Shown: positions 1 through 64,000 of the stretch, in pieces
Position numbering within the stretch: the first letter of the stretch is position 1
Layout of the letters: every line of letters begins with the position of its first letter
Source of the DNA: Octopus vulgaris
Lineage: Eukaryota
Length of the DNA stretch: 64,000 nt
Assembly (NCBI GenBank): GCA_951406725.2
Contig: OX597827.1
Location: forward strand, 65,100,001-65,164,000
Reading direction: 5' to 3'
Position numbers and translations under genes: made by a program
Notes under the pieces: generated by a model
Database searches by the model: none
Told to the model about the DNA's origin: nothing
What the model saw: only the letters and a program-made list of their open reading frames with translations

Positions 1-104
1 GTATCTATATATGCACGCATGTACTCGCGCGTGGGTGTGTATTTATATATATATGTGTGAGTGGGTGTGTATGTATGTAGGTATGTAGGTATGTATATGT
101 ATAA

Positions 105-337
105 GGCGGTGAGCAGGCAGAAACGTTAGCACGCCGGGCGAATTGCGCAGCCGTATTTCGTCTGCCGCTACGTTCTGAGTTCAAATTCCGCCGAGGTCGA
201 CTTTGCCTTTCATCCTTTCGGGGTCGATAAATTAAGTACCAGTTACGCACTGGGGTCGATGTAATCGACTTAATACCTATGTCTGTCCTTGTTTGTCCCT
301 TCTATGTTTAGCCCCTTGTGGGTAATAAAGAAATAGG
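105..337 (+). mobile_element. tRNA-derived SINE, family A (Meta-like central domain), full length with TSD
   Basis: Head GGCGGTGAGCAGGCAGAAACGTTAG, B-box-like GAGTTCAAATTCC, central GTCGACTTTGCCTTTCATCCTTTCGGGGTCGATAAATTAAGTACC, tail TAAAGAAATAG. Flanked by direct repeat TAGGTATGTATATGTATA. Near-identical copies at 15.7k, 24.5k, 41.2k, 54.5k and 58.4k. Confidence 0.9.
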
Positions 338-655
338 TATGTATATGTATAGGTATATGTACATGAAATATATTGTGTCGAAATCTGATAATATTGTGTT
401 AAAACCAATAGAGAAGGTGTTTTGTGCAAACTGTTCACTGCGCAGTGGTAAAACCTCTGTTGCTTTAGTTTCATAGTCATAGTATGTCAAATCTGAATTC
501 TGCCATAATATTGTTCTCCTTCTATTATGCTTCTATCATTAATTAATGTTTCTATCATTAATTAATGCTTCTATCATTAATTGTTATATTTTAATTTTAT
601 ATTTCCTCTCCAGACAGGCTGAACGATTTTTTTTTGTCTTTTATCTAAAACAATA

Positions 656-850
<195 letters not shown>

Positions 851-1790
851 CGGCTGATATTGCTCCTACCGCTGCTGCTGTGCTATTGTTGTCGGCCGTG
901 CTGTCGTGGTGAAGGTGGTGCTGCGAGCTGCATGAACATCGGTGCAGGTGAGTTTCTTTATCTCTTAATCTACCGAGAGAATGAACTGTGGGCGCTGGTG
1001 GATTTGAACATAGGATGTAGAGAAAAGATTCAGTCACCAGCATCAAACTTTCGAATGCCTTAATCTCTGAGTCACGTGCCATCATGGTGGCATTGAAAGA
1101 AAACATGAACACTGAACACTCTCATTCCAGATTCGAAATTACCTCAACTAAACTAATGTTGACTCCTATGGTGCTGAACCATAAAAGAAATTATGAGAGA
1201 GTGTTGCTAATTCTCATTTTATTATAACAAATTTAATATGCAATCTAACATACATTGAGTGCAATATTTGACAGTTGTAGAGAGACAGAGAGTTCGGCGT
1301 ATTTTCGAAGCATTGAAGCATAACATAAACGCTCTCAATCCATACTTCAAATTTTATCATAATTACGCTAGATTGAATTCAAATTTATGCCTCCAATTTC
1401 CTTCGGTTGTCCTGAAGTACGTCAGCACAGTCAATACAGCAATATTCCCAATATTCCTTCAAAGTCATTCCTTTGTGAATTAAAAATGACAGCTGTGTTT
1501 AAAATCACAGCTACCCACCGGGTAATTAGACTGAAGAGGGGGACGACGTGGATCCACGTCAACACATCGCTAATATTCTCAGTTGATAGATTAGTCGCTG
1601 TTATTAGGTTTGTACAAGATCTACACAAAAACACACTGCACATCCGTTGATTGTTTCGAATCCTCATCATTGTTGCTATTATCATGATTGTCCTGCGGCA
1701 ATCCAGTACATTGGTTTGCAAAATGTTTCGTAGCAAAATGCTTGGAGCTGCCAGCATCGTTCGGCAAAATGCTTTGCAATATTTCTTCTG

Positions 1791-2046
1791 TATTTACGTT
1801 CTGAGTTCATATTCCACCGGGGTCATTCTTCCTTTCTGTAGTCGATAGATTAAGTATCAGTCATGCACTGTGGCCGCTTAACTGACTAGCTCCCTCCTTG
1901 AAAAAGCCAGGCCTTGTGCCTATTTACGTTCTGAGTTCATATTCCACCGGGGTCATTCTTCCTTTCTGTAGCCGATAGATTAAGTATCAGTCATGCACTG
2001 TGGCCGCTTAACTGACTAGCTCCCTCCTTGAAAAAGCCAGGCCTTT
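1791..2046 (+). repeat. 130-bp tandem duplication inside a decayed family A SINE
   Basis: TATTTACGTTCTGAGTTCATATTCCACCGGGG... starts at 1791 and 1921, nearly identical through GCCAGGCCTT. Confidence 0.9.
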
Positions 2047-4517
2047 TACCTTTAGAAAAGATGTTATTAGGATAATTATCAAGGCAGAGAGCCAACAGAA
2101 CCGTCAGCGAATCGGGTAATATAGTTTAGCGGCGTATCTTCCGACTCATTATATTCTGAGTTAAAACTCTGCCGAGGACCTTTCACAGTCGGACAATAAA
2201 TACCAAGTGAGCTCTGATTGGGAAGCAATCGACTACCGCTCTCCTCGTGCAATATTTATGCTTTGATTTGGAGTCCCAGCCAAGATCAATTTTGACATTC
2301 CTTTCCTCTGGGTCGATGAAATTAAGTACCACTCATGTATTGGGGTTATTGACTAAATGTCTTCCTCAAGGCTGCTGGCTTTGTGCTTACAAAAAAAAAT
2401 CGTATTATTTCTATTACTCTATCTAACTCTCACCGTAACTCTGTGTGTGTGTGTGAATAACACCCAGGGTGGGTCAAAAATAAGGCAAATGAAAGTTAAA
2501 TTACTTCCTGAGTCACTCTCATATATTGAGGGAGGGAGTAGCATGGACACAAGCACTAATTTATGTAGAACAGTATCAGTCAGTATCATAAGTTCTTCAT
2601 TGCTATTTTATCGTTTCTCAAAATTGGCGATTCTATTGAGGTAATAGATTTTGGGGATTTGCTGTTGTTGCTGTCTCTGATCTTGTCCATCTATCCTCGT
2701 CTATATTATCCATGTTTTTGGCTTAGAAAATCTTTTGGTGGATCACACTCTCACTTGTAAAACAAATGCACATATTCTTGTTGCTATTATTTTTTTAAGG
2801 ACTTATTGACAAGAAACACTTAAATAGCTTTGTCCTGCCAAATTCATAGGTGCTGGGCTCTCTGTTATGGATGGTGAATTTTATGAACTTCTCAGCACCC
2901 TCTAGAGGGCACAATTGCATATTATTTTGTGACTTGGTTGAATCATGAAGACATATATTCATGGTGACCTCATTCAATATAATATCATCAAATTTAAGTC
3001 AGCGCTGACCAGCTATTCATTTTGTGCAATGGAAGTTACACCTCTGCAGGGGTGAACGTCGACACTGTTGCCTTAGAGGCAACCCATCCATTTATTTTCC
3101 CCAAATCTTGCAGAACCGATTTATGTGCAAGAACATCTAAGAAAATTTTGGCTTGCTTCTAACTATGTCATCTGTTTTAAGGATGAATCATATTGACTCC
3201 CTTTCACCTCCGAAGTGTTTCTCTTAAAATTTACGCCAGGGATCTCTATGCACCTTCCTTCAACGGAAGAAAGTAGGTCCCTGTGGCTTTAGGAAATCAC
3301 ACAGTAATGTTACACATCTCATCTTTCTCTTGTCCCGCATTTCTGTGATGGATGTTGAAAAAACTCGCACCTTCTTGCGAATAAAACACTGTCAGTAAAA
3401 GAGTTCAAATTCAAATGTTTTCTTTACTTTTGACAAGACACTTGCCAAAAAGACGATGTGTAATTGTTATATAATTTTGGGTTTAATGTAGCATGTACAT
3501 CTATAGTGTTGCTGTTGTTGAAAATATTTCTACCCGAGATATTCAACTTGGATGTTAAAATCGAATTTGATTTACTTAGTTTTTTTTTTGCGAGATGGGA
3601 TTCAGTAATATTGTGAAGGTGCAATTAAAATAATCTTCCACTTTAGTTTTTATTGTTTCCTGTATGGTTTGGATTCTTTTATTAATTTCCATTTCGTATT
3701 TCTTTTTTCTTTTTTTTTGTCAGAGAGAAGTTTCATGCCGTAGAAAATATAAACTCTGTACAAAAATAATGGCACAAACCTTATTTATTCTTTTGTGAAG
3801 CTCAGTAGAAGGAGACACAAAACTTTAGGAAATTATCTGTATGCGAGTAGTTTTATGAAAAATAATCTCTACTTCGTCCAGCTTAATCCTTTTCTCGGAA
3901 GAGGGATTTGTAAACATAATAAAACTGAAACTGAACGATCGAAGGACAAGAAAATAAGAAAGAGGCATTGAACGAAATCAGCTAATGAAATCCAGCAATT
4001 AAAATGTGCAATTAAGCATAATGAATTAAGGGGGATCAGTTAACGTAAACCTGTGAATGATAATTCAACACAAAGGATGGACGATAACAGCAGCCCAATA
4101 TAAGGGAAACATAATAAAGCAACTCATTTATGGAAAACATGAATTTAACAAACATATAAATAAATAACACGAAAGTGAAATAAAAAGGGGAAAAGTATAA
4201 GATATTCGTTATAAAAAGTTTGAGAAAATGTAACAGGAGATAAACTAAATTGCGTTGCAAGATGTGAATAAGGAACATTTATATTGTTTTCTTTATTCGT
4301 TTCACCAGATTTTATATTTGTTTCGTCAATATACACAAATCGCAAGGTGTTGCCATTAAGAATATCATTTAGAAATACTTTTGCCATGGGTTCATTACAT
4401 TCCCATTTCAAATCTTGTCCAGGTCGACTTTACCTTTCATAGTTTGGGGTCGATAAAATAAGTACCAGTTGAGGGGTAATCCTCACCTAAAACTTCAGCC
4501 ATTGTACCTATAGCAAA

Positions 4518-4622
<105 letters not shown>

Positions 4623-5700
4623 GAGACAGAGGGTAGTGCATGCCATCAAAGAGACACTGGAATAAAATATACGAAGCCCAGTTTACCTGTCATAACTACC
4701 CGTCTGATAAGGGTACACCAGGCACATGCATCACAACCATATGTGCACGGCATGGTGATATATCAAGATAAACAGCACATGGCCTTGCAGATGGGGCCCA
4801 GTTAGAATTTTCTCCAGGTCGAGTAACCCATCCCGCTCAAAGGGTCCCTGAATAAGGGTTGTTTAAGGATGTTGAACGAAACACCCATGTTTCGAAAGGT
4901 AAATTATCCAACTTGCAAGAATCTTTCTGAGGATTCTAGCACAATATAGGATGGTAATTTTTTGCAGTTTTCTGTTCCAATTTCTTTCAGTCTTTTAGGT
5001 AGTATTGAAAGTGTTTATGTCAAGTGTACCTGTAACTACAGAAATAATTGTTGACTTGGTATCCCACAGTCTCCTCACCTCTTTGGCTAAATCCTGAACT
5101 TTCTCAGAGTCTTGAATTTCTTTGGTATCCACTTTTTGCAAAATATATGACCATACGATGTTTATTTTGTCCTCTAAAACCCTGTCTGGTCTTTTTGCCT
5201 CAATAGTATGGTAAGTCCATAAACGAAGTGCCACAAGATCATGTACTTATCATTTTCTATCACAGCCTCTGATTCGCGTTCACATTACGTTTCTCTTGTT
5301 TTGAAATCACACATTCAGCTAATATTACACTGCATTCATTGCGCTTGTACTCCTTTTATGCTAGTATACTACACTGAGTCAAAATGTGATTGATGCTCTC
5401 GTCTCATTTCGTGCAGATTCTGCGTTTGCTGCCTTACTGGGATTTATAGTTCTTTAGCTTTGTTACAATTGTTCTAGAGGCTTGTTCATGTCCAGCTATA
5501 ATTAGCGTTTCTGTTTCTTATTTCAAGTCCCCGCCCGTCAACCACAGCCAGCGATCTTCACGTCCAGCATTCTCGGTTTGTTGCATGAATAGGCCATACT
5601 CTTCTATTTCTTTCCATTTGTTTATTCGTTGTTCTTCATTTTGCGTTTGATTTCGCACACTATTCTCCTAACCATTATTATTTCAAACAACCCAGATATT
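4623..5700 (-). mobile_element. 5'-truncated, decayed R4/Dong-clade non-LTR retrotransposon (zinc knuckle, restriction-like endonuclease, 3' UTR)
   Basis: Minus-strand translation gives WLWLTGGDLK*ETETLIIAGHEQA, RICTK*DESINHILTQCSILA*KEYKRN (degenerate CCHC) and TIEAKRPDRVLEDK...EKVQDLAKEVRRLWDTKSTIISVVTGTLD, matching the R4/Dong C-terminus. Contains stops and frameshifts; ends in (TAA)n. Confidence 0.8.
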
Positions 5701-8263
5701 TTATTCATTCAGATGTATGTACTCTTAACAATAAAATAGGAAATGAGTTGTTTCCTTATGAAAGACTGGAAATCAAACATCGTATAGGATTCTAAGTCCA
5801 TACAAGGAGATGAGGTTGGGTTAAACCAATATATGTTTCTTTTTCCAGATTTAATATTTAGGAGGGGCATGTTCCACCACATGTTTTAGTTTTGCTATGT
5901 AATTGCTTGGTATTGTGAACTATTACTGTTTTCTGTATCTGTTGCTAAATATTTGCTTATAGCTTAAAGAGATATAATTTTTGTCCTTGTCAAAAAGATG
6001 CCTCTTTTCTGAAGAATCCAATACTCGTAGGACAAATAGAGAATAAGTTACAAAAATCGATATATGGAAATATTCTCAGCAAATAAACTAATAAAGATCG
6101 TACAATGAATCTGTAGCGACAACAAACTTCTATGTTTGAACTTCGTTTAACCTGCTGTGAAGCCAAAATTTCTCTGAGCTAGTACAGACGCTAGAAAGTT
6201 TCATAAAATATACGTTCCTTTGAATACTGTCCGTCGCTATTAATTCGATCCATATGGAAAGAATAAATTCCTTTTTGCAACCGTAACAAAACTGACTAAG
6301 CAGTAAGTGTTCTGTTATTATATAATTACCATATTATAACATGCAGAATGAATTAACTTTCCTCGCCTATCTACAGACTGGCTTTATACGTAACAGTAGA
6401 AAAACGTGACTGGCAGATCGCGTATTACATTCTCCGCAGCCTACAACTATTCTTCTTAGACTGGTTTTATACGTTGCTTTTCATAGCTATTAAAAACACA
6501 GTTCTCACATGGTTAGTTCCTATAATCGAAGAACGTTTTTTCAGTAACAGCGTCTTTCGACTACTTAGCTACGAACAAGGCTAAGCAAAGCTCATAGAAA
6601 ATAAATAGAAACAATTAGTAAGATTTTATTTTTTACATGCCGTTTACTGGGATCAATCCCAAAATTTATGAAACATCCAATTCTTATACACCATAATATA
6701 GAAGCATAGCTGGTCATCCTCTACCAGTCTCTAATGAATTTTGTATTGTATAGATTTGAAGAAGAACTATGTAAAATGAAAAAAAAAATTTGCTGGGATG
6801 ACCAAAAACAAAAACCTTCGAAAACCGATAAATTCAACGCAAATGTTCTTTCTGTTGTAGGACAGAATGTATATGTACGCCATTTTTATGGCAGCTGAAC
6901 AACTGAAATAAGAAGAATTTCTAAACTACGGGGAGAATTGCAGTGAAGGTGATATCGCATAATTTAAAAACGCAATTTAAAATCAGGTTCCAGAAATTCG
7001 CATTAGAATACTAATAGAAAATCTCACAAATGGAACGAAAACATGTTTTATTGTGATACAGCTGATTAGAGAACTCGACAAACATGAAATGAAATAATGT
7101 CTAGGGCAATTAAATGGTATTGATTTTAAATCGATTATTTTCTTTTTAATGATCATTTTGTTGCTGAAATGAATTTTGCAATTATTCTAATCAGGGAATT
7201 CTGTAAAAGAATTTATGAATAATTAGAAATTATTTAAAGCTATGACCAAAATCATTTACGGAACATTTAGGGTAAAAACGTGTTTGATGAAGGTTGTTCT
7301 TTGCCACCAAATGTAGGAAGGAGTCGATGTTTCATCAGGCAGTAAATCTCCTCCGTAAGCGATTGGGTCCCTCCCACCGCGACTCTAGAGCTGCTTGGGA
7401 TTCCCCACCGATGTAGGCGATACAACTCCCACAGTACTGCATGAGCTATATTAAGTGAGGTTTTACCATTTTTCTACCATACTTAATGCGCGTTCTAGCT
7501 GCACCATTCGTGTTTTCTTGATCGATATCTATTGAGAGAATCAATTTCGAATCTCAACTTAATTTCCAAAAGCCTGAGTACCTGCAGCATTTTAGCACTT
7601 TTCCATTCAAATGGCGAGCAGCTAGTCTTTCACTTAACAATAAAGATCTCTTCGTGTTGCCTAAAACAGATGGAGTAGCTATTAATGGACAAAAATAGCA
7701 TATATAGGGTTCAATAAAAACTCATTCGAAGAGCGATAGACGCAGGGCAGTGCGTTTATTCGCTTAGATACATCAGGAAACATAAATCCACATAATTATC
7801 AGAGTATATATGGCAGTTGAGCCACAGCTGACGAAAATAATTGCATAATCGACTAGTTCACATTTTCTGATTCGACGACATACAGTATGTACGGCAACAG
7901 CTGTATATTAAAAGGCAATATAAATTAAAGATAGAATAACGGGCTTTAGTTATATAAATATTCATATAAGAAATTGCAATTATAAAAATCTGGTATTCAT
8001 AAAATACGTTCCTTTCATTAAAAAACCTATTTTTAGTGCATTTCAGGAGTTGTCGCAATGTTACAACCTTTGTATGTATGTTGTAATTTTTTAAAATTCT
8101 ACAAGTAACAATCTTCATTTCTACTTCGCTAATAAACGCGTCGCACCGCATGTATGTATTAAAAAGCCCAAGCTTATATAAGAAGGAACATTAAATATAT
8201 GAATATATTTACATCGAAATTTCCTATTTCTAATTAATTATAGATATCGATGTCAATATATGC

Positions 8264-8325
<62 letters not shown>

Positions 8326-8327
8326 CA

Positions 8328-8395
<68 letters not shown>

Positions 8396-8583
8396 GTGTG
8401 TGTGTGTGTGTGACGTGTATTTATCGCATGTGTTTATGGAGTTTTGTTGTAGGTTGCTTCGTAATGTTTAGACATTCATTAAGGTTGGAGGAGAAAAATA
8501 ATGTTTCGACTTTCTCCCTTAATATAATTATTTATATATAATTATTAATTGTATATATGTGCGTGTGTTTGTGTGTGTGTGTT

Positions 8584-8625
<42 letters not shown>

Positions 8626-8851
8626 CAAACACACACACATATATATATATATTAATAAAGTATTTAAATATATATATATACATAAAATAGAGATAGTCAC
8701 GCACAGCACACACACACACACACATGACTTCACCATAAGTTCGAATAATAGTCATATAACTATATTATATATATATATATATATAATCATCACACACACA
8801 CACACACATATATATAATTAAATATTTCTCTCAAACATCATTACAATACGA

Positions 8852-8923
<72 letters not shown>

Positions 8924-9422
8924 AGTATGGATCGTAAAATTCCTTGTGCTGATTTTGAACTTATTTACACTTCTGTGGGGCGCAACACTGCGAAACATCA
9001 ATGATAAGTATTTAATGCATGGGAGTTGTTAAACGCTTTTATGCTACGATATTTAATCCAACTATGGTCCTTTTAACGATCAAGTGTGTTAAAGAACTCA
9101 GTATATTTCAACGGCAAGCAAAACGAACAGCCCTGGGGGTGAACGAGAATGACAAATACCCATATTTCGCTGCTATGTCTACTACTTGGTGGTGTATTCT
9201 TGATTCATCCTCGACACGAATACTTGCGCATTGAAGGTGACTGATTGCCATGTGAACAATTAGATAAAGATATACAGCGGAAATCATAAATCATTTCGAA
9301 CACAAAATCATGTATAATCATAAAGGATAAATAAATTATAGCGTTATACATTTAAAGCGACACAAAATGCACAAGATTACTCATGAGCACCTACATATCC
9401 CTTCTCCATACATGCATGTATG

Positions 9423-9461
<39 letters not shown>

Positions 9462-9468
9462 GTATATG

Positions 9469-9544
<76 letters not shown>

Positions 9545-9640
9545 TATGTGTGTGTGTTGTCTGTGTGTTTGTGTATATACATATATGTATACGTATACAT
9601 ATATATTATATATAAATGTATGTATATATATATATGCATA

Positions 9641-9692
<52 letters not shown>

Positions 9693-9695
9693 CGG

Positions 9696-9728
<33 letters not shown>

Positions 9729-9771
9729 CTGTATGTGTGTATGTATATCTGTATCTGTGTTGACATATTTA

Positions 9772-9816
<45 letters not shown>

Positions 9817-10479
9817 GTACAGACACTGAAAGACACTCGCGCAGGCATATATCGTCGCACATACTCACGGTAACCGCGGCAAATTTATGATAAACCAGGG
9901 AAAAAGCCGGATACAGATTTATTAATAACGCTATTCATCACTCCCTGTGAAGACAATATTATCAGCCATGGGGGAATTCGCAGACATAAAAGTAATTTTG
10001 AAATACAGTGTTTCAGTCTTGTGTTAATTATATTAGATATCCATTACGATGTGTTAATACTGTTCCATATATAGCAATCAATTCATGTTTCGTTGATTTT
10101 ATTCCCGAACACAAAACTAAAAGATATCGTTGAATGCTTTTCATATTGTTATGGCATCTTATTCCATTTATTTCTCCATTTCTGTATTGCATCCTTTAAA
10201 GTACATTTGCACATCACAGAGGTACGTACATACGTTCGACATATACGCATATACTTCTGTGGCTGCGCGAATGTTTTGCTCTCTCTTTTTCCTTGGCCGT
10301 ACACACGCACAAACACACAGACACGCACACACACATGCACACACACACAAATACACATATGCGTATAAACGTGTAAATGCAAGTGAATGTGTAAACTTTA
10401 TTGAGAATAGAAAATAAATAAAATATATATATTCCTATCTGTCTGTCAGTCTGTCTGTCCACCCATCCATCCATTCTCT

Positions 10480-10480
10480 C

Positions 10481-10577
<97 letters not shown>

Positions 10578-10587
10578 CTGTCTGTCT

Positions 10588-10669
<82 letters not shown>

Positions 10670-10671
10670 CC

Positions 10672-10747
<76 letters not shown>

Positions 10748-10918
10748 CCTACCTACATGCCTATCTATCTCTCTATTTTTTCCGATCCCTTTTGATCGGA
10801 ATTTTACATTTGTTTCCTTTTTTCCCCTTTCTCGTTTCCATATTCTAAAAGAAAAGCTCTACATTTGCATGTGTTCCCTTGTGTTCAGCCCTGTGTGGCC
10901 AAAATAGAAAGTTATCTC

Positions 10919-11009
<91 letters not shown>

Positions 11010-11030
11010 GTCTGTCTGTCTATCTATCTG
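10480..11030. repeat. (TATC)n microsatellite blocks (also ~18480-18605 and ~31495-31590)
   Basis: Directly visible. Confidence 0.95.
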
Positions 11031-11146
11031 TCTATTTCCCTGTCCGTCTGCCTTTCTCGATGTCTGCCCGTTTTTCTTTCCCTCTGTCTCTCTCTCTCTC
11101 TTTCTTTCTCTCTCACACCCTCACTCATTTTCTCTCTCTCTCTGTA

Positions 11147-11211
<65 letters not shown>

Positions 11212-11668
11212 GTGTGTGTTAAGATCGTCTCTAGAGATTTTGTATAGAAATTAATTATATTCAACACTGATTTTGTTACGACGTTTCGTATCCGAGACGT
11301 CAGATATAAGCAAATAATGAAATAGCGGATGAAAAACGGGTAATAGGCGTATATTCAATATTTCGTGAGTCTTCGCTCTTTCATTAGCCCCCACCTAACT
11401 CGTTAATCATCCAAGATCTCATTGCTTAAATAGCCACAACATATACCGGTCTAACATTATTGAATATATATATATATTTAAACACATTACTGGAACCTGC
11501 TATATAAATATCAATGTCATGTGGGGACACTGCATTTCGTTCTGCTTTGAACTTTTTTAAACATTTGTACCAGTACTATTGTGTTACATGTATATATTTA
11601 TGTATATACTGTACTCATTAAATATATATACATGCATACTCACACAGATATTTACATATCCCTACAAG

Positions 11669-12160
<492 letters not shown>

Positions 12161-12304
12161 GGTGTACATTTAAACACAAAAGAAAACTACCTTTTATAGG
12201 TAATTTTTACACGCTAGAAGACACAGTCAAAACGACCAAAACCACATTTTAAGAGCAATTTTCGAAGGGAATGAAAAATAAAAACTTTTACCTAGTTATC
12301 TTTT

Positions 12305-12377
12305 ACGGTCATACCCAGGTTTCAGATTATTTTAGCAAATAAATTATTTTGCTAGGAGAATCTTCATCAGTAACCGT
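12305..12377 (-). ncRNA. Type I hammerhead ribozyme
   Basis: Minus: ACGGUUA CUGAUGA AGAUU..UAGCAAA..UUUGCUA..AAUCU GAAA CCUGG GUA UGACCGU. Intact core, 7-bp stem I. Confidence 0.88.
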
Positions 12378-12745
12378 GCCTTAACAATTAACATATAATT
12401 TAGAGGCAAATAACACGCATCTCGTCATTATATTTTGTAATTTTTCAAAATTCACCGCGCAAGCACAGTTTCAGTCGAACTTCGAAAAGCTGGAATCAAA
12501 TTTGTAAAAACTATATAGAGTGGTGAATATTCTTAGAAATTTCACCAGCAGTGGCCTAGCATGTATAAAATGTCAATAGACAACGTATTCTCAATATAAA
12601 ATAGTTTACATTTAAACACAAAAGAAAACTACCTTTTATAGGTAATTTTTACACGCTAGAAGACGCAGTCAAAACGACCAAAACCACATTTTAAGAGCAA
12701 ATTTCGAAGGGACTGAAAAATAAAACATTTACCTCGTTATTTTTT

Positions 12746-12818
12746 ACGGTCATACCTAGGTTTCAGATTATTTTAGCAAAGAAAATAATTTGCTAGGCGA
12801 ATCTTCATCAGTAACCGT
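12746..12818 (-). ncRNA. Type I hammerhead ribozyme
   Basis: Minus: ACGGUUA CUGAUGA AGAUU..AAUCU GAAA CCUAG GUA UGACCGU. Stem III is the perfect palindrome ACCUAGGU. Confidence 0.9.
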
Positions 12819-13555
12819 GTAAGCATATGTAAGCATATGAATATGAAAAATAAACAGAGCAACATAGAGACGGATAGTTACATAGGTTATATGAATATAC
12901 AAGCACACATGCGCAAATGGAGACTGAAACACATGATCATATATATGCACATTTTAATTCACACAAGGACACATATGGAGACGTGCGTCCACACTTATGG
13001 TGAAGCACATCCATACATAGAAACATGGTACATAGTTGCAAAACACACACTCACACAGACATGCACGCACAAGGAGACAGAAGTGCATAGATATACAAAC
13101 ACACGCTCACACGCACGCGTACATAAAATATACACAAACACGGACATGCAAGCACATGGATATGCACAATACATACATACAGATGCACACACATACATGC
13201 ATATATACATATGCATACACACACGTATATACATACACACATGCATAGATACATACATATATACATAGATACATACATGCATGTATGCATAGGTACACAC
13301 ATGCACACTGACCCACGAACATGCGCACAAACAAAAAGGTTGCGAGACGTAACGAAAATTTTAGAAAACATTAGGAATTAGGAATAAGTGGAAATTTTAC
13401 CGGTGAGTGTGTTAAATTATAAGGCACAAAAAGAAAATGAGTCTCCCTAGATACAACAGTATATATATAGGGAGAAGTCACAAAAAAAAAGACGTAGACA
13501 TGTGGTGTAGACAACAAGCAGATGTATTAGTTTAACACTCGGGAAGAGAAAAAGT

Positions 13556-13591
13556 CTTTAACGTTTCGAGCCTACGCTCTTCCAAAGAAAG
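13556..13591 (-). ncRNA. Degenerate minimal hammerhead (CUUUGGA core)
   Basis: Minus: CUUU CUUUGGA A GAGC-GUAG-GCUC GAAAC GUU AAAG; same family as 19.5k and 60.5k. Confidence 0.5.
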
Positions 13592-14959
13592 GAGCAACTA
13601 AAGAAAGAGGGAGAGAAAATATTTTTTTCAACATTTCAGAGTATACTATAGAACACACTATTGTATCATATAGAACATACAATATTTTTTATATTGAGAG
13701 TATTAAAATGAACCCACGCATTAATGATGAAATCTGGTGAAGAATTCTAGGTAAGTTAATTTGTATTATTTAAAACGAATTAATTGTGCAAATCGCCTGG
13801 TGGAATGTTTAATATTCGTAGTATGTTGACATGTCCGGATATATTTCCGTCGTCTGAGATATCGGCTAGGAAGATTAGTCTAGACGCTACTGCCATATGT
13901 TAGAATGGCGAGAAAAGAGAAAGGAATTACCGATGTATATGCGTTTACACGCACGCACACACACACACACACTCACACACACATGCGCATATTTATATAT
14001 ATTCGTACATACTCACATAGACACACACATACATATATATGCGCGCGTGTGTATGTGTTTATGCATTTATTTATGTATACACTTGTGTTCTTTTCTCTGC
14101 TTCTTTGTGGGAAAAAAGATTAGGTATGAATGAGAAAAAACGATAGTAATTTAACTAAATCTCCATTGCTTTGTTATAGTTATTGGGTTTCCCATTCTTA
14201 CTTTATGTTAAAATATCCCAGATAATGATATTGTGCCATATAACATGCTTCAACATACTCATACACACAAAGACAAACAAGCACACACACACGTACACAT
14301 ATATACAAAATGTCTATAAACATGAATCTTATATAATCTATATACATAACACATGCATATTACACGTACATATACATGCACACACACACACACACACACG
14401 CTCACACGCACAAATGAGGCAGCTATGAATATAAAAATCATCCATGGACAAACATGTGTTTAAATATTTAATGTGTACATAATATATAACCGATCCGGAT
14501 ATAATAAGAGGCGACAAGCATGATAAGGTATATAGTAACTCTTATAGAAAAGAATAAAAAGTAAGGGAGAAAGAAATACAGATAAAGAAGAATTAAATAT
14601 AGTTCTATAGTATAAAAATGCTTATAATCTCTAGGAATATTGAGATATTTGAAGTTCGGTGATTGCTTGAAAAGGCTTTCCCTCATCACATCGAGTGCAC
14701 CCGTTATTGCCCAGTAACTGGACTTGAATAATATCAAGCGTAGTTACTATTTAGATGTGACACTTTTTTGGTAAACGCAGGAACTGTAAACATCAAAAGT
14801 TCTGAACATCGCGTTTCGGTTAAAGCGGACAACAGAGTAAGGACCCAATTTAAAAAGAATAAAAGGACTGGGTTCGGTTCGATCAAATACAAATTTAAAG
14901 GCGATGCCACAAAATGCCCGAAATCTAGTGAGTGCAACATGTACATACATATACATACA

Positions 14960-15358
14960 CCTAGGACTGTTCCCGATGTTTTAGGAGTGGGTGGCCACAA
15001 CAAGACTCAAACCAGACATTCCTTTCCATTCATTTCCCAGCAGAAAGAGGCGTATCCCATCCTATACTCGGGTCAAGGCATAGAACGCAATCCCCAATAT
15101 CAGCGGTGGGGCCCAACAGCATATACTAGTTTACCTCTGTCGCATCATGCTTGTTCCGTACCCCTTTGAGCAACATCAAATTCACTCATCCGTCCACCAG
15201 CACTCTCCAAGCTTTCCTATTGTTTATAAACACTCTTGCCTCTCTCACTCGAACGCCTCTAACCACCAAAACTTTCCCCCCTGCGACTGGGAGGAGGACC
15301 GGAAGAATGCAGTCCCCATATTCCCTTCATGGCATAAGAGGCGACTAAAAGGGGCGGG
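14960..15358 (+). mobile_element. Retroposon remnant with an RTE-like 3' end
   Basis: GC-richer block ending TCCCTTCATGGCATAAGAGGCGACTAAAAGGGG, resembling RTE/SINE tails from memory; no recognisable protein. Confidence 0.4.
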
Positions 15359-15722
15359 TGCGAAGGAATTGGTAATCTACTATTCCTAGTAAATTCATAT
15401 TCCTAAAATTACAAGAAGTGAAACATGTGGAAGACAAAAAAGACTCCAAATTTTGCAACTATTTTAAGAACATAAGAAAGTTTAACAAATTATCATATCT
15501 GTCAGACTTGTAACGTTTGTATTGGAATAATTAATGTTATAACGTATCTCATCAATACCCCCATGAACATAAAGATGATTCCAGACAACCTGTTCGTGAT
15601 AGAATATCGGTCGATGGGATATAGGCCGGCAGAAGGCATGAAATCATTTGCCTGTTACCTGTATGTAGCGTTTGATATGTTTTGAACATTGGCAGGAGTT
15701 TTTCAGCTAACTGATGATTAAA

Positions 15723-15953
15723 AGGCGGCGAGCTGGCAGAATCGTTAGCAGGCCGGGCGAAATACTTAGCGGTATCTCGTCTGCCGTTACGTTCTGAGTT
15801 CAAATTCCGCCGAGGTCGACTTTGCCTTTCATCCTTTCGGGGTCGATACATTAAGTACCAGTTACGCACTGGGGTCGATGTGATCGACTTAATCAGTTTG
15901 TCTGTCCTTGTTTGTCCCCTCTGTGTTTAGCCCCTTGTGGGTAGTAAAGAAAT
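15723..15953 (+). mobile_element. Family A SINE with TSD
   Basis: Same sequence as 105-337; TGATGATTAAAAG on both sides. Confidence 0.9.
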
Positions 15954-16171
15954 ATGATGATTAAAAGTGAATAGTTTACTTCCTAATTCTTTCGAACATG
16001 TTCGCTCCCTTTGTCTCATTTTGCCCTTTTTGACTGATTTCACTTTTGTAAAATATGAAGTGTTTTCTACATCTATTCTGTTTGCGCTTCCCCAGTTGCT
16101 CATTCATCAGATTGTGTGCCACATCTTCGGCTAAATAATCTATTTCCTTTTATGGGAAATTATCCAAATTA

Positions 16172-16592
16172 GGCGCAGGAATGGCTGTGTGGTAAGTAGC
16201 TTGCTAACCAACCACATGGTTCTGGGTTCAGTCCCACTGCGTGGCATCTTGGGCAAGTGTCTTCTACTATAGCCCCGGGCCGACCAATGCCTTGTGAGTG
16301 GATTTGGTAGACGGAAACTGAAAGAAGCCTGTCGTATATATGTATGTATATATATATGTATGTGTGTGTGATTGTGTGTCTGCGTTTGTTCCCCTAGCAT
16401 TGCTTGACAACCAATGTTGGTGTGTTTACGTCCCCGTCACTTAGCGGTTCGGCAAAAAAAGACCGATAAAATAAGTACTGGGCTTACAAAAAGAATAAGA
16501 CCCGGGATCGAGTTACTCGACTAAAGGCGGTGCTCCAGCATGGCCGCAGTCAAATGACTGAAACAAGTAAAAGAGTAAAAGAGAAAGAGTAA
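16172..16592 (+). mobile_element. tRNA-derived SINE, family B (CORE-like, octopus OR-type)
   Basis: Head GGCGCAGGAATGGCTGTGTGGTAAG..GGTTCAGTCCC, CORE-like CTTGGGCAAGTGTCTT, internal (TA)/(TG) tract, LINE-like tail GCTCCAGCATGGCCGCAGTCAAATGACTGAAACAAG(TAAAAGAG)n. Confidence 0.9.
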
Positions 16593-17097
16593 ATCTTTGT
16601 TGCTTCTTTGTATTATTTTCCATCTAACAGAAAACGGTGATCTGATGGTATCGTAACCGCTGCCAGAGAAGATGCTTATAGCGGCATTTCTTCCGAATTT
16701 ACGTTGAGTTCAAATATCGCCACGATCGACTTTCCTTATTTCTGAGGCATTAAGATAAGTTGCAGCTGAACACTTGGGTTGATGCAATCGGCAATCCTCC
16801 CTTCACTAAAGTTTACACCAGGCTACAGAAAGAATTCCTCTCCGCTAAGTATTTAGCCATTCCATATTTTTTTAAGGAAAATATACTCAATCTTTTCTGA
16901 CATCTTTTTCTCGATCGAAATACTTGTAGATTCAATAAGTTTTCGGATATTAAAAATAACAAACAAAACAACTTTAACCATGGTATTCTTCTTGCAATAC
17001 AGATATCGCATATTTTATCATTTTATATAGCATATTGTGCCTGTATTTGGGAAAATATGAATTTCTATCAATCTATGTCTACTATATATATATATAT

Positions 17098-17158
<61 letters not shown>

Positions 17159-17247
17159 TGTGTCTGTGTCTTTATGCATATATATAAATACATATATATA
17201 TACGTACAAAAATAGTCATGTATAATATAAATATGTGTATGTATATT

Positions 17248-17279
<32 letters not shown>

Positions 17280-17911
17280 TATATATATACACGCATATAT
17301 ATTTATATATATATATATACATAAATATGTACATATATGCATACATATATATGTATATGTATACGTATATATATATATATATATATATGGGTATATATTG
17401 TGTAGATTTTGATGAGTGATTATGTAGCATATTGGATTGTGAAATTTTTCAATCCACGTGCAAGTCAGTATGTAATAAGTAATACGAAGCAAGACTGCAA
17501 GGATAAGTTATATAATATAGATTGATGTCTGTTGAGGGGTTATATTCATTTCATCTTTTCAGATGAGAAAAATACTAAATTATGTAATTTTGTTACAGAC
17601 CTCTGACGTTCCTAGACTTATCAATAAGTCGTAAACATACACAGCATAACTATAAAGATGTGAAAATGGACAACATAAATAAATTATTTCCCATGAATAA
17701 TTCCCCAACACAATCAATCATAGGCAGAAAATCACCTAATACTAGCCATAAATATAACGATACACGCACACTCACACATACACACGCGCATACATAAACA
17801 TATATATATATATATATATTATTAGTACGTACATTTATATTTATAACAAATATGTATGTGCAAGAATATGTACAAAAAACATGCATTTCTTCGTATATAC
17901 GTTATATATAT

Positions 17912-17953
<42 letters not shown>

Positions 17954-18029
17954 TATATGTGTAATTGATAGGGACAGGGGCAGTGCTGATAGAAATTTCA
18001 AGCACATTCATTGCATATATATATATATA

Positions 18030-18135
<106 letters not shown>

Positions 18136-18481
18136 GTATATATATATGTATGTATATATATATATAATCTGTAAATTAATGTTTACAAGATACGACATAA
18201 TTTCCATAATTCTATATCCTGAATTTTTTAGTTCCTATTTACCTCTTTTGTCAGAAGATTTCCTTCTTATCTTTTTTGAGTCGTCACGAATCTGAATCTG
18301 GAAATCATATTACTTTTCCATTTATGCGCTAAGCCGTATATTTTAAGTAGACTTAAGCTGTCATTTCTAGCAGATTGTTGGCGATAAGCGTAACCCAAAT
18401 ATGATTAATGATGTGAAGTGAAAGAAAACCAAAGAAATTTGCCGATAACTGGGTTTGCAACGCAAGCATACTTACCACAGA

Positions 18482-18668
<187 letters not shown>

Positions 18669-19470
18669 TATGCTATGAAATAGGTTTAATTTTGTTTATT
18701 TTTCAAATATTGAGTCAAGCGAGTTAACTTAAGTAGGCTATTCGTCTGATTTTTTATAGATAACTGAAAGGGGGTTGTGTTCTGAATGTTGAAGAAAGAA
18801 ACCTTTGCGTTAATTTATACGCTAGCGAAAATATCCACGGATTATTTTTAAAGGAGGATATGGTTTCAAGTAAAATAAATATTGAAGTTTTAAATTCAAT
18901 TTACATGGTTTAGGAAAAAATCGGGTATTTGTTTACCGATAGGGGACAATTACGATCATATTTCAATCAATTCAACGCTGTCGGCACATCATATTTTATG
19001 TTAATTTCCCTGATAGGTTGACATTGGGATTTTATATCTCTTGCCCTGTTGCTTGTTTACATTCATTGATGTCTAGCCAAGGAGGTGAACCACTTCGAAA
19101 AACTGATAACGAATCCAAGTACTCTACCGAATCACTAAGTTACTGTGTCATAGGCAAGCCAACCTCGGTTGTCAAGTTGTGTGTTGGGTGACACATATAG
19201 CCACACACAGACACGAACACAAACTACACACATATGCAGGGACTTTCGGGAGCACGTCAAATATTTCTTCTCTTGAATAATGGTTCTCAAAGCACGTCGC
19301 ATAAAGCTATAATGAAAAGCATGCAGATATGAGATTGAAACATCGTCGAAATTTTTATTTTTACCCAAATGTAATTTACATGGTATGTGTTTTTGATGCA
19401 TGTGATGTGCTTCGGTGGTGTAGAAAATAAACAAATGCACTAGTATAACGCTCGGAGAGTGAAAAAAAGT

Positions 19471-19506
19471 CTGTAACGTTTCGAGCCTACGCTCTTCCAC
19501 AGAAAG
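19471..19506 (-). ncRNA. Minimal hammerhead-like motif with CUGUGGA core
   Basis: Minus: CUUU CUGUGGA A GAGC-GUAG-GCUC GAAAC GUU ACAG; one mismatch in stem I. Confidence 0.6.
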
Positions 19507-19567
19507 GAACACAGAAACAAATAAGGAGAGAAACAAGGAGATAAAAAATGGTTTGTAGTGGCTAGTG

Positions 19568-19607
<40 letters not shown>

Positions 19608-22600
19608 ATAGAAAGCTGTTACAAAAAGAAAATAGAAACTACACGTGGAAATGTAAGGTGAAAGTAAGATGATAAATAAGCTAAATTGCACATTGGAAAT
19701 AAAAAAGTAATGGCTTTTTATGAAAAGTAACCATACATATATACAATTAGATGAACTGAGGTAGGAATAAAAGTAATAAAAATTATTATTGGGAATTGTT
19801 AAAGAGATTCAAGGGCATACCGGTTTCGTAAAGTTACTGATCACTAATTTGAATGCGCACCGGTGTCGGGTCTACTAGTCCGGGAGGGACAAGCATCGAG
19901 CGCCCCCCGCCGCTCGAGGGGCTCAAGCTCTCTTACCGCGACAAGGTAGTACCAGGGCGTCAAACTCCCCACCTAACCACCGATGTGCAGCATAAAAACG
20001 AGCCATCATGCATGGCGAGGCTGAGGCCCAGTGGCGGGGAGGGGCCTCAGGGGATTGACGGGCTCCTTAGAATAGCTATAACTCTTTGACTGCTATTTTT
20101 AAATTCGGTGTGTGGTGAGGCAAATCGTTGCTAAACCCTTAATTACTTAGTATATATATATATATATATTCGAAGTAGGTTTGATGGTAAGTACGGCAGG
20201 ATTTTAATTAACGCTGATTAAGCTCTCAAAGATTGAACACAAGATGAATGGGGAGATCTTCCCTTCTTTCAGGCCGTCAATTATTGTTTAACGGCGAGTA
20301 GTTATTGCTGGTTGCTCATATTATGCGGAACAACAGGTCATATTTCTATAACAGCGAACGACGTCTACTGAAATATATGGATGATATTCTTTGAGACACA
20401 AATCCTTCAATTGAAAATCTAGTAAAAGTAAATGGTGGACTCAGATTTTTGATTCACCAACATCAGATGCAACGTATTTGCGGTTGTACATGAACAATTA
20501 GATATTCTTATATATATAAAATAACAACCGTTCTTACAGGGCATGAACGACTGACACCGTATTCGTAGGTCATGACGCGTAATGAGACAAACGTATGCGT
20601 TCTACAACTTGAAGTCTTTCATCTATGATGTGATTTCACACGTAATATGTATAAGTGTAATTTTGTTTCGAAACTGTTTCTGCAGAGAAAGGGCTTCCCA
20701 CGCCCGAGCGTACACGGACGTGTTTGATACAACCACACATACATGTTTCAGGAAACGCTTCATCGTACGCTCCCCAGTGAATTTCTTTTAAGATGTTATC
20801 CAAGAATTGTGGCTCCTATCATTAACAAAATGTCTAAACAATATCTGCCATCGATTTCTCACTATACTGGAACAGAAATGAAAGTCTTGAGAACCAATAA
20901 TAAAACGTGTAAACGGTTCAAGAACTGATAAGAATTTGCAGTCAAATTTTTAATATGTTATATAAACACTAATACTTTGAAAAGCACTCTACTATTTCTT
21001 TACGAAACGCTATTACAATTCGGTTTCTTAGTTATATTAATGTCTAGCAGTATCAAATAGTTTTGCTATTTTCATTACATTCGAGCCTTTGGAGTTTAAT
21101 AACCAATCCACAATACTTTTGACTGTCAGTAACCGACTGAATGCAGGCGAAAAGTTTGTGTAGAGATACGATCAATACAGCTTAGGAAATTGTTTCTAAT
21201 ATCCTTGTCATTATATCAGCTGAAAAAGGTGTAATAATGGAACGGTTAAATAATGAAGGAGCTTCATTATTGTAAACACACTATGATTATTCTACTCTGG
21301 AAGCATCATCACCACTGAGAGAGATTCGATATGTTTACAGACACATAAAACAGATATTACATTAGAGTCCTTGTGGTGCAGGGTATAATTAATTTTAAAC
21401 GATCTCATCTGACAGAACACAGTTTACCGTGTCGATAGACAGCATCGTATCGTATCTCATTACCGTTTCGATACTGTGAAGTTGGCTAATGCCCATATCC
21501 TGCTACTTCTCCAGACTTCCACATTTGCCGTAATCATTTAAAGAACGAAATGAAAGAAGGATATAATTTATTGCCGTAAGTAGGTGCTGTATTAGCAGTA
21601 CAAATAAATTTCATCACATTAACCCGCATCTATTCGCTAGAAGTGAAGAAAGCAAAAGGAAGCCATTTCAGTGTAGTTTGTTCTTTGATTCACTATCTGA
21701 AACTGAAGATACTTTTTATAACTCTAATACAATCAATTACAGGGAAGGGGTGAGAGTATTACTTTTGATTATTACTGTGAGGGTGGTAAATGTGGATGAA
21801 ATAATTCAGTTATAGAACTAAACGTCTTGAAGTTTTCAGTTCATGTTTATTTGCAAATCGACCGAAATCGATTAATTAAAGAGTGGTAGCAGTAATAAAG
21901 AACCTGATATCCAGTGAGAGAGTTTCACAGCCAACGAAGCGGTGTCTGTACAGTTGATTGTTCTGGTTGAAATGGCTGACAAATTTCACTCAGAACATAG
22001 CTTATTATCTTAAAACAAACAAAAAACAAACGAGGATTTTAGATAATGAATGTAGCCATAATTACAATGTCTGAGAATCCGCTGATGAAAACGATTAAAA
22101 TATTATTGTTCAAAATCAGTGAATTCACTTGTTATTTGGAAGTTAAAAACAAAACAGACAAAAATATCTGTCTATTTTGTAGCTGTCGCTCTCGCTATCA
22201 TTTTTTAGCCCTGGGTCAGTCTTGTTTAAGGAAATGTTAGTACAAATCAGTTCGAGCTTCCACCATCTTGTTTACGCATTCAGATATCTAGAACAGTACT
22301 GCTGGATTTGTGCTTTCCTTTATTAAACCACTCGGTGTAATTTGGATAAAATTTGATTGCAGATCCTTGCAGCTCATTGAGCCATTATAGAAATTCTCTC
22401 GTTGGCTTCAAATCTTTGAAGATTTGTTCCAGTGTACAGAGAAATCGATCTCATGACTAATATAGATTTTGTATAGTATTAATGAAAGGATCCAACGATT
22501 TTGGGCAACAATTTGATTTAAAATAAGTTCTAGGTATGTGTGTTACTAAAGAGAAAAGAACAAACGATGAAGGCTTTGGATGCAAGAGTATTGGAATTCG

Positions 22601-22847
22601 TTAAAAATATAGAATAAGATCACATCGACAACGACGACGAAGAGGTATAGCAGGAAAAGTAAACGAAAAAGAAAATAAAAAGACGAAGAGAAAGAATGAG
22701 AATAGGGAGAAATAGAAGGCAATGGCTTCTGATCTTAACTGATTGCATGTGTTCTCATGTCTAAGTTTACGGGGACGTAAACACACCCCACTGGGGGACA
22801 CACAAAGACACAGGCACACACACACATAAATATAGTCATACACTCAT

Positions 22848-22884
<37 letters not shown>

Positions 22885-23516
22885 CGACGTGCCCCTTTCG
22901 GGTTCCCTCTAACAATTCCACTCACAAGGATTTGGTGGGCTCGAGGCTATAGTAGGAGACACTTGCCGAAGGTGACACTGAACCAAAAAACTGAACCAGG
23001 AACCATGTCGTTGGGAAGCAAGTTTCTTACTACACGTCTGTGCCTTTGTGTCTTTGTGTCTTTGTGTCTTTGATTCCGTTCCATAGATAAGTCTAATACA
23101 TGATCTCACGCTGTTTATATTCGAGAGATTACAGACTTTGTGTATAACAACAGCTGATTATACTGACGCAAATGTTTGATAGTTGCTAACATGTCGGCCG
23201 TGAATGAAAGAAAAGGGAAGAAAATTAATTGCAATTTCAAACTAAAGCGTTAACTCACAAACACGTTTCCATGTCTCAGATTGATAACCTTAGCCACGTT
23301 GTTGTTCTCGCTATTGTTCTTCTTCAATTAATTTCATTTATGTGTCAGATTCCATATTTGCAAGAGAGCAATGATACTCCGAAGAGAAAGGTATTTTCAT
23401 CTCCACAGCGTATTTCTCATGGCTTAGTGCTTCTCAGATGTTTCGAAATCCAGGAAAGTTTGAGCTGAAAAATCTACGAACGTTGCCCAAAGCACTCTGC
23501 CATCGGCAAAATTAGC

Positions 23517-23594
23517 AGAATAATTTGCATGGCTTATAGTGTAGAATAATTTACATGGCTTATAGTGTAGAATAATTTGCATCACTTATGGTGT
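23517..23594. repeat. 26-bp minisatellite, 3 copies
   Basis: AGAATAATTT(G/A)CATGGCTTATAGTGT repeated. Confidence 0.85.
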
Positions 23595-23862
23595 GTGGTT
23601 TATATCGAAAACTCTGCTAACTATGCAAGCTGTCTGAAGCCACTATGCCACTTCCTCTTGAGTTGAAACTTTGAATTTCCTAAGGGGTTACCGTAACAGA
23701 ACTTCAGGTGATTCTTTGTGTAACTATTTATTATCCAAATTCCAATATTATACGATAATTACCTCAGCACATACTCTATGTATTCAGATTCCAATATCAT
23801 AACACCTTTGATCCACTACATATTTTGCTCAAGAAATTCCTCATACTACAAACACATTTCAG

Positions 23863-24205
23863 AACAAGAGCACTCAGAGCGCGCAAGCCTCCGCCAAGGT
23901 AACAACAGCGTCCTCTCAATGATTAGCCAGAGATTAATTTTTAAAGAATATCTGAAATAAACTCGACTGCTTTCACAAACTAGAATACTAAACGTGAACC
24001 CGACCGCTCTCGAAAAAAAAAAAAGACCGGAAAATAATCCAGGATCGTTGACGATCCCAAGATCTAATCAGTTCGTGCCGGGTAGAGGCCAAACATCCCC
24101 GAAAGATTCATTCGAATCCGGCCAGCGGTTATTGAGATATCTTGTCCACGGAAAGAAAAGGACTGAAAAACAATATGTCCGCCTTAGCGAAGGCGGAGGT
24201 AATAA
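23863..24205 (-). mobile_element. Helentron-associated (HINE/DINE-1-like) non-autonomous element
   Basis: Ends AACAAGAGCACTCAGAGCGCGCAAGCCTCCGCCAAGG and AAGGCGGAGGTAATAA. Subterminal inverted repeats CCTCCGCC/GGCGGAGG plus hairpin TCCGCCTT-AGCG-AAGGCGGA. Confidence 0.65.
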
Positions 24206-24532
24206 ACAAATGTAACTGTTACATAGCAGAAGAAACATTAATTACGCATCAAAGGAGGGTAAATTAAACGAAGCACAGATACCAGACACGCGCAGACACA
24301 AAATCCTCGCATATACATTCTCACAAACAATAACATACACCTTCCTACACGAAGAATAAAACATGCAAATATGTCGAGAAATCAGGAATGTTTACGTAGT
24401 AACTAAATATGTGTTATGGCGAGTATCATGACATCCCCTTTGAGAATGGACGAGCCCAACACGTATAAATAGCAGTACAACAATTAGCATAAACACAGTA
24501 CAAACTATATTCACTGATGACAGACTACTATA

Positions 24533-24766
24533 TATTTCTTTACTACCCACAAGGGGCTAAACACAGAGGGGACAAACAAAGACAGACAAACGGATTAAGT
24601 CGATTATATCGACCTCCAGTGTGTAACTGGTACTTAATTTATCGATCCTGAAAGGATGAAAGGCAAAGTCGACCTCGGCGGTATTTGAACTCAGAACGCA
24701 GCGGCGGACGAATTAGCGCAAAGCATTTCGCCCGGCGTGCTAACGTTTCTGCCAGCTTGCCGCCTT
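24533..24766 (-). mobile_element. Family A SINE with TSD
   Basis: Reverse complement of family A; ATGACAGACTACTATA on both sides. Confidence 0.9.
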
Positions 24767-25129
24767 ATGACAGACTACTATAGCAGATAAACACCTTCTA
24801 GCTTGGTGATGTGTGTATGCGTGAGTGTGTGCACGTGTATGTGAGAGTATATGTATGTGTGTGTGTGTGTGTGTTTGTTTACCGTAGTCTCGGTCCTTCA
24901 GATTTCTTGTAAATGAAATTGGGTATATGTGAATTATCAGGAATTCCCTTGGTTGGTATGTATGGGCAATTCAAAGATTCAGCTTTGTCGCATGCATGCA
25001 AGAACGATAACCATTATGCCATACTGTCATACATTTTCTCGTACTGATTCTGCCTGAGAATTAATTACATGAACAGTAAATGCGACTGTAATTTCCAAGC
25101 TCTTACACGGTAAAGCAATGAAACGGAAA

Positions 25130-25440
25130 ATTAGTAGATGTGTGGAAAGAAGCTTGCTTCCCAACGACGTGGCTGCGGTTTCAGTCTCACAGCGTGGCAC
25201 TTTGAGTAAGCGTCTTCTACTCTAGTACCGAGCCGACCGAAGCCTTGTCAGTAAATTTGGTACAGGAAAACTGAAAGGAACCCGTCGTATATCTGTATGT
25301 ATGTATATCTATGTGTATGTGTCTCTTCGCATCTGTGTTTGTGCATCCATCATCGTTTGAAAACTGCTACTAATGTAGTTACGTACCTCTAACGTAGCGA
25401 TTCGGCTGAAGTCTAATCAACGAAACAAGTAAAAAATAAA
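25130..25440 (+). mobile_element. Decayed family B SINE (other decayed pieces at ~22700-23030, 25845-25925, 33220-33580, 53090-53465)
   Basis: Recognisable GCGTGGCACTTTGAGTAAGCGTCTTCTAC..GCCGACCGAAGCCTTGT..AACTGAAAGGAACCCGTCG. Confidence 0.75.
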
Positions 25441-25991
25441 CGATAAAAGATAAATTCAACTCCAGAATAGTCGTCGAAATAGACGGAAATCCATTGAATA
25501 AAACCAACAACATAAAAATTTTCTTCTGTAAAATTGTCATCCGATATGGAAGTCGCACAACACATGGGCAACGCAATTGCCAAACAATACGATAATAAAT
25601 TCAATCTATCAGTGTTAGTAGCTTAATATGCTTCAAACCATTTAATCATCATGAATTAGGGCGTGCATTGGAAAACGCAGCCCTATACAAAACAGTAGTC
25701 TTACTTTCTCTCCAAATAAAAGGGAGAGCGAAAGCGGAAATGCCTTTAAATAGTGGTCCTTATGATCAGGTTTATTATGGGGTTATTTAGCAATTTTAAA
25801 CTTCGGACTGTAGAGCGGTGAGGTTTGTGGGTTATATTTATATACTCTTTTACTCTTTTAATTATTTCAGTCATTTGACTGCGGCCATGCTGGAGCATCG
25901 CCTTTAGTCAAACAAATTGACACTATGGGGAGAGATAGATAGATAGAGAGAGAGAGACAGAGAGAGAGACAGAGAGTGAGACAGGCATAGA

Positions 25992-26025
<34 letters not shown>

Positions 26026-26217
26026 ACAAAAGGGCTCAGAGAGAGAAACAAGCAAAAACTTCAAAGATGGATGTAGATAGGGAGAAATGGATAGAGAGAT
26101 GCAGTCAAATAGAAGAGAAAGTAAGCGATATACATAGAATATAAATGCACACACACACATATATGTACGCGTATGTATATAGTTATATGTATGAATATCT
26201 ATCTAACTGTCTATTTA

Positions 26218-26335
<118 letters not shown>

Positions 26336-27143
26336 AAAAAAAAAAAGAAATGGTAGAGAAAAAACAGCTAACGACACTTAGAATATCTAAAGGAAAAAAA
26401 AAAACGAAAGTGTTGGAGATGGTTTTAAGCAACCTTCTCCATAACCGGATTTCCTCTATGTCCGTCTTTTGTGGCATTAATGTTTAAAACATTAGACGAA
26501 CGAACACGCAGAAGAGATATAGAAAAACTAAACTCATAGACACACACATAAACACACACACAACACACACGTGCGCGCACATAGACACAGGCGCACAGAC
26601 GGGCATAGATAGTAAACAACACAGTTATAGAAAAAAGTTTGATCAAACCTCTACGCTATCGTAGACGACGTCTCTCCTGAAAGAAATATTAAACTATGCC
26701 AATCTCCAAATGTAAGCACACACATATTATATCACACAGAAGCACTTAATATTTGACACATGTTGATTACTAACATGCACACAGACGTACGCATGCGCAG
26801 ACGCACTGTCTCTCACAAATGCATTTATAAATATATATATATATATATATATATGTGCGAACACAGACACACACGTATTATATGTGTGTTTATGTGTGTA
26901 CTATGTGTGTATATCTACAGTCCTATGATGGTATAGATGACTTCAGATTCGAAGTCACAGGCAACATTACTCTTCTTTTTACTCTACATAACTGCACAAT
27001 CCTTCGGCCTAATGTAGAATTTTTTGGGTTTTACTACAACACATAAACACGCATATATATACATATATATATATATGTGTGTGTGTAAGTATCTATATAC
27101 ATATATAGATATGTATACACAATTATGTGTATACATATGTACA

Positions 27144-27181
<38 letters not shown>

Positions 27182-27218
27182 TACATATATATATATATGT
27201 GTACGTGCGTGTATGTGT

Positions 27219-27253
<35 letters not shown>

Positions 27254-27852
27254 GCTGTGTGTGTGTGTGTCTGTAAACGTCCGGTTATTGTGTGCAGACA
27301 ATGTTAGCTCACACAAGATCTATATAACACAGGCTTTGAATGTTTGAATGCTAGCTTATCAATTTTAACGTTTCAGACAAATGGACAGAGAAGATTTCGA
27401 GAATTCAATACAGAAAACTCAAAGACAGCAGTTACTGAAGTAAATAAATAAAAAAACAAAAAAAAAAACAACAAACAAAATACAAAAGACAAAGCAACCA
27501 TACATACAAACTAACAAATAAATAAACAAATGAAACGAAGATAACTAAGTGTCTGTTTTGTTTTTCATATTTTACTGTTTATCATAAGCTCGCATTTTCT
27601 AATGTGTTCTATTGTTATATAGTCTATTTCTTTAATGCTATTTCGAAATATTTTCTCAGTCTCCATCATTGCTGTATTTTGTACAGTTTAGATATCTTTG
27701 TTTTTCTTTTGTTTTTGTCTTTTTCTCTTTCTAATTCAATAATTTCCAGTTCTTTGTAGATTTGTTGATTAGTTTGTTCATACGAATATAACTTCTATAT
27801 AAATATATGTATCTACCGATAACTACATGCTCATACAAACACATACACACAC

Positions 27853-27917
<65 letters not shown>

Positions 27918-28016
27918 GTATATATATGTATATATATATATATATATACAGATACTTATATACTTCAATATATATATACTTATATCAGTATATATACATT
28001 TTTGCATATATAAACA

Positions 28017-28082
<66 letters not shown>

Positions 28083-29348
28083 AGTGTTTATATATGCATA
28101 AATGTATATATACTGATATAAGTATATAAGTATCTGTATATATATATATACATACAGACATGTACACACATATATCATTTGCCGTTGCAATATTATATAT
28201 ATTTTGAATGATTCTTTCATATTTATTCATGTGACAACTATTTATTCTTATTCTTAATTATTGCTTGTGATAGATTTCACATATTTTCTTCCATTTGCCA
28301 ATTTAAATTAATTTCTTGTCACAAATGCTTTTCGTTTTATTTTCTTTGAAGATATTAATAAATAATTATCATCTTTTGAGAAAAAATAACCTAAAAATAC
28401 GAAGGAATGAAAATACTATCATAAGGATAACCATTATTAATAATTTCTTTTGCAAATTCAGTGTCAACTGACGAGTATATTTTTCTGCTCTGCTGTTGTC
28501 TGTCACATATTTGCTACTTAATATTAAATGGCTTTATAAAGACGCCATGAAACGTCCATAAAACAAAACACGATAATACGATAATATATGTGATATACTT
28601 TGCATCACTGAGTGGTTAATTGATAAATCATAGGTTATATTATGCTGTAGGTTTCCAAAAAGAATGAAATAGTGGTGAGCATGAGTACCACTGGCCAGAC
28701 GTCTTAAGAACTTCGTAATATTTACATTATTTATATTATTTACGTTATTTGAATTTGAAGCATATTTGTCCTCATCATATTTAAACAAAGAAAACAAAAT
28801 ATATTTATTCTATGCATCTGTAATCTATGTAATTTATCTGTATTCTATGAATCTGTGATTACAAATGCAGCCGTTGAGTCGAATCTTTCGCCTGGAATCC
28901 GTAGTTGAGAATATCACTGAGGAGCTATAGGAGCTATACGAAACGAAACAATAAATGTAACTAATTATCTGCTAAACAAAGTTTCGTGTTGAGTTCTATA
29001 GAAACACATACACATACATATACACGTATATATAAATACACGTATATATATATGCATATATATGTGTGTGTGTATATATATATACACACATATGTATACA
29101 CTCATATATATATGTATACAAAATATTCCTTTCCTTCTCTTTTCGTTTGACACTCCTTTCAGATCCAAAGGCACACACACACACACACACGTACTCTCTC
29201 TCACCTTCTCCCCATTCATTCCCCACCTCTTTTACTATCCTATATCTTTCGCTACGCGTACACACTCAATAATACTATAAAAAGAAACGAATCTCCTCAA
29301 AAAATTCAATGTGAAGAATCCACTAGAGTGGATGCAAGCGCTAGTATA

Positions 29349-29574
29349 TCTCTTATTATAAAAGGCATATTTTATCTGCCTCCCTTTGTCTCTTATAGAA
29401 ATCTACAATATAGGATTTCTTCAATTACAATTTACCTAGCATTTTTAAGAGTAGAATGCATCGGGTCGTGCCAGGTCTAGTTTTTAAAATTTCAACCCCA
29501 ATTAAGCAACATTTAGAGAAAACTCACATTGTGGTGTGTATGTCAAATGCTTTTCTTAGTGTGGGCTATAGCAT

Positions 29575-29607
<33 letters not shown>

Positions 29608-29700
29608 GGGAGCGATATGATTCACTCACGCTATCACTCTAATTTCTCCTTTCTCTTTGGAAGTGTGCAACGATTAAAGTGAAAACAGTGAATCCGACAG
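29349..29700 (+). mobile_element. Probable Helitron 5' portion, directly after another Helitron-like 3' end
   Basis: Starts A|TCTCTTATTATAAAAGG; preceded by hairpin ATCCAC-TAGA-GTGGAT and CTAG|T at 29341-29345. Confidence 0.5.
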
Positions 29701-29716
29701 CGATAAAGAAAATGAA

Positions 29717-30322
29717 TTGGCACCTGAATGGAGTGAAAATTTAAAAACTGTTTCTTTCGGTGATTTTTCTGAAGAAACTGGACCAAGCCACAGACTTTCC
29801 CAGAAGAGTAAAGCCTTAGACTATTTCTATTTACTTTTTCGAATGAGCCCATTTGAAATCATTACGGCGGAAACGAACTGTTACTCTAAACGTAAACAAA
29901 GCGAAAGAAAGGATAGTTTGTTATTTCCCACAACCTTAAATGAAATTAAGGCCTATTTTGCCATAAATATTATTATGGGTATCAGAAAGTTCTATCGTAA
30001 AATTTTGTTGTATACCCAATTGAATATTAGCTAATAACCCATTTTCTATAGCGATGTTTGAACAAAATTTTAATAATTTTATATATTGTTGAATTTACCT
30101 GTATCTACCTGCAATTAGAGTCACTTTGTGACAAAAATTATAGTATAGAATTGGTTGAGAACATTTTATTAAATTATCTTCCAAAATTCATGTTAATATA
30201 TTGATAAATAAAAAAGTTATAGTTGTTTAATGAAACCAGACTAACTTTATGATTACGTTAGAAATTAATTGAAACACATAAGGGGTGTATTTTGGTCAGA
30301 AATATAGTAGCGAAAGGGTTAA
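29717..30322 (+). mobile_element. piggyBac transposase fragment (PGBD-like) and piggyBac right end
   Basis: FSEETGP..ALDYFYLLF..EIITAETNCYS..PTTLNEIKAYFAINIIMGI resembles the N-terminal part of piggyBac DDE transposases; terminus AGGG-TTAA at 30315-30322. Confidence 0.8.
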
Positions 30323-30430
30323 GAAAAACCAAAAAATATTTTATTCTTTATAAATGCTGTGTTCAAAATAACATTTTCTTTTAAGAATGTGTATATAACA
30401 AAGTATGTGTATATAACTACGTGGCTTATA

Positions 30431-30828
30431 TCTTTATATATAAGAGTGAAGTTGTCTGTCTGTCTCCTACGATTTAGATTCGTAACTACTCCCACATTTT
30501 GCGGTGCAGTTTAACCAAAAGCGGGTATCTTAAAGTCGTGAGTCATATCGAGCCCTTCTGGGTATTAGCGCGCGTCTACGATGAGTCTACGATTTAAAAA
30601 AAAATTTACCATCATATTTTTTCATTTTAATGCATTTTGTTCGCTATTATATAAGGGAAGTAACTCTCTAAAAATATCTACGATGTGTCAACGATTTAAA
30701 AAAAAATTACCTTAATTTTTTTTCCATTTTTAATGCATTTTTTTGCTATTTTTTGGCTATAACTCTCTAAAAATGCTTATATAGTTATTTCCTTTACAAA
30801 CCCGAGCAACACCGGGCGATACTGCTAG
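30431..30828 (+). mobile_element. Non-autonomous Helitron
   Basis: A|TCTTTATATATAA start, subterminal hairpin CCCGAGCAACACCGGG, CTAG|T end, no TSD; internal ~95-bp duplication. Confidence 0.85.
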
Positions 30829-31496
30829 TGATATATAAAAACATGTGACATATTAATAAAAATATGTAAATATAATACCATCCAGATTTCTGAGCACCTT
30901 ATTTCTTCAAATACACCTCCCCCCCACACACGCACATCAATATATATATATATGTGCATATATTTCGGTTTAGATATGTGTATATTGGCATATATTTGTA
31001 TGTGTGTATGTGTGTGTGTGAGTCTGTGTGTGTTTGTATGTATCCGTATGTGTGTGTCTGCGTGTCTCGGTAGGTAAGAGGCATCCCTATCCTATACATG
31101 TGCAATGTGTTCAGAAAATTGCTTCGTAGACAATAAGTTAGTTTTGACAAAATTTTCTTTAAATAAAGAAATATATAGTAATAATAAATGAAATGCTAGT
31201 TAGTAACTTCAGCTCAAACTTGCTAATTGTACAATCTACAGGATAAATTATAGGATAATCAAAGACAAAGTTGAGCTAATCTATTACAGTTATATGACAC
31301 AGAATTAAAACCCAACGACCATATATAAGAGGCCGAAGGATCGATTTGTAGAATAATTAGAACCTGATATCATCATGTAATATACATGGCCATATTAGCA
31401 TATTTAAGAAAAACTGAATGATGTCCTTGGTCATCATGAAGCTTTAAAAATACATTTGTAATCATAGATGGCACACCAGACAATGAATGTCACATG

Positions 31497-31593
<97 letters not shown>

Positions 31594-32261
31594 ATATATA
31601 TATATATATATATATATCTGTCGGTCTGTCTATCTACCGCTCTAACTAGCTGTCTGCCTCTCTGCCTGTCTGTATGTGTGCCTGTCTGTCTGTGTGCATG
31701 TGTGCCTGTCTGCCTTTCTGTCTCTCTCAGTCTCTTTCACTCTCACTCTCTCTCTCTCTCTCTCTCTCTCAATCTATCTATCTATCTGCCGATGGATCTA
31801 TCTGCCTATATTGCAATTAAACTCAAAATTCGGTAAATTTCATGACTCAAACAGCTACAGAGGACAGCAGTACCAAGATTCAAGGCAGTGATTCATGCAA
31901 TTACGAACACATTACTATGCCATTACTGCACATAATACCAAACAAAACTAGATAGACAAAAGTCGATAAAATAGCCATCTTAATGGTATTTCATGAAGAA
32001 TCCAGAAACTTGTCTATAGAATTTCTATTAAGGTCAAAATATGAATGGAAATCAATGCGAATTATATGTGCTGGTATAAAGTATGGAGTTAAAATTAAAC
32101 AAGGTAATTTTAGATAAAGGTGGTATTTCAGGTACAACATAATTCCGGCAATCCTTTTCTGCCTACTGCAATAAAATTGCTACTATTGCATATTTCTTCT
32201 GAAGATGATATTGATAAATTCTGGAAAGGTTAATGGCCTGAAAAATAGAAACTCTCTCTAT

Positions 32262-32647
32262 ACTCTTTGCTCTTTTACTTGTTTCAGTCATTTGACTGTG
32301 GCCATGCTGGAGCACCACCTTTTAGTCGGGAAAATCAACCCCAGGACGTATTCTTTGTAAGCCTAGTACTTATTCTATCAGTCTCTTTTGCCGAACCGCT
32401 AAGGTACGGGGACGTAAACACACCAGCATCGGTTGTCAAGCGATGTTGGGGGACAAACACAGACACACAAACATATACACTTACACATACATATATATAC
32501 ATATATACGACGGGCTTCTTTCAGTTTCCGTCTACCAAATCCACTCACAAGGCTTTGGTCGGCCCGAGGTTATAGTAGAAGACACTTGCCCAAGGTGCCA
32601 CGCAGTGGAACTGAACCCGGAATCACGTGGTTCGTAAGCAAGCTACA
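32262..32647 (-). mobile_element. Family B SINE
   Basis: Reverse complement of the 16172-16592 family. Confidence 0.88.
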
Positions 32648-32804
32648 AAAGTATAGCCAATCATTAATTAGAAATTTCGAATTTGGGCACAGAATAATTC
32701 TTCTACAAGACCTACACGAATACAAGCGTATACTAACGAGAGTATTGTAGGTTTCCCCATATTTGATCCTAGGGGTAGGTGTAACTGTGTGGTTAGACGT
32801 TTAT

Positions 32805-33220
32805 GAGCTGGTAGAAATGTTAGTGCGCCGGACGAAATGCTTGGCGGTATTTGGTCTGTCTATATGATCCGAGTTCAAATTCCGCCGAGGTCGACTTTGC
32901 CTTTCATCCTTTCAAGGTCGGTAAATTCAGTACCAGTTACGCACTGGCGTCGATATAATCCACTTCAGCCATTTGTCTGTATTTTTTGTCCCCTCTGGGT
33001 GAAGCTCCTTGTGGGCAGTAAAGAAATAGAAATATGTATTTCGTCTGTCTTTACGTGCTATGTTCAAATTCCACCGAGTCCGACTTTGCCTTTCATCCTT
33101 TCGGGATCTGTAAATTCAGTACCAGTTACGCACTGTGTTCGATGTGATCGACTTAATTCCTTTATCTGTCCGTATTTGTCCCATCTATGTTTAGCCCCTT
33201 GTGGGCAATAAAGAAATAAG
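32805..33220 (+). mobile_element. Family A SINE, partial head-to-tail dimer
   Basis: Central domain and tail occur twice (from ~32873 and ~33062). Confidence 0.85.
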
Positions 33221-34187
33221 AAGTTTGCTTTCCAACCACATGGTCCCGTGTTCAGTCCCGCTGCGTGGCACCTTGCGCATGTGACTTCTATTATAACCTA
33301 CAGCCGACCAAAACCTCGTGAGAGGATTTGGTATATGGAAAGCAAAAGAAGTCCGTTATGCGTGTGTGTATATGTGTGTGCGTGTGATTGTCGCCCGACA
33401 GCACTTGTCAATTGGTGTTGATGTGCTTACATCCTCCCAGCTTAGCTGTTCGGCGATAAAGATCGATAGAATAAGAACCAGGCTTAAACGTAAGTATTGG
33501 GGGTCGATTCATCTGGCAAAAAATTCTTCAGGGCGGTGCCCTAGCTTGGCCGCAGTCTAATGACTGCCACAAGTAAAACATAAGAACATTACAAACAAAT
33601 CCCAGGTATCTATCGGCTTCTTAAATAGAACAGTCCGTATATGCTCTGCTGCAATACTGTTATTAATTCATTTAAAATTATATAACGGACTTCTTCCTTA
33701 TTTAATAATTTCATGGTGCAATATTTGAATAAATAAAGTTTTGAGTTAGTTTCTATGCCTATTTAACAGTTTCTGTTCAGCGGTTTCTCTCCGTCCATGA
33801 AAAAATCTTGATAATCGAATCAAATAGAATTTAATGCTTCGCATAACAAGTCAAACGTAGATGACCTAATCTCGAAACGTATCTATGTAGATACATCCGT
33901 ACATCCGCATATATCTGTACACATATATACGCATATACATACATGCCCAAGAATACATATGCACGTGCGCACAGACACACATACATATGTATATTCTTAT
34001 ACATACATACATATGTGTGTGTGTGTTCGAGTGTGTACGTGTTCCACTGTCTACGTATGTATGTTCCGGGTATGGCAATACATTGCATCTCTTTGAGGCT
34101 GTTCTGGGCCTCCAGAATTGTGGGTAGCTTGACGGAACCCCTTCATTACCATTAATCCCAGTTCAGTTTCGCTCTGTACTCAAATCT

Positions 34188-34418
34188 GGAGTGACTGTAT
34201 GGCAAGTAGCTTGTTTACCAGCCACATGATTCCGGGTTCAGTTCCACTGCGTGGAAGCGTGGGCAAGTGTCCTCTACTATAGCCTCGGGCCGACCAAAGC
34301 ATTGTGAGTGGGCTTGGTAGACGGAGACTGAAAGAAGCCCGTCGTATATATATATATATATATATATATATGTCTGTGTGTGTGTGTGTATGTGTGTGTC
34401 TGTGTGTGTGTATCTGTG

Positions 34419-34453
<35 letters not shown>

Positions 34454-34790
34454 ATGTTTGTGTGTCTGTGCTTGTTCGACAAAAGGCAATGCTCCTGCAT
34501 GGTCGCAGTGAAGATATTTAGTCGAACGAATCGAGCCGATTATTTTTTGTTAAAGCCTAATACTTATTGTATCCGACTCCTTTGTCAAACATTTAAGTAA
34601 CGGGGACATAAACGTATCAATATCGATTGCAAAGCCTGTTTCAGAACACACATAGACACAAAGACACACAGACTGCGGATTAATTTCAGTTTCCGTCAAA
34701 CAAACCGATTGACGAGGCTTTGGTCGGACCGGTGCCATGCAGTGGGACGGAACCCAGAACCATGAGGTTGTGAAGCAAACTTCTTTTATT
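34188..34790. mobile_element. Two family B SINE pieces, tail to tail
   Basis: Plus-strand head at 34188-34345; decayed minus-strand copy at ~34490-34790. Confidence 0.75.
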
Positions 34791-35006
34791 CATTGTATTG
34801 GCCATAAAGGCCTTACATAGAAGGGACGCTTCGGGCTGGACATAGACATAATTTTATGAAATGACAAATGAAAATGATGATAAATGAGGGCAACAAGCAA
34901 CGCCCGCGGATTGCTGCTTACCCGAGACGCAAACTTCTTACCACACAGCCTCATTTAGACGCTCATATACATGTAGATATGTGTGCGTGTATGTGCGATA
35001 GTATCA

Positions 35007-35205
35007 GGATAAAACCCCCCATGAGGATAAAATGCCCCGAAGAGAAAACTTTACCCGACAAATTTTACACAAAGTATCAACTAATAATTTCAAACAAAAT
35101 TTTTAATAAAATTTCATTTTCCTAAAATAATTTTATAAAGAAAGAACAATATCCCGTGGGGGACATTGACTGCCGGGGCATTTTATCCGGAGGGGATTTT
35201 GTCCT
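35007..35205. mobile_element. MITE-like element with imperfect terminal inverted repeats
   Basis: GGATAAAACCCCCC..GGATAAAATGCCCCG versus CGGGGCATTTTATCC..GGGGATTTTGTCC. Confidence 0.6.
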
Positions 35206-35818
35206 CGCTGAGGGTGGTGGTGGATTTTTCCTAGTACTATGAGCGAGCGGCTGTGTTATTCATTGCTCACACGTAAGCTAGTGCTTCCACAACTAGTCAT
35301 AGATGGTAAACGCGCGAGACTTCAATAAGTGCTGGAGTCGATGTGCTCGACAAAACTACTGGAAGTATTACCACACGATACGCGCAACCCAAGTGGTTAT
35401 ACGCAGTACAGAAATAATTCGAGTCTAAGTTTTGGACTCTTAGTTTCATACTGCAAACTGGTTGTGCGTTGTAACTATGCTATGTGTTGTCAACTTTTCG
35501 TCTCCTGGAACTTCTCGTTTCTTTACTGGGTGAACATCTAGGATGCAATTTCGAGGAGTATATTCGATTGTAATATTTGTTTCTTCGCATCTGGATAAAC
35601 TTTCGGTCATTTTTAATCACAATGTGGAAGACAATACACACAAAACATACATACATACACACGCGTGCACGGACACACACATAAACACACAAACGCGCAC
35701 ACACAGATACACGCGCACACAGAAACACACAAACATAGATATACATACATACATACATACATACATACATACATAAATACATTCATACATACATACATAC
35801 ACACATACATATATATAC

Positions 35819-35881
<63 letters not shown>

Positions 35882-37235
35882 ATTAGGGAGAATAACTCCA
35901 AACTTACAGGGAACAATTCAATTTAGTATTAAATCAAATTTCATATCTACATTAGAGTTGCATAATAGTGGTTTTATCTCTAATTTATATTATATATATA
36001 TATATACATATACACATATACATATGCGCATACAGTGGGATTCAGACACATTGTCAACCCATTTAACCTGGGGGATTGGTGTAAAATATCTCTGGGTAAA
36101 AGATTAACGAGAAAGCTTTAAAAAAAAAAAACGCAGACGTATTGAGAAAGAATTCTCTCCAGAAAGTTGTTCCTCAACGAATTACACACATCTTCCATAC
36201 ACTTGATGATACCCAGACAGGAAGGAACCAATAATATATTTATTTGGAAAACTATAACCAACAACGCTATTTTTTACAGAATTGGAATGTTTGCTGCCAG
36301 AGTGCATAAAACTGCTTCTCTTTTTTTTTTTCTGTATAAGCAATATTTGTATTGTATATGTTGTAAAAAAACACATATTTCCTTCGACTCTGCATAGAAA
36401 GTAGTATCTTCATGAAACCACCAAATTACACACAGTAGTCACTTCTTTTTATTTTTTTCTAACTATGTACTATCGGTTGGCATTTTCAGTTTATAAACAA
36501 GAGGTGAATTGGAAATCTGTCTTGAAGAGATAACTAGCAAAAAAAAAAATAAATAAAATAAATAAATAAAAAATGCAAGTTATTTACGCACATGACTATA
36601 CTAAACGACATAAAAAAAGTAGTTGACTAAACACAAAACTGTCCACATTTAACAATAAAACTATTCTGAAATATAACCGAATGTTTTATGTTGAGAAAAC
36701 TAAGATGGGAAACGGATAATCGATAAATCACCCGTATAACTTTAGGTGAGGGGGAAATTTTTTTTACTAAGATATGAGACATTGTAAAGAGATCTCAAAG
36801 GTATCTTAAATCCCTTCTAAAACTTTTGGTGAAATTTAAAACACAGTTAAACTAACCTTCCAGTTTCGTTTTTTTTTCTTCTTTTCTTTTTGGTCATTAT
36901 ACGTGTCACGCAAGTTTCATCTACTAAAACTGCACAGCTGTCAACTGGGAGATCAGCACAGAATTTTAGAGCAATGCTCCAATTGATATATACATACAAC
37001 AGTTTCAGAAATGAAGTTTCCTCTTAGGTATTCAAGCGTAATTATTTTGAGTACAGGGAGAAATCATTTAGCCAGACACAGACAGAAAGCGATACAAATA
37101 ATTTAACCAGCAATGTAACCACTACAGGAAAATTATATAAAGTTTCAATAATTTTGTTCACCCACCTCTAGGACCAGATGGTATTTCAGCCCCCGTTGGA
37201 AAAGTGTGCAGGAATATCTTATAAAAAATAAACAA

Positions 37236-37393
37236 GCGCAGGGGTGGCTGTGTGGTAAGTAGCTGGCTTACCAACCACATGGGTCCGGGTTCAGTCCCAC
37301 TGCGTGGCAACTTGGGTAAGTGTCTTCTACTATAACCTCGGGCCGACCAAAGCTTTGTGACGGAAACTGAAAGAAGCCCGTCGTATATATGTC

Positions 37394-37425
<32 letters not shown>

Positions 37426-37632
37426 TTGTGTGTCTGTGTTTGTCCCCCCAAAATCGCTTGAAAACCGATGCTGGTGTGTTTACCTCCCCATAACTTAGCG
37501 GTTCGGCAAAAGAGACCGATAGAATAAGAAATAGGCTTACAAAGAATAAGTCCTGGGGTCTATTTGCTCGATTAAATGCAATGCTCCAGCATGGCCGCAG
37601 TCAAATGACTGAAACAAGTAAAAGAGTAAAAG
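37236..37632 (+). mobile_element. Family B SINE
   Basis: Full head to tail, with a small internal deletion. Confidence 0.9.
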
Positions 37633-37745
37633 TATTGAAAATCGCTATCTGCAATTCTTTTAGGTTCTATAAAATAACTAAAAATAATAAATGGTAAAAA
37701 TAGGGTAAAATTAAATAACCATAGGACTTGCAGATCTCATATATC

Positions 37746-37819
37746 ATATGTCAAACAGTTTCTAGAAAAATAGCAACTTCATTAGCAGTTGCTATTTTTC
37801 TAGAAACTGTTTGACATAT
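37746..37819. repeat. Perfect 33-bp inverted repeat with 8-nt loop
   Basis: ATATGTCAAACAGTTTCTAGAAAAATAGCAACT - TCATTAGC - AGTTGCTATTTTTCTAGAAACTGTTTGACATAT. Confidence 0.95.
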
Positions 37820-38023
37820 CTGCGTCCAAATTATGATGAATTGGTTGCGTTTATTTACACATTGCTGTCAACAGCCCGTGAAATATGACTGCCGAATTAA
37901 GCCTAAGCTACAAGCACTGGGTCTTTGCCATTTCTAGACAATGTATGGTGTTTATTTATATGACATCAGGAAATAATATAGCGCTGAGTGAATGTACTCA
38001 ACACGATGTTGATTTGTTGTTTA

Positions 38024-38105
38024 CTAGCAGTAATACCCGTCGTTGATTGGGTAGTTACTGTTACTCTTTTTCCGGAGCCAGCGTCAAAGTTTTATTATAT
38101 AAAGA
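38024..38105 (-). mobile_element. Minimal 82-bp Helitron derivative
   Basis: Minus: A|TCTTTATATAATAAAA...ACCCAATCAACGACGGGT ATTACTGCTAG|T; both ends resemble 30431-30828. Confidence 0.7.
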
Positions 38106-38251
38106 TATTTATTCCTCCTGTATGGGTGTATGTTATAAGGAGAAAACAAAACACGTAATAATTGAAGTAGAAAAAAGATCAATTTCATACAGGAACTTCT
38201 GTTTGTTTGTTATATGACAATAATAAGTGACTTATATGGCAATAATAAGTA

Positions 38252-38408
38252 TGGAGTGACTGTGTGGTAAGTAGCTTGCTAACCAATCACATGGTTCCGG
38301 GTTCAGTCCCACTGCGTGGCATCTTGGGCAAGTGTCTTCTGCTATAGCCTCGGGCCGACCAATGACTTGTGAGTGGATTTGGTAGACGGAAACTGAAAGA
38401 AGCCTGTC

Positions 38409-38458
<50 letters not shown>

Positions 38459-38673
38459 ATATGTTTGTGTGTCTGTGTTTGTTCCTCTAGCATTGCTTGA
38501 CAACCAATGCTGGTGTGTTTAGGTCCCCGTCACTTAGCGGTTCGGCAAAAGAGACCGATAGAATAAGTACTGGGCTTACAAAGAATAAGTCCCGGGGTCG
38601 ATTTGCTCGACTAAAGGTGGTGCTCCAACATGGCCGCAGTCAAATGACTGAAACAAGTAAAAGAGTAAAAGAG
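38252..38673 (+). mobile_element. Family B SINE
   Basis: Near full-length match to 16172-16592. Confidence 0.9.
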
Positions 38674-39211
38674 TATGTGTTATTTTATATGTTATTACCG
38701 TATTGGCAATTATATAATACACAAGCTTTGATCGACACGGAGCTGCGATACAAGAGAATTGCTCAACTGCCGCATAGTGGGTCTGAACCCAAGGTGACAT
38801 GGTTAGAAAGCAAGCTCTTCAACCACACAGCCACATCTATAAAGGAGAGCTATATTTTTTTGGATAATATACTGTTTGATACAACATACTTGACAAAAAG
38901 ATGGGATGTTTACGGCGAGAAGACTTTTGATTTTGATATTTACTCGAGCACCAACTAACAACGCTACCCATTACAGGATGTTCCACAATCAACTAACTGT
39001 TTCAATGAAATAGAGCACGTTTAAAAAAAAATTGATAGAATTTTATATTTATTACCAAAGCGTAGGTTTATAAATCCTACGTCAAACGTTTATTGAAAAT
39101 TTTCAACATGTCTGTATCACTGCATACTTCAAATCATTCCTTAGCGTTGTGAAACACATTTTGAAGCACTTCTCATTTCTAAGGTATTTTTCGATGTTGT
39201 TGTTGTTGTAG

Positions 39212-39299
<88 letters not shown>

Positions 39300-39529
39300 T
39301 ACTATTATTATTATTATTATTATCACGAATAATTTAAATGTAATTATTCGTTGAATCGTCAAATATATGTTTTCCTGGAAAGAAGCAGGATTTCGCTGCT
39401 GTAGCGTCACTCCACCATAGGCAGCCTATGAACTTTTCAACCCACCTTCGTACACACACACACACGCACACGCACACACAAACAGACGCATACGCACACC
39501 CTCAAGCACACACACACACACGCGCACAA

Positions 39530-39582
<53 letters not shown>

Positions 39583-39863
39583 TACAAGCACACGCACAAA
39601 CAAACATAGATATAGATATATATATACGCAAACTACATCTGCAAAAACCTGAAGGAATCAAGAAATGGTAAATTCGTGCAAAATAAATCACAATGAAATA
39701 CGTAAGCAATAAATATAGAGACAAAGAAATAAATAGAACTTAATATATCACTATTCTATAACGAGTAGAAAGATGTTGCAATAAATCTAATACGATAAAT
39801 AAGTAATTTGTAAGGTTGAAATGAAAATCTTAGACAATATGATAAACAAATACTAAATTTACC

Positions 39864-40075
39864 TCTTTTACTTGTTTCAGTCATTTGACTGTGGCCATGC
39901 TGGAGCACCGCCTTTAAATCGAGCAACTCGACCCCAGGACTTATTCTTTTGTAAGCCCAGTACTTATTCTATCGGTCTCTTTTGCCGAACCGGTAAGTAA
40001 CGGGGACATAAGCACACCAGCATCGGTTGTCAAGCAATGCTAGGGGGACAAATACAGACACACAAACACACGCAC

Positions 40076-40108
<33 letters not shown>

Positions 40109-40274
40109 TACGACGGGCTTCTTTCAGTTTCCGTCCACCAAATCCACTCACAAGGCATTGGTCGGCCCGAGGCTATAGTAGAAGACACTTGCCCAAGGTG
40201 CCACGCAGTGGGACTGAACCCGGAACCATGTGGTTGGTAAACAAGCTACTTACCACACAGCCACTCCTGCGCCT
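39864..40274 (-). mobile_element. Family B SINE
   Basis: Full-length reverse complement copy. Confidence 0.9.
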
Positions 40275-41169
40275 ATAGCCACTCCTGTTTTATGATTAGA
40301 AATATTTACTTTATAATATATTTATCATGGTTTTTGCTATTGTCTTACGTATGTTCTCTCTTAATGTTGATAATCGGAATTATAATAGAAGACTATGTAC
40401 GAATAGACTCGTGAAGGCAACTCGCTCAATTTCCAGTGGGAGCGCTCTCTCACATTACGACATATTTTATTGAATATTCCGTTCAAGCCCTTCTCGCAGT
40501 CGCTGTCAGCATTGCCTGTCGTGCAATGACAATTTTACGCTGAATCGTCTCTATGCTTCAGTAGATATAATTTGTAGCGATATTCAGTTTTAGGCAGCCT
40601 AAAACTGAGAGTTTCAATTGGTTAATTTTCACCTTTTTTACATGACATTAACCCTTGACAAAAAAAAATGGAGCTGTAAAAATATTCTCATTATATTTGA
40701 AATTCAAGAGAAATGTGTATTATTGAAAGATATCATTGTGAGAATTTATTTATTACGAACTCAGCATGAAATAGGTGATACCCGGATTATATAAAAGAAA
40801 TTCTGCTTCATATCTTCAAATCCTTTCCAACGAATGCAGATTTACAGAAAAGCAGAAGTCTAGGTTTAGAGACTGCTTCTACATTTCTAAAGGGACTTAA
40901 CTCCTACTCACTTAGGCAATTGCCTTCATAATGAGAGATTCCCCATTGCTAAAGAGACGTTAAAGCACATTTGTTCATCAACACTTGGTGTATTTCTAAT
41001 TTCTCTTTCGCTGTTGCTAGATGAATGTTGACCCTCTGCTGTACTATTAGTCTTTTCCACAGGTATTGGTTTTAGCCTATTAAATATATAAGAAACCTCC
41101 CAATGAAAAACACACAGCTACATTCACGCAAACACACACACGGACACGCACGCGTATATATATATATAT

Positions 41170-41402
41170 CTATTTCTTTATTACTCACAAGGGGCTAAAC
41201 ATAGAGGGCACAAGCAAGGACAGAAACACGGATTAAGTCGATTACATCCACCCCAGTGCGTAACTGGTACTTAATTTATCGACCCCGAAAGGATGAAAGG
41301 CAAAGTCGACCTAGACGGAATTTGAACTCAGAACGTTGCGGCGGACGAAATACGGCTACGTATTTCGCCCGGCGTGCTAACGTTTCTGCCAGCTCACCGC
41401 CT
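41170..41402 (-). mobile_element. Family A SINE
   Basis: Reverse complement of family A; ACGCGTATATA flanks both sides. Confidence 0.9.
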
Positions 41403-42548
41403 TTTACGCGTATATACATCCGCTCTTAGTCACTGCGAAGGAGAAAAGCAGAAGAGAAAATTAACAGCGCTGACGTCGAGAGACTGAGAACGTAGAAGCC
41501 CGACCAGAAAAGTTAACCACTGATATATTCGAACGTATGGAGTAATCGTTACTATGGTGTCAACATACGTTTTTATCGAAAAGCTGAGTTGGTGAATACA
41601 CATGATAATACATACGGATATTTCTACATAAGCATCTAAAGATTAGATATACTTAACATACAAGTAACGAAGCCGAGATAGTTTCAGGAGTTGCATAGAA
41701 ACTAATAAGAAAAATATAGAAAAATCATCGTAGTATATTGTTGGCGATGTTCTCCACACTTTTCCCCCCATATCTCGCTATTTAGGCTTTTATTACTTCA
41801 ACTAAGTTTATTTATGTAATTTATAATTAAAATATATATTTCTTTATCCATACGCACGAACAGAGGCAGAGACGCACACACACACACACTGACACATACA
41901 CGCATGCTTTATACTCGCTTATTTACATAAACGCTTATTTATACACGCATAAAATATCTTCAAGTGTTGAACGATAACTTAAGTATTTTACGATGTATTC
42001 AGCTTACACCATTCACGTAATATGCGATATAAAAAAACCTTTAAAAATACGCAAGCTCACTCACATGAATACATACACATACACGCACACACATACACGC
42101 AACCAGGAACAGATGTATAAACACATACACAAAGAAACACAGTCACACTTGCACACGTACACAAAATCTATTTCCAAGTGTTGAACGATAACTGAGTATT
42201 TACGATCCATTTTAGTCAATATATTGGCGTAATTTTTAATTTCTTGAAGATAATTTTTTTTTAAACGTCCACCATCTTACCCAACGTATACACACGCATC
42301 TATACACGTATTGTATCTCCATGTGTTTAACGGTAGCTATGTATTTACGATCGGAATCTCAAGTAGTGAATAACTTTCAATTTAATTACTGAAAAGACAT
42401 TTCTTTTCTTTACGGAGGAATTTACAGAACAAAAAAAATTTCAATGATATATTGTAGAAAAGATTTCTATGGAAAATACGAAATATATTTAAGGCGAAGG
42501 CAAAATAAAATCTTTTGAAACAATGTATGGAAACATATATGCAAGTGT

Positions 42549-42669
<121 letters not shown>

Positions 42670-43194
42670 CAGACATACAATGTATGGAACCATATATGCA
42701 GGTATATTCATATATATATATATATATATATAAATGCAGAAATATATAGATGTATATATATGTATACATAAATATATATATATATATATACGAATATATA
42801 TCTATATCTATCTATCGATTTGTCTGTAAATATATACAGAGAGAGTGAGAGAGAAAGGATATACATATGTACAGAGAGAGAGGGAGGGAGGGAGGGGAGA
42901 TAGAGGGAGGGGATATACAGTGAGGGAGAGAAAGAGATAGAGAGAGAGAAAGAGGGAGAGAAAAAGAGAGAGAGAGAGAGTGATAGTTAACAGCACGACT
43001 AGAAAAAGGTACTATCAGGTTGAATAAAAAGTAAGCAACGTTTTGAACCATGAATTATTTGTACTAGAATTTTGCAGAGTTCTGAAGTTTGTTAAAACAA
43101 TTTTTTGTAATAGTTTGATAACACAGACATAAACTTGCTCAAATGAATATCAATAAATCAACGTTGATATTTTTCCTCGTTGATACAGTCATCG

Positions 43195-44015
43195 GAACTG
43201 GACCACTCGAAGCGCGACATTAGATCAATTTTGCTTTTCACTTTTAAAAAGGACGTAACGCAGCTGAAACTGCTCGCCATATCAACTAAAAGTTTGGGGA
43301 GGAAATGACCAGTGAGTGGTCAGCTCGAAAATGGTTTCAATGATTTCGCAGTGGAGACCTGATTATTGAAGATTGTGAGCATAGTGGACGCCCATCTGTC
43401 ATCGATGACGGTCAATTAAAAGCCCGTCAGTGAAAAGATCCACACAAAACCACTCGGGAACTGGTAAGAGAACTTCAAGTTAGCCAGAAAACTGCCTTCA
43501 AACATTTGCATGCGATCGGAAAGTCAAAAATGCTCGACAAATGGGTAGCACACGATTTGAATGAAAATCAGAAAACGTACAGATATGAAATTTGCTTTCT
43601 ATAACCAGACGGATGCACATTTCGATTTCTTCTCTATAACCAGACTGATGCACTTTTCTACTGTTTTGTAATATGTGATAGAAAGTGGATTCTGTACAAT
43701 AATAAAAAGCGTTTTTTAATTTTTTTGCAGTGGTTGGTCCAAAACGAAGCACCGAAAATCTTTCCTAAACGGGAGTTCTTCAAAAATAAGATTATGATGA
43801 CTGTTTAGTGGTGCACTACTGGATATATCCACCATTACTTCTTAAAACCCGGAAAAGAACATTACTGCAGAAACATATTGCCAAAATGAAGGAAAGATTG
43901 CTGAAAGAGCGTTCAAAGTGTTCATCAGCTCCAGAGATTTATGTTACCTGAAAAAACAAACTTGTAACTCGTAGGCAAAAATGTGTTGATTGTAATGGTA
44001 TTTGCTTTGATGAAC
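43195..44015 (+). pseudogene. Decayed mariner transposase with an internal deletion
   Basis: GRNAAETARHIN*KFG..SARKWFQ*FRSGDLIIEDCEHSGRPSVIDD, TTRELVRELQVSQKTAFKHLHAIGK..DKWVAHDL (WVPHEL-like), ICDRKWILYNN, KIMMTV*W, then C-terminal KLVTRRQKCVDCNG; stops and frameshifts. Confidence 0.9.
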
Positions 44016-44379
44016 AGAATTTCCGCATTGTTGAAATATTTTGTGATGAATGATATGTTTCAAAACGTTGAGAGTTTGTAATGAAATATATACATACATA
44101 CATAATACATACATACATACATACATACATACATACCTGCATATATATATAAATATAAAAGAAAAAAATTTAAGTTTAAAAATTTAAATTAAAGAAATAT
44201 TTTTTAAAATATAAAAATCTATAAATATAAATTAATAATTTTAAATTTAAATAATTTGAATTTTGAATTTTATTTTTTATATACTTTGTATATTATATTA
44301 ATTATTTTTATTTTTATGTTTTGGTTTATGTTTTTCAATGTTTGATTTGCTTAATAGTGGTTTTATCTCTAATTTAATT

Positions 44380-44413
<34 letters not shown>

Positions 44414-44434
44414 CATATATATACATATATATAT

Positions 44435-44483
<49 letters not shown>

Positions 44484-44484
44484 C

Positions 44485-44559
<75 letters not shown>

Positions 44560-45104
44560 CATATATACAAACCTTGTTTCAGCGAGATTCGAAATAGAAA
44601 ATAAAGAATCGATTTAAATTAGTGAAGATATTTACCAGCCTAACCACCGATTGTTAAAACACGCCTATGACAAAAATACTGAGAGATAATATAAAAATAT
44701 ATATATACCACTACAACGTCAATTCACAAAACAAACGCTTTTCTATCATATTAATTCCAGTGGTGTGAATCTTCTTCCAATGACATCTAATATGACGAAG
44801 CCAAAGAACAACATTAACTTCTTTGCATTCGGCACATGAACTCTAATAAACAGTTTAGTTCTTTTCCGTGAAGATCAAAATGTTACATGAAAGATACGTA
44901 TATAAATAATTACTAATGAATGAAGACTACCAAAAGCTTTGCACAAGAAATACTAGCAAAATCAAAGTATTTATTGAAAGGTATCTACTTTGAATCAGAA
45001 ATGTAGATGCATTAACCAGACAAATAAGACACATGTGACATCATATGTGTCTTATTAAAATAATCATGTGATATGTGTGCGTAGTTATTTGTAAACACAC
45101 AGAC

Positions 45105-45405
45105 ACGGCCTAGTGGTCAGAGCAGCGGACTCGCGGTAGAGGGATCGCGGGTTCGAATTTTAGACCGGGCGATGTGTGTGTTTATGAACGAAACACCTAA
45201 GCTCCACCGGGCTCCGGCGGAAGGTAACGTGGTGATCCTCTGCTGACTCTTTCGCCAGAAATTTCTCTCACTCCCCCCCCCTCCTGCATCTTACAGCTCT
45301 CCTGCGACGGACCGGCCTCCCGTCGAGGTGGGAAATCCTATGCGCCAAGGAAACCGGGGAAACTGGCCCTTATGAGTCAGGCACGGCTCTAGAAGGAACA
45401 AACAA
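45105..45405 (+). mobile_element. tRNA-derived SINE, head type C
   Basis: GGCCTAGTGGTCAGAGCAGCGGACTCGCGG..GGTTCGAAT (A and B boxes); same head as 53504-53900. Confidence 0.8.
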
Positions 45406-45427
45406 TATATATACATACTCTCTCTCT

Positions 45428-45748
45428 ACTCCGCCGGTTACGACGACGAGGGTCCCAGCTGATACGATCAACGGAACAGCTTGCTCGTGAAATTAACGTG
45501 CAAATGGCTGAGCATTCCACAGACACGTGTACCCTTAACGTAGTTCTCGGGGATAATCAGCGTGACACAAAGAGTGACAAGGCTGACCCTTTTAAATACA
45601 AGTACAACTCATTTTTGCCAGCTGAGTGGACTGGAGCAACGTGAAATAAAGTGTCTTGCTCAAGGACACAACGCGTCGCCGGGAATCGAACTCACAACCT
45701 TACGATCATGAGCCGAATGCCCTAACCACTAAGCCACGCGCCCTCACA
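45428..45748 (-). mobile_element. tRNA-derived SINE, head type D
   Basis: Minus: GTGAGGGCGCGTGGCTTAGTGGTTAGGG..GAGTTCGATTCCC..GTGTCCTTGAGCAAGACAC; TSD ATATACATACT. Confidence 0.85.
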
Positions 45749-45757
45749 TATACATAC

Positions 45758-45819
<62 letters not shown>

Positions 45820-46912
45820 ACATGTAACTATCAAAAATGTATACATATTTTTATACATTTATATATGTGTGGGTGTGTGTACACCCCATCATACTCATAC
45901 GCACGCACCCCACATACTCATGTATGTTTTGTATGTATGCATATATCCTTTATCTTTGTGTGTCTGTGTTTGACGTTTGTACAGAGGATAATAATGTGTA
46001 TTCATAATGCTAAGTTTGAAGTCGTTTGATAAATAACCTGTGCTAATGGAATAGTTATGTGGTTTTTAGAGCCATTGGGCATATATTTCTAGCGGATAGG
46101 TGTGGTAAATTCGCACCCTTTGCTATAATTATAAATTTAGCATAAAACATTACGTAAAATGTTTTATTTCACGCTTGCCACTTGAGGAAATCATTGAAGT
46201 GATTTTATTCTTAATTCTATAGAAAGAAAAAAAAAACATTTGCTCCAAATAAAATCGCATTTGCTGCGGGGTTATTTTGATAAAACAAAAGAAAAAACAT
46301 GCTGTTGAGATAAGAAGATAAATTGGATTTTTACTAGTATATACGTACAAATCTATGTATATGGTCGTACCACTTTGATGTTCGTATGGGTGTGTATAAA
46401 TATTTGTATGTATGTGCTTGGATACATTTTACTGAAGATAACAAGGTGTTTTCTTAACGCTAAGTTTGGAATCGTTCACTATACAATTGATCAAAAGGTG
46501 TCATTTATTTTTTCATGTGTCCGATTACAACCTGTACTAATACAGTAGCGAGGTGGCTATTAGAGCCATCTTGCATCTATTTCTGGCGTGTAGGTGTGGT
46601 AAATATGCACCTTTAATATAATTATCCACATGATTATAAATTTAGCATAAACTATTACCTACAAGAGTTTAAATTTTCCTTGGACATTTGATAAACTCAT
46701 TAGAGTGATTTTATCCTTAATTCTATATAAAGAATATATACATATCTATGTGCACGCACACATACACACATACATATACTCTTATTAAAGCTGAAAAAAT
46801 ATCACAAGACTGTTACTCTTAGTTTCACGTTGCCGTTTATGGAACGATTATGATTGTGTAGTGTGTGTATATCAGTGAGCGTGGGTGTGTTAACATATAT
46901 ATATATATATAT

Positions 46913-47542
46913 ACGAGAAAGAAGCAACAAGAATGGATTGGTTTTTAGTACAATTGTTTCATACAAAGACAGGCTTTATTACAAGTTGCAAAAATTGCAG
47001 CAGATAAAAGTGTCCCGTACTCATCAGCTAAAATACATTTGAGTTCTCTAGACATCTTAGTGGGTGAGGTTATACTCATGAAATATTGGAGATAGTTCCA
47101 TTAGAGGCAGATATAGGTTGTAAACAGCTTTCCAAAGTTCCTTAATGATGATGCACAGTCTTATCACAGATTTTTAAAAAACTTATTAGTTTCGAAGAGA
47201 AGATGAATCAATCCATAGTGTAGATTTAAATTTCCAGAGATATGAGGAGGATGATGCACAGACTTATCACAGGTTTTTAAAGACTTATTAGCTTCAGAGA
47301 AAAGGTGAATTAATCCATAGTGAAGATTTACATTTCCAGTGGTAAGATGAGGGATTTCATACTCACAGACGATGTATTTAACCATTATTAATCCACAATC
47401 ATTTCATGCTATATGATAAGGTAATTTGCCATGTTATTGCTGCACTTTTATCTGCTGCAATTTTTGCAACTTGTAATAAAGCCTGTCTTTGTGTGAAACA
47501 ATTGTACTAAAAACCAATCCATTCTTGTTGCTTCTTTCTCGT
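46913..47542 (-). mobile_element. PLE-like element with 100-bp inverted repeats and a hammerhead
   Basis: 46913-47012 is the reverse complement of 47443-47542 (1 mismatch seen); internal ~102-bp tandem duplication; abuts (TA)n. Confidence 0.8.
46943..47033 (-). ncRNA. Type I hammerhead ribozyme with extended stem II
   Basis: Minus: UUUUAG CUGAUGA GUACGGGACA..UGUCUUUGUAU GAAA CAAUU GUA CUAAAA; stem III palindrome ACAAUUGU. Confidence 0.85.
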
Positions 47543-47663
47543 TTAAAATCACCCCACATTACTGTATGGATAACACCATATAGTTTTTTCTGGTGCATCT
47601 AAGTTAAGTACCACATTCAAGTAAATTCATTGGAAGTTACTTGAATCTTAATTGCTTTGATTA

Positions 47664-47719
<56 letters not shown>

Positions 47720-47961
47720 TTGTGTGTGTGTGTGAGTGAGTGTGTGTGTGTGTGTATGACTATATCGGTGGAAATATGGAAATAGATAGAAACACATTAC
47801 GTCATTTGTGTTGTCACTGGAATCTGGTCATGCTAGGGTACTGCCTTCTAAGATTTAGTGGACCATATTGACTCGATTCACACACACACGCACACACATA
47901 GACAAAAACACACACACATATATTTATATATACATACATGTATATATATATATATACTTAC

Positions 47962-48014
<53 letters not shown>

Positions 48015-48342
48015 CATATACAATTAAGGATCATTTGAATTTGGTACTTAAATTGAGGAACCTTGTTGCGTCCGAGTAACATGCATGCACAACGATATCA
48101 ATGAATATCAACCTTGGTGCATAAGTGCTGGCCGCGTGATATTCTTGCAGTGTATGCAAATAATACGATCTAGCCGAGAGACAAAATCCGCTCTTTGCTA
48201 TTCATATATGTACTTTATATTAAAAATACCGTCTATAATACTCACAAAGCGTAGATTCGATGGTAGATGAATACAATATAAGAGGTACAGGTTTCAATAC
48301 ATCACAGCCGTTTCCAACCACACCCTTTAATTGATTAATGCC

Positions 48343-48512
48343 AACATTACATCATTGTAAAGAAACCGTTTTCGCCAAATGAATTCATTATCGTGAAACA
48401 TAAAGGACTCCGTGAATTTGTTAGTTATGCTGAATAAGTCGAACTGTCCCTTAATGTATGAAGATCATGAATTCATCTCACGAAAACAGTTTCTTTACAA
48501 TGATGCAATGTT
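48343..48512. mobile_element. MITE-like foldback
   Basis: AACATTACATCATTGTAAAGAAACCGTTTTCG..ATGAATTCAT versus ATGAATTCAT..CGAAAACAGTTTCTTTACAATGATGCAATGTT. Confidence 0.7.
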
Positions 48513-48929
48513 CTCAAGGCGATAAAAGGTATTACTAATGTTGTCTAAAAATTCCATGTTTCATTTGTTGTTACGGATTTATTCCCTTACCTAACTTCAT
48601 GACATTGCTTTTAATAAATCTTGATTTTTATGACTATGCCATCTAGAATGTCTGTCTACTCCCTCAGCCCTACCCCAAACAAATACTGCCCTCTGTTTCT
48701 CTCAGTCTTAAATAAACAAGGGTTTTGATAAACTGCTCTATAAATTGAAACTGACCCATCAAAAATAAAAATATCAGTGACAGGCAGTGACTCCTTGAAA
48801 ATTTTAGTTACGACTATGCTGTTGTAGGTACAACATGTTCTTTGTCTATCTTCTTAACTTCTTGGAGATTTTATGTATAATTATACTGTGTCCATCGGTT
48901 CTAATTTAATTAAATTATATGTCTTTGTA

Positions 48930-49006
48930 CAGCTGAAGATCGCGCTACATTTATTGTAATGATTGAAATGTTCAATTAAATGGAGTTGCATGAAACGATC
49001 GTACTG
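48930..49006 (+). ncRNA. Type I hammerhead-like motif
   Basis: CAG CUGAAGA (imperfect long stem II) GAAA CGAUC GUA CUG; stem III palindrome ACGAUCGU; ends ~35 nt before (TA)n. Confidence 0.7.
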
Positions 49007-50497
49007 CATTATCTCTGGATATCCTTGTTGCGTATTTTGATTATATATATATATATACGTGTAAATACACAAGTAGTAAGTGAGCTAGGAGGTGGGTGAG
49101 AGCGAGAAACATTGCGATGGGAAACTATATATGTACACATATAGGTATATATATATGCATATGTATTTGTTTCTATGTGTTTGTGTGTGTGTGTATACAC
49201 CTACACCATAGTCATGCTGTCTTTCGACATGAAATATTTCCATTACCTAATAAGAAAATTGATTACCTGTCAAATCCTGTATAATGAGTTCATCTAAGTT
49301 CAAATCACACCTTATTTTCCATAGCTTGGCCAGAGTGTTCTGTACAATATAGAGATCGAAGCAATATTAGGAAACTTAAAGTATACGACATATAACGAGA
49401 GGGAAAAACAGCTAGAGAAGTTATATGAGGGAGAAATGTGTGACAAGAGTGATAAAGAAAGCGAGGGAAGCCGTGTAAGAATAAATATATATAGTTAAAC
49501 AGAGGCTTGATCAGAGAGAAAAACAGAAATAAATTAAGCAGTTTTACAGATGGGCGAAATTAAGGAAATAAATAATATAATGTCTGTGCGTTTATATGTG
49601 TGCGCGAGTGAGTGTGTGTGTCTGTGTGTGTCTGTGTGTGTGAGCGTGTTTCTGTGTTTATGTACATTTGCAGGTGTGTATATTTGCCTGAGATTAGTAG
49701 CTGGCAATTTCACAGGCGTTCAACAGATACTACGTGTCAGTATTTAGTAAGATCCCAAGGTTAATTTGCATTTCAATCCTTCAGGATTCGTACATGAGAT
49801 ATCACTGAAAGAATGAATTCGATTTAACCGACTATAACTTAATCTTAATATAAGGCGGCATCATAGCAGTCATAGAAAGCATACGGACTAAACCCATGAC
49901 GTAGTATTTGTAATTAAGAACAAAATATTAAAAATTAAACGCTTGTACAGATATCGTCAAATTTGTAATAAACATTTGATCATTGAAATTATATTGCCTT
50001 ATAAAGACTGAATATTTTACATAATATTAAATACAAAATTGGGTTAACATATTTAATCCGAAGTAAAAATAACAGGGTAAAATATGTTTAATACACTTTT
50101 AATTTAAATATTATTCGGTAAATATGTTAAAATGTAACAACTTAATATTCAATATGTAAATTAGTAAATTTTTAATGCTTGGGGTTTCTACGGTTATTTT
50201 AAAAAGTAAAACACTATTAGATGTTCGTAGTGGGAAATGGTAGTTAAAAACTTTATTCGTCATTTTATATCTTAATGAATCTCGATCTTACTAATGGTGT
50301 AAAGTCCAAAAACGTAGAACTAAATGTGCAGTTTTGGGAGGAACGAATTGGAAAATTATCTTCATTCTATCTTGTAACAGATTTATTGATTTTTTTAAAT
50401 TTCTATATCATGATGTGAACGCAGTTTCGAAATAGTAATATTCTAATACTTGTGAGTAAAATTCAAATATATATCTACTACGCTGAACTATACCGCA

Positions 50498-50594
<97 letters not shown>

Positions 50595-50649
50595 ATTATT
50601 TATATATATATATCTTTATATCTATATCTATATATATATGTATATAATC

Positions 50650-50684
<35 letters not shown>

Positions 50685-51010
50685 AATATATATATGTATA
50701 TATATATATATACATATACATGTATACATACGTATACATACATACATACATACATACATACATTATATATATTGGAAATTAACTGAGATATATATATATA
50801 AGTTAATTTCAAATATTTATTTGATATCAAGTTGTCTTATGAATGATATGAATACGAAAACCTCTTACTAAGATTTCCTTTCTACAATCTGCCAAATGTG
50901 TTAGGAAATATGTGTTTATAATGTATCTTGAAAATGGAGAGATCAAACAGACATGTTAATTTATAAACGTAATATATTATCATTATAATATAAATTTCAA
51001 TATTAATAAT

Positions 51011-51103
51011 CCCGACAAATGTTTCGATTTACTCTCTAAATTAATAAAGAGTTCATAAGGATTCATATTTTGGAAATAGTTTGAGTAAAAATCTCATCAG
51101 AGC
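51011..51103 (-). ncRNA. Type I hammerhead-like motif with decayed stem I
   Basis: Minus: CUGAUGA GAUUUUUACUC..GAGUAAAUC GAAA CAUUU GUC; stem I is weak. Confidence 0.6.
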
Positions 51104-52136
51104 AAAGCAGGACCCGAATTAGATATTAGCAGCTTGAAGTCCTAAAACAAACTGAACTAATCAATATATGTTTATGTATGTAAGTGTGAGCGACAATATC
51201 TTTATTGATAAAAAATTGAAAATTGAAAATAAAATGTAATATAACTGTTATAAAATATGTATGTGTATATATAAGAATATTATATTAAGTATATTTCCGT
51301 GCGTTACTATTTCAAGGCACAAACAATTCGTTATGAATCTATTATAAAACAGTAAATATTGACTTTTACTTCTATACCGTTGAGAAAAAAATACACATCT
51401 TACATAAAAATCTCACTCAGAAAAATATCCTTCATCCTCAACACGCCGACACTAAATAATACTATACGTTATACAATAATCATTATTTATTTTTATCTAT
51501 ACTAGTGTGTATGTAGAATAATTACATCAAAACGTATGTAGATTTTACTATTTCTATTTTAAAGGAAATAAGCTATATTTATGTTTTCATATTTATGTGT
51601 GTGTATGTATTCATACATTCGAGTAAAGTAGTAGAACCTCAAAATACGTATTATCATAATAGAAATTTACTAAGCATATTAAAAAGGAAGCCCGTTATTT
51701 ACAAGTTATAAACTTATGGCAAATGCGTTTATATAAGTTCGATAAGCTTGCTATATATTTATTTGTATATGTAATAAATCAAATATTTAAAGTTTAAGTT
51801 AAATAAGCTCAAGATAGAATTATATAATCTTCAAATAATATTTAAAAAACATTGTTTAAAATAAAATAATATAATCATGAAGTTACAACTATTGTCCATC
51901 TACCAATAATTGTGTTCATATATCGATACTCATGAGAAATGTATTACATTATATCATGTTCAAATATCAAGACCTATGAGAAATTCCTTACTTTAAATAA
52001 TTATATTATATAACATTATATTATATTATATAATAATACATTTATGTTAGCAATATATGAAATCATAGCAAATACCCTTATTATATAATCCTTTAAATTT
52101 ATGATAAAGCCATTACATCAAAAATGTTTATCACAT

Positions 52137-52617
52137 GCAATAATAAATCTCTGAACGAGATGTAAACAGTAACCGCTCGACAAAGTAAAGTATACTAGCC
52201 ATTGGGGCTAAAAGCTACAGTAACACCTACCCTTAGTGGTTAGCCATATTGAAATGGCTAGTATGCTTTACGTTGTGGAGCGATTACTGTTTACAGAGAT
52301 TTATTATTGCTTGCAGACAGTTTTTCGAAATCAGTGACGGAAGTTACTAGAAAAACAATAAGTATTTGCAAACAGGTCTCCCTTCATCGTAAACCGGTGA
52401 CTGCCGTACGCCGAAGACAGGCAAATACCTAGAAACTGCAGTCCGTGCGTATCACTTAGGTTTACGAGAGAGGGATGACCTCTCTTTGCAAATACCATAA
52501 GAGCACAGAAAGTTTGCCTAAAGCCAGCTGGAGACGATGATCTCCTGGGACTAAAAGCTACAGTAACACTCACCCTTAGTGGTTAGCCATATTGAAATGG
52601 CTAGTATACTTTACGTT
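52137..52617 (+). mobile_element. Retrozyme/PLE-like element: 343-bp period direct repeat plus inverted arm
   Basis: 52204-52274 repeats at 52547-52617; 52137-52203 is an inverted copy of 52253-52310; internal long hairpin containing an HHR. Confidence 0.75.
52405..52449 (+). ncRNA. Type I hammerhead, CCGAAGA (U4C) core
   Basis: CGUACG CCGAAGA CAGG-CAAAUA-CCUA GAAA CUGCA GUC CGUGCG; 6-bp stem I; stem III palindrome ACUGCAGU. Confidence 0.78.
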
Positions 52618-52639
52618 TATCACGTGATAAAAAAATAAA

Positions 52640-52848
52640 TGCGACCTTTTAAAGCCTAGCCAGGCTCATGGGCCCGGTCTCCCGGTTTCATCGCTGCGTT
52701 ACTCATTTTTGCCAGCTGAGTGGACACGAGAAACGTGAAATGAAGTGTTTTGCTCAAGAACACCACGCGTTGCCCGGTCCAGGAACGGAAACCACAATCT
52801 TACGATCATGATGCTGACACCCTAACCACTAAGCCACGCGCCTCCACT
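52640..52848 (-). mobile_element. SINE, head type D with alternative tail
   Basis: Minus: GTGGAGGCGCGTGGCTTAGTGGTTAGGG..CAGCTGGCAAAAATGAGT then GAAACCGGGAGACCGGGCCCATGAGCC. Confidence 0.8.
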
Positions 52849-53503
52849 TATCAGATGATGAAGGTGGGTAATTATTACAAGAATCGTGTGTTTTACTCAT
52901 CAGTTATCATGTTAGACTTTCATTATACATTACTATATCATTTTTTTAATCTTATTAAATGATAAGTTTCAAATAGAAACAAGAGATAACATCAAATGTT
53001 ATTCACACGAGAAACTTAGAGCTCTAAGCGTCGTGTCTGTCAAATAGACCATCGTGTGGACTCGTTAAGCAATCTCGATAGAATATATACAGGACTTATT
53101 TTAAAGCTTGGTACGTATTCTATCGACCTCTTTTGCCGAACCCTAACTTTCGGAGACGTAAATAGACAAGCTCCAGCTGTCGTAATGTGGTGAGAGACAA
53201 CCATAGACACGCACACACACACACACACACAGACACAAAAGACCATACATACATATATGTATACATATGTCGGGCTTCTTTCAGTTTCCGTCTGAATAAT
53301 ATAATAATAAAGTTATGACTATTATTCATTAAATCCACTCTCAATGTGTTGGTCAGCCTGAAGCTACAGTAGGATACACTTGCTCAAGTTGCAGCGCAGT
53401 GGGACTGAACCAGAAACCATGTAGCTCGTAATCAATCTTCTTACCGCACAGCCACACCCGCGCTTATTATATAGAACACAGAATTTGATGAGCGTAAACA
53501 TAC

Positions 53504-53900
53504 GAGGATTGGAATGGAAGCACTCCGTCGGTTACGATGACGAGGGTTCCGGTTGATCCGAATCAACGGAACAGCCTGCTCGTGAAATTAACGTGTATGT
53601 GGCTGAGCACTCCACAGACACGTGTACCCTTAACGTAGTTCTCGGGGATATTCAGCGTGACACAGAGAGTGACAAGGCCGGCCCTTTGAAATAAAAGTAC
53701 AGCAGAAACAGGAAGTAAGAGTGAGAGAAAGTTGTGGTGAAAGAGTACAGCAGGGATCACCACCGTCCCCTACCGGAGCCTCGAGGAACTTTTAGGTGTT
53801 TTCGCTCAATAAACACTCACAACGCCCGGTCTGGGAATGGAAACCGCGATCTTATGACCGCGAGTCCGCTGCCCTAACCACTGGGCCATTGCGCCTCCAC
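53504..53900 (-). mobile_element. SINE, head type C, with TSD
   Basis: Minus: GTGGAGGCGCAATGGCCCAGTGGTTAGGGCAGCGGACTCGCGG; CATACGAGGATT on both sides. Confidence 0.88.
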
Positions 53901-54047
53901 ATACGAGGATTATCAGAAAATTACTCCATAAATCACATGCTCATATAGTTTAATGATCTATTTGAAAAATGAGTAATTTGAATTAGTTGTCTCTGTTATT
54001 CTTTTGAACGCATGCGTATATGTATGTATAGGCCATTTACTCTATAC

Positions 54048-54434
54048 TCATTTACTCTTTTACTTGTTTCAGTCATTTGAATGTAGCCATGCTGGAGCAC
54101 CACCTTTAGTCGAGCAAATCGAGCCAAGGACTTATTCTTTGTAATCCTCGTACTTATTGTATCGATCTCTTTTGCCGAACCACTAAGTTACGGGGACGTA
54201 AACACACCAGCATCTGTTGTCAAGCGATGTTGAGGAGACACATACATATATATATATATATACATATATACGTTGGGCTTCTTTCAGTTTCCGTTTAACA
54301 AATCCACTCACAAGTCTTTGGCTGGCCCGAGGCTATGGTAGAAGACACTTGACCAAGGTGCCACGCAGTGGGACTGAACACGAACCATGTGGATGGTAAG
54401 CAAGCTACTTACCACAGAGCCACTCCTACGCCTA
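54048..54434 (-). mobile_element. Family B SINE
   Basis: Full-length reverse complement copy. Confidence 0.88.
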
Positions 54435-54464
54435 TGAAACCGTACATGCAATATATAAATCAGA

Positions 54465-54696
54465 GGCGGCGAGCTGGCAGAAACGTTAGCACGCCGGGCG
54501 AAATGCGTAGCCGTATTTCGTCTGCCGTTACGTTCTGAGTTCAAATTCCGCCGAGGTCGACTTTGCCTTTCATCCTTTCGGGGTCGATAAATTAAGTACC
54601 AGTTGCGCACTGGGGTCAATATAATAGACTTAATCCCTTTGTCTGTCCTTGTTTGTCCTCTCTGTGTTTAGCCCCATTGTGGGTAGTAAAGAAATA
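54465..54696 (+). mobile_element. Family A SINE with TSD
   Basis: ATATATAAATCAGAG on both sides. Confidence 0.9.
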
Positions 54697-55197
54697 AATA
54701 TATAAATCAGAGAGCTCAATGAAATCTTAGGCTCTGCCATAATATACATAACAGTGTGCATATATTTCCGGATACGTAGCATCATAGAGAAATTTATGAA
54801 AATATAGAAATACAGAAAATTATTGCATAACATGAAAGCCAACAACAAAAGCACTGAAACATTGGATAATGTTACCTACAAAGATATGATATGGAATAAT
54901 AACTCGTAGCATGCCTTGTAGTCTGTCATAAAAGTCAACGAATCGCAGCCTCGGCGAAGTATCGTCGTAATTACACTTTCTATGTTAAGTTTTCCTAGTC
55001 TACCTCTGAGCTGAAAACTTCATAGAAGATGACGTTAATTCTATCATTCGTATTGTGATGAAATAAGAAATAATGATGTGTTGGTTTCCAACCGTAGCGC
55101 TTATGCTGTGTTATCAAAGTTATATGCTTATGTCAACTGAGAGACAGCAAAAGAATGATGTGAATCACGTATATTAACGCATATAAACTTGGGAAAG

Positions 55198-55256
<59 letters not shown>

Positions 55257-55369
55257 TACACCCAATGACACTTCCAAATATTTATATCGGTACGTGTATG
55301 TATCTATATTAGCGTGAGATCTCTTTGCAAAAGATAGATTATTATGCACACACAAACACACACACACAC

Positions 55370-55405
<36 letters not shown>

Positions 55406-55407
55406 AC

Positions 55408-55440
<33 letters not shown>

Positions 55441-55547
55441 TATATAAAGTTAATCCAAACATGAAAACACCAAGAGAGAACACAACAATGCGAGCGTGGA
55501 ACAAATATAGTATTATTGGACGCTCAGGAAGGAAGGGAAGAAGGAGG

Positions 55548-55582
55548 GTTTTACGTTTCGAGCGGAGCTCTTCGTCAGAAAC
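55548..55582 (-). ncRNA. Minimal type I hammerhead ribozyme, canonical core
   Basis: Minus: GUUU CUGACGA A GAGC-UCC-GCUC GAAAC GUA AAAC; lies within element 55448-55650. Confidence 0.82.
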
Positions 55583-55660
55583 ATAGGAAAAGGAAAGATC
55601 CAGAGAAGGGAAGACGGCGGAAAAAATCGCCAACGGTACACACGCGGTCACACACACACA

Positions 55661-55757
<97 letters not shown>

Positions 55758-55810
55758 AATTCATGTGTCATCTCTATGTATGTATGTATGTATGTATGTA
55801 TGTATGTATG

Positions 55811-55846
<36 letters not shown>

Positions 55847-55911
55847 TATATAAGATATTAGAGAGATAATTAATATATTATTATTTATTAATTAAACATT
55901 TGACAAACATC

Positions 55912-55994
55912 CCTTACAGCTGTTTTAATTCAAGACCCTCAGAAAATTTACAAATAAAATTAAAACTTATTTAAAAGTCGAATTTCGTCAGAGG
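55912..55994 (-). ncRNA. Mutated hammerhead (GAAA to AAAA)
   Basis: Minus: CCU CUGACGA AAUUCGA..UUGAAUU AAAA CAGCU GUA AGG; stem III palindrome ACAGCUGU. Confidence 0.6.
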
Positions 55995-56214
55995 TAGTTT
56001 AAGATATAAGATATACATAATACATGTTCAATTCCTAGATGTTGAGTAAACGTCTGGAAACCGTTAATATATATGTATATTTTATGCGCATATATTCATA
56101 TAGGTATGTGTGTATTTATGTTTACTAGAGAGAGATATTTTTGTAAAAGTATGGATTTCGTTTATATATGTATTATAGACACAGACACAGACACACGCAC
56201 ATATATATGTATAA

Positions 56215-56252
<38 letters not shown>

Positions 56253-56256
<4 letters not shown>

Positions 56257-56545
56257 TAATCAAGGAACGGCCATAATAGGCCATTCACCCACTAGAAATA
56301 ACAGCCAAAAGCTTTATTTCTTACTGATGAATCTAAGAGCCTATGGTAGATTGGCTTGATTTAATTTAATCAGGTTAGTTTTCCATTAAACAGTAGATGA
56401 AACGGTGCATCGTCTAAGAAATTACAGGGTAAATATTTTTTAATTTTCTCCTGGTTTACGGAATTGACATTATTTTGCGGTTAAAGCTTTTGGCTGTTAT
56501 TTCTAGTGGGTGAATGGCCTATTATGGCCGTTCCTTGATTGTGAT
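56253..56545 (+). mobile_element. PLE-like element with 64-bp inverted repeats enclosing a hammerhead
   Basis: 56253-56316 is the reverse complement of 56482-56545 (1 mismatch); begins directly after (TA)n. Confidence 0.8.
56316..56422 (+). ncRNA. Type I hammerhead ribozyme with long stem II
   Basis: AUUUCUUA CUGAUGA AUCUA..UAGAU GAAA CGGUGCAUC GUC UAAGAAAU; perfect 8-bp stem I, GUC cleavage site. Confidence 0.92.
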
Positions 56546-56642
56546 GTTGAACTTAAAAATGGTTTATGACTATTTAATTTTTTCCCACTAGGCCGCTGGT
56601 GGCAAAAGAATTCTACAAAATTTTTTTGCCACCCTATATTGA

Positions 56643-56697
<55 letters not shown>

Positions 56698-56703
56698 CGT
56701 GCG

Positions 56704-56742
<39 letters not shown>

Positions 56743-56768
56743 ATGTGTATATATATACATATATAAAC

Positions 56769-56805
<37 letters not shown>

Positions 56806-56905
56806 TATACATGGTTGCACATACATATCGTAAATGTTTCATTTTCTTTTGATGTATGTTAAATATTCTATATTACATTATAATATATAATATAGACACG
56901 CACAC

Positions 56906-57002
<97 letters not shown>

Positions 57003-58247
57003 TGTTTGTATGTGTGTGCGCGCGTAAAGTGTACCAATATTGCATATCGTGTATATAAATCATACACAATTGTACTGAAATTAATACTAAATTTACCATA
57101 ACCTTTTTCAAATTGATATAGGTGGTCTAAATTACATATATAGGTGAAGTATGACCTCTATAACTAGATACTGCTGAACATACACTAGACTATAGGCGGT
57201 GCATTTGCACTATGTATGTACGCAAATCTCCTATCTAATCTCGTTTCAAATTTTCTGTTGTGCACAGCAGTATCCAGTTGGAATTTGGTGCTCTTAGTGT
57301 TTTTATTCAAGAGGCATGTATTCATGCGAAGAAATAACACTGATAAAAGCATATCATTGTTAAATGTCAGTAAATAATTGAGAGACAGTACCCAGTAGTA
57401 TGACGGTAGCGAGTAAGCACTTCAATAACTGTCTATACATATTAAAATTCCCTAAACAGATGAAAGAAGTTTAAAAACTGTAACTGAACAACAAAATATT
57501 CACTCAATATCGAATTATGCTCTTCTTGTGGCGTTGCTACTTTATAATTCTCCGATTATTTAAAAATCTAGTCAATGCAAGGGATTATGCTTCGCATAGT
57601 AATATCTCTGGTTATGTAGATAAGCAATATGGCTGAAAGAAATATAACACAGGGGGAAATCTTGAATACTAAACGCATATTCGATAGAGTTACACTTATG
57701 TAATACAGCGTGTTGAGAACATTTCGCTTTATTTAGATTAACCATGCAGTTCGAAGACAAAACTCATTCATAGAGTGTTAAAAGGTACATGTGCATCTGT
57801 TGTGTTTATATGATGCAATGGTTTAAAATTTTGGCACAAAGCCAGTGATATTAGTCGAGGTGGGGATGGGCTTAGTTGATTACAATGGTCCCAGTATTGG
57901 ACTGGTACTTTATTTTATCGACCAGAAAGGACGAAAAGAAAATTTATCACGTAACGTTGCAGAAGAAAGGCTTCTAAGCGTTTTTATACTATACAATACA
58001 ATACTATACTGTGCAATACTATGCTTTACTATACTCCAATGTAGTATACCATACTATGATATTATAAGATATGATATATATGCATGTACGTGATGACGTT
58101 TGGCCTCCTGATGAGAAATGTTAAGCTTATGATCAAAATGCTGCAAATTGAATTGATTGACCCTTCTTTGAATTGTGACCTTGAACAAGACAACTTCATT
58201 TCCTGTTGCTTCAATCAATTCTTCTGCAATGTGTAGGAACAGTGCAT

Positions 58248-58657
58248 CTTATTTTTTATTGCCCACAAGGGGCTGAACATACAGGGGACAAGCAAGGACA
58301 AACAAAGGGATTAAGTCGATTATATCGACCCCATTGGATAACTGGTATTTAATTTATCGACCCCGAAAGGATGACAGGCAATGTCAACCTCGGCGGAATT
58401 TCAACAAAGATGGTAACGGCAGACGAAATAGCTATTTCTTTATTACCCACAAGGGGCTAAACACAGAGGGAACAAACAAGGACAGACATAGGTATTAAGT
58501 CGATTACATCGACCCCAGTGCGTAACTGGTACTTAATTTATCGACCCCGAAAGGATGAAAGGCAAAGTCGACATCGGCGGAATTTCAACTCAGAATGTAA
58601 CGGCAGACGAAATACCGGTAAGCATTTCGCCCGGCGTGTTAACGCTTCTGCCAGCTC
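58248..58657 (-). mobile_element. Family A SINE, partial dimer
   Basis: Two reverse complement units (58248-58430 and 58433-58657). Confidence 0.85.
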
Positions 58658-59201
58658 TTAGGAATAGTGTTTCAATGCAGCCTTCAGTACTTTCAGTTGT
58701 TATCTGTGCGTTGTACCACTGCTACAAGATTACAACTTCATAGGAGAGATCTATGTCTGAAGCAGGAGTACATAAGCGTGAAAAACAATCAGGAAAAGTA
58801 TTGTACGAGTTAGCAATATATAATGTATCGGAGCGTAACCACTGGCTTTTACGCCATTATCCTACAACGTCCTAATTATGGCCCGACATTGCAATTTATT
58901 TTTTATATTATAAAAATAGTATTTGTATATTTGATTTTAGTTGGAACACTATATATAACTAACATAGTTTTTGTAAATGTTCGTATATTTTTTGTGATTT
59001 TTATTCATTACTTTATTCGTGTAACTTTTATTTCTGTACCTTTTTATCTTTATTTGAATTTTTATCTGAATTATGGCTTGTACTGTGGAGTCCAGTGAAA
59101 CTAAACATACCTAATTTAAACATACTTATTTTGCAAATATTTATAGGATTTAAAAATTAAAATATAGTTTATTGTATTAAACGTTGATAACGTTGTATAA
59201 G

Positions 59202-59295
59202 GGCCTGATGATTGGGGTGGCATCTTGAGAGGGGTTCCAGGGAAACACGGAGTGGTTTAGGAACCAGAGTATTACCTCATGAAACATGTGTTGCC
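59202..59295 (+). ncRNA. Type I hammerhead with long stem II
   Basis: GGC CUGAUGA UUGGGGUGG..GGUUCC..GGAACC..UUACCUCAU GAAA CAUGU GUU GCC. Confidence 0.75.
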
Positions 59296-59576
59296 AAGTA
59301 ATAAAACAGTAGGTATTTGAAATAAAAATAAAAATTCTTTTTAATTGGGTAGAAGTAGGGGTATACTATCTCTGAATTAGAATATATTTCTTCATTGAGA
59401 ATAATTTGAACCTCTGTGATGCCGGAATTATTATTCCCTAAAAAAAATATAAATATATATATATATGTATATAATTATATATATACATGTGTATATATAT
59501 ATATTTATGTTTATCTATCTATGTATCTATCAATCTATTTATCTATACATACACACATATGTATGTATATACATAT

Positions 59577-59745
59577 ATGCGAGGCACTGCTGAAAGTTCC
59601 TAGGTATTGGGGTATCATGAGAGGACTTTTACAGGGCTTAGAAAATCTAGTTGACCGGTGAAAGAAATATGTAAATCTTAGAGGAAAATATGTTGAATAA
59701 AATCATAATTGTTACGCATGTATTTGTTTTTACCCATAATAGAAA
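59577..59745 (+). mobile_element. Mariner-derived short remnant
   Basis: TIR-like CGAGGCACTGCTGAAAGTTCC joined to GLENLVDR*KKYVNLRGKYVE*, a typical mariner C-terminus. Confidence 0.65.
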
Positions 59746-59899
59746 CGAACACCATTCCTACTTGCGATGAGCTTCAAAAATCGTTAAGATATTAAGACAT
59801 TTTTCTTAACATGAAACTGAGGGTTTCCGTAATACACAAATAAGAAAATTTTATCCACCAATGTGGTGTTGAGCACTCATTTTCATTGTTCGACAGTTA

Positions 59900-59951
<52 letters not shown>

Positions 59952-60491
59952 TATAAAGGGATGTCTACAAAAAGATGTCTCAGGAGACTAGGGAGATTTA
60001 AAGTCAAAACTACCATGATAAATATACAGTCTACCGTATGAGAAGGGAATACAACTCTCGAAGTGAGCGCCTTAAATACAGATTCAGTTGCAAGTCGTAT
60101 GATTTCATTGTTAGTGTACATAATCCACTTTCTAATCGTCAGGAATAATTAAGAATTTTTCCCTTATGAGCTTTTCACGGTGATTATAAAAATTTTATCC
60201 TATTTAAAATTATATATATATAGACACATGTATATAAGTTCAGTAAAATTTAGATTCAGATGAATATGGTACTTAAGTTGAAGGCACCAGAATTTAGTAT
60301 GGTATTATCCATATGATTTAAAATAAGGTGATTATAATCAAAATAAGCAGCATTACCTCTGGATATCCTTGTAGCTTATTTTGATTATATATATATATAA
60401 ACGGAAAGTTTACGAAAGTAAACAAAAGACGAAGGCAGGTGGTTTACAAACAAACAGATGTATTAGTATAGCGCTCAGGAATAGAAAAAGT

Positions 60492-60527
60492 CTTTTACGT
60501 TTCGAGCCTACGCTCTTCTACAGAAAG
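60492..60527 (-). ncRNA. Minimal hammerhead-like motif with CUGUAGA core
   Basis: Minus: CUUU CUGUAGA A GAGC-GUAG-GCUC GAAAC GUA AAAG; all stems intact. Confidence 0.68.
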
Positions 60528-61368
60528 GTACACAGAAAAAACAAGGAGAGAAAAAAATGTGTGTAGTAGCTAACGATTATATACATAACAGTGTATCGAT
60601 ATATAGGTGCTGCAAACATGCGAACATAGGATAGACAAATTTATAGTTAAAACTCAGGAATATAACCCAGCTTTGAAATTTTTTCTTCCCTGACCAAATA
60701 CAAGAGGCAAATGTCGCTATGCGTCATCATCTTGAAGTAGGAGCTCAGTCTTTGACCCGGTACTTTGTATGCTGAATTCACATATCGCAGACGTCAACAT
60801 TGCTTTTCATCGATTCAGATTTGACTATATGAAGTGCCATTGAGAGTGAGGATATTTGTACCGATTTCAGTACCCAAATTAAACATCACACATTGAAAAA
60901 AATCATCATAATTCTTAATCGTTCTTCAATGAAGTGAAGCTCATGTTTGAATTTTTTTTAATGTGTTAACAAATGCATACAATTATCTAGAAATATTGTT
61001 CTTTAAACTTAGAACATTCAAAACGTCAAAGAATGTTTCCAGTAAGTATAACAATTGTAAGTCATTATATAAACGGAATTGTTTAATCTTTCGTCGATTT
61101 TTAGAAGTTCTTGTTTTTAAACAAAATTTCGTAAAAAACAGAGATACAGAGAGAAACTGCAGAGAAAGGTTAAGAGATAGAAATAGAAAGAGCAGGAGAG
61201 GAGGATATTTAAATGTTTTCGCTATGTGGGTGCGTTGCTATGTGTGTATGCATATATACATATGTATATCAATACATAAATATATATGCATAAATATAAT
61301 GCATACACAATTATAGATTCATGTATACACAGACATATACAGACACACGCACGCATACACATATACAT

Positions 61369-61443
<75 letters not shown>

Positions 61444-61723
61444 CATATTTATACATATAAATGTGTATATTTATATATCCATATATGTGAATAACAATTG
61501 ATGTTTATTACAAGAATCTTATATATATATGTATACCATACACCTACTCACACAGACACACATGTATACAACATATACAAATATACATATATGAGTGTGT
61601 ATATATATATATATAAATAAATATATGCATGTATACATAAATATATATAAATTCTTAAATATATATATATATATATATAAATATATGTATATATACATGT
61701 ATATATAAATATATATATATACT

Positions 61724-61780
<57 letters not shown>

Positions 61781-63140
61781 AGGTTTCATATAAGTAGACG
61801 GGTGTGCAAACACAGAATTAAAGCACCTGACACGTTCACAAACACACACACACACACACATGTACACAAACAAAATCAGTCACAATTTCGTGTCGTTCTC
61901 CTGCCTACCCCCGCTACATTACACCGGACGCAGAAAACCGACCCCGCCATCTTGAGACAGCGAAAACAAAAGCAACACCGTCTCTTTCATTTTGACAGAC
62001 GGTATATTTGAAAACCAGCTGTTTATTTTGAATGTGTTTGTGCTGGGGTATTTTTTTTTTTTTCGTTTCTGTTCGTGTTAACATCTGTGTGTATGCGTGA
62101 AGAATATGGTGTTTGTGTTAATGATTAAGTTTATGAGAATGTGTGAGTTTGTGCGTGGTTAATTTCGTTCATTCTATCGAGATTGCTTAACGAGTCCGCA
62201 CGATGGTCTATTTGACAGACACGTCACTTAGAGCTCGAAGTTTCTCGTGTGAATAACAATTGATGTTTATTTCAAGAAAGTTATACGCTTTGTTTATTTT
62301 TTTATTTTTTTCACATAGGCGTAAACTATGTATATTAATATATGTACTCACACGTATATATCAATATACCCATACACGTAGAAACCACTAGAAACGCAAA
62401 CACACACGCGCGCATCCATACACACACAGAGACACACACACACGCACACATAAACACACACACAACACAAGCACATGCACAAACGCACACCCACACGCGT
62501 GCACACACACAAACACATCCACCGACACACAAACACACAAACGTACAAATATGTAAATATGTATATACCTTTATAAAAACATGACACAACTATATACATA
62601 TATATATGCTTGTGTGCGCGTGTGTATATTTGCGTGCGCTTTAGTGTGTGTATAAAATTTTGTGTAATTTCATATAAAGGTGGGTGTTTGTGTGGTCTCT
62701 TTGTCTCTCTGTCTATCTGTCTGTCTGTCTCCCTCTGTATATATGTATATACAAATATGTGTGTATATATTTATATATATGCATATATTCATATATATAT
62801 TTATATATATATGTATTTTTTATGTGTGTATATATATATACATATATATGTATGTATATTTATATATGTATATTTTTACATATAATTATATAATCACATA
62901 ACTATATCACATAATATACATGGGTGTATAAATTTAGAGATAAGAATACATCTGCGTTTTCTCCATTTTTCTTTTCTATCTTCTCTTTCTATATGTTATC
63001 CATCTATGTACCTATCTGCTTGCTTGTCTGTCTGTGTGTCTGTCTGTCTACCATTCTCTCCATTTATCTATTTTGTAGCGTAGTATATACATATATATAC
63101 ATACATGCATACATACATATATATATTTACGCACACACAT

Positions 63141-63173
<33 letters not shown>

Positions 63174-63337
63174 GTATATATATATATACACATATAGACA
63201 CACATATATATATGTATTATGTACTTTTATATATCTATATCTATCCATGTATCTATCAACTTATCTATCTATCTATCTATACACAAACACACACATATGT
63301 AGATATATACATATCTACATACACATATATATATATG

Positions 63338-63395
<58 letters not shown>

Positions 63396-63435
63396 TATGT
63401 TAAATTTTAATTTATATAAATTATTTTATGTATTG

Positions 63436-63488
63436 GATTAAGTCTTTCTTTGTTTGATTTGCATAATAGTGATTTTGTCTCTAATTTG

Positions 63489-63524
<36 letters not shown>

Positions 63525-63626
63525 TATATATGCATATGCATATATATATACACCGAACAATTTAAGCAAATACTTGAATTTCCGTTAGAAGACGTCTATA
63601 TAAATATATGCATGTACTTACTCATG

Positions 63627-63667
<41 letters not shown>

Positions 63668-63716
63668 TTAGAGACAAAAACCACTATTATGCAAATCAAA
63701 CAAAGAAAGACTTAAG
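63436..63716. repeat. Two inverted copies of a (TA)n-associated element terminus
   Basis: TTAAGTCTTTCTTTGTTTGATTTGCATAATAGTG.TTTTGTCTCTAATTT and its reverse complement at ~63664-63716; same terminus at ~35960-35986 and ~44340-44376. Confidence 0.75.
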
Positions 63717-63941
63717 CCAATATATATATATATATATTCAAATATATATGTATAAATATATGAATGCAAATATAGATATGGGTATATGTTTATAAATGTA
63801 TACAGATATAAACATATGTAAATGGAGTTTCAGCGGGATAGTGTCTATAAATATATGCACATACACATTTAAGCACATAATCACATATGAGTATTATGTG
63901 TAAGTGCACATCATGTGTTATAAGTGTATATGTACATATCC

Positions 63942-63983
<42 letters not shown>

Positions 63984-64000
63984 AAACAAGTCAAAATAGA

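Follow-up and report, generated by a model that had tools for sequence, protein, structure and literature searches.

The window, a 64,000-nucleotide stretch of the Octopus vulgaris genome, carries on its minus strand two hammerhead motifs with predicted cut sites 441 nt apart, which raises the question whether this locus is a template for a non-coding circular RNA and which enzyme copied it into its site. We suggest that it is very likely an aged 1.5-unit copy of a ~461-bp non-coding repeat, probably a non-LTR retrozyme copied in trans by a Penelope-like element (PLE) into a (TA)n run, a reading drawn from sequence comparison.

Layout of the flagged locus

The features of the locus are as follows.

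12152..12819, minus strand: whole insertion, 1.5 head-to-tail units (unit 1-441, then 1-226), its last ~12 nt merging with the (TA)n target
12048..12158, no strand: (TA)n/(GA)n microsatellite target at the insertion's 3' end, where site A was used
12746..12818, minus strand: hammerhead 1, type I (stem I 12818-12812 / 12752-12746; CUGAUGA 12811-12805; GAAA 12764-12761), predicted cut after 12753
12305..12377, minus strand: hammerhead 2, type I (CUGAUGA 12370-12364), predicted cut after 12312
12312..12752, minus strand: monomer of 441 nt predicted from the two cut sites (family unit ~461 nt)
12594..12604, minus strand: internal copy of the 3'-end site A, unit ~226, TATTTTATAT, putative start site of the reverse transcriptase (RT); 80 of 179 family segments end at unit 214-248
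12511..12593, minus strand: 'tail' between sites A and B, unit ~227-309
~12511-12520, minus strand: site B; 70 of 179 family segments end at unit 295-331
12470..12489, minus strand: junction of a private ~25-nt deletion; the hairpin lost with it occurs in the other copies and in the sister family
12220..12235, minus strand: predicted to base-pair, in the full precursor, with hammerhead 2 (its 5' strand and core), a possible anti-ribozyme

The initial annotation described ~214-bp direct repeats around a unique segment. The repeats are real (12165-12378 and 12606-12819, 214 bp each, with 227 unique bp between them), and the layout is a full unit plus a half unit of one tandem repeat, not a pair of LTRs. 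The repeats differ at 13 of 215 columns, the boundary column included; of the 12 internal differences the stem II extension has four, loop III one and the catalytic core none. The earlier remark that the differences spare the core is thus correct as a count, and it was dropped as a sign of selection, chance giving the same result about half the time (0.944^12 = 0.5).

The ends are as first described: the base of stem I marks the 5' end (12819), and on the 3' side the element runs into (TA)n at 12048-12158. No open reading frame exceeds 40 codons stop to stop in the element (longest frame 40 codons), no tRNA was found in the flagged repeat, and no target-site duplication of more than 4 bp is discernible at this copy, whose 3' end sits in a microsatellite. 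About 25 nt near 12478 are missing, and with them a conserved hairpin; 55 of the 56 spanning segments do not lack them in full, partial losses being 12 nt in three segments and 7 nt in one. The 441-nt spacing is therefore private to the flagged copy, through this deletion from the ~461-bp family unit. A 10-bp tandem duplication (12820-12839) lies directly at the 5' end of the element, and the DNA beyond it (12843-13100) is itself a high-copy repeat.

Both motifs predicted earlier, type I hammerheads on the minus strand cutting after 12753 and 12312, were found by the motif rule, with CTGATGA at 12811 and 12370 and GUA at the predicted cut sites. The order is ACGGUUA / CUGAUGA / stem II / GAAA / CC-NN-GG / UA, cut / UGACCGU. 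Stem I, the open stem, has 7 bp, stem II has 5 bp plus a 7-bp hairpin extension, and stem III consists of A-U plus 2 bp closed by a 2-nt loop (ACCUAGGU, a palindrome, and ACCUGGGU). Hammerhead 1 has a long stem II and a palindromic stem-loop III with loop UA, where hammerhead 2 has UG. The predicted minimum free energies (MFE) are -16.5 and -16.6 kcal/mol, the MFE fold being without stem III. The element has two consecutive complete hammerheads below -5 kcal/mol, as in the 'active' rule of Li et al., although its second unit is partial. A folding z-score was tried as a sign of a structured circle and dropped: the value of -3.9 was equalled by two of five flank controls, and the L002 unit gave only -1.5.

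An old family, its insertion ends and a young sister family

Genome DNA searches with the flagged unit gave 2,868 and 3,537 first-look candidates, the best 40 being scored in each, and together with three pattern searches they yielded an old-family sample of 179 segments at 119 distinct loci. Segments diverge from the column majority by a median of 7.3% (n = 117, from the first 69 loci) and the 34-nt ribozyme pattern has only 31 exact matches in the genome, both indicating that the family of the flagged copy is old. The ~461-bp unit was derived from L002 and L009. At least 440 nt of contiguous unit are contained in 45 of the 119 loci (longest 920 nt), so that the unit map closes on itself without an ORF. 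This agrees with the earlier view of a non-coding, retrozyme-type element with one hammerhead per unit. As to tandem arrays, for which it proposed a genome search, the tandem junction recurs across many old-family loci, and tandems reach about two units at most among the 119. Identity of tandem repeats is 0.904 within loci vs 0.877 between loci; 28 of 34 within-locus repeats lie above both means, and just three at or above both best outsiders.

The ribozyme was aligned over 81 copies, L044, L029 and L058 being omitted from 84 rows for abnormal mapped lengths. In its stems 92.2% of cells are paired, with swaps of G-C and A-U in stem II (40 vs 35) and of U-A and C-G in stem I. Cells changed on both sides number 48 vs 23.3 in shuffles; pairs with two-sided change number 5 vs 5.7, without excess, and the aligned copies are kin.

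The 3' ends of the 179 segments fall into 80 at site A (unit 214-248), 70 at site B (295-331), ~85 nt apart, and 29 elsewhere; both sites are TA-like and internal to the unit. TA repeats were found at the junction of 132 of the 150 A or B ends vs a 15% background, a somewhat generous count because the test string took in the last 8 nt of the element. The 5' ends are scattered, with clusters also at hairpins; ten of 179 segments have the 5' end at stem I vs 3.5 expected, only a weak hot spot, since the first query itself started at that point. Tail-out inverted pairs, their two 3' ends facing away from each other, were detected at 46 loci or sub-loci, 30 of them classifiable: 26 AB, two AA and two BB (n=30; p = 3e-5). 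Fifty-odd loci had been picked by the A or B pattern, which fixes one end and leaves the partner end free.

The tail at 12511..12593 holds a CTAGGCC..CACCCTATAT motif common to a young sister family, a copy of which lies 44 kb from the flagged copy.

56253..56650, plus strand: sister copy, both arms ending in (TA)n
56316-56650, plus strand: its main arm, unit 1-334, hammerhead CTGATGA at 56324
56316-56253: its inverted arm, unit 166-229

The sister unit measures 488-493 bp, the top copies are 98-99% identical, and several subfamilies stand at 85-98%. The 489-bp unit aligns to the old unit at 61% identity over 359 columns (E 2e-14), with a hammerhead of different sequence at the same unit position. 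The tail pattern common to both families has 2,537 exact genome matches (control 0), and the first 100 listed are all sister-like. Arms reach up to 11 units in the sister arrays (including L219-L238 and L299-L318). Inverted loci are 29 of 40, their ends being AB (229 and 334) in 26, AA or BB in none, and B with another end in three; AB pairs thus make up 52 of the 56 classifiable inverted pairs over both families.

Several sister arrays are uniform in their private variants, across arms as well (L300, L301, L302, L304). L302 has eight segments with five fixed private letters and lies 1.9% from the nearest other locus, and L300 and L304 have private variants common to both arms, as would be expected from one template read repeatedly. 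In the youngest arrays mismatches within and between are alike (2.11 vs 2.41). Variants with a three- or four-unit period in L219, L301 and L302 (also L300) were considered as proof of multimeric circles and dropped, as the period stops before the array end; this break points to block duplication after insertion or to misassembly, a multimeric template also being listed as a potential cause. Array length alone is therefore no proof of a rolling circle.

A third TA-flanked type I hammerhead element was observed at 46910-47660 (minus strand; CTGATGA at 47027, cut predicted after 46949). Part of it is repeated in inverted orientation near 47440-47520, and 47147-47339 holds a duplication of 102 bp; blastn detected no relation to the flagged family. 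Further unrelated type I hammerhead motifs are present in L011, L124, L128, L129 (as an inverted pair) and L132, and the genome seems rich in hammerhead elements of this kind. Contigs of four sequence runs (two guessed to be RNA) contain short pieces of related copies and no joint, pieces with loose ends pointing to more sister families; none of the runs recorded as RNA is listed as holding the flagged stretch. In 20 of the 65 long window frames, scanned with Pfam, no host domain was found and one transposase fragment was (29681-30034, plus strand, DDE_Tnp_1_7, piggyBac-type, E 1.3e-6). Two-copy tandem repeats of 184 and 130 bp, SINE-type in look, lie at 58250-58614 and 1791-2045.

Penelope-like elements and known retrozymes

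A PLE protein is known to cut and extend both target strands, starting at two internal RNA sites that bound a tail (PMC11167929), a two-site tail described as unique to PLEs (Frangieh et al., PMC11167929). The accessible text of Craig et al. 2021 (PMC8557442) also describes PLE insertions whose 5' copy is inverted and which have the tail on one end. The old-family copies carry this two-site tail signature, and the family further has the 5' truncation, inverted 5' copy and microsatellite target of PLEs. The earlier proposal of mobilisation in trans by a PLE reverse transcriptase thus gains support from the tail signature, the inverted pairs and the (TA)n target, all read from sequence. PLE mobilisation of animal retrozymes has so far been argued from co-occurrence and pLTR relatedness, going by the available parts of PMC7229834 and 10.64898/2026.07.22.740005.

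Autonomous PLEs co-occur in this genome. We detected a young resident PLE (L151-L154) with an intact 781-aa RT + GIY-YIG ORF, the four ORFs being 96.6-99.5% identical; it has a CX4CX2C linker and would be Neptune-like by motif alone. Its copies run out in (TA)n, some after a 38-nt tail and some directly; among 30 tailed copies two inverted partners are visible, and neither has the tail. The element also has an open frame of 327-401 codons further upstream and, ~100 nt before its 3' end, a degenerate hammerhead-like motif. The resident 781-aa PLE is a candidate partner; blastn found no DNA similarity of either unit to the 3' regions of 45 fetched PLE loci, and none of these shares sequence with the unit as a named autonomous partner would. 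In L167 (65164001-65174000), which starts where the window ends, decayed PLE endonuclease and RT fragments lie at 262-492 and 6060-7013, >50 kb from the flagged copy.

By sequence features, the flagged element falls under the definition of an animal non-LTR retrozyme and outside those of the autonomous PLE and the plant LTR retrozyme. Like animal non-LTR retrozymes, as far as described in the text available for PMC7229834 and 10.64898/2026.07.22.740005, it is built of AT-rich units without coding capacity, a few hundred bp long, which repeat head to tail and each hold one type I hammerhead; a weak palindromic helix III (as in axolotl), PLE co-occurrence and many dispersed copies of monomer size are further likenesses. 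The unit of 441-461 bp (sister 490) exceeds the 170-400 nt of animal retrozymes in the accessible part of PMC7229834, and is within the 51-972 bp range of 10.64898/2026.07.22.740005. Unlike animal retrozymes, the octopus family has a helix II ~40 nt long and no Rfam match. The octopus families are set apart by strict targeting of (TA)n, by inverted pairs and by two-site ends, no such description for retrozymes being found in the available text of the same two sources.

The likeness to EN+ Neptune-type PLEs, so far as PMC8557442 and PMC11167929 describe them in their accessible parts, includes partial tandems, 5' truncation, the inverted 5' copy, the one-end tail, microsatellite bias and a hammerhead upstream of the RT start sites. 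The octopus families differ in having no RT or GIY-YIG ORF, the flagged element lacking the single RT + GIY-YIG ORF of an autonomous EN+ PLE, and in a ribozyme with helix III; their tail is 85-105 nt vs 30-40, and their ends have TA microhomology, whereas the PAc start site is not homologous to the cut DNA (PMC11167929). Non-autonomous Chlamys PLEs (MRC1) are similarly non-coding and PLE-mobilised, with pLTR-like repeats and multicopy head-to-tail insertions, but according to the accessible text of PMC8557442 they share 3' sequence with autonomous families, of which no case was found here, and mostly lack hammerheads. Plant LTR retrozymes, as partly available descriptions have them, likewise have two ribozymes flanking a non-coding segment; theirs are type III, with true LTRs, PBS/PPT and a 4-bp target-site duplication, where the flagged element is a type I, permuted tandem.

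Our literature search found no description of cephalopod retrozymes or of a retrozyme tail signature; the supplements of PMC7229834 and 10.64898/2026.07.22.740005 may list families. A term search of the accessible text and supplement of the octopus repeat annotation (PMC13282606) gave no mention of ribozymes.

Proposed mode of copying and its alternatives

In the proposed mechanism, the PLE endonuclease would cut both strands of a (TA)n run and each target 3' end would prime cDNA, two RT subunits starting at internal sites A and B by short TA microhomology. The template RNA would be a circle or an uncleaved multimer, on which the RT would run upstream through the ribozyme into the previous unit, and the two cDNA arms would be joined or one arm would survive alone. 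The flagged locus would be a single A-ended arm, stopped at the base of the second ribozyme crossed. We lean slightly towards source copies that gave ribozyme-cut monomers which circularised, and multi-unit homogeneous arms may favour circles. On the other side, eight of nine Xenopus retrozyme dimers did not cleave in vitro (10.64898/2026.07.22.740005). The circle is not required for mobility, since the PLE RT used unprocessed RNA in vitro (PMC11167929).

The families could instead be non-autonomous PLEs whose template is a linear tandem transcript left uncleaved, a reading that keeps the enzyme and changes the template. The ribozyme would then do no more than trim the 5' end, and no circle would enter the cycle; we consider this possible though short of probable. 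Unprocessed RNA served the PAc RT as template, and insertion persisted in ribozyme mutants, ribozyme cleavage being dispensable for PLE insertion in vitro (PMC11167929). Many long old copies have their 5' end at unit 75-122, a short way downstream of the upstream cut site, which five loci alone (L001, L002, L009, L011, L014) extend past; these stops would favour cut linear RNA, but long copies were sampled by score, and hairpins are a further place where 5' ends cluster. Arrays also grow by block duplication. Against this reading, the young insertions, with several units on both arms and common private variants, would require long uncleaved source transcripts, and related animal retrozymes form circles in vivo, according to the accessible part of PMC7229834.

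That the flagged locus is itself a working source of a 441-nt circular RNA we regard as unlikely, and it is equally doubtful that the copy makes this circle now; it is probably a fossil. It is alone among the 119 loci in having two intact same-strand hammerheads, but two hammerhead positions are present in just five loci and one doubly intact locus of five fits plain decay, because cores are intact in 56 of 84 old-family copies (a share biased high, 30 loci having been picked through the core pattern). Folding predictions, made without tertiary contacts, point both ways. Stem I forms with high probability (0.45-0.99) in contexts limited to at most 250 nt upstream and 22 nt downstream, as in co-transcriptional folding, and the stem III loops of the two ribozymes can pair as a dimer (-11.1 kcal/mol); the axolotl motif, in the available text of PMC7229834, is dimer-dependent with a similarly weak, palindromic helix III. 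In the full precursor, however, hammerhead 2 is predicted to be mis-paired, its stem I displaced by 12220-12235, and forcing both ribozyme folds costs 14.5 kcal/mol. Copies also stand 7% apart, the hairpin deletion is private, and no element sequence that could promote transcription lies upstream of stem I; as the copy begins at stem I, monomer production needs read-through from flanking DNA.

The unit is very unlikely to be the pLTR of a longer coding PLE with ORF-bearing copies missed, the outcome that the initial annotation had named as contrary to its own reading. Such copies might escape a survey in which the best 40 candidates were scored per DNA search, and the relatedness of Xenopus retrozymes to pLTRs (10.64898/2026.07.22.740005) makes pLTR descent plausible; the unit map, however, closes on itself in 45 loci. 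No autonomous partner linked to the unit was found by the GIY-YIG family (PF01541), flank tblastn or blastn, and no PLE ORF is contiguous with the unit at any of the 119 loci, the protein queries being Neptune-like only. Matches to PLE proteins were found in the flanks of four searched family loci (L048, L081, L111, L181), none contiguous with the unit, and the sister arrays have no adjoining match, one distant flank match excepted.

That the repeat is SINE-like or a satellite, with a local tandem duplication and a hammerhead resemblance due to chance, is highly improbable and already largely refuted: Rfam, at gathering and E-value thresholds, matched no hammerhead family at the flagged copy, but the motif rule gave four matches in the 64-kb window, all in TA-flanked repeats, vs none in 60 shuffled windows, the full core, three stems and compensatory pairs are present, the sister keeps a differently sequenced hammerhead at the same place, the tandem junction recurs in many loci, and no tRNA was found.

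In these octopus families the PLE-specific two-site tail is carried by the insertions themselves, with one site per arm in nearly every inverted pair. This one-site-per-arm rule constrains how a PLE dimer primes two target strands, which is testable with the published in vitro assay, and together with the young sister family, a better experimental object than the flagged fossil, and the resident PLE it makes the question of the retrozyme partner directly testable. Tentatively, the two families may be a lineage of ribozyme RNA circles, long parasitic on a TA-targeting PLE and swapping ribozyme sequence, whose insertions record two-site priming by a dimeric RNP: one dimeric PLE RNP would prime both cut target strands at two different, fixed start sites on a circular template and roll out two multi-unit arms. 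If so, the young sister family would be a parasite still living beside its host, the intact resident PLE, and the two would allow a first direct test of which enzyme mobilises animal retrozymes and of whether its template is circular.

Follow-up and report, generated by a model that had tools for sequence, protein, structure and literature searches.

A retrozyme-like hammerhead repeat in the Octopus vulgaris genome, probably inserted in trans by a PLE enzyme

A non-coding insert of 478 bases in an animal genome, at positions 52137–52614 of the 64,000-nt stretch of Octopus vulgaris DNA analysed here (the window), carries a ~350-nt hammerhead repeat resembling a retrozyme. Its layout and that of related copies indicate that it was probably inserted in AT-rich DNA by the reverse transcriptase (RT)-endonuclease of an autonomous Penelope-like element (PLE) acting in trans. 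Because the locus holds one hammerhead and 1.2 units, it is classed as no more than a solo, retrozyme-like copy, which would make it a non-autonomous PLE passenger of a class already known. The original prediction of a slightly-more-than-monomer retro-copy of a small non-coding hammerhead unit agrees with this arrangement, in which no coding sequence continues from the 1.2 units. A second copy of the unit is absent from the window.

One full unit of 343 nt (43% GC) occupies 52272–52614 on the plus strand, and its first 39 nt (52272–52310) form a tail. It is preceded at 52203–52271 (plus strand) by the 3' end of an upstream truncated unit, a pseudo-LTR-like partial tandem of 69 nt with 4 differences from 52546–52614. 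Direct repeats of 71 bp lying 343 bp apart had been predicted and were indeed found, as a pair of 72 nt with 94% identity and a spacing of 343 (52203–52274 and 52546–52617). The true direct repeat is 69 nt, not 72, because the element ends at 52614 and the three letters beyond it are part of the target-site duplication. The predicted inverted arm was likewise recovered, in a main part of 43 nt with 91% identity (52161–52203 and 52253–52295) and a second part of 20 nt with 95% identity (52134–52153 and 52294–52313), which together form one arm with a 9-nt indel. As a whole, the arm (52137–52203, minus strand) is the reverse complement of 52253–52310, with 5 mismatches in 58 positions and an extra 9-nt segment. 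It represents an inverted 5'-truncated copy comprising the last 19 nt of the unit (52185–52203) and a tail of 48 nt (52137–52184), compared with 39 nt in the inner unit.

The insert is bracketed by 11-bp target-site duplications at 52126–52136, adjoining the left end of the family, and at 52615–52625 (both plus strand). The two are identical at 10 of 11 positions and longer than 4 bp. Such a match is rare, as 3 of the 63,989 plus-strand 11-mers of the window agree at 10 or more positions and two of these are the very sites described. The left flank of the insert is 80% AT. The right duplication enters a perfect 16-bp palindrome (52616–52631), and the original target may itself have been palindromic. 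The duplicated parts have diverged at 4 of 69, 5 of 58 and 1 of 11 positions (about 6–9%). Where differences between the direct repeats are listed as variants, the window mostly carries the rarer letter, which fits decay following a single insertion. The locus is most likely an old, inert insertion.

Among 24 public runs under four organism labels, 20 contain part of the stretch, none of these being recorded as RNA. Assembled contigs from runs X1, X4, X11 and X14 were aligned on 52045–52665 at 80% likeness, yielding 5386, 5320, 536 and 147 contigs, respectively, totals that include some aligned on a 39-bp SINE overlap. Summed contig depth does not equal copy number and favours query-like copies, so the variant shares given below are rough. 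In the four runs, depth was zero over 52045–52107, at most 9 over 52108–52128 and high across the element; the missing coverage of the left flank carries no weight in itself. Among 24 of the 515 loose-end entries, contigs came loose before 52137 (56 in X1 and 65 in X4, with a flank agreement of 0.46–0.47) and behind 52614 (47 and 40, respectively, with an agreement of 0.61–0.63). The element is one copy of a dispersed repeat family with fixed outer ends (52137 and 52614) and diverse flanks, and the loose ends suggest at least dozens of loci. None of the listed contigs spans the whole stretch, and in contigs this short tandem arrays and 1.2-unit copies look alike. Loose letters before 52294 in five X11 contigs carry the 9-nt segment noted above. 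The family unit is probably ~352 nt, the 343-nt unit here being without the segment found in the arm and in other copies.

Two further forms were seen among these contigs. A recurring junction (loose ends at 52210 and 52553) links ~21 nt from the inverted tail to the 63 nt that end the unit, leaving out the hammerhead. It was found in 25 (X1), 17 (X4), 3+1 (X11) and 3 (X14) contigs with an agreement of 0.8 or more, and suggests an ~84-nt form that was re-amplified or is carried by another repeat. At 52171, 6 (X11) and 3 (X14) contigs share the tail end and then differ in sequence (agreement 0.85 and 0.75, respectively), possibly representing a sister family or an autonomous partner with the same tail. 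Relatives elsewhere were sought in phages, in two metagenome scans and in one prokaryote-genome scan, with no match, and a viral scan with the terminal hairpin also gave none. A loose hammerhead pattern returned 24 viral loci, which we attribute to chance: in all 24, helices I and II did not exceed 1 bp, and no match to the element had an E value under 0.48.

The long imperfect rod predicted at 52362–52495 (134 nt, plus strand; inverted repeats I18 and I21) is present as quoted, with bulges hidden by the hyphens of the quotation. It folds at −58.6 kcal/mol, with a z-score of −8.1 against 100 dinucleotide shuffles, whereas the other 209 nt of the unit reach −0.66. Unusual structure is limited to the 134-nt rod, and the description of the entire 343-nt unit as highly structured holds for this part and not for the remainder. 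One candidate covarying pair was noted in the rod (52382/52472); the two changes may lie on different molecules, so the pair was left uncounted.

The rod is capped by a hammerhead motif with type I topology at 52405–52449 (plus strand), established by numbering and a check of its pairs, with a predicted cut after C52443 (52443/52444). Helix I has 6 bp, helix II 3 bp plus a mismatch, and helix III 2 bp with an 8-nt palindrome (52435–52442); the self-duplex of helix III was calculated at −11.1 kcal/mol. The hammerhead layout of the original prediction was confirmed, but two core deviations had been missed: position 4 is C, not U, and positions 10.1/11.1 form a C·A mismatch. The Rfam hammerhead models gave no match at the gathering score across the window and none at E ≤ 10 for 52385–52470. 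Four weak Rfam matches at E ≤ 10 in 52000–53000, namely two to miRNA hairpins, one in the inverted arm and one in the rod, and two others, were rejected as far below the gathering score. Minus-strand hammerhead cores numbered zero in a relaxed scan. Folding of the unit as a circle, proposed earlier as a check, gave z-scores of −4.3 to −5.5 on either strand. In the circular fold, helices II and III had pair probabilities of 0.05 and 0.0, and the active hammerhead shape is predicted to cost 5.4 kcal/mol. Because two cuts are needed and one hammerhead is present, the locus itself is unable to release a monomer by self-cleavage.

The standard core letters occur in a minority of the contig depth. 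T at 52412 (core position 4) accounts for 31%, 39%, 43% and 13% of depth in X1, X4, X11 and X14, respectively, and C at 52431 (position 11.1) for 14%, 18%, 14% and 47%. Both core deviations appear to be widely shared among copies and not private decay. T at 52412 is less likely to stem from random CpG decay, because the remaining CpG sites in the hammerhead region do not appear among 40 of the 46 variant entries. The ratio of depth in the hammerhead bin to that in the 3'-end bin was 0.19 in X11 and 0.11 in X14, guessed to be RNA runs, versus 0.41 and 0.36 in the DNA runs. The depth profile of X11 and X14 is like that of the DNA runs, and was counted neither for nor against expression.

The inner junctions of other copies reveal how the insertions are built. 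Joints from the arm to a forward unit were found ten times among 15 of 25 joints and once in a separate table, giving 11; nine of these and the window's own joint make up the tabulated set. Their arm side ends at 52158–52202, and the forward side begins at a different position in each of the 11, ranging from 52203 to 52571; many joints contain a few additional letters, and each side is a short match of 20–48 letters. Four of the 11 are common to X1 and X4, at single-locus depth. Additionally, in X14 the sequence beyond a loose end at 52201 is the unit's reverse complement, indicating that the arm is a truncated inverted copy. Each insertion looks like two 5'-truncated copies placed head to head, one of them with a tail.

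The forward starts lie upstream of the predicted cut site at 52294, 52303, 52327, 52386 and 52424, and downstream of it at 52471, 52473, 52474, 52555 and 52571, with a further start at 52203. Starts 52203, 52555 and 52571 could equally lie in either of the two direct repeats, and a length above one unit is therefore not established for any other copy. The arm junctions show no accumulation of 5' ends at the cut site (0 of 11); one opposite-strand joint lies at 52442. Since five of the 11 starts clearly precede the cut site and no start coincides with it, the templates of those five copies must have been uncut or re-joined. The copy in the window also reads through the cut site. Three of the 11 truncation points fall within 4 nt (52471–52474) in the 3' arm of the rod, a small number that could reflect a reverse-transcriptase stall.

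The element codes for nothing recognisable. The longest ATG open reading frame of the unit read as a circle has 27 amino acids on the plus strand and 55 on the minus strand, and an 83-aa minus-strand frame of the element has no Pfam match. Comparison of 150 of the 177 filtered ORFs of the window with Pfam detected no RT or GIY-YIG domain; the single match above the curated cut-off was a transposase fragment, a PF13843 remnant at 29678–30031 (plus strand, E = 1.3e-6). A weak PF01359 match at 43605–43805 (plus strand, E = 0.008) fell below the cut-off. The window reads as non-coding animal DNA, rich in repeats and AT (22–41% GC per 2 kb), with many microsatellites and interspersed repeats. Strict patterns found no Pol III A or B box and no TATA in the element; each direct repeat contains one 6-nt word resembling an A box.

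Several neighbours in the window deserve mention. A SINE-like repeat with a tRNA-like head (52627–52850, minus strand) begins 2 bases past the right duplication. Its start at 52627 is marked by loose ends in 80 and 82 contigs, and it has relatives at 45607–45751 and 53796–53903. A 12-nt word common to this repeat and the direct repeat of the element is probably a chance likeness. The SINE-like repeat presumably resembles octopus SINEs. Elsewhere, two PLE-type minimal hammerhead remnants (11698–11904 and 55408–55615, minus strand) are 90% alike and belong to a repeat different from the element; both end in a TA microsatellite, and the core reads CCGA in one and CUGA in the other. A third minimal hammerhead remnant at 60420–60590 (minus strand) is more distant and degenerate.

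How might such insertions arise? In the PLE mechanism that we consider probable, a family RNA more than one unit long would be bound by the PLE protein, and the enzyme would nick both target strands ~11 bp apart. Reverse transcription would begin from two fixed internal sites ~39–48 nt apart, one start leading to the right end (52614) and the other to the tailed left end (52137). Joining of the two 5'-truncated cDNAs head to head would then generate the inverted arm and the 1.2 units. Published systems offer parallels. Rotifer Penelopes produce duplications of 8–10 bp and a 31-bp tail, and mobilisation of an unrelated sequence in trans is possible (PMC3846280). An anole PLE studied in vitro reverse-transcribes from two internal sites bounding the tail and prefers AT-rich DNA, and its RNA with a dead ribozyme inserts equally well (PMC11167929). 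Against PLE action in trans here, no autonomous partner was seen among the 150 of 177 window ORFs, and the 48-nt tail of the arm exceeds the published 30–40.

The original prediction took the layout as a sign of copying round a circle, and this step is not supported. Naiad PLEs, which lack hammerheads, also form a partial tandem with an adjacent inverted 5'-truncated copy and a tail of 30–40 bp (bioRxiv 10.1101/2021.04.23.441226); since PLEs without ribozymes leave the same pattern, the layout is not diagnostic of a circle. Nor are the copies randomly permuted, as circular permutation would have them, their outer ends being fixed at 52137 and 52614. Fixed ends continuing into a coding element had been named as grounds for rejecting the circle; the fixed ends were found, and no coding continuation was seen. 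A circle may still have served as template, since priming from a set internal site on it would produce fixed ends too, and copying round a circle has already been proposed for PLE tandems (PMC4209133) and for retrozymes (PMC7229834).

If a PLE enzyme did the copying, we lean towards an uncut, linear template of more than unit length for this subfamily, because its ribozyme core is degenerate; a re-ligated circle is a substantial possibility within the same reading. The slight preference for a linear template comes from the degenerate core, which itself seems to have been amplified (by depth shares biased to query-like copies), from the recurrence of the hammerhead-less junction, and from the Naiad and in vitro results. 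Cleavage by some copies of the family may persist, to judge from their letters, because U4C alone permits viroid infectivity and some copies have the standard letters. The U4C change lowers activity while viroid infectivity is retained, and of the mismatches at 10.1/11.1, U·U is tolerated best (PMC3088659).

The strongest rival has the PLE step in common with this explanation, and only the template differs. In the classical retrozyme cycle, applied to this subfamily, tandem loci would be transcribed, double hammerheads would cut out monomers, a host ligase would close them and a PLE would copy the circle 1.2 times. Such a circle, drawn from intact-core arrays elsewhere, is a serious candidate that we would back only tentatively. 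The 343-nt length and 43% GC match animal retrozymes, including those of mussel, whose 350–390 bp units accumulate as circles (PMC7229834). The hammerhead caps the rod at the predicted folding cost given above, its helix III, fully palindromic, would suit cleavage as a dimer, and copies read through the cut site. The tolerance of U4C by a viroid and the natural hammerheads with U·U at 10.1/11.1 (PMC7229834; PMC3088659) also speak for it, and some PLEs carry a small palindromic helix III as well (PMC4209133). Against the cycle stand the single hammerhead at the locus, the two core deviations as the seeming majority state, a layout that arises equally without ribozymes, and the recurring hammerhead-less form in 25 (X1) and 17 (X4) contigs. 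Moreover, cleavage was reported for one of nine retrozyme dimers, the other eight predicted Xenopus dimers remaining uncleaved in vitro (bioRxiv 10.64898/2026.07.22.740005). A combined scheme, more speculative and rather unlikely as a whole, would have founders with intact hammerheads make ~350-nt circles that a Penelope enzyme copies in trans, with crippled-core and ~84-nt hammerhead-less daughters spreading SINE-like. If true, it would tie retrozyme mobility directly to the two-start-site mechanism of PLEs and make the ribozyme dispensable for spread.

The unit could instead derive from an autonomous PLE, either as its pseudo-LTR region or as a product of internal deletion, and the short copies would then be 5'-truncated insertions of that PLE and not an independent non-autonomous family. 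We judge this unlikely, even though every mark of PLE insertion is present, summed depth declines from the 3' end towards 52381–52401, and retrozymes match PLE pLTRs in Xenopus (bioRxiv 10.64898/2026.07.22.740005). The period is 343 nt and not kilobases, and the helix sizes are canonical and not of the minimal PLE type. Contigs cover the unit continuously (records over 52294–52433, 52303–52394 and 52315–52443), the loose ends listed within the unit represent variant forms of it, and few contigs run on into sequence unlike the stretch (a fraction of at most 0.01 in three of the four runs and 0.11 in the fourth).

Very improbable is a non-autonomous DNA transposon, MITE- or Helitron-like, with a chance hammerhead-like motif and variable internal deletions. 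Fixed outer ends with variable inner joints would be expected from internal deletions too. In a MITE the repeats are terminal, whereas here 48 nt separate the left end from the start of the inverted match; in other copies the arm extends further as the reverse complement of the unit, and both a partial tandem and a tail are present. Least credible of all is descent from an infectious viroid-like circular RNA integrated as DNA, which would fit the size, rod and hammerhead but would call for ribozymes in both polarities and a rod or branched fold of the whole molecule, whereas the minus strand is without a hammerhead core, the rod takes up 134 of 343 nt, and the element is a many-copy genomic repeat with junctions common to two organism labels.

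The preferred reading, insertion by a PLE enzyme in trans, bears on the question of which enzyme moves animal retrozymes, a case made in PMC7229834 and 10.64898/2026.07.22.740005 from co-occurrence, shared hammerheads and pLTR homology. A tail, an inverted truncated copy and a target-site duplication on a unit without an ORF provide independent footprint evidence for PLE mobilisation in trans. The added value lies in this insertion-scar link between retrozymes and PLEs and in the apparent spread of copies with a degenerate core. For the in vitro PLE assay already available, the family supplies a candidate template of 350 nt in which two start sites are predicted, and its natural intact and degenerate ribozyme variants could test whether cleavage or circles matter. 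A literature search returned no description of this family or of tails in retrozymes; the family may already be catalogued, as repeat databases and most subscription papers lay outside that search. Four motifs of the element did not occur in a supplement to an octopus repeat annotation, one that contains no sequence library.

Among known systems, the non-LTR retrozymes of metazoans come close. Their circles are expressed in coral, mussel and axolotl, with units of 220–245, 350–390 and 330/350 nt, respectively, and PLEs have been proposed as their movers (Cervera and de la Pena 2020, PMC7229834). The element shares with them a non-coding unit within 150–450 bp, GC under 50%, a hammerhead motif of type I topology with a short palindromic helix III, a duplication of more than 4 bp and the proposed dependence on PLEs. 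It differs in being a dispersed copy of 1.2 units with one hammerhead and no tandem array, and in its two core deviations. It also has an inverted arm and a tail; the term 'inverted' is absent from the main text of PMC7229834. Solo or monomer retrozymes have been described as non-autonomous PLE derivatives in a study that argues for a PLE origin of retrozymes from co-occurrence together with homology to pLTRs (Li, Clavereau, Pollet 2026, bioRxiv 10.64898/2026.07.22.740005). Like them, the octopus family has dispersed monomer copies and a proposed reliance on the PLE enzyme. The evidence in that study is mostly from vertebrates, and in its available text the term 'tail' is absent and an inverted-copy analysis was not found. 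An active retrozyme is defined there by two complete tandem hammerheads, and the present locus has one.

A further close resemblance, in manner of insertion, is to the endonuclease-containing PLEs (Penelope/Poseidon, Neptune and Naiad), which similarly have a partial tandem with an adjacent inverted 5'-truncated copy, a tail at one end, duplications of 8–11 bp, an AT-rich target and a hammerhead upstream of the 3' end. The tail here, at 39–48 nt, is slightly longer than the 30–40 bp published for PLEs. Unlike those elements, the octopus unit measures 343 nt against 3–4 kb, has no RT-endonuclease ORF, and bears helices of canonical size in place of the minimal hammerhead with a long helix II and no helix III. 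Without an RT and GIY-YIG ORF the element is not a member of the autonomous PLEs, but it inserts like one.

Follow-up and report, generated by a model that had tools for sequence, protein, structure and literature searches.

A hammerhead ribozyme between unequal inverted arms in Octopus vulgaris: a probable truncated retrozyme copy with a Penelope-like insertion pattern

Architecture of the Element at 56 kb

The stretch of Octopus vulgaris DNA analyzed here (64,000 nt of contig OX597827.1; hereafter the window) is rich in microsatellites. Near 56 kb, it contains a type I hammerhead on the plus strand (56317..56421), which the motif scan and its coordinates place between two 64-bp arms. The features of this locus are as follows.

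56217..56252, no strand: (TA)n microsatellite, left flank and likely target, 0 nt from the element end (from the sequence)
56253..56316, minus: left arm, an inverted 64-bp copy of 56482-56545, 63/64 complementary, interpreted as the 3' remnant of another, shorter copy
56316-56323 with 56415-56422, plus: stem I, 8 pairs (motif scan, helix comparison)
56324-56330, plus: core CUGAUGA (motif scan, helix comparison)
56331-56335/56394-56398, plus: stem II, 5 pairs around a 58-nt insert that contains a hairpin
56399-56402, plus: GAAA box (motif scan, helix comparison)
56402-56413, plus: stem III, palindromic, 4 pairs including A15.1-U16.1, with a 4-nt loop
56412-56414, plus: GUC, predicted cut after 56414 (motif scan)
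56482..56545, plus: right arm, ordinary internal family sequence with hairpin 1 (56512-56533)
56545-56551, plus: end A, first recurrent 3' end (contig ends in TA runs)
56546..56649, plus: one-sided tail, about 104 bp long, which contains hairpin 2 (56598-56633) and reaches the TA run at end B
56650..56680, no strand: (TA)n microsatellite, right flank, 1 nt from the element end (from the sequence)

The two arms are separated by 165 nt. An earlier note on this DNA had described 64-bp inverted repeats that enclose the hammerhead, the left one ending at the first base of stem I, and both observations hold, position 56316 being at once the end of the arm and the start of the stem. The same note took the repeats as the boundaries of the element (56253..56545). 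This has to be revised, since family sequence runs 104 bp beyond the right arm and the right end of the element lies at about 56649. The tail is covered by family contigs in all four public runs examined. Both flanks are TA runs, and a target-site duplication is unreadable inside such a run. Each of the five element ends checked has a TA run 0–3 nt away, while a distance of 10 nt or less applies to 3% of window positions. The element has a GC content of 33% and no reading frame longer than 47 codons, and on the plus strand, where the longest frame is 34 codons, none follows the hammerhead.

The motif has the conserved hammerhead core (CUGANGA, GAAA, UH) around three helices, with stem I open. 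Four type I hammerheads were detected in the window by motif scan, three of which pass the strict cut-off, and ten block-shuffled windows used as a chance control gave three loose and no strict matches. The core is intact and the hammerhead well formed, as in the earlier description, with GUC at 56412-56414. The 8-bp stem I of that description needs a qualification: eight pairs are present, but the family sequence (from 56317 on) supplies only seven, and the eighth is lent by the left arm. Stem III is the longest among the four hammerheads of the window. The arm has taken the place of the family sequence upstream of stem I, and stem II is of extended length; a contact between loops 1 and 2 is thus hard to place. 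A search of Rfam returned no hammerhead match for this motif, either at the gathering threshold or at E<=10. It also missed the hammerhead pair at 12 kb described below, and the matches that it returned were microsatellite or hairpin noise. The long stem II of both hammerheads probably explains these misses.

Related Hammerheads and Other Repeats in the Window

Two further hammerhead loci bear on the nature of the 56-kb element.

12160..12819, minus: incomplete tandem repeat of a 441-bp unit with a hammerhead; cores at 12811 and 12370; (TA)n at its end; 93% identity between units
46910..47665, minus: independent hammerhead insertion, sense copy ending in (TA)n, with a lopsided inverted layout like that at 56 kb

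The 12-kb tandem is a diverged homolog of the 56-kb element. Its core-to-core spacing is 441 bp, and it contains no ORF. When 56423-56645 was compared with the 12-kb repeat, the local score was 65.5, which was reached by none of 500 shuffles (maximum 42) and by none of 467 background pieces from the window. The tail alone scored 46 against the 12-kb unit (0 of 300 shuffles, maximum 35), and the part up to the end of the right arm scored 36 (1 of 300 shuffles). The right arm is homologous to an internal part of the 12-kb tandem unit. The two families have two hairpins in common, whose stems differ, and a CTAG lies a few bases from each hairpin. In the hammerheads themselves, all 12 pairs of stems I and II are kept between the 56-kb and 12-kb motifs, seven with changes on both sides and one with a change on one side, although only two sequences are compared. 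This comparison was made by coordinates because MAFFT misaligned the hammerhead part of both units.

The 47-kb insertion carries an inverted 100-bp copy (47443-47542, 99%) followed by a tail of about 120 bp that reaches another (TA)n. It has no homology to the 3' part of the 56-kb element. In its inverted copy, the core is changed (another base precedes GAAA) and the copy ends short of the CUGAUGA box. A short internal duplication is present in the middle of the insertion.

Several other pieces were compared with these loci. In shuffle-tested alignments, the 56-kb element had no homology to the pieces at 47, 51, or 63 kb, and its similarity to the 48.9-kb piece was borderline, with 5 of 300 shuffles reaching the score. 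The latter piece (48925-49041, plus) is a degenerate hammerhead with a CUGAAGA core and a palindromic stem III that ends in a TA run. Its alignment to the 47-kb motif is loose; the final 40 bases closely match 60345-60390. A fragment at 60254-60390 is 70% similar to the 47-kb tail, shares its end with the 48.9-kb motif, and adjoins a TA run. At 51100 (minus) and 59205 (plus), core-like CUGAUGA ... GAAAC pairs failed the helix test; they are possibly decayed hammerheads. A 55-bp inverted pair at 63434-63719 (95%) has its inner ends at TA runs, and no hammerhead was seen in it. Long inverted pairs of dispersed repeats were found at 38253-40267 (433 bp at 88%) and 32273-33578 (382 bp at 71%).

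Of 117 non-simple run edges, 6 had the pentamer TTGAT within 16 nt of the TA junction, compared with 2.0 expected (p 0.016). The sites are 47663, 49041, 56255, 56647, 60385, and 63493, five of them at the ends of hammerhead-family pieces. As a signal before TA runs, this candidate was rejected as too weak, the motif having been picked after the data had been seen. An open frame at 29678-30034 (plus) matches DDE_Tnp_1_7 (PF13843, E 1.3e-06) and is a transposase fragment. No tRNA genes were found in the 64-kb window. A bacterial promoter scan stayed at chance level, its model being inapplicable to a eukaryotic window.

The Family in Public Contigs

Of 24 listed public runs, 20 contain this stretch, under three organism labels and from eight studies; none of them is on record as RNA, and X5 may be RNA. 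In four of these (X1, X2, X5, and X6), contigs were aligned to 56317-56650; such material consists of contigs only and is silent on RNA ends and strand. The numbers of aligned contigs were 3568, 10,763, 41, and 30, and their depth does not give a copy number. In the two large sets, 2469 (of 3568) and 8601 (of 10,763) contigs were less than 99% alike. Thousands of contigs, most of them below this similarity, point to a large, varied, high-copy family. One X6 contig runs on from position 56650 into 56317 after 156 intervening letters, which gives a unit of about 490 bp, either tandem or circular. This unit size is weakly indicated at the sequence level by one contig in one small run, and it is backed by the 441-bp tandem homolog at 12 kb.

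The contigs also inform on the ends of the element. The outer end of the left arm adjoins the left TA run, and in three of the four runs loose ends occur at the register of this outer end. Family contigs enter TA runs at 56545 (X6, one contig, which could derive from the 56-kb locus itself), at 56547 (X5, one contig), and at about 56551 (22 contigs of X2 taken as a consensus, with a median loose length of only 11). In other copies, stem I is preceded by letters that differ from the arm (three contigs in X1, two in X5, and contig 25 in X6). None of the six joints listed for the four runs changes strand, and 108 further loose ends fall outside this list. As judged from these contigs, inversions thus find no support as a common feature of the 56-kb family. 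The arm-to-ribozyme junction of the 56-kb locus itself is also missing among the listed joints, so the sensitivity of this detection is uncertain.

At position 56414, where the window has C, most of the family depth has A (214,897/332,280 in X1 and 2,570,549/2,806,197 in X2). GUA is thus the usual predicted cleavage site of the family and GUC a minority form, both being UH sites. Among the rows listed for family contigs, core differences occur in only one contig, with a depth of 3.7 (X5).

Exact-pattern scans of metagenome contigs and of viral contigs gave zero matches each. No paper on this family was found; subscription journals and Repbase/Dfam lay outside the scope of the search, and the family may be catalogued there. 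A repeat annotation of one octopus genome makes no mention of a ribozyme in its available text (PMC13282606).

Predicted Folding and Cleavage

In the minimum free energy (MFE) fold of the 56-kb monomer, part of the catalytic core pairs with the 3' strand of stem III. The penalty for the active fold amounts to 5.2–5.7 kcal/mol across four constructs, compared with 5.4, 8.4, and 9.7 kcal/mol for the other three motifs of the window, and is among the lowest of the four; such fold energies omit tertiary contacts. The C at 56414 was considered as the sole cause of the misfold and rejected, as the penalty is still 4.8–5.4 kcal/mol with the majority letter of the family. When two copies of the 56-kb motif were folded without constraint, the MFE structure was a double hammerhead, more stable than two monomers by 10.7 kcal/mol. 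The transcript of the 12-kb tandem, likewise unconstrained, folds into a double hammerhead in cis.

According to these predictions, the solo copy at 56 kb would cut well only as a dimer, and it has no partner in cis. Since the 56-kb monomer is predicted to misfold and the dimer to be active, the 12-kb tandem pair is the better candidate for cutting in cis and the best one in the window. The earlier note had expected stem III to fold as a monomer as well as a palindromic dimer. The palindrome is present and the dimer is predicted to be active, whereas the monomer is predicted to misfold. Its ranking of the 56-kb motif as the one most likely to be active in the window is doubtful by the same models, the motif being solo, mispaired in its core, and deprived of the family sequence upstream of stem I. 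Double-hammerhead dimers have been described for animal type I motifs (PMC4209133), and one of nine tested dimers cleaved in a recent study (10.64898/2026.07.22.740005). The 56-kb locus itself is probably a dead-end copy.

Origin of the Arms and Proposed Integration

The 56-kb element is likely to be a copy, truncated at its 5' end, of a non-LTR retrozyme that is about 490 bp long, non-coding, and present in many copies. The copy is inserted in (TA)n, and its arms were likely made by a Penelope-like enzyme acting in trans. Penelope-like elements are known for 5' truncation, an adjacent inverted truncated copy, flanking inverted repeats, a tail of 30–40 bp at one end, and a bias toward (TA)n (PMC8557442, PMC3846280, PMC8969392). 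The one-sided tail, the homology past the right arm, the TA flanks, and the contig ends at the register of the left arm all support this reading, and the 47-kb insertion, although unrelated in sequence, repeats the layout of arm plus tail. The length of the tail speaks against it, being about 104 bp here and about 120 bp at 47 kb versus the published 30–40 bp.

In the proposed pathway, tandem copies would be transcribed, and two hammerheads would associate by way of the palindromic stem III and release a unit-length RNA. A Penelope-like reverse transcriptase/endonuclease would then nick both strands of a (TA)n target and prime two cDNAs. The first, starting from end B, would copy 334 nt, up to stem I, and the second, starting from end A, would copy 64 nt. 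Head-to-head joining of the truncated cDNA ends may then give the unequal inverted arms. As no frame exceeds 47 codons, the enzyme would act in trans. A Penelope-like coding sequence was looked for in the window and not found, and six of the window's frames, compared with Pfam, matched no RT or GIY-YIG family. For a purified Penelope-like enzyme, cleavage and extension of both strands of the target have been described, with two internal start sites on the RNA that define the tail (PMC11167929). For the inverted structure there are two models, the two-primer step and the self-priming on an antisense template favored in PMC3846280, and the present data fit both.

The main rival explanation dispenses with a separate retrozyme family and regards the locus as the stump of an autonomous Penelope-like element, namely its pseudo-LTR (pLTR) end with a hammerhead, truncated and partly inverted. 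The identical insertion pattern would be expected from such an element, most hammerheads of Penelope-like elements are solo motifs from truncated copies (PMC4209133), and the tandem evidence for the exact 56-kb family comes from a single contig. It is nevertheless unlikely, because pLTRs hold the start of an ORF (PMC11167929, PMC3846280), whereas no reading frame follows this hammerhead (longest plus-strand frame 34 codons), and because the homolog at 12 kb repeats from core to core without an ORF. An ordinary retrozyme copy might instead have gained its arm after insertion, by a template switch during replication or by repair beside the microsatellite. Local inverted pairs without hammerheads do occur elsewhere in the window, which has six listed pairs in all, and strand-changing joints are absent among those listed for the family. 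The outer end of the arm, however, coincides with the ends of other copies at TA runs, and the arm-plus-tail layout recurs at 47 kb, which makes a late gain of the arm improbable.

The long, near-perfect inverted repeats, the short non-coding core, and the adjacent TA also recall a MITE, in which case a derivative of a DNA transposon, bounded by 64-bp inverted repeats, would have acquired a hammerhead. Family sequence, however, continues for 104 bp past the right arm, which is therefore not terminal; this arm is also homologous to an internal part of a tandem unit, and in three of the four runs the letters upstream of stem I differ from the arm. The junction of a MITE family should moreover be abundant, and none of the six listed joints changes strand, with the uncertain sensitivity noted above. 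On this evidence, a MITE is very improbable. Least credible is a Helitron-like rolling-circle DNA element, suggested by the hairpins and CTAG motifs near the ends. Both hairpins, with their nearby CTAG, are indeed common to the 12-kb family, but the CTAG motifs are internal with homology continuing on both sides, neither end is CTRR, and the compensatory change in the hammerhead points to an RNA stage.

Comparison with Known Elements and Significance

Nothing in the ribozyme type, the retrozyme class, or the insertion pattern is new in itself. With the animal non-LTR retrozymes (Cervera & de la Peña 2020, PMC7229834; Li, Clavereau & Pollet 2026, 10.64898/2026.07.22.740005), the 56-kb family shares the type I hammerhead and the short, low-GC, non-coding, high-copy tandem unit. 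Solo monomers and a palindromic stem III are likewise found in both. A mollusc retrozyme of 350–390 bp described in these sources lacks the usual loop contacts. Unlike these retrozymes, the 56-kb family has a unit of about 490 bp and a structured stem II insert of 58 nt, and the element has an inverted arm and a one-sided tail. The word "inverted" is absent from the available text of PMC7229834 and occurs once, in a reference title, in that of 10.64898/2026.07.22.740005.

The endonuclease-bearing Penelope-like elements (PMC8557442, PMC3846280, PMC11167929) show the same truncation, inverted copy, one-end tail, and (TA)n bias, with a hammerhead near the end. The 56-kb element differs from them in having no RT/GIY-YIG ORF and in its tail of about 104 bp, and its hammerhead has a real stem III, unlike the minimal form (PMC4209133). 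MITEs (PMC8969392) are also short and non-coding with long inverted repeats, which in the 56-kb element are not terminal. The earlier warning that the element could be misfiled as a MITE is well founded; such copies can be misfiled in this way and are missed by Rfam.

So far, co-occurrence and sequence similarity are the grounds for naming the enzyme that mobilizes animal retrozymes, the link to Penelope-like elements being based on their joint occurrence and on similarity to pLTRs (10.64898/2026.07.22.740005, PMC7761336). The integration footprint at 56 kb adds evidence of another kind, and ends A and B are two candidate priming sites. More tentatively, and with slightly less than an even chance in our estimation, the Penelope footprint on ORF-less retrozymes may mean that the enzyme mobilizes them in trans and that two priming sites, each marked by a hairpin, separated by about 100 nt, and kept between diverged families, are a candidate cis signal.
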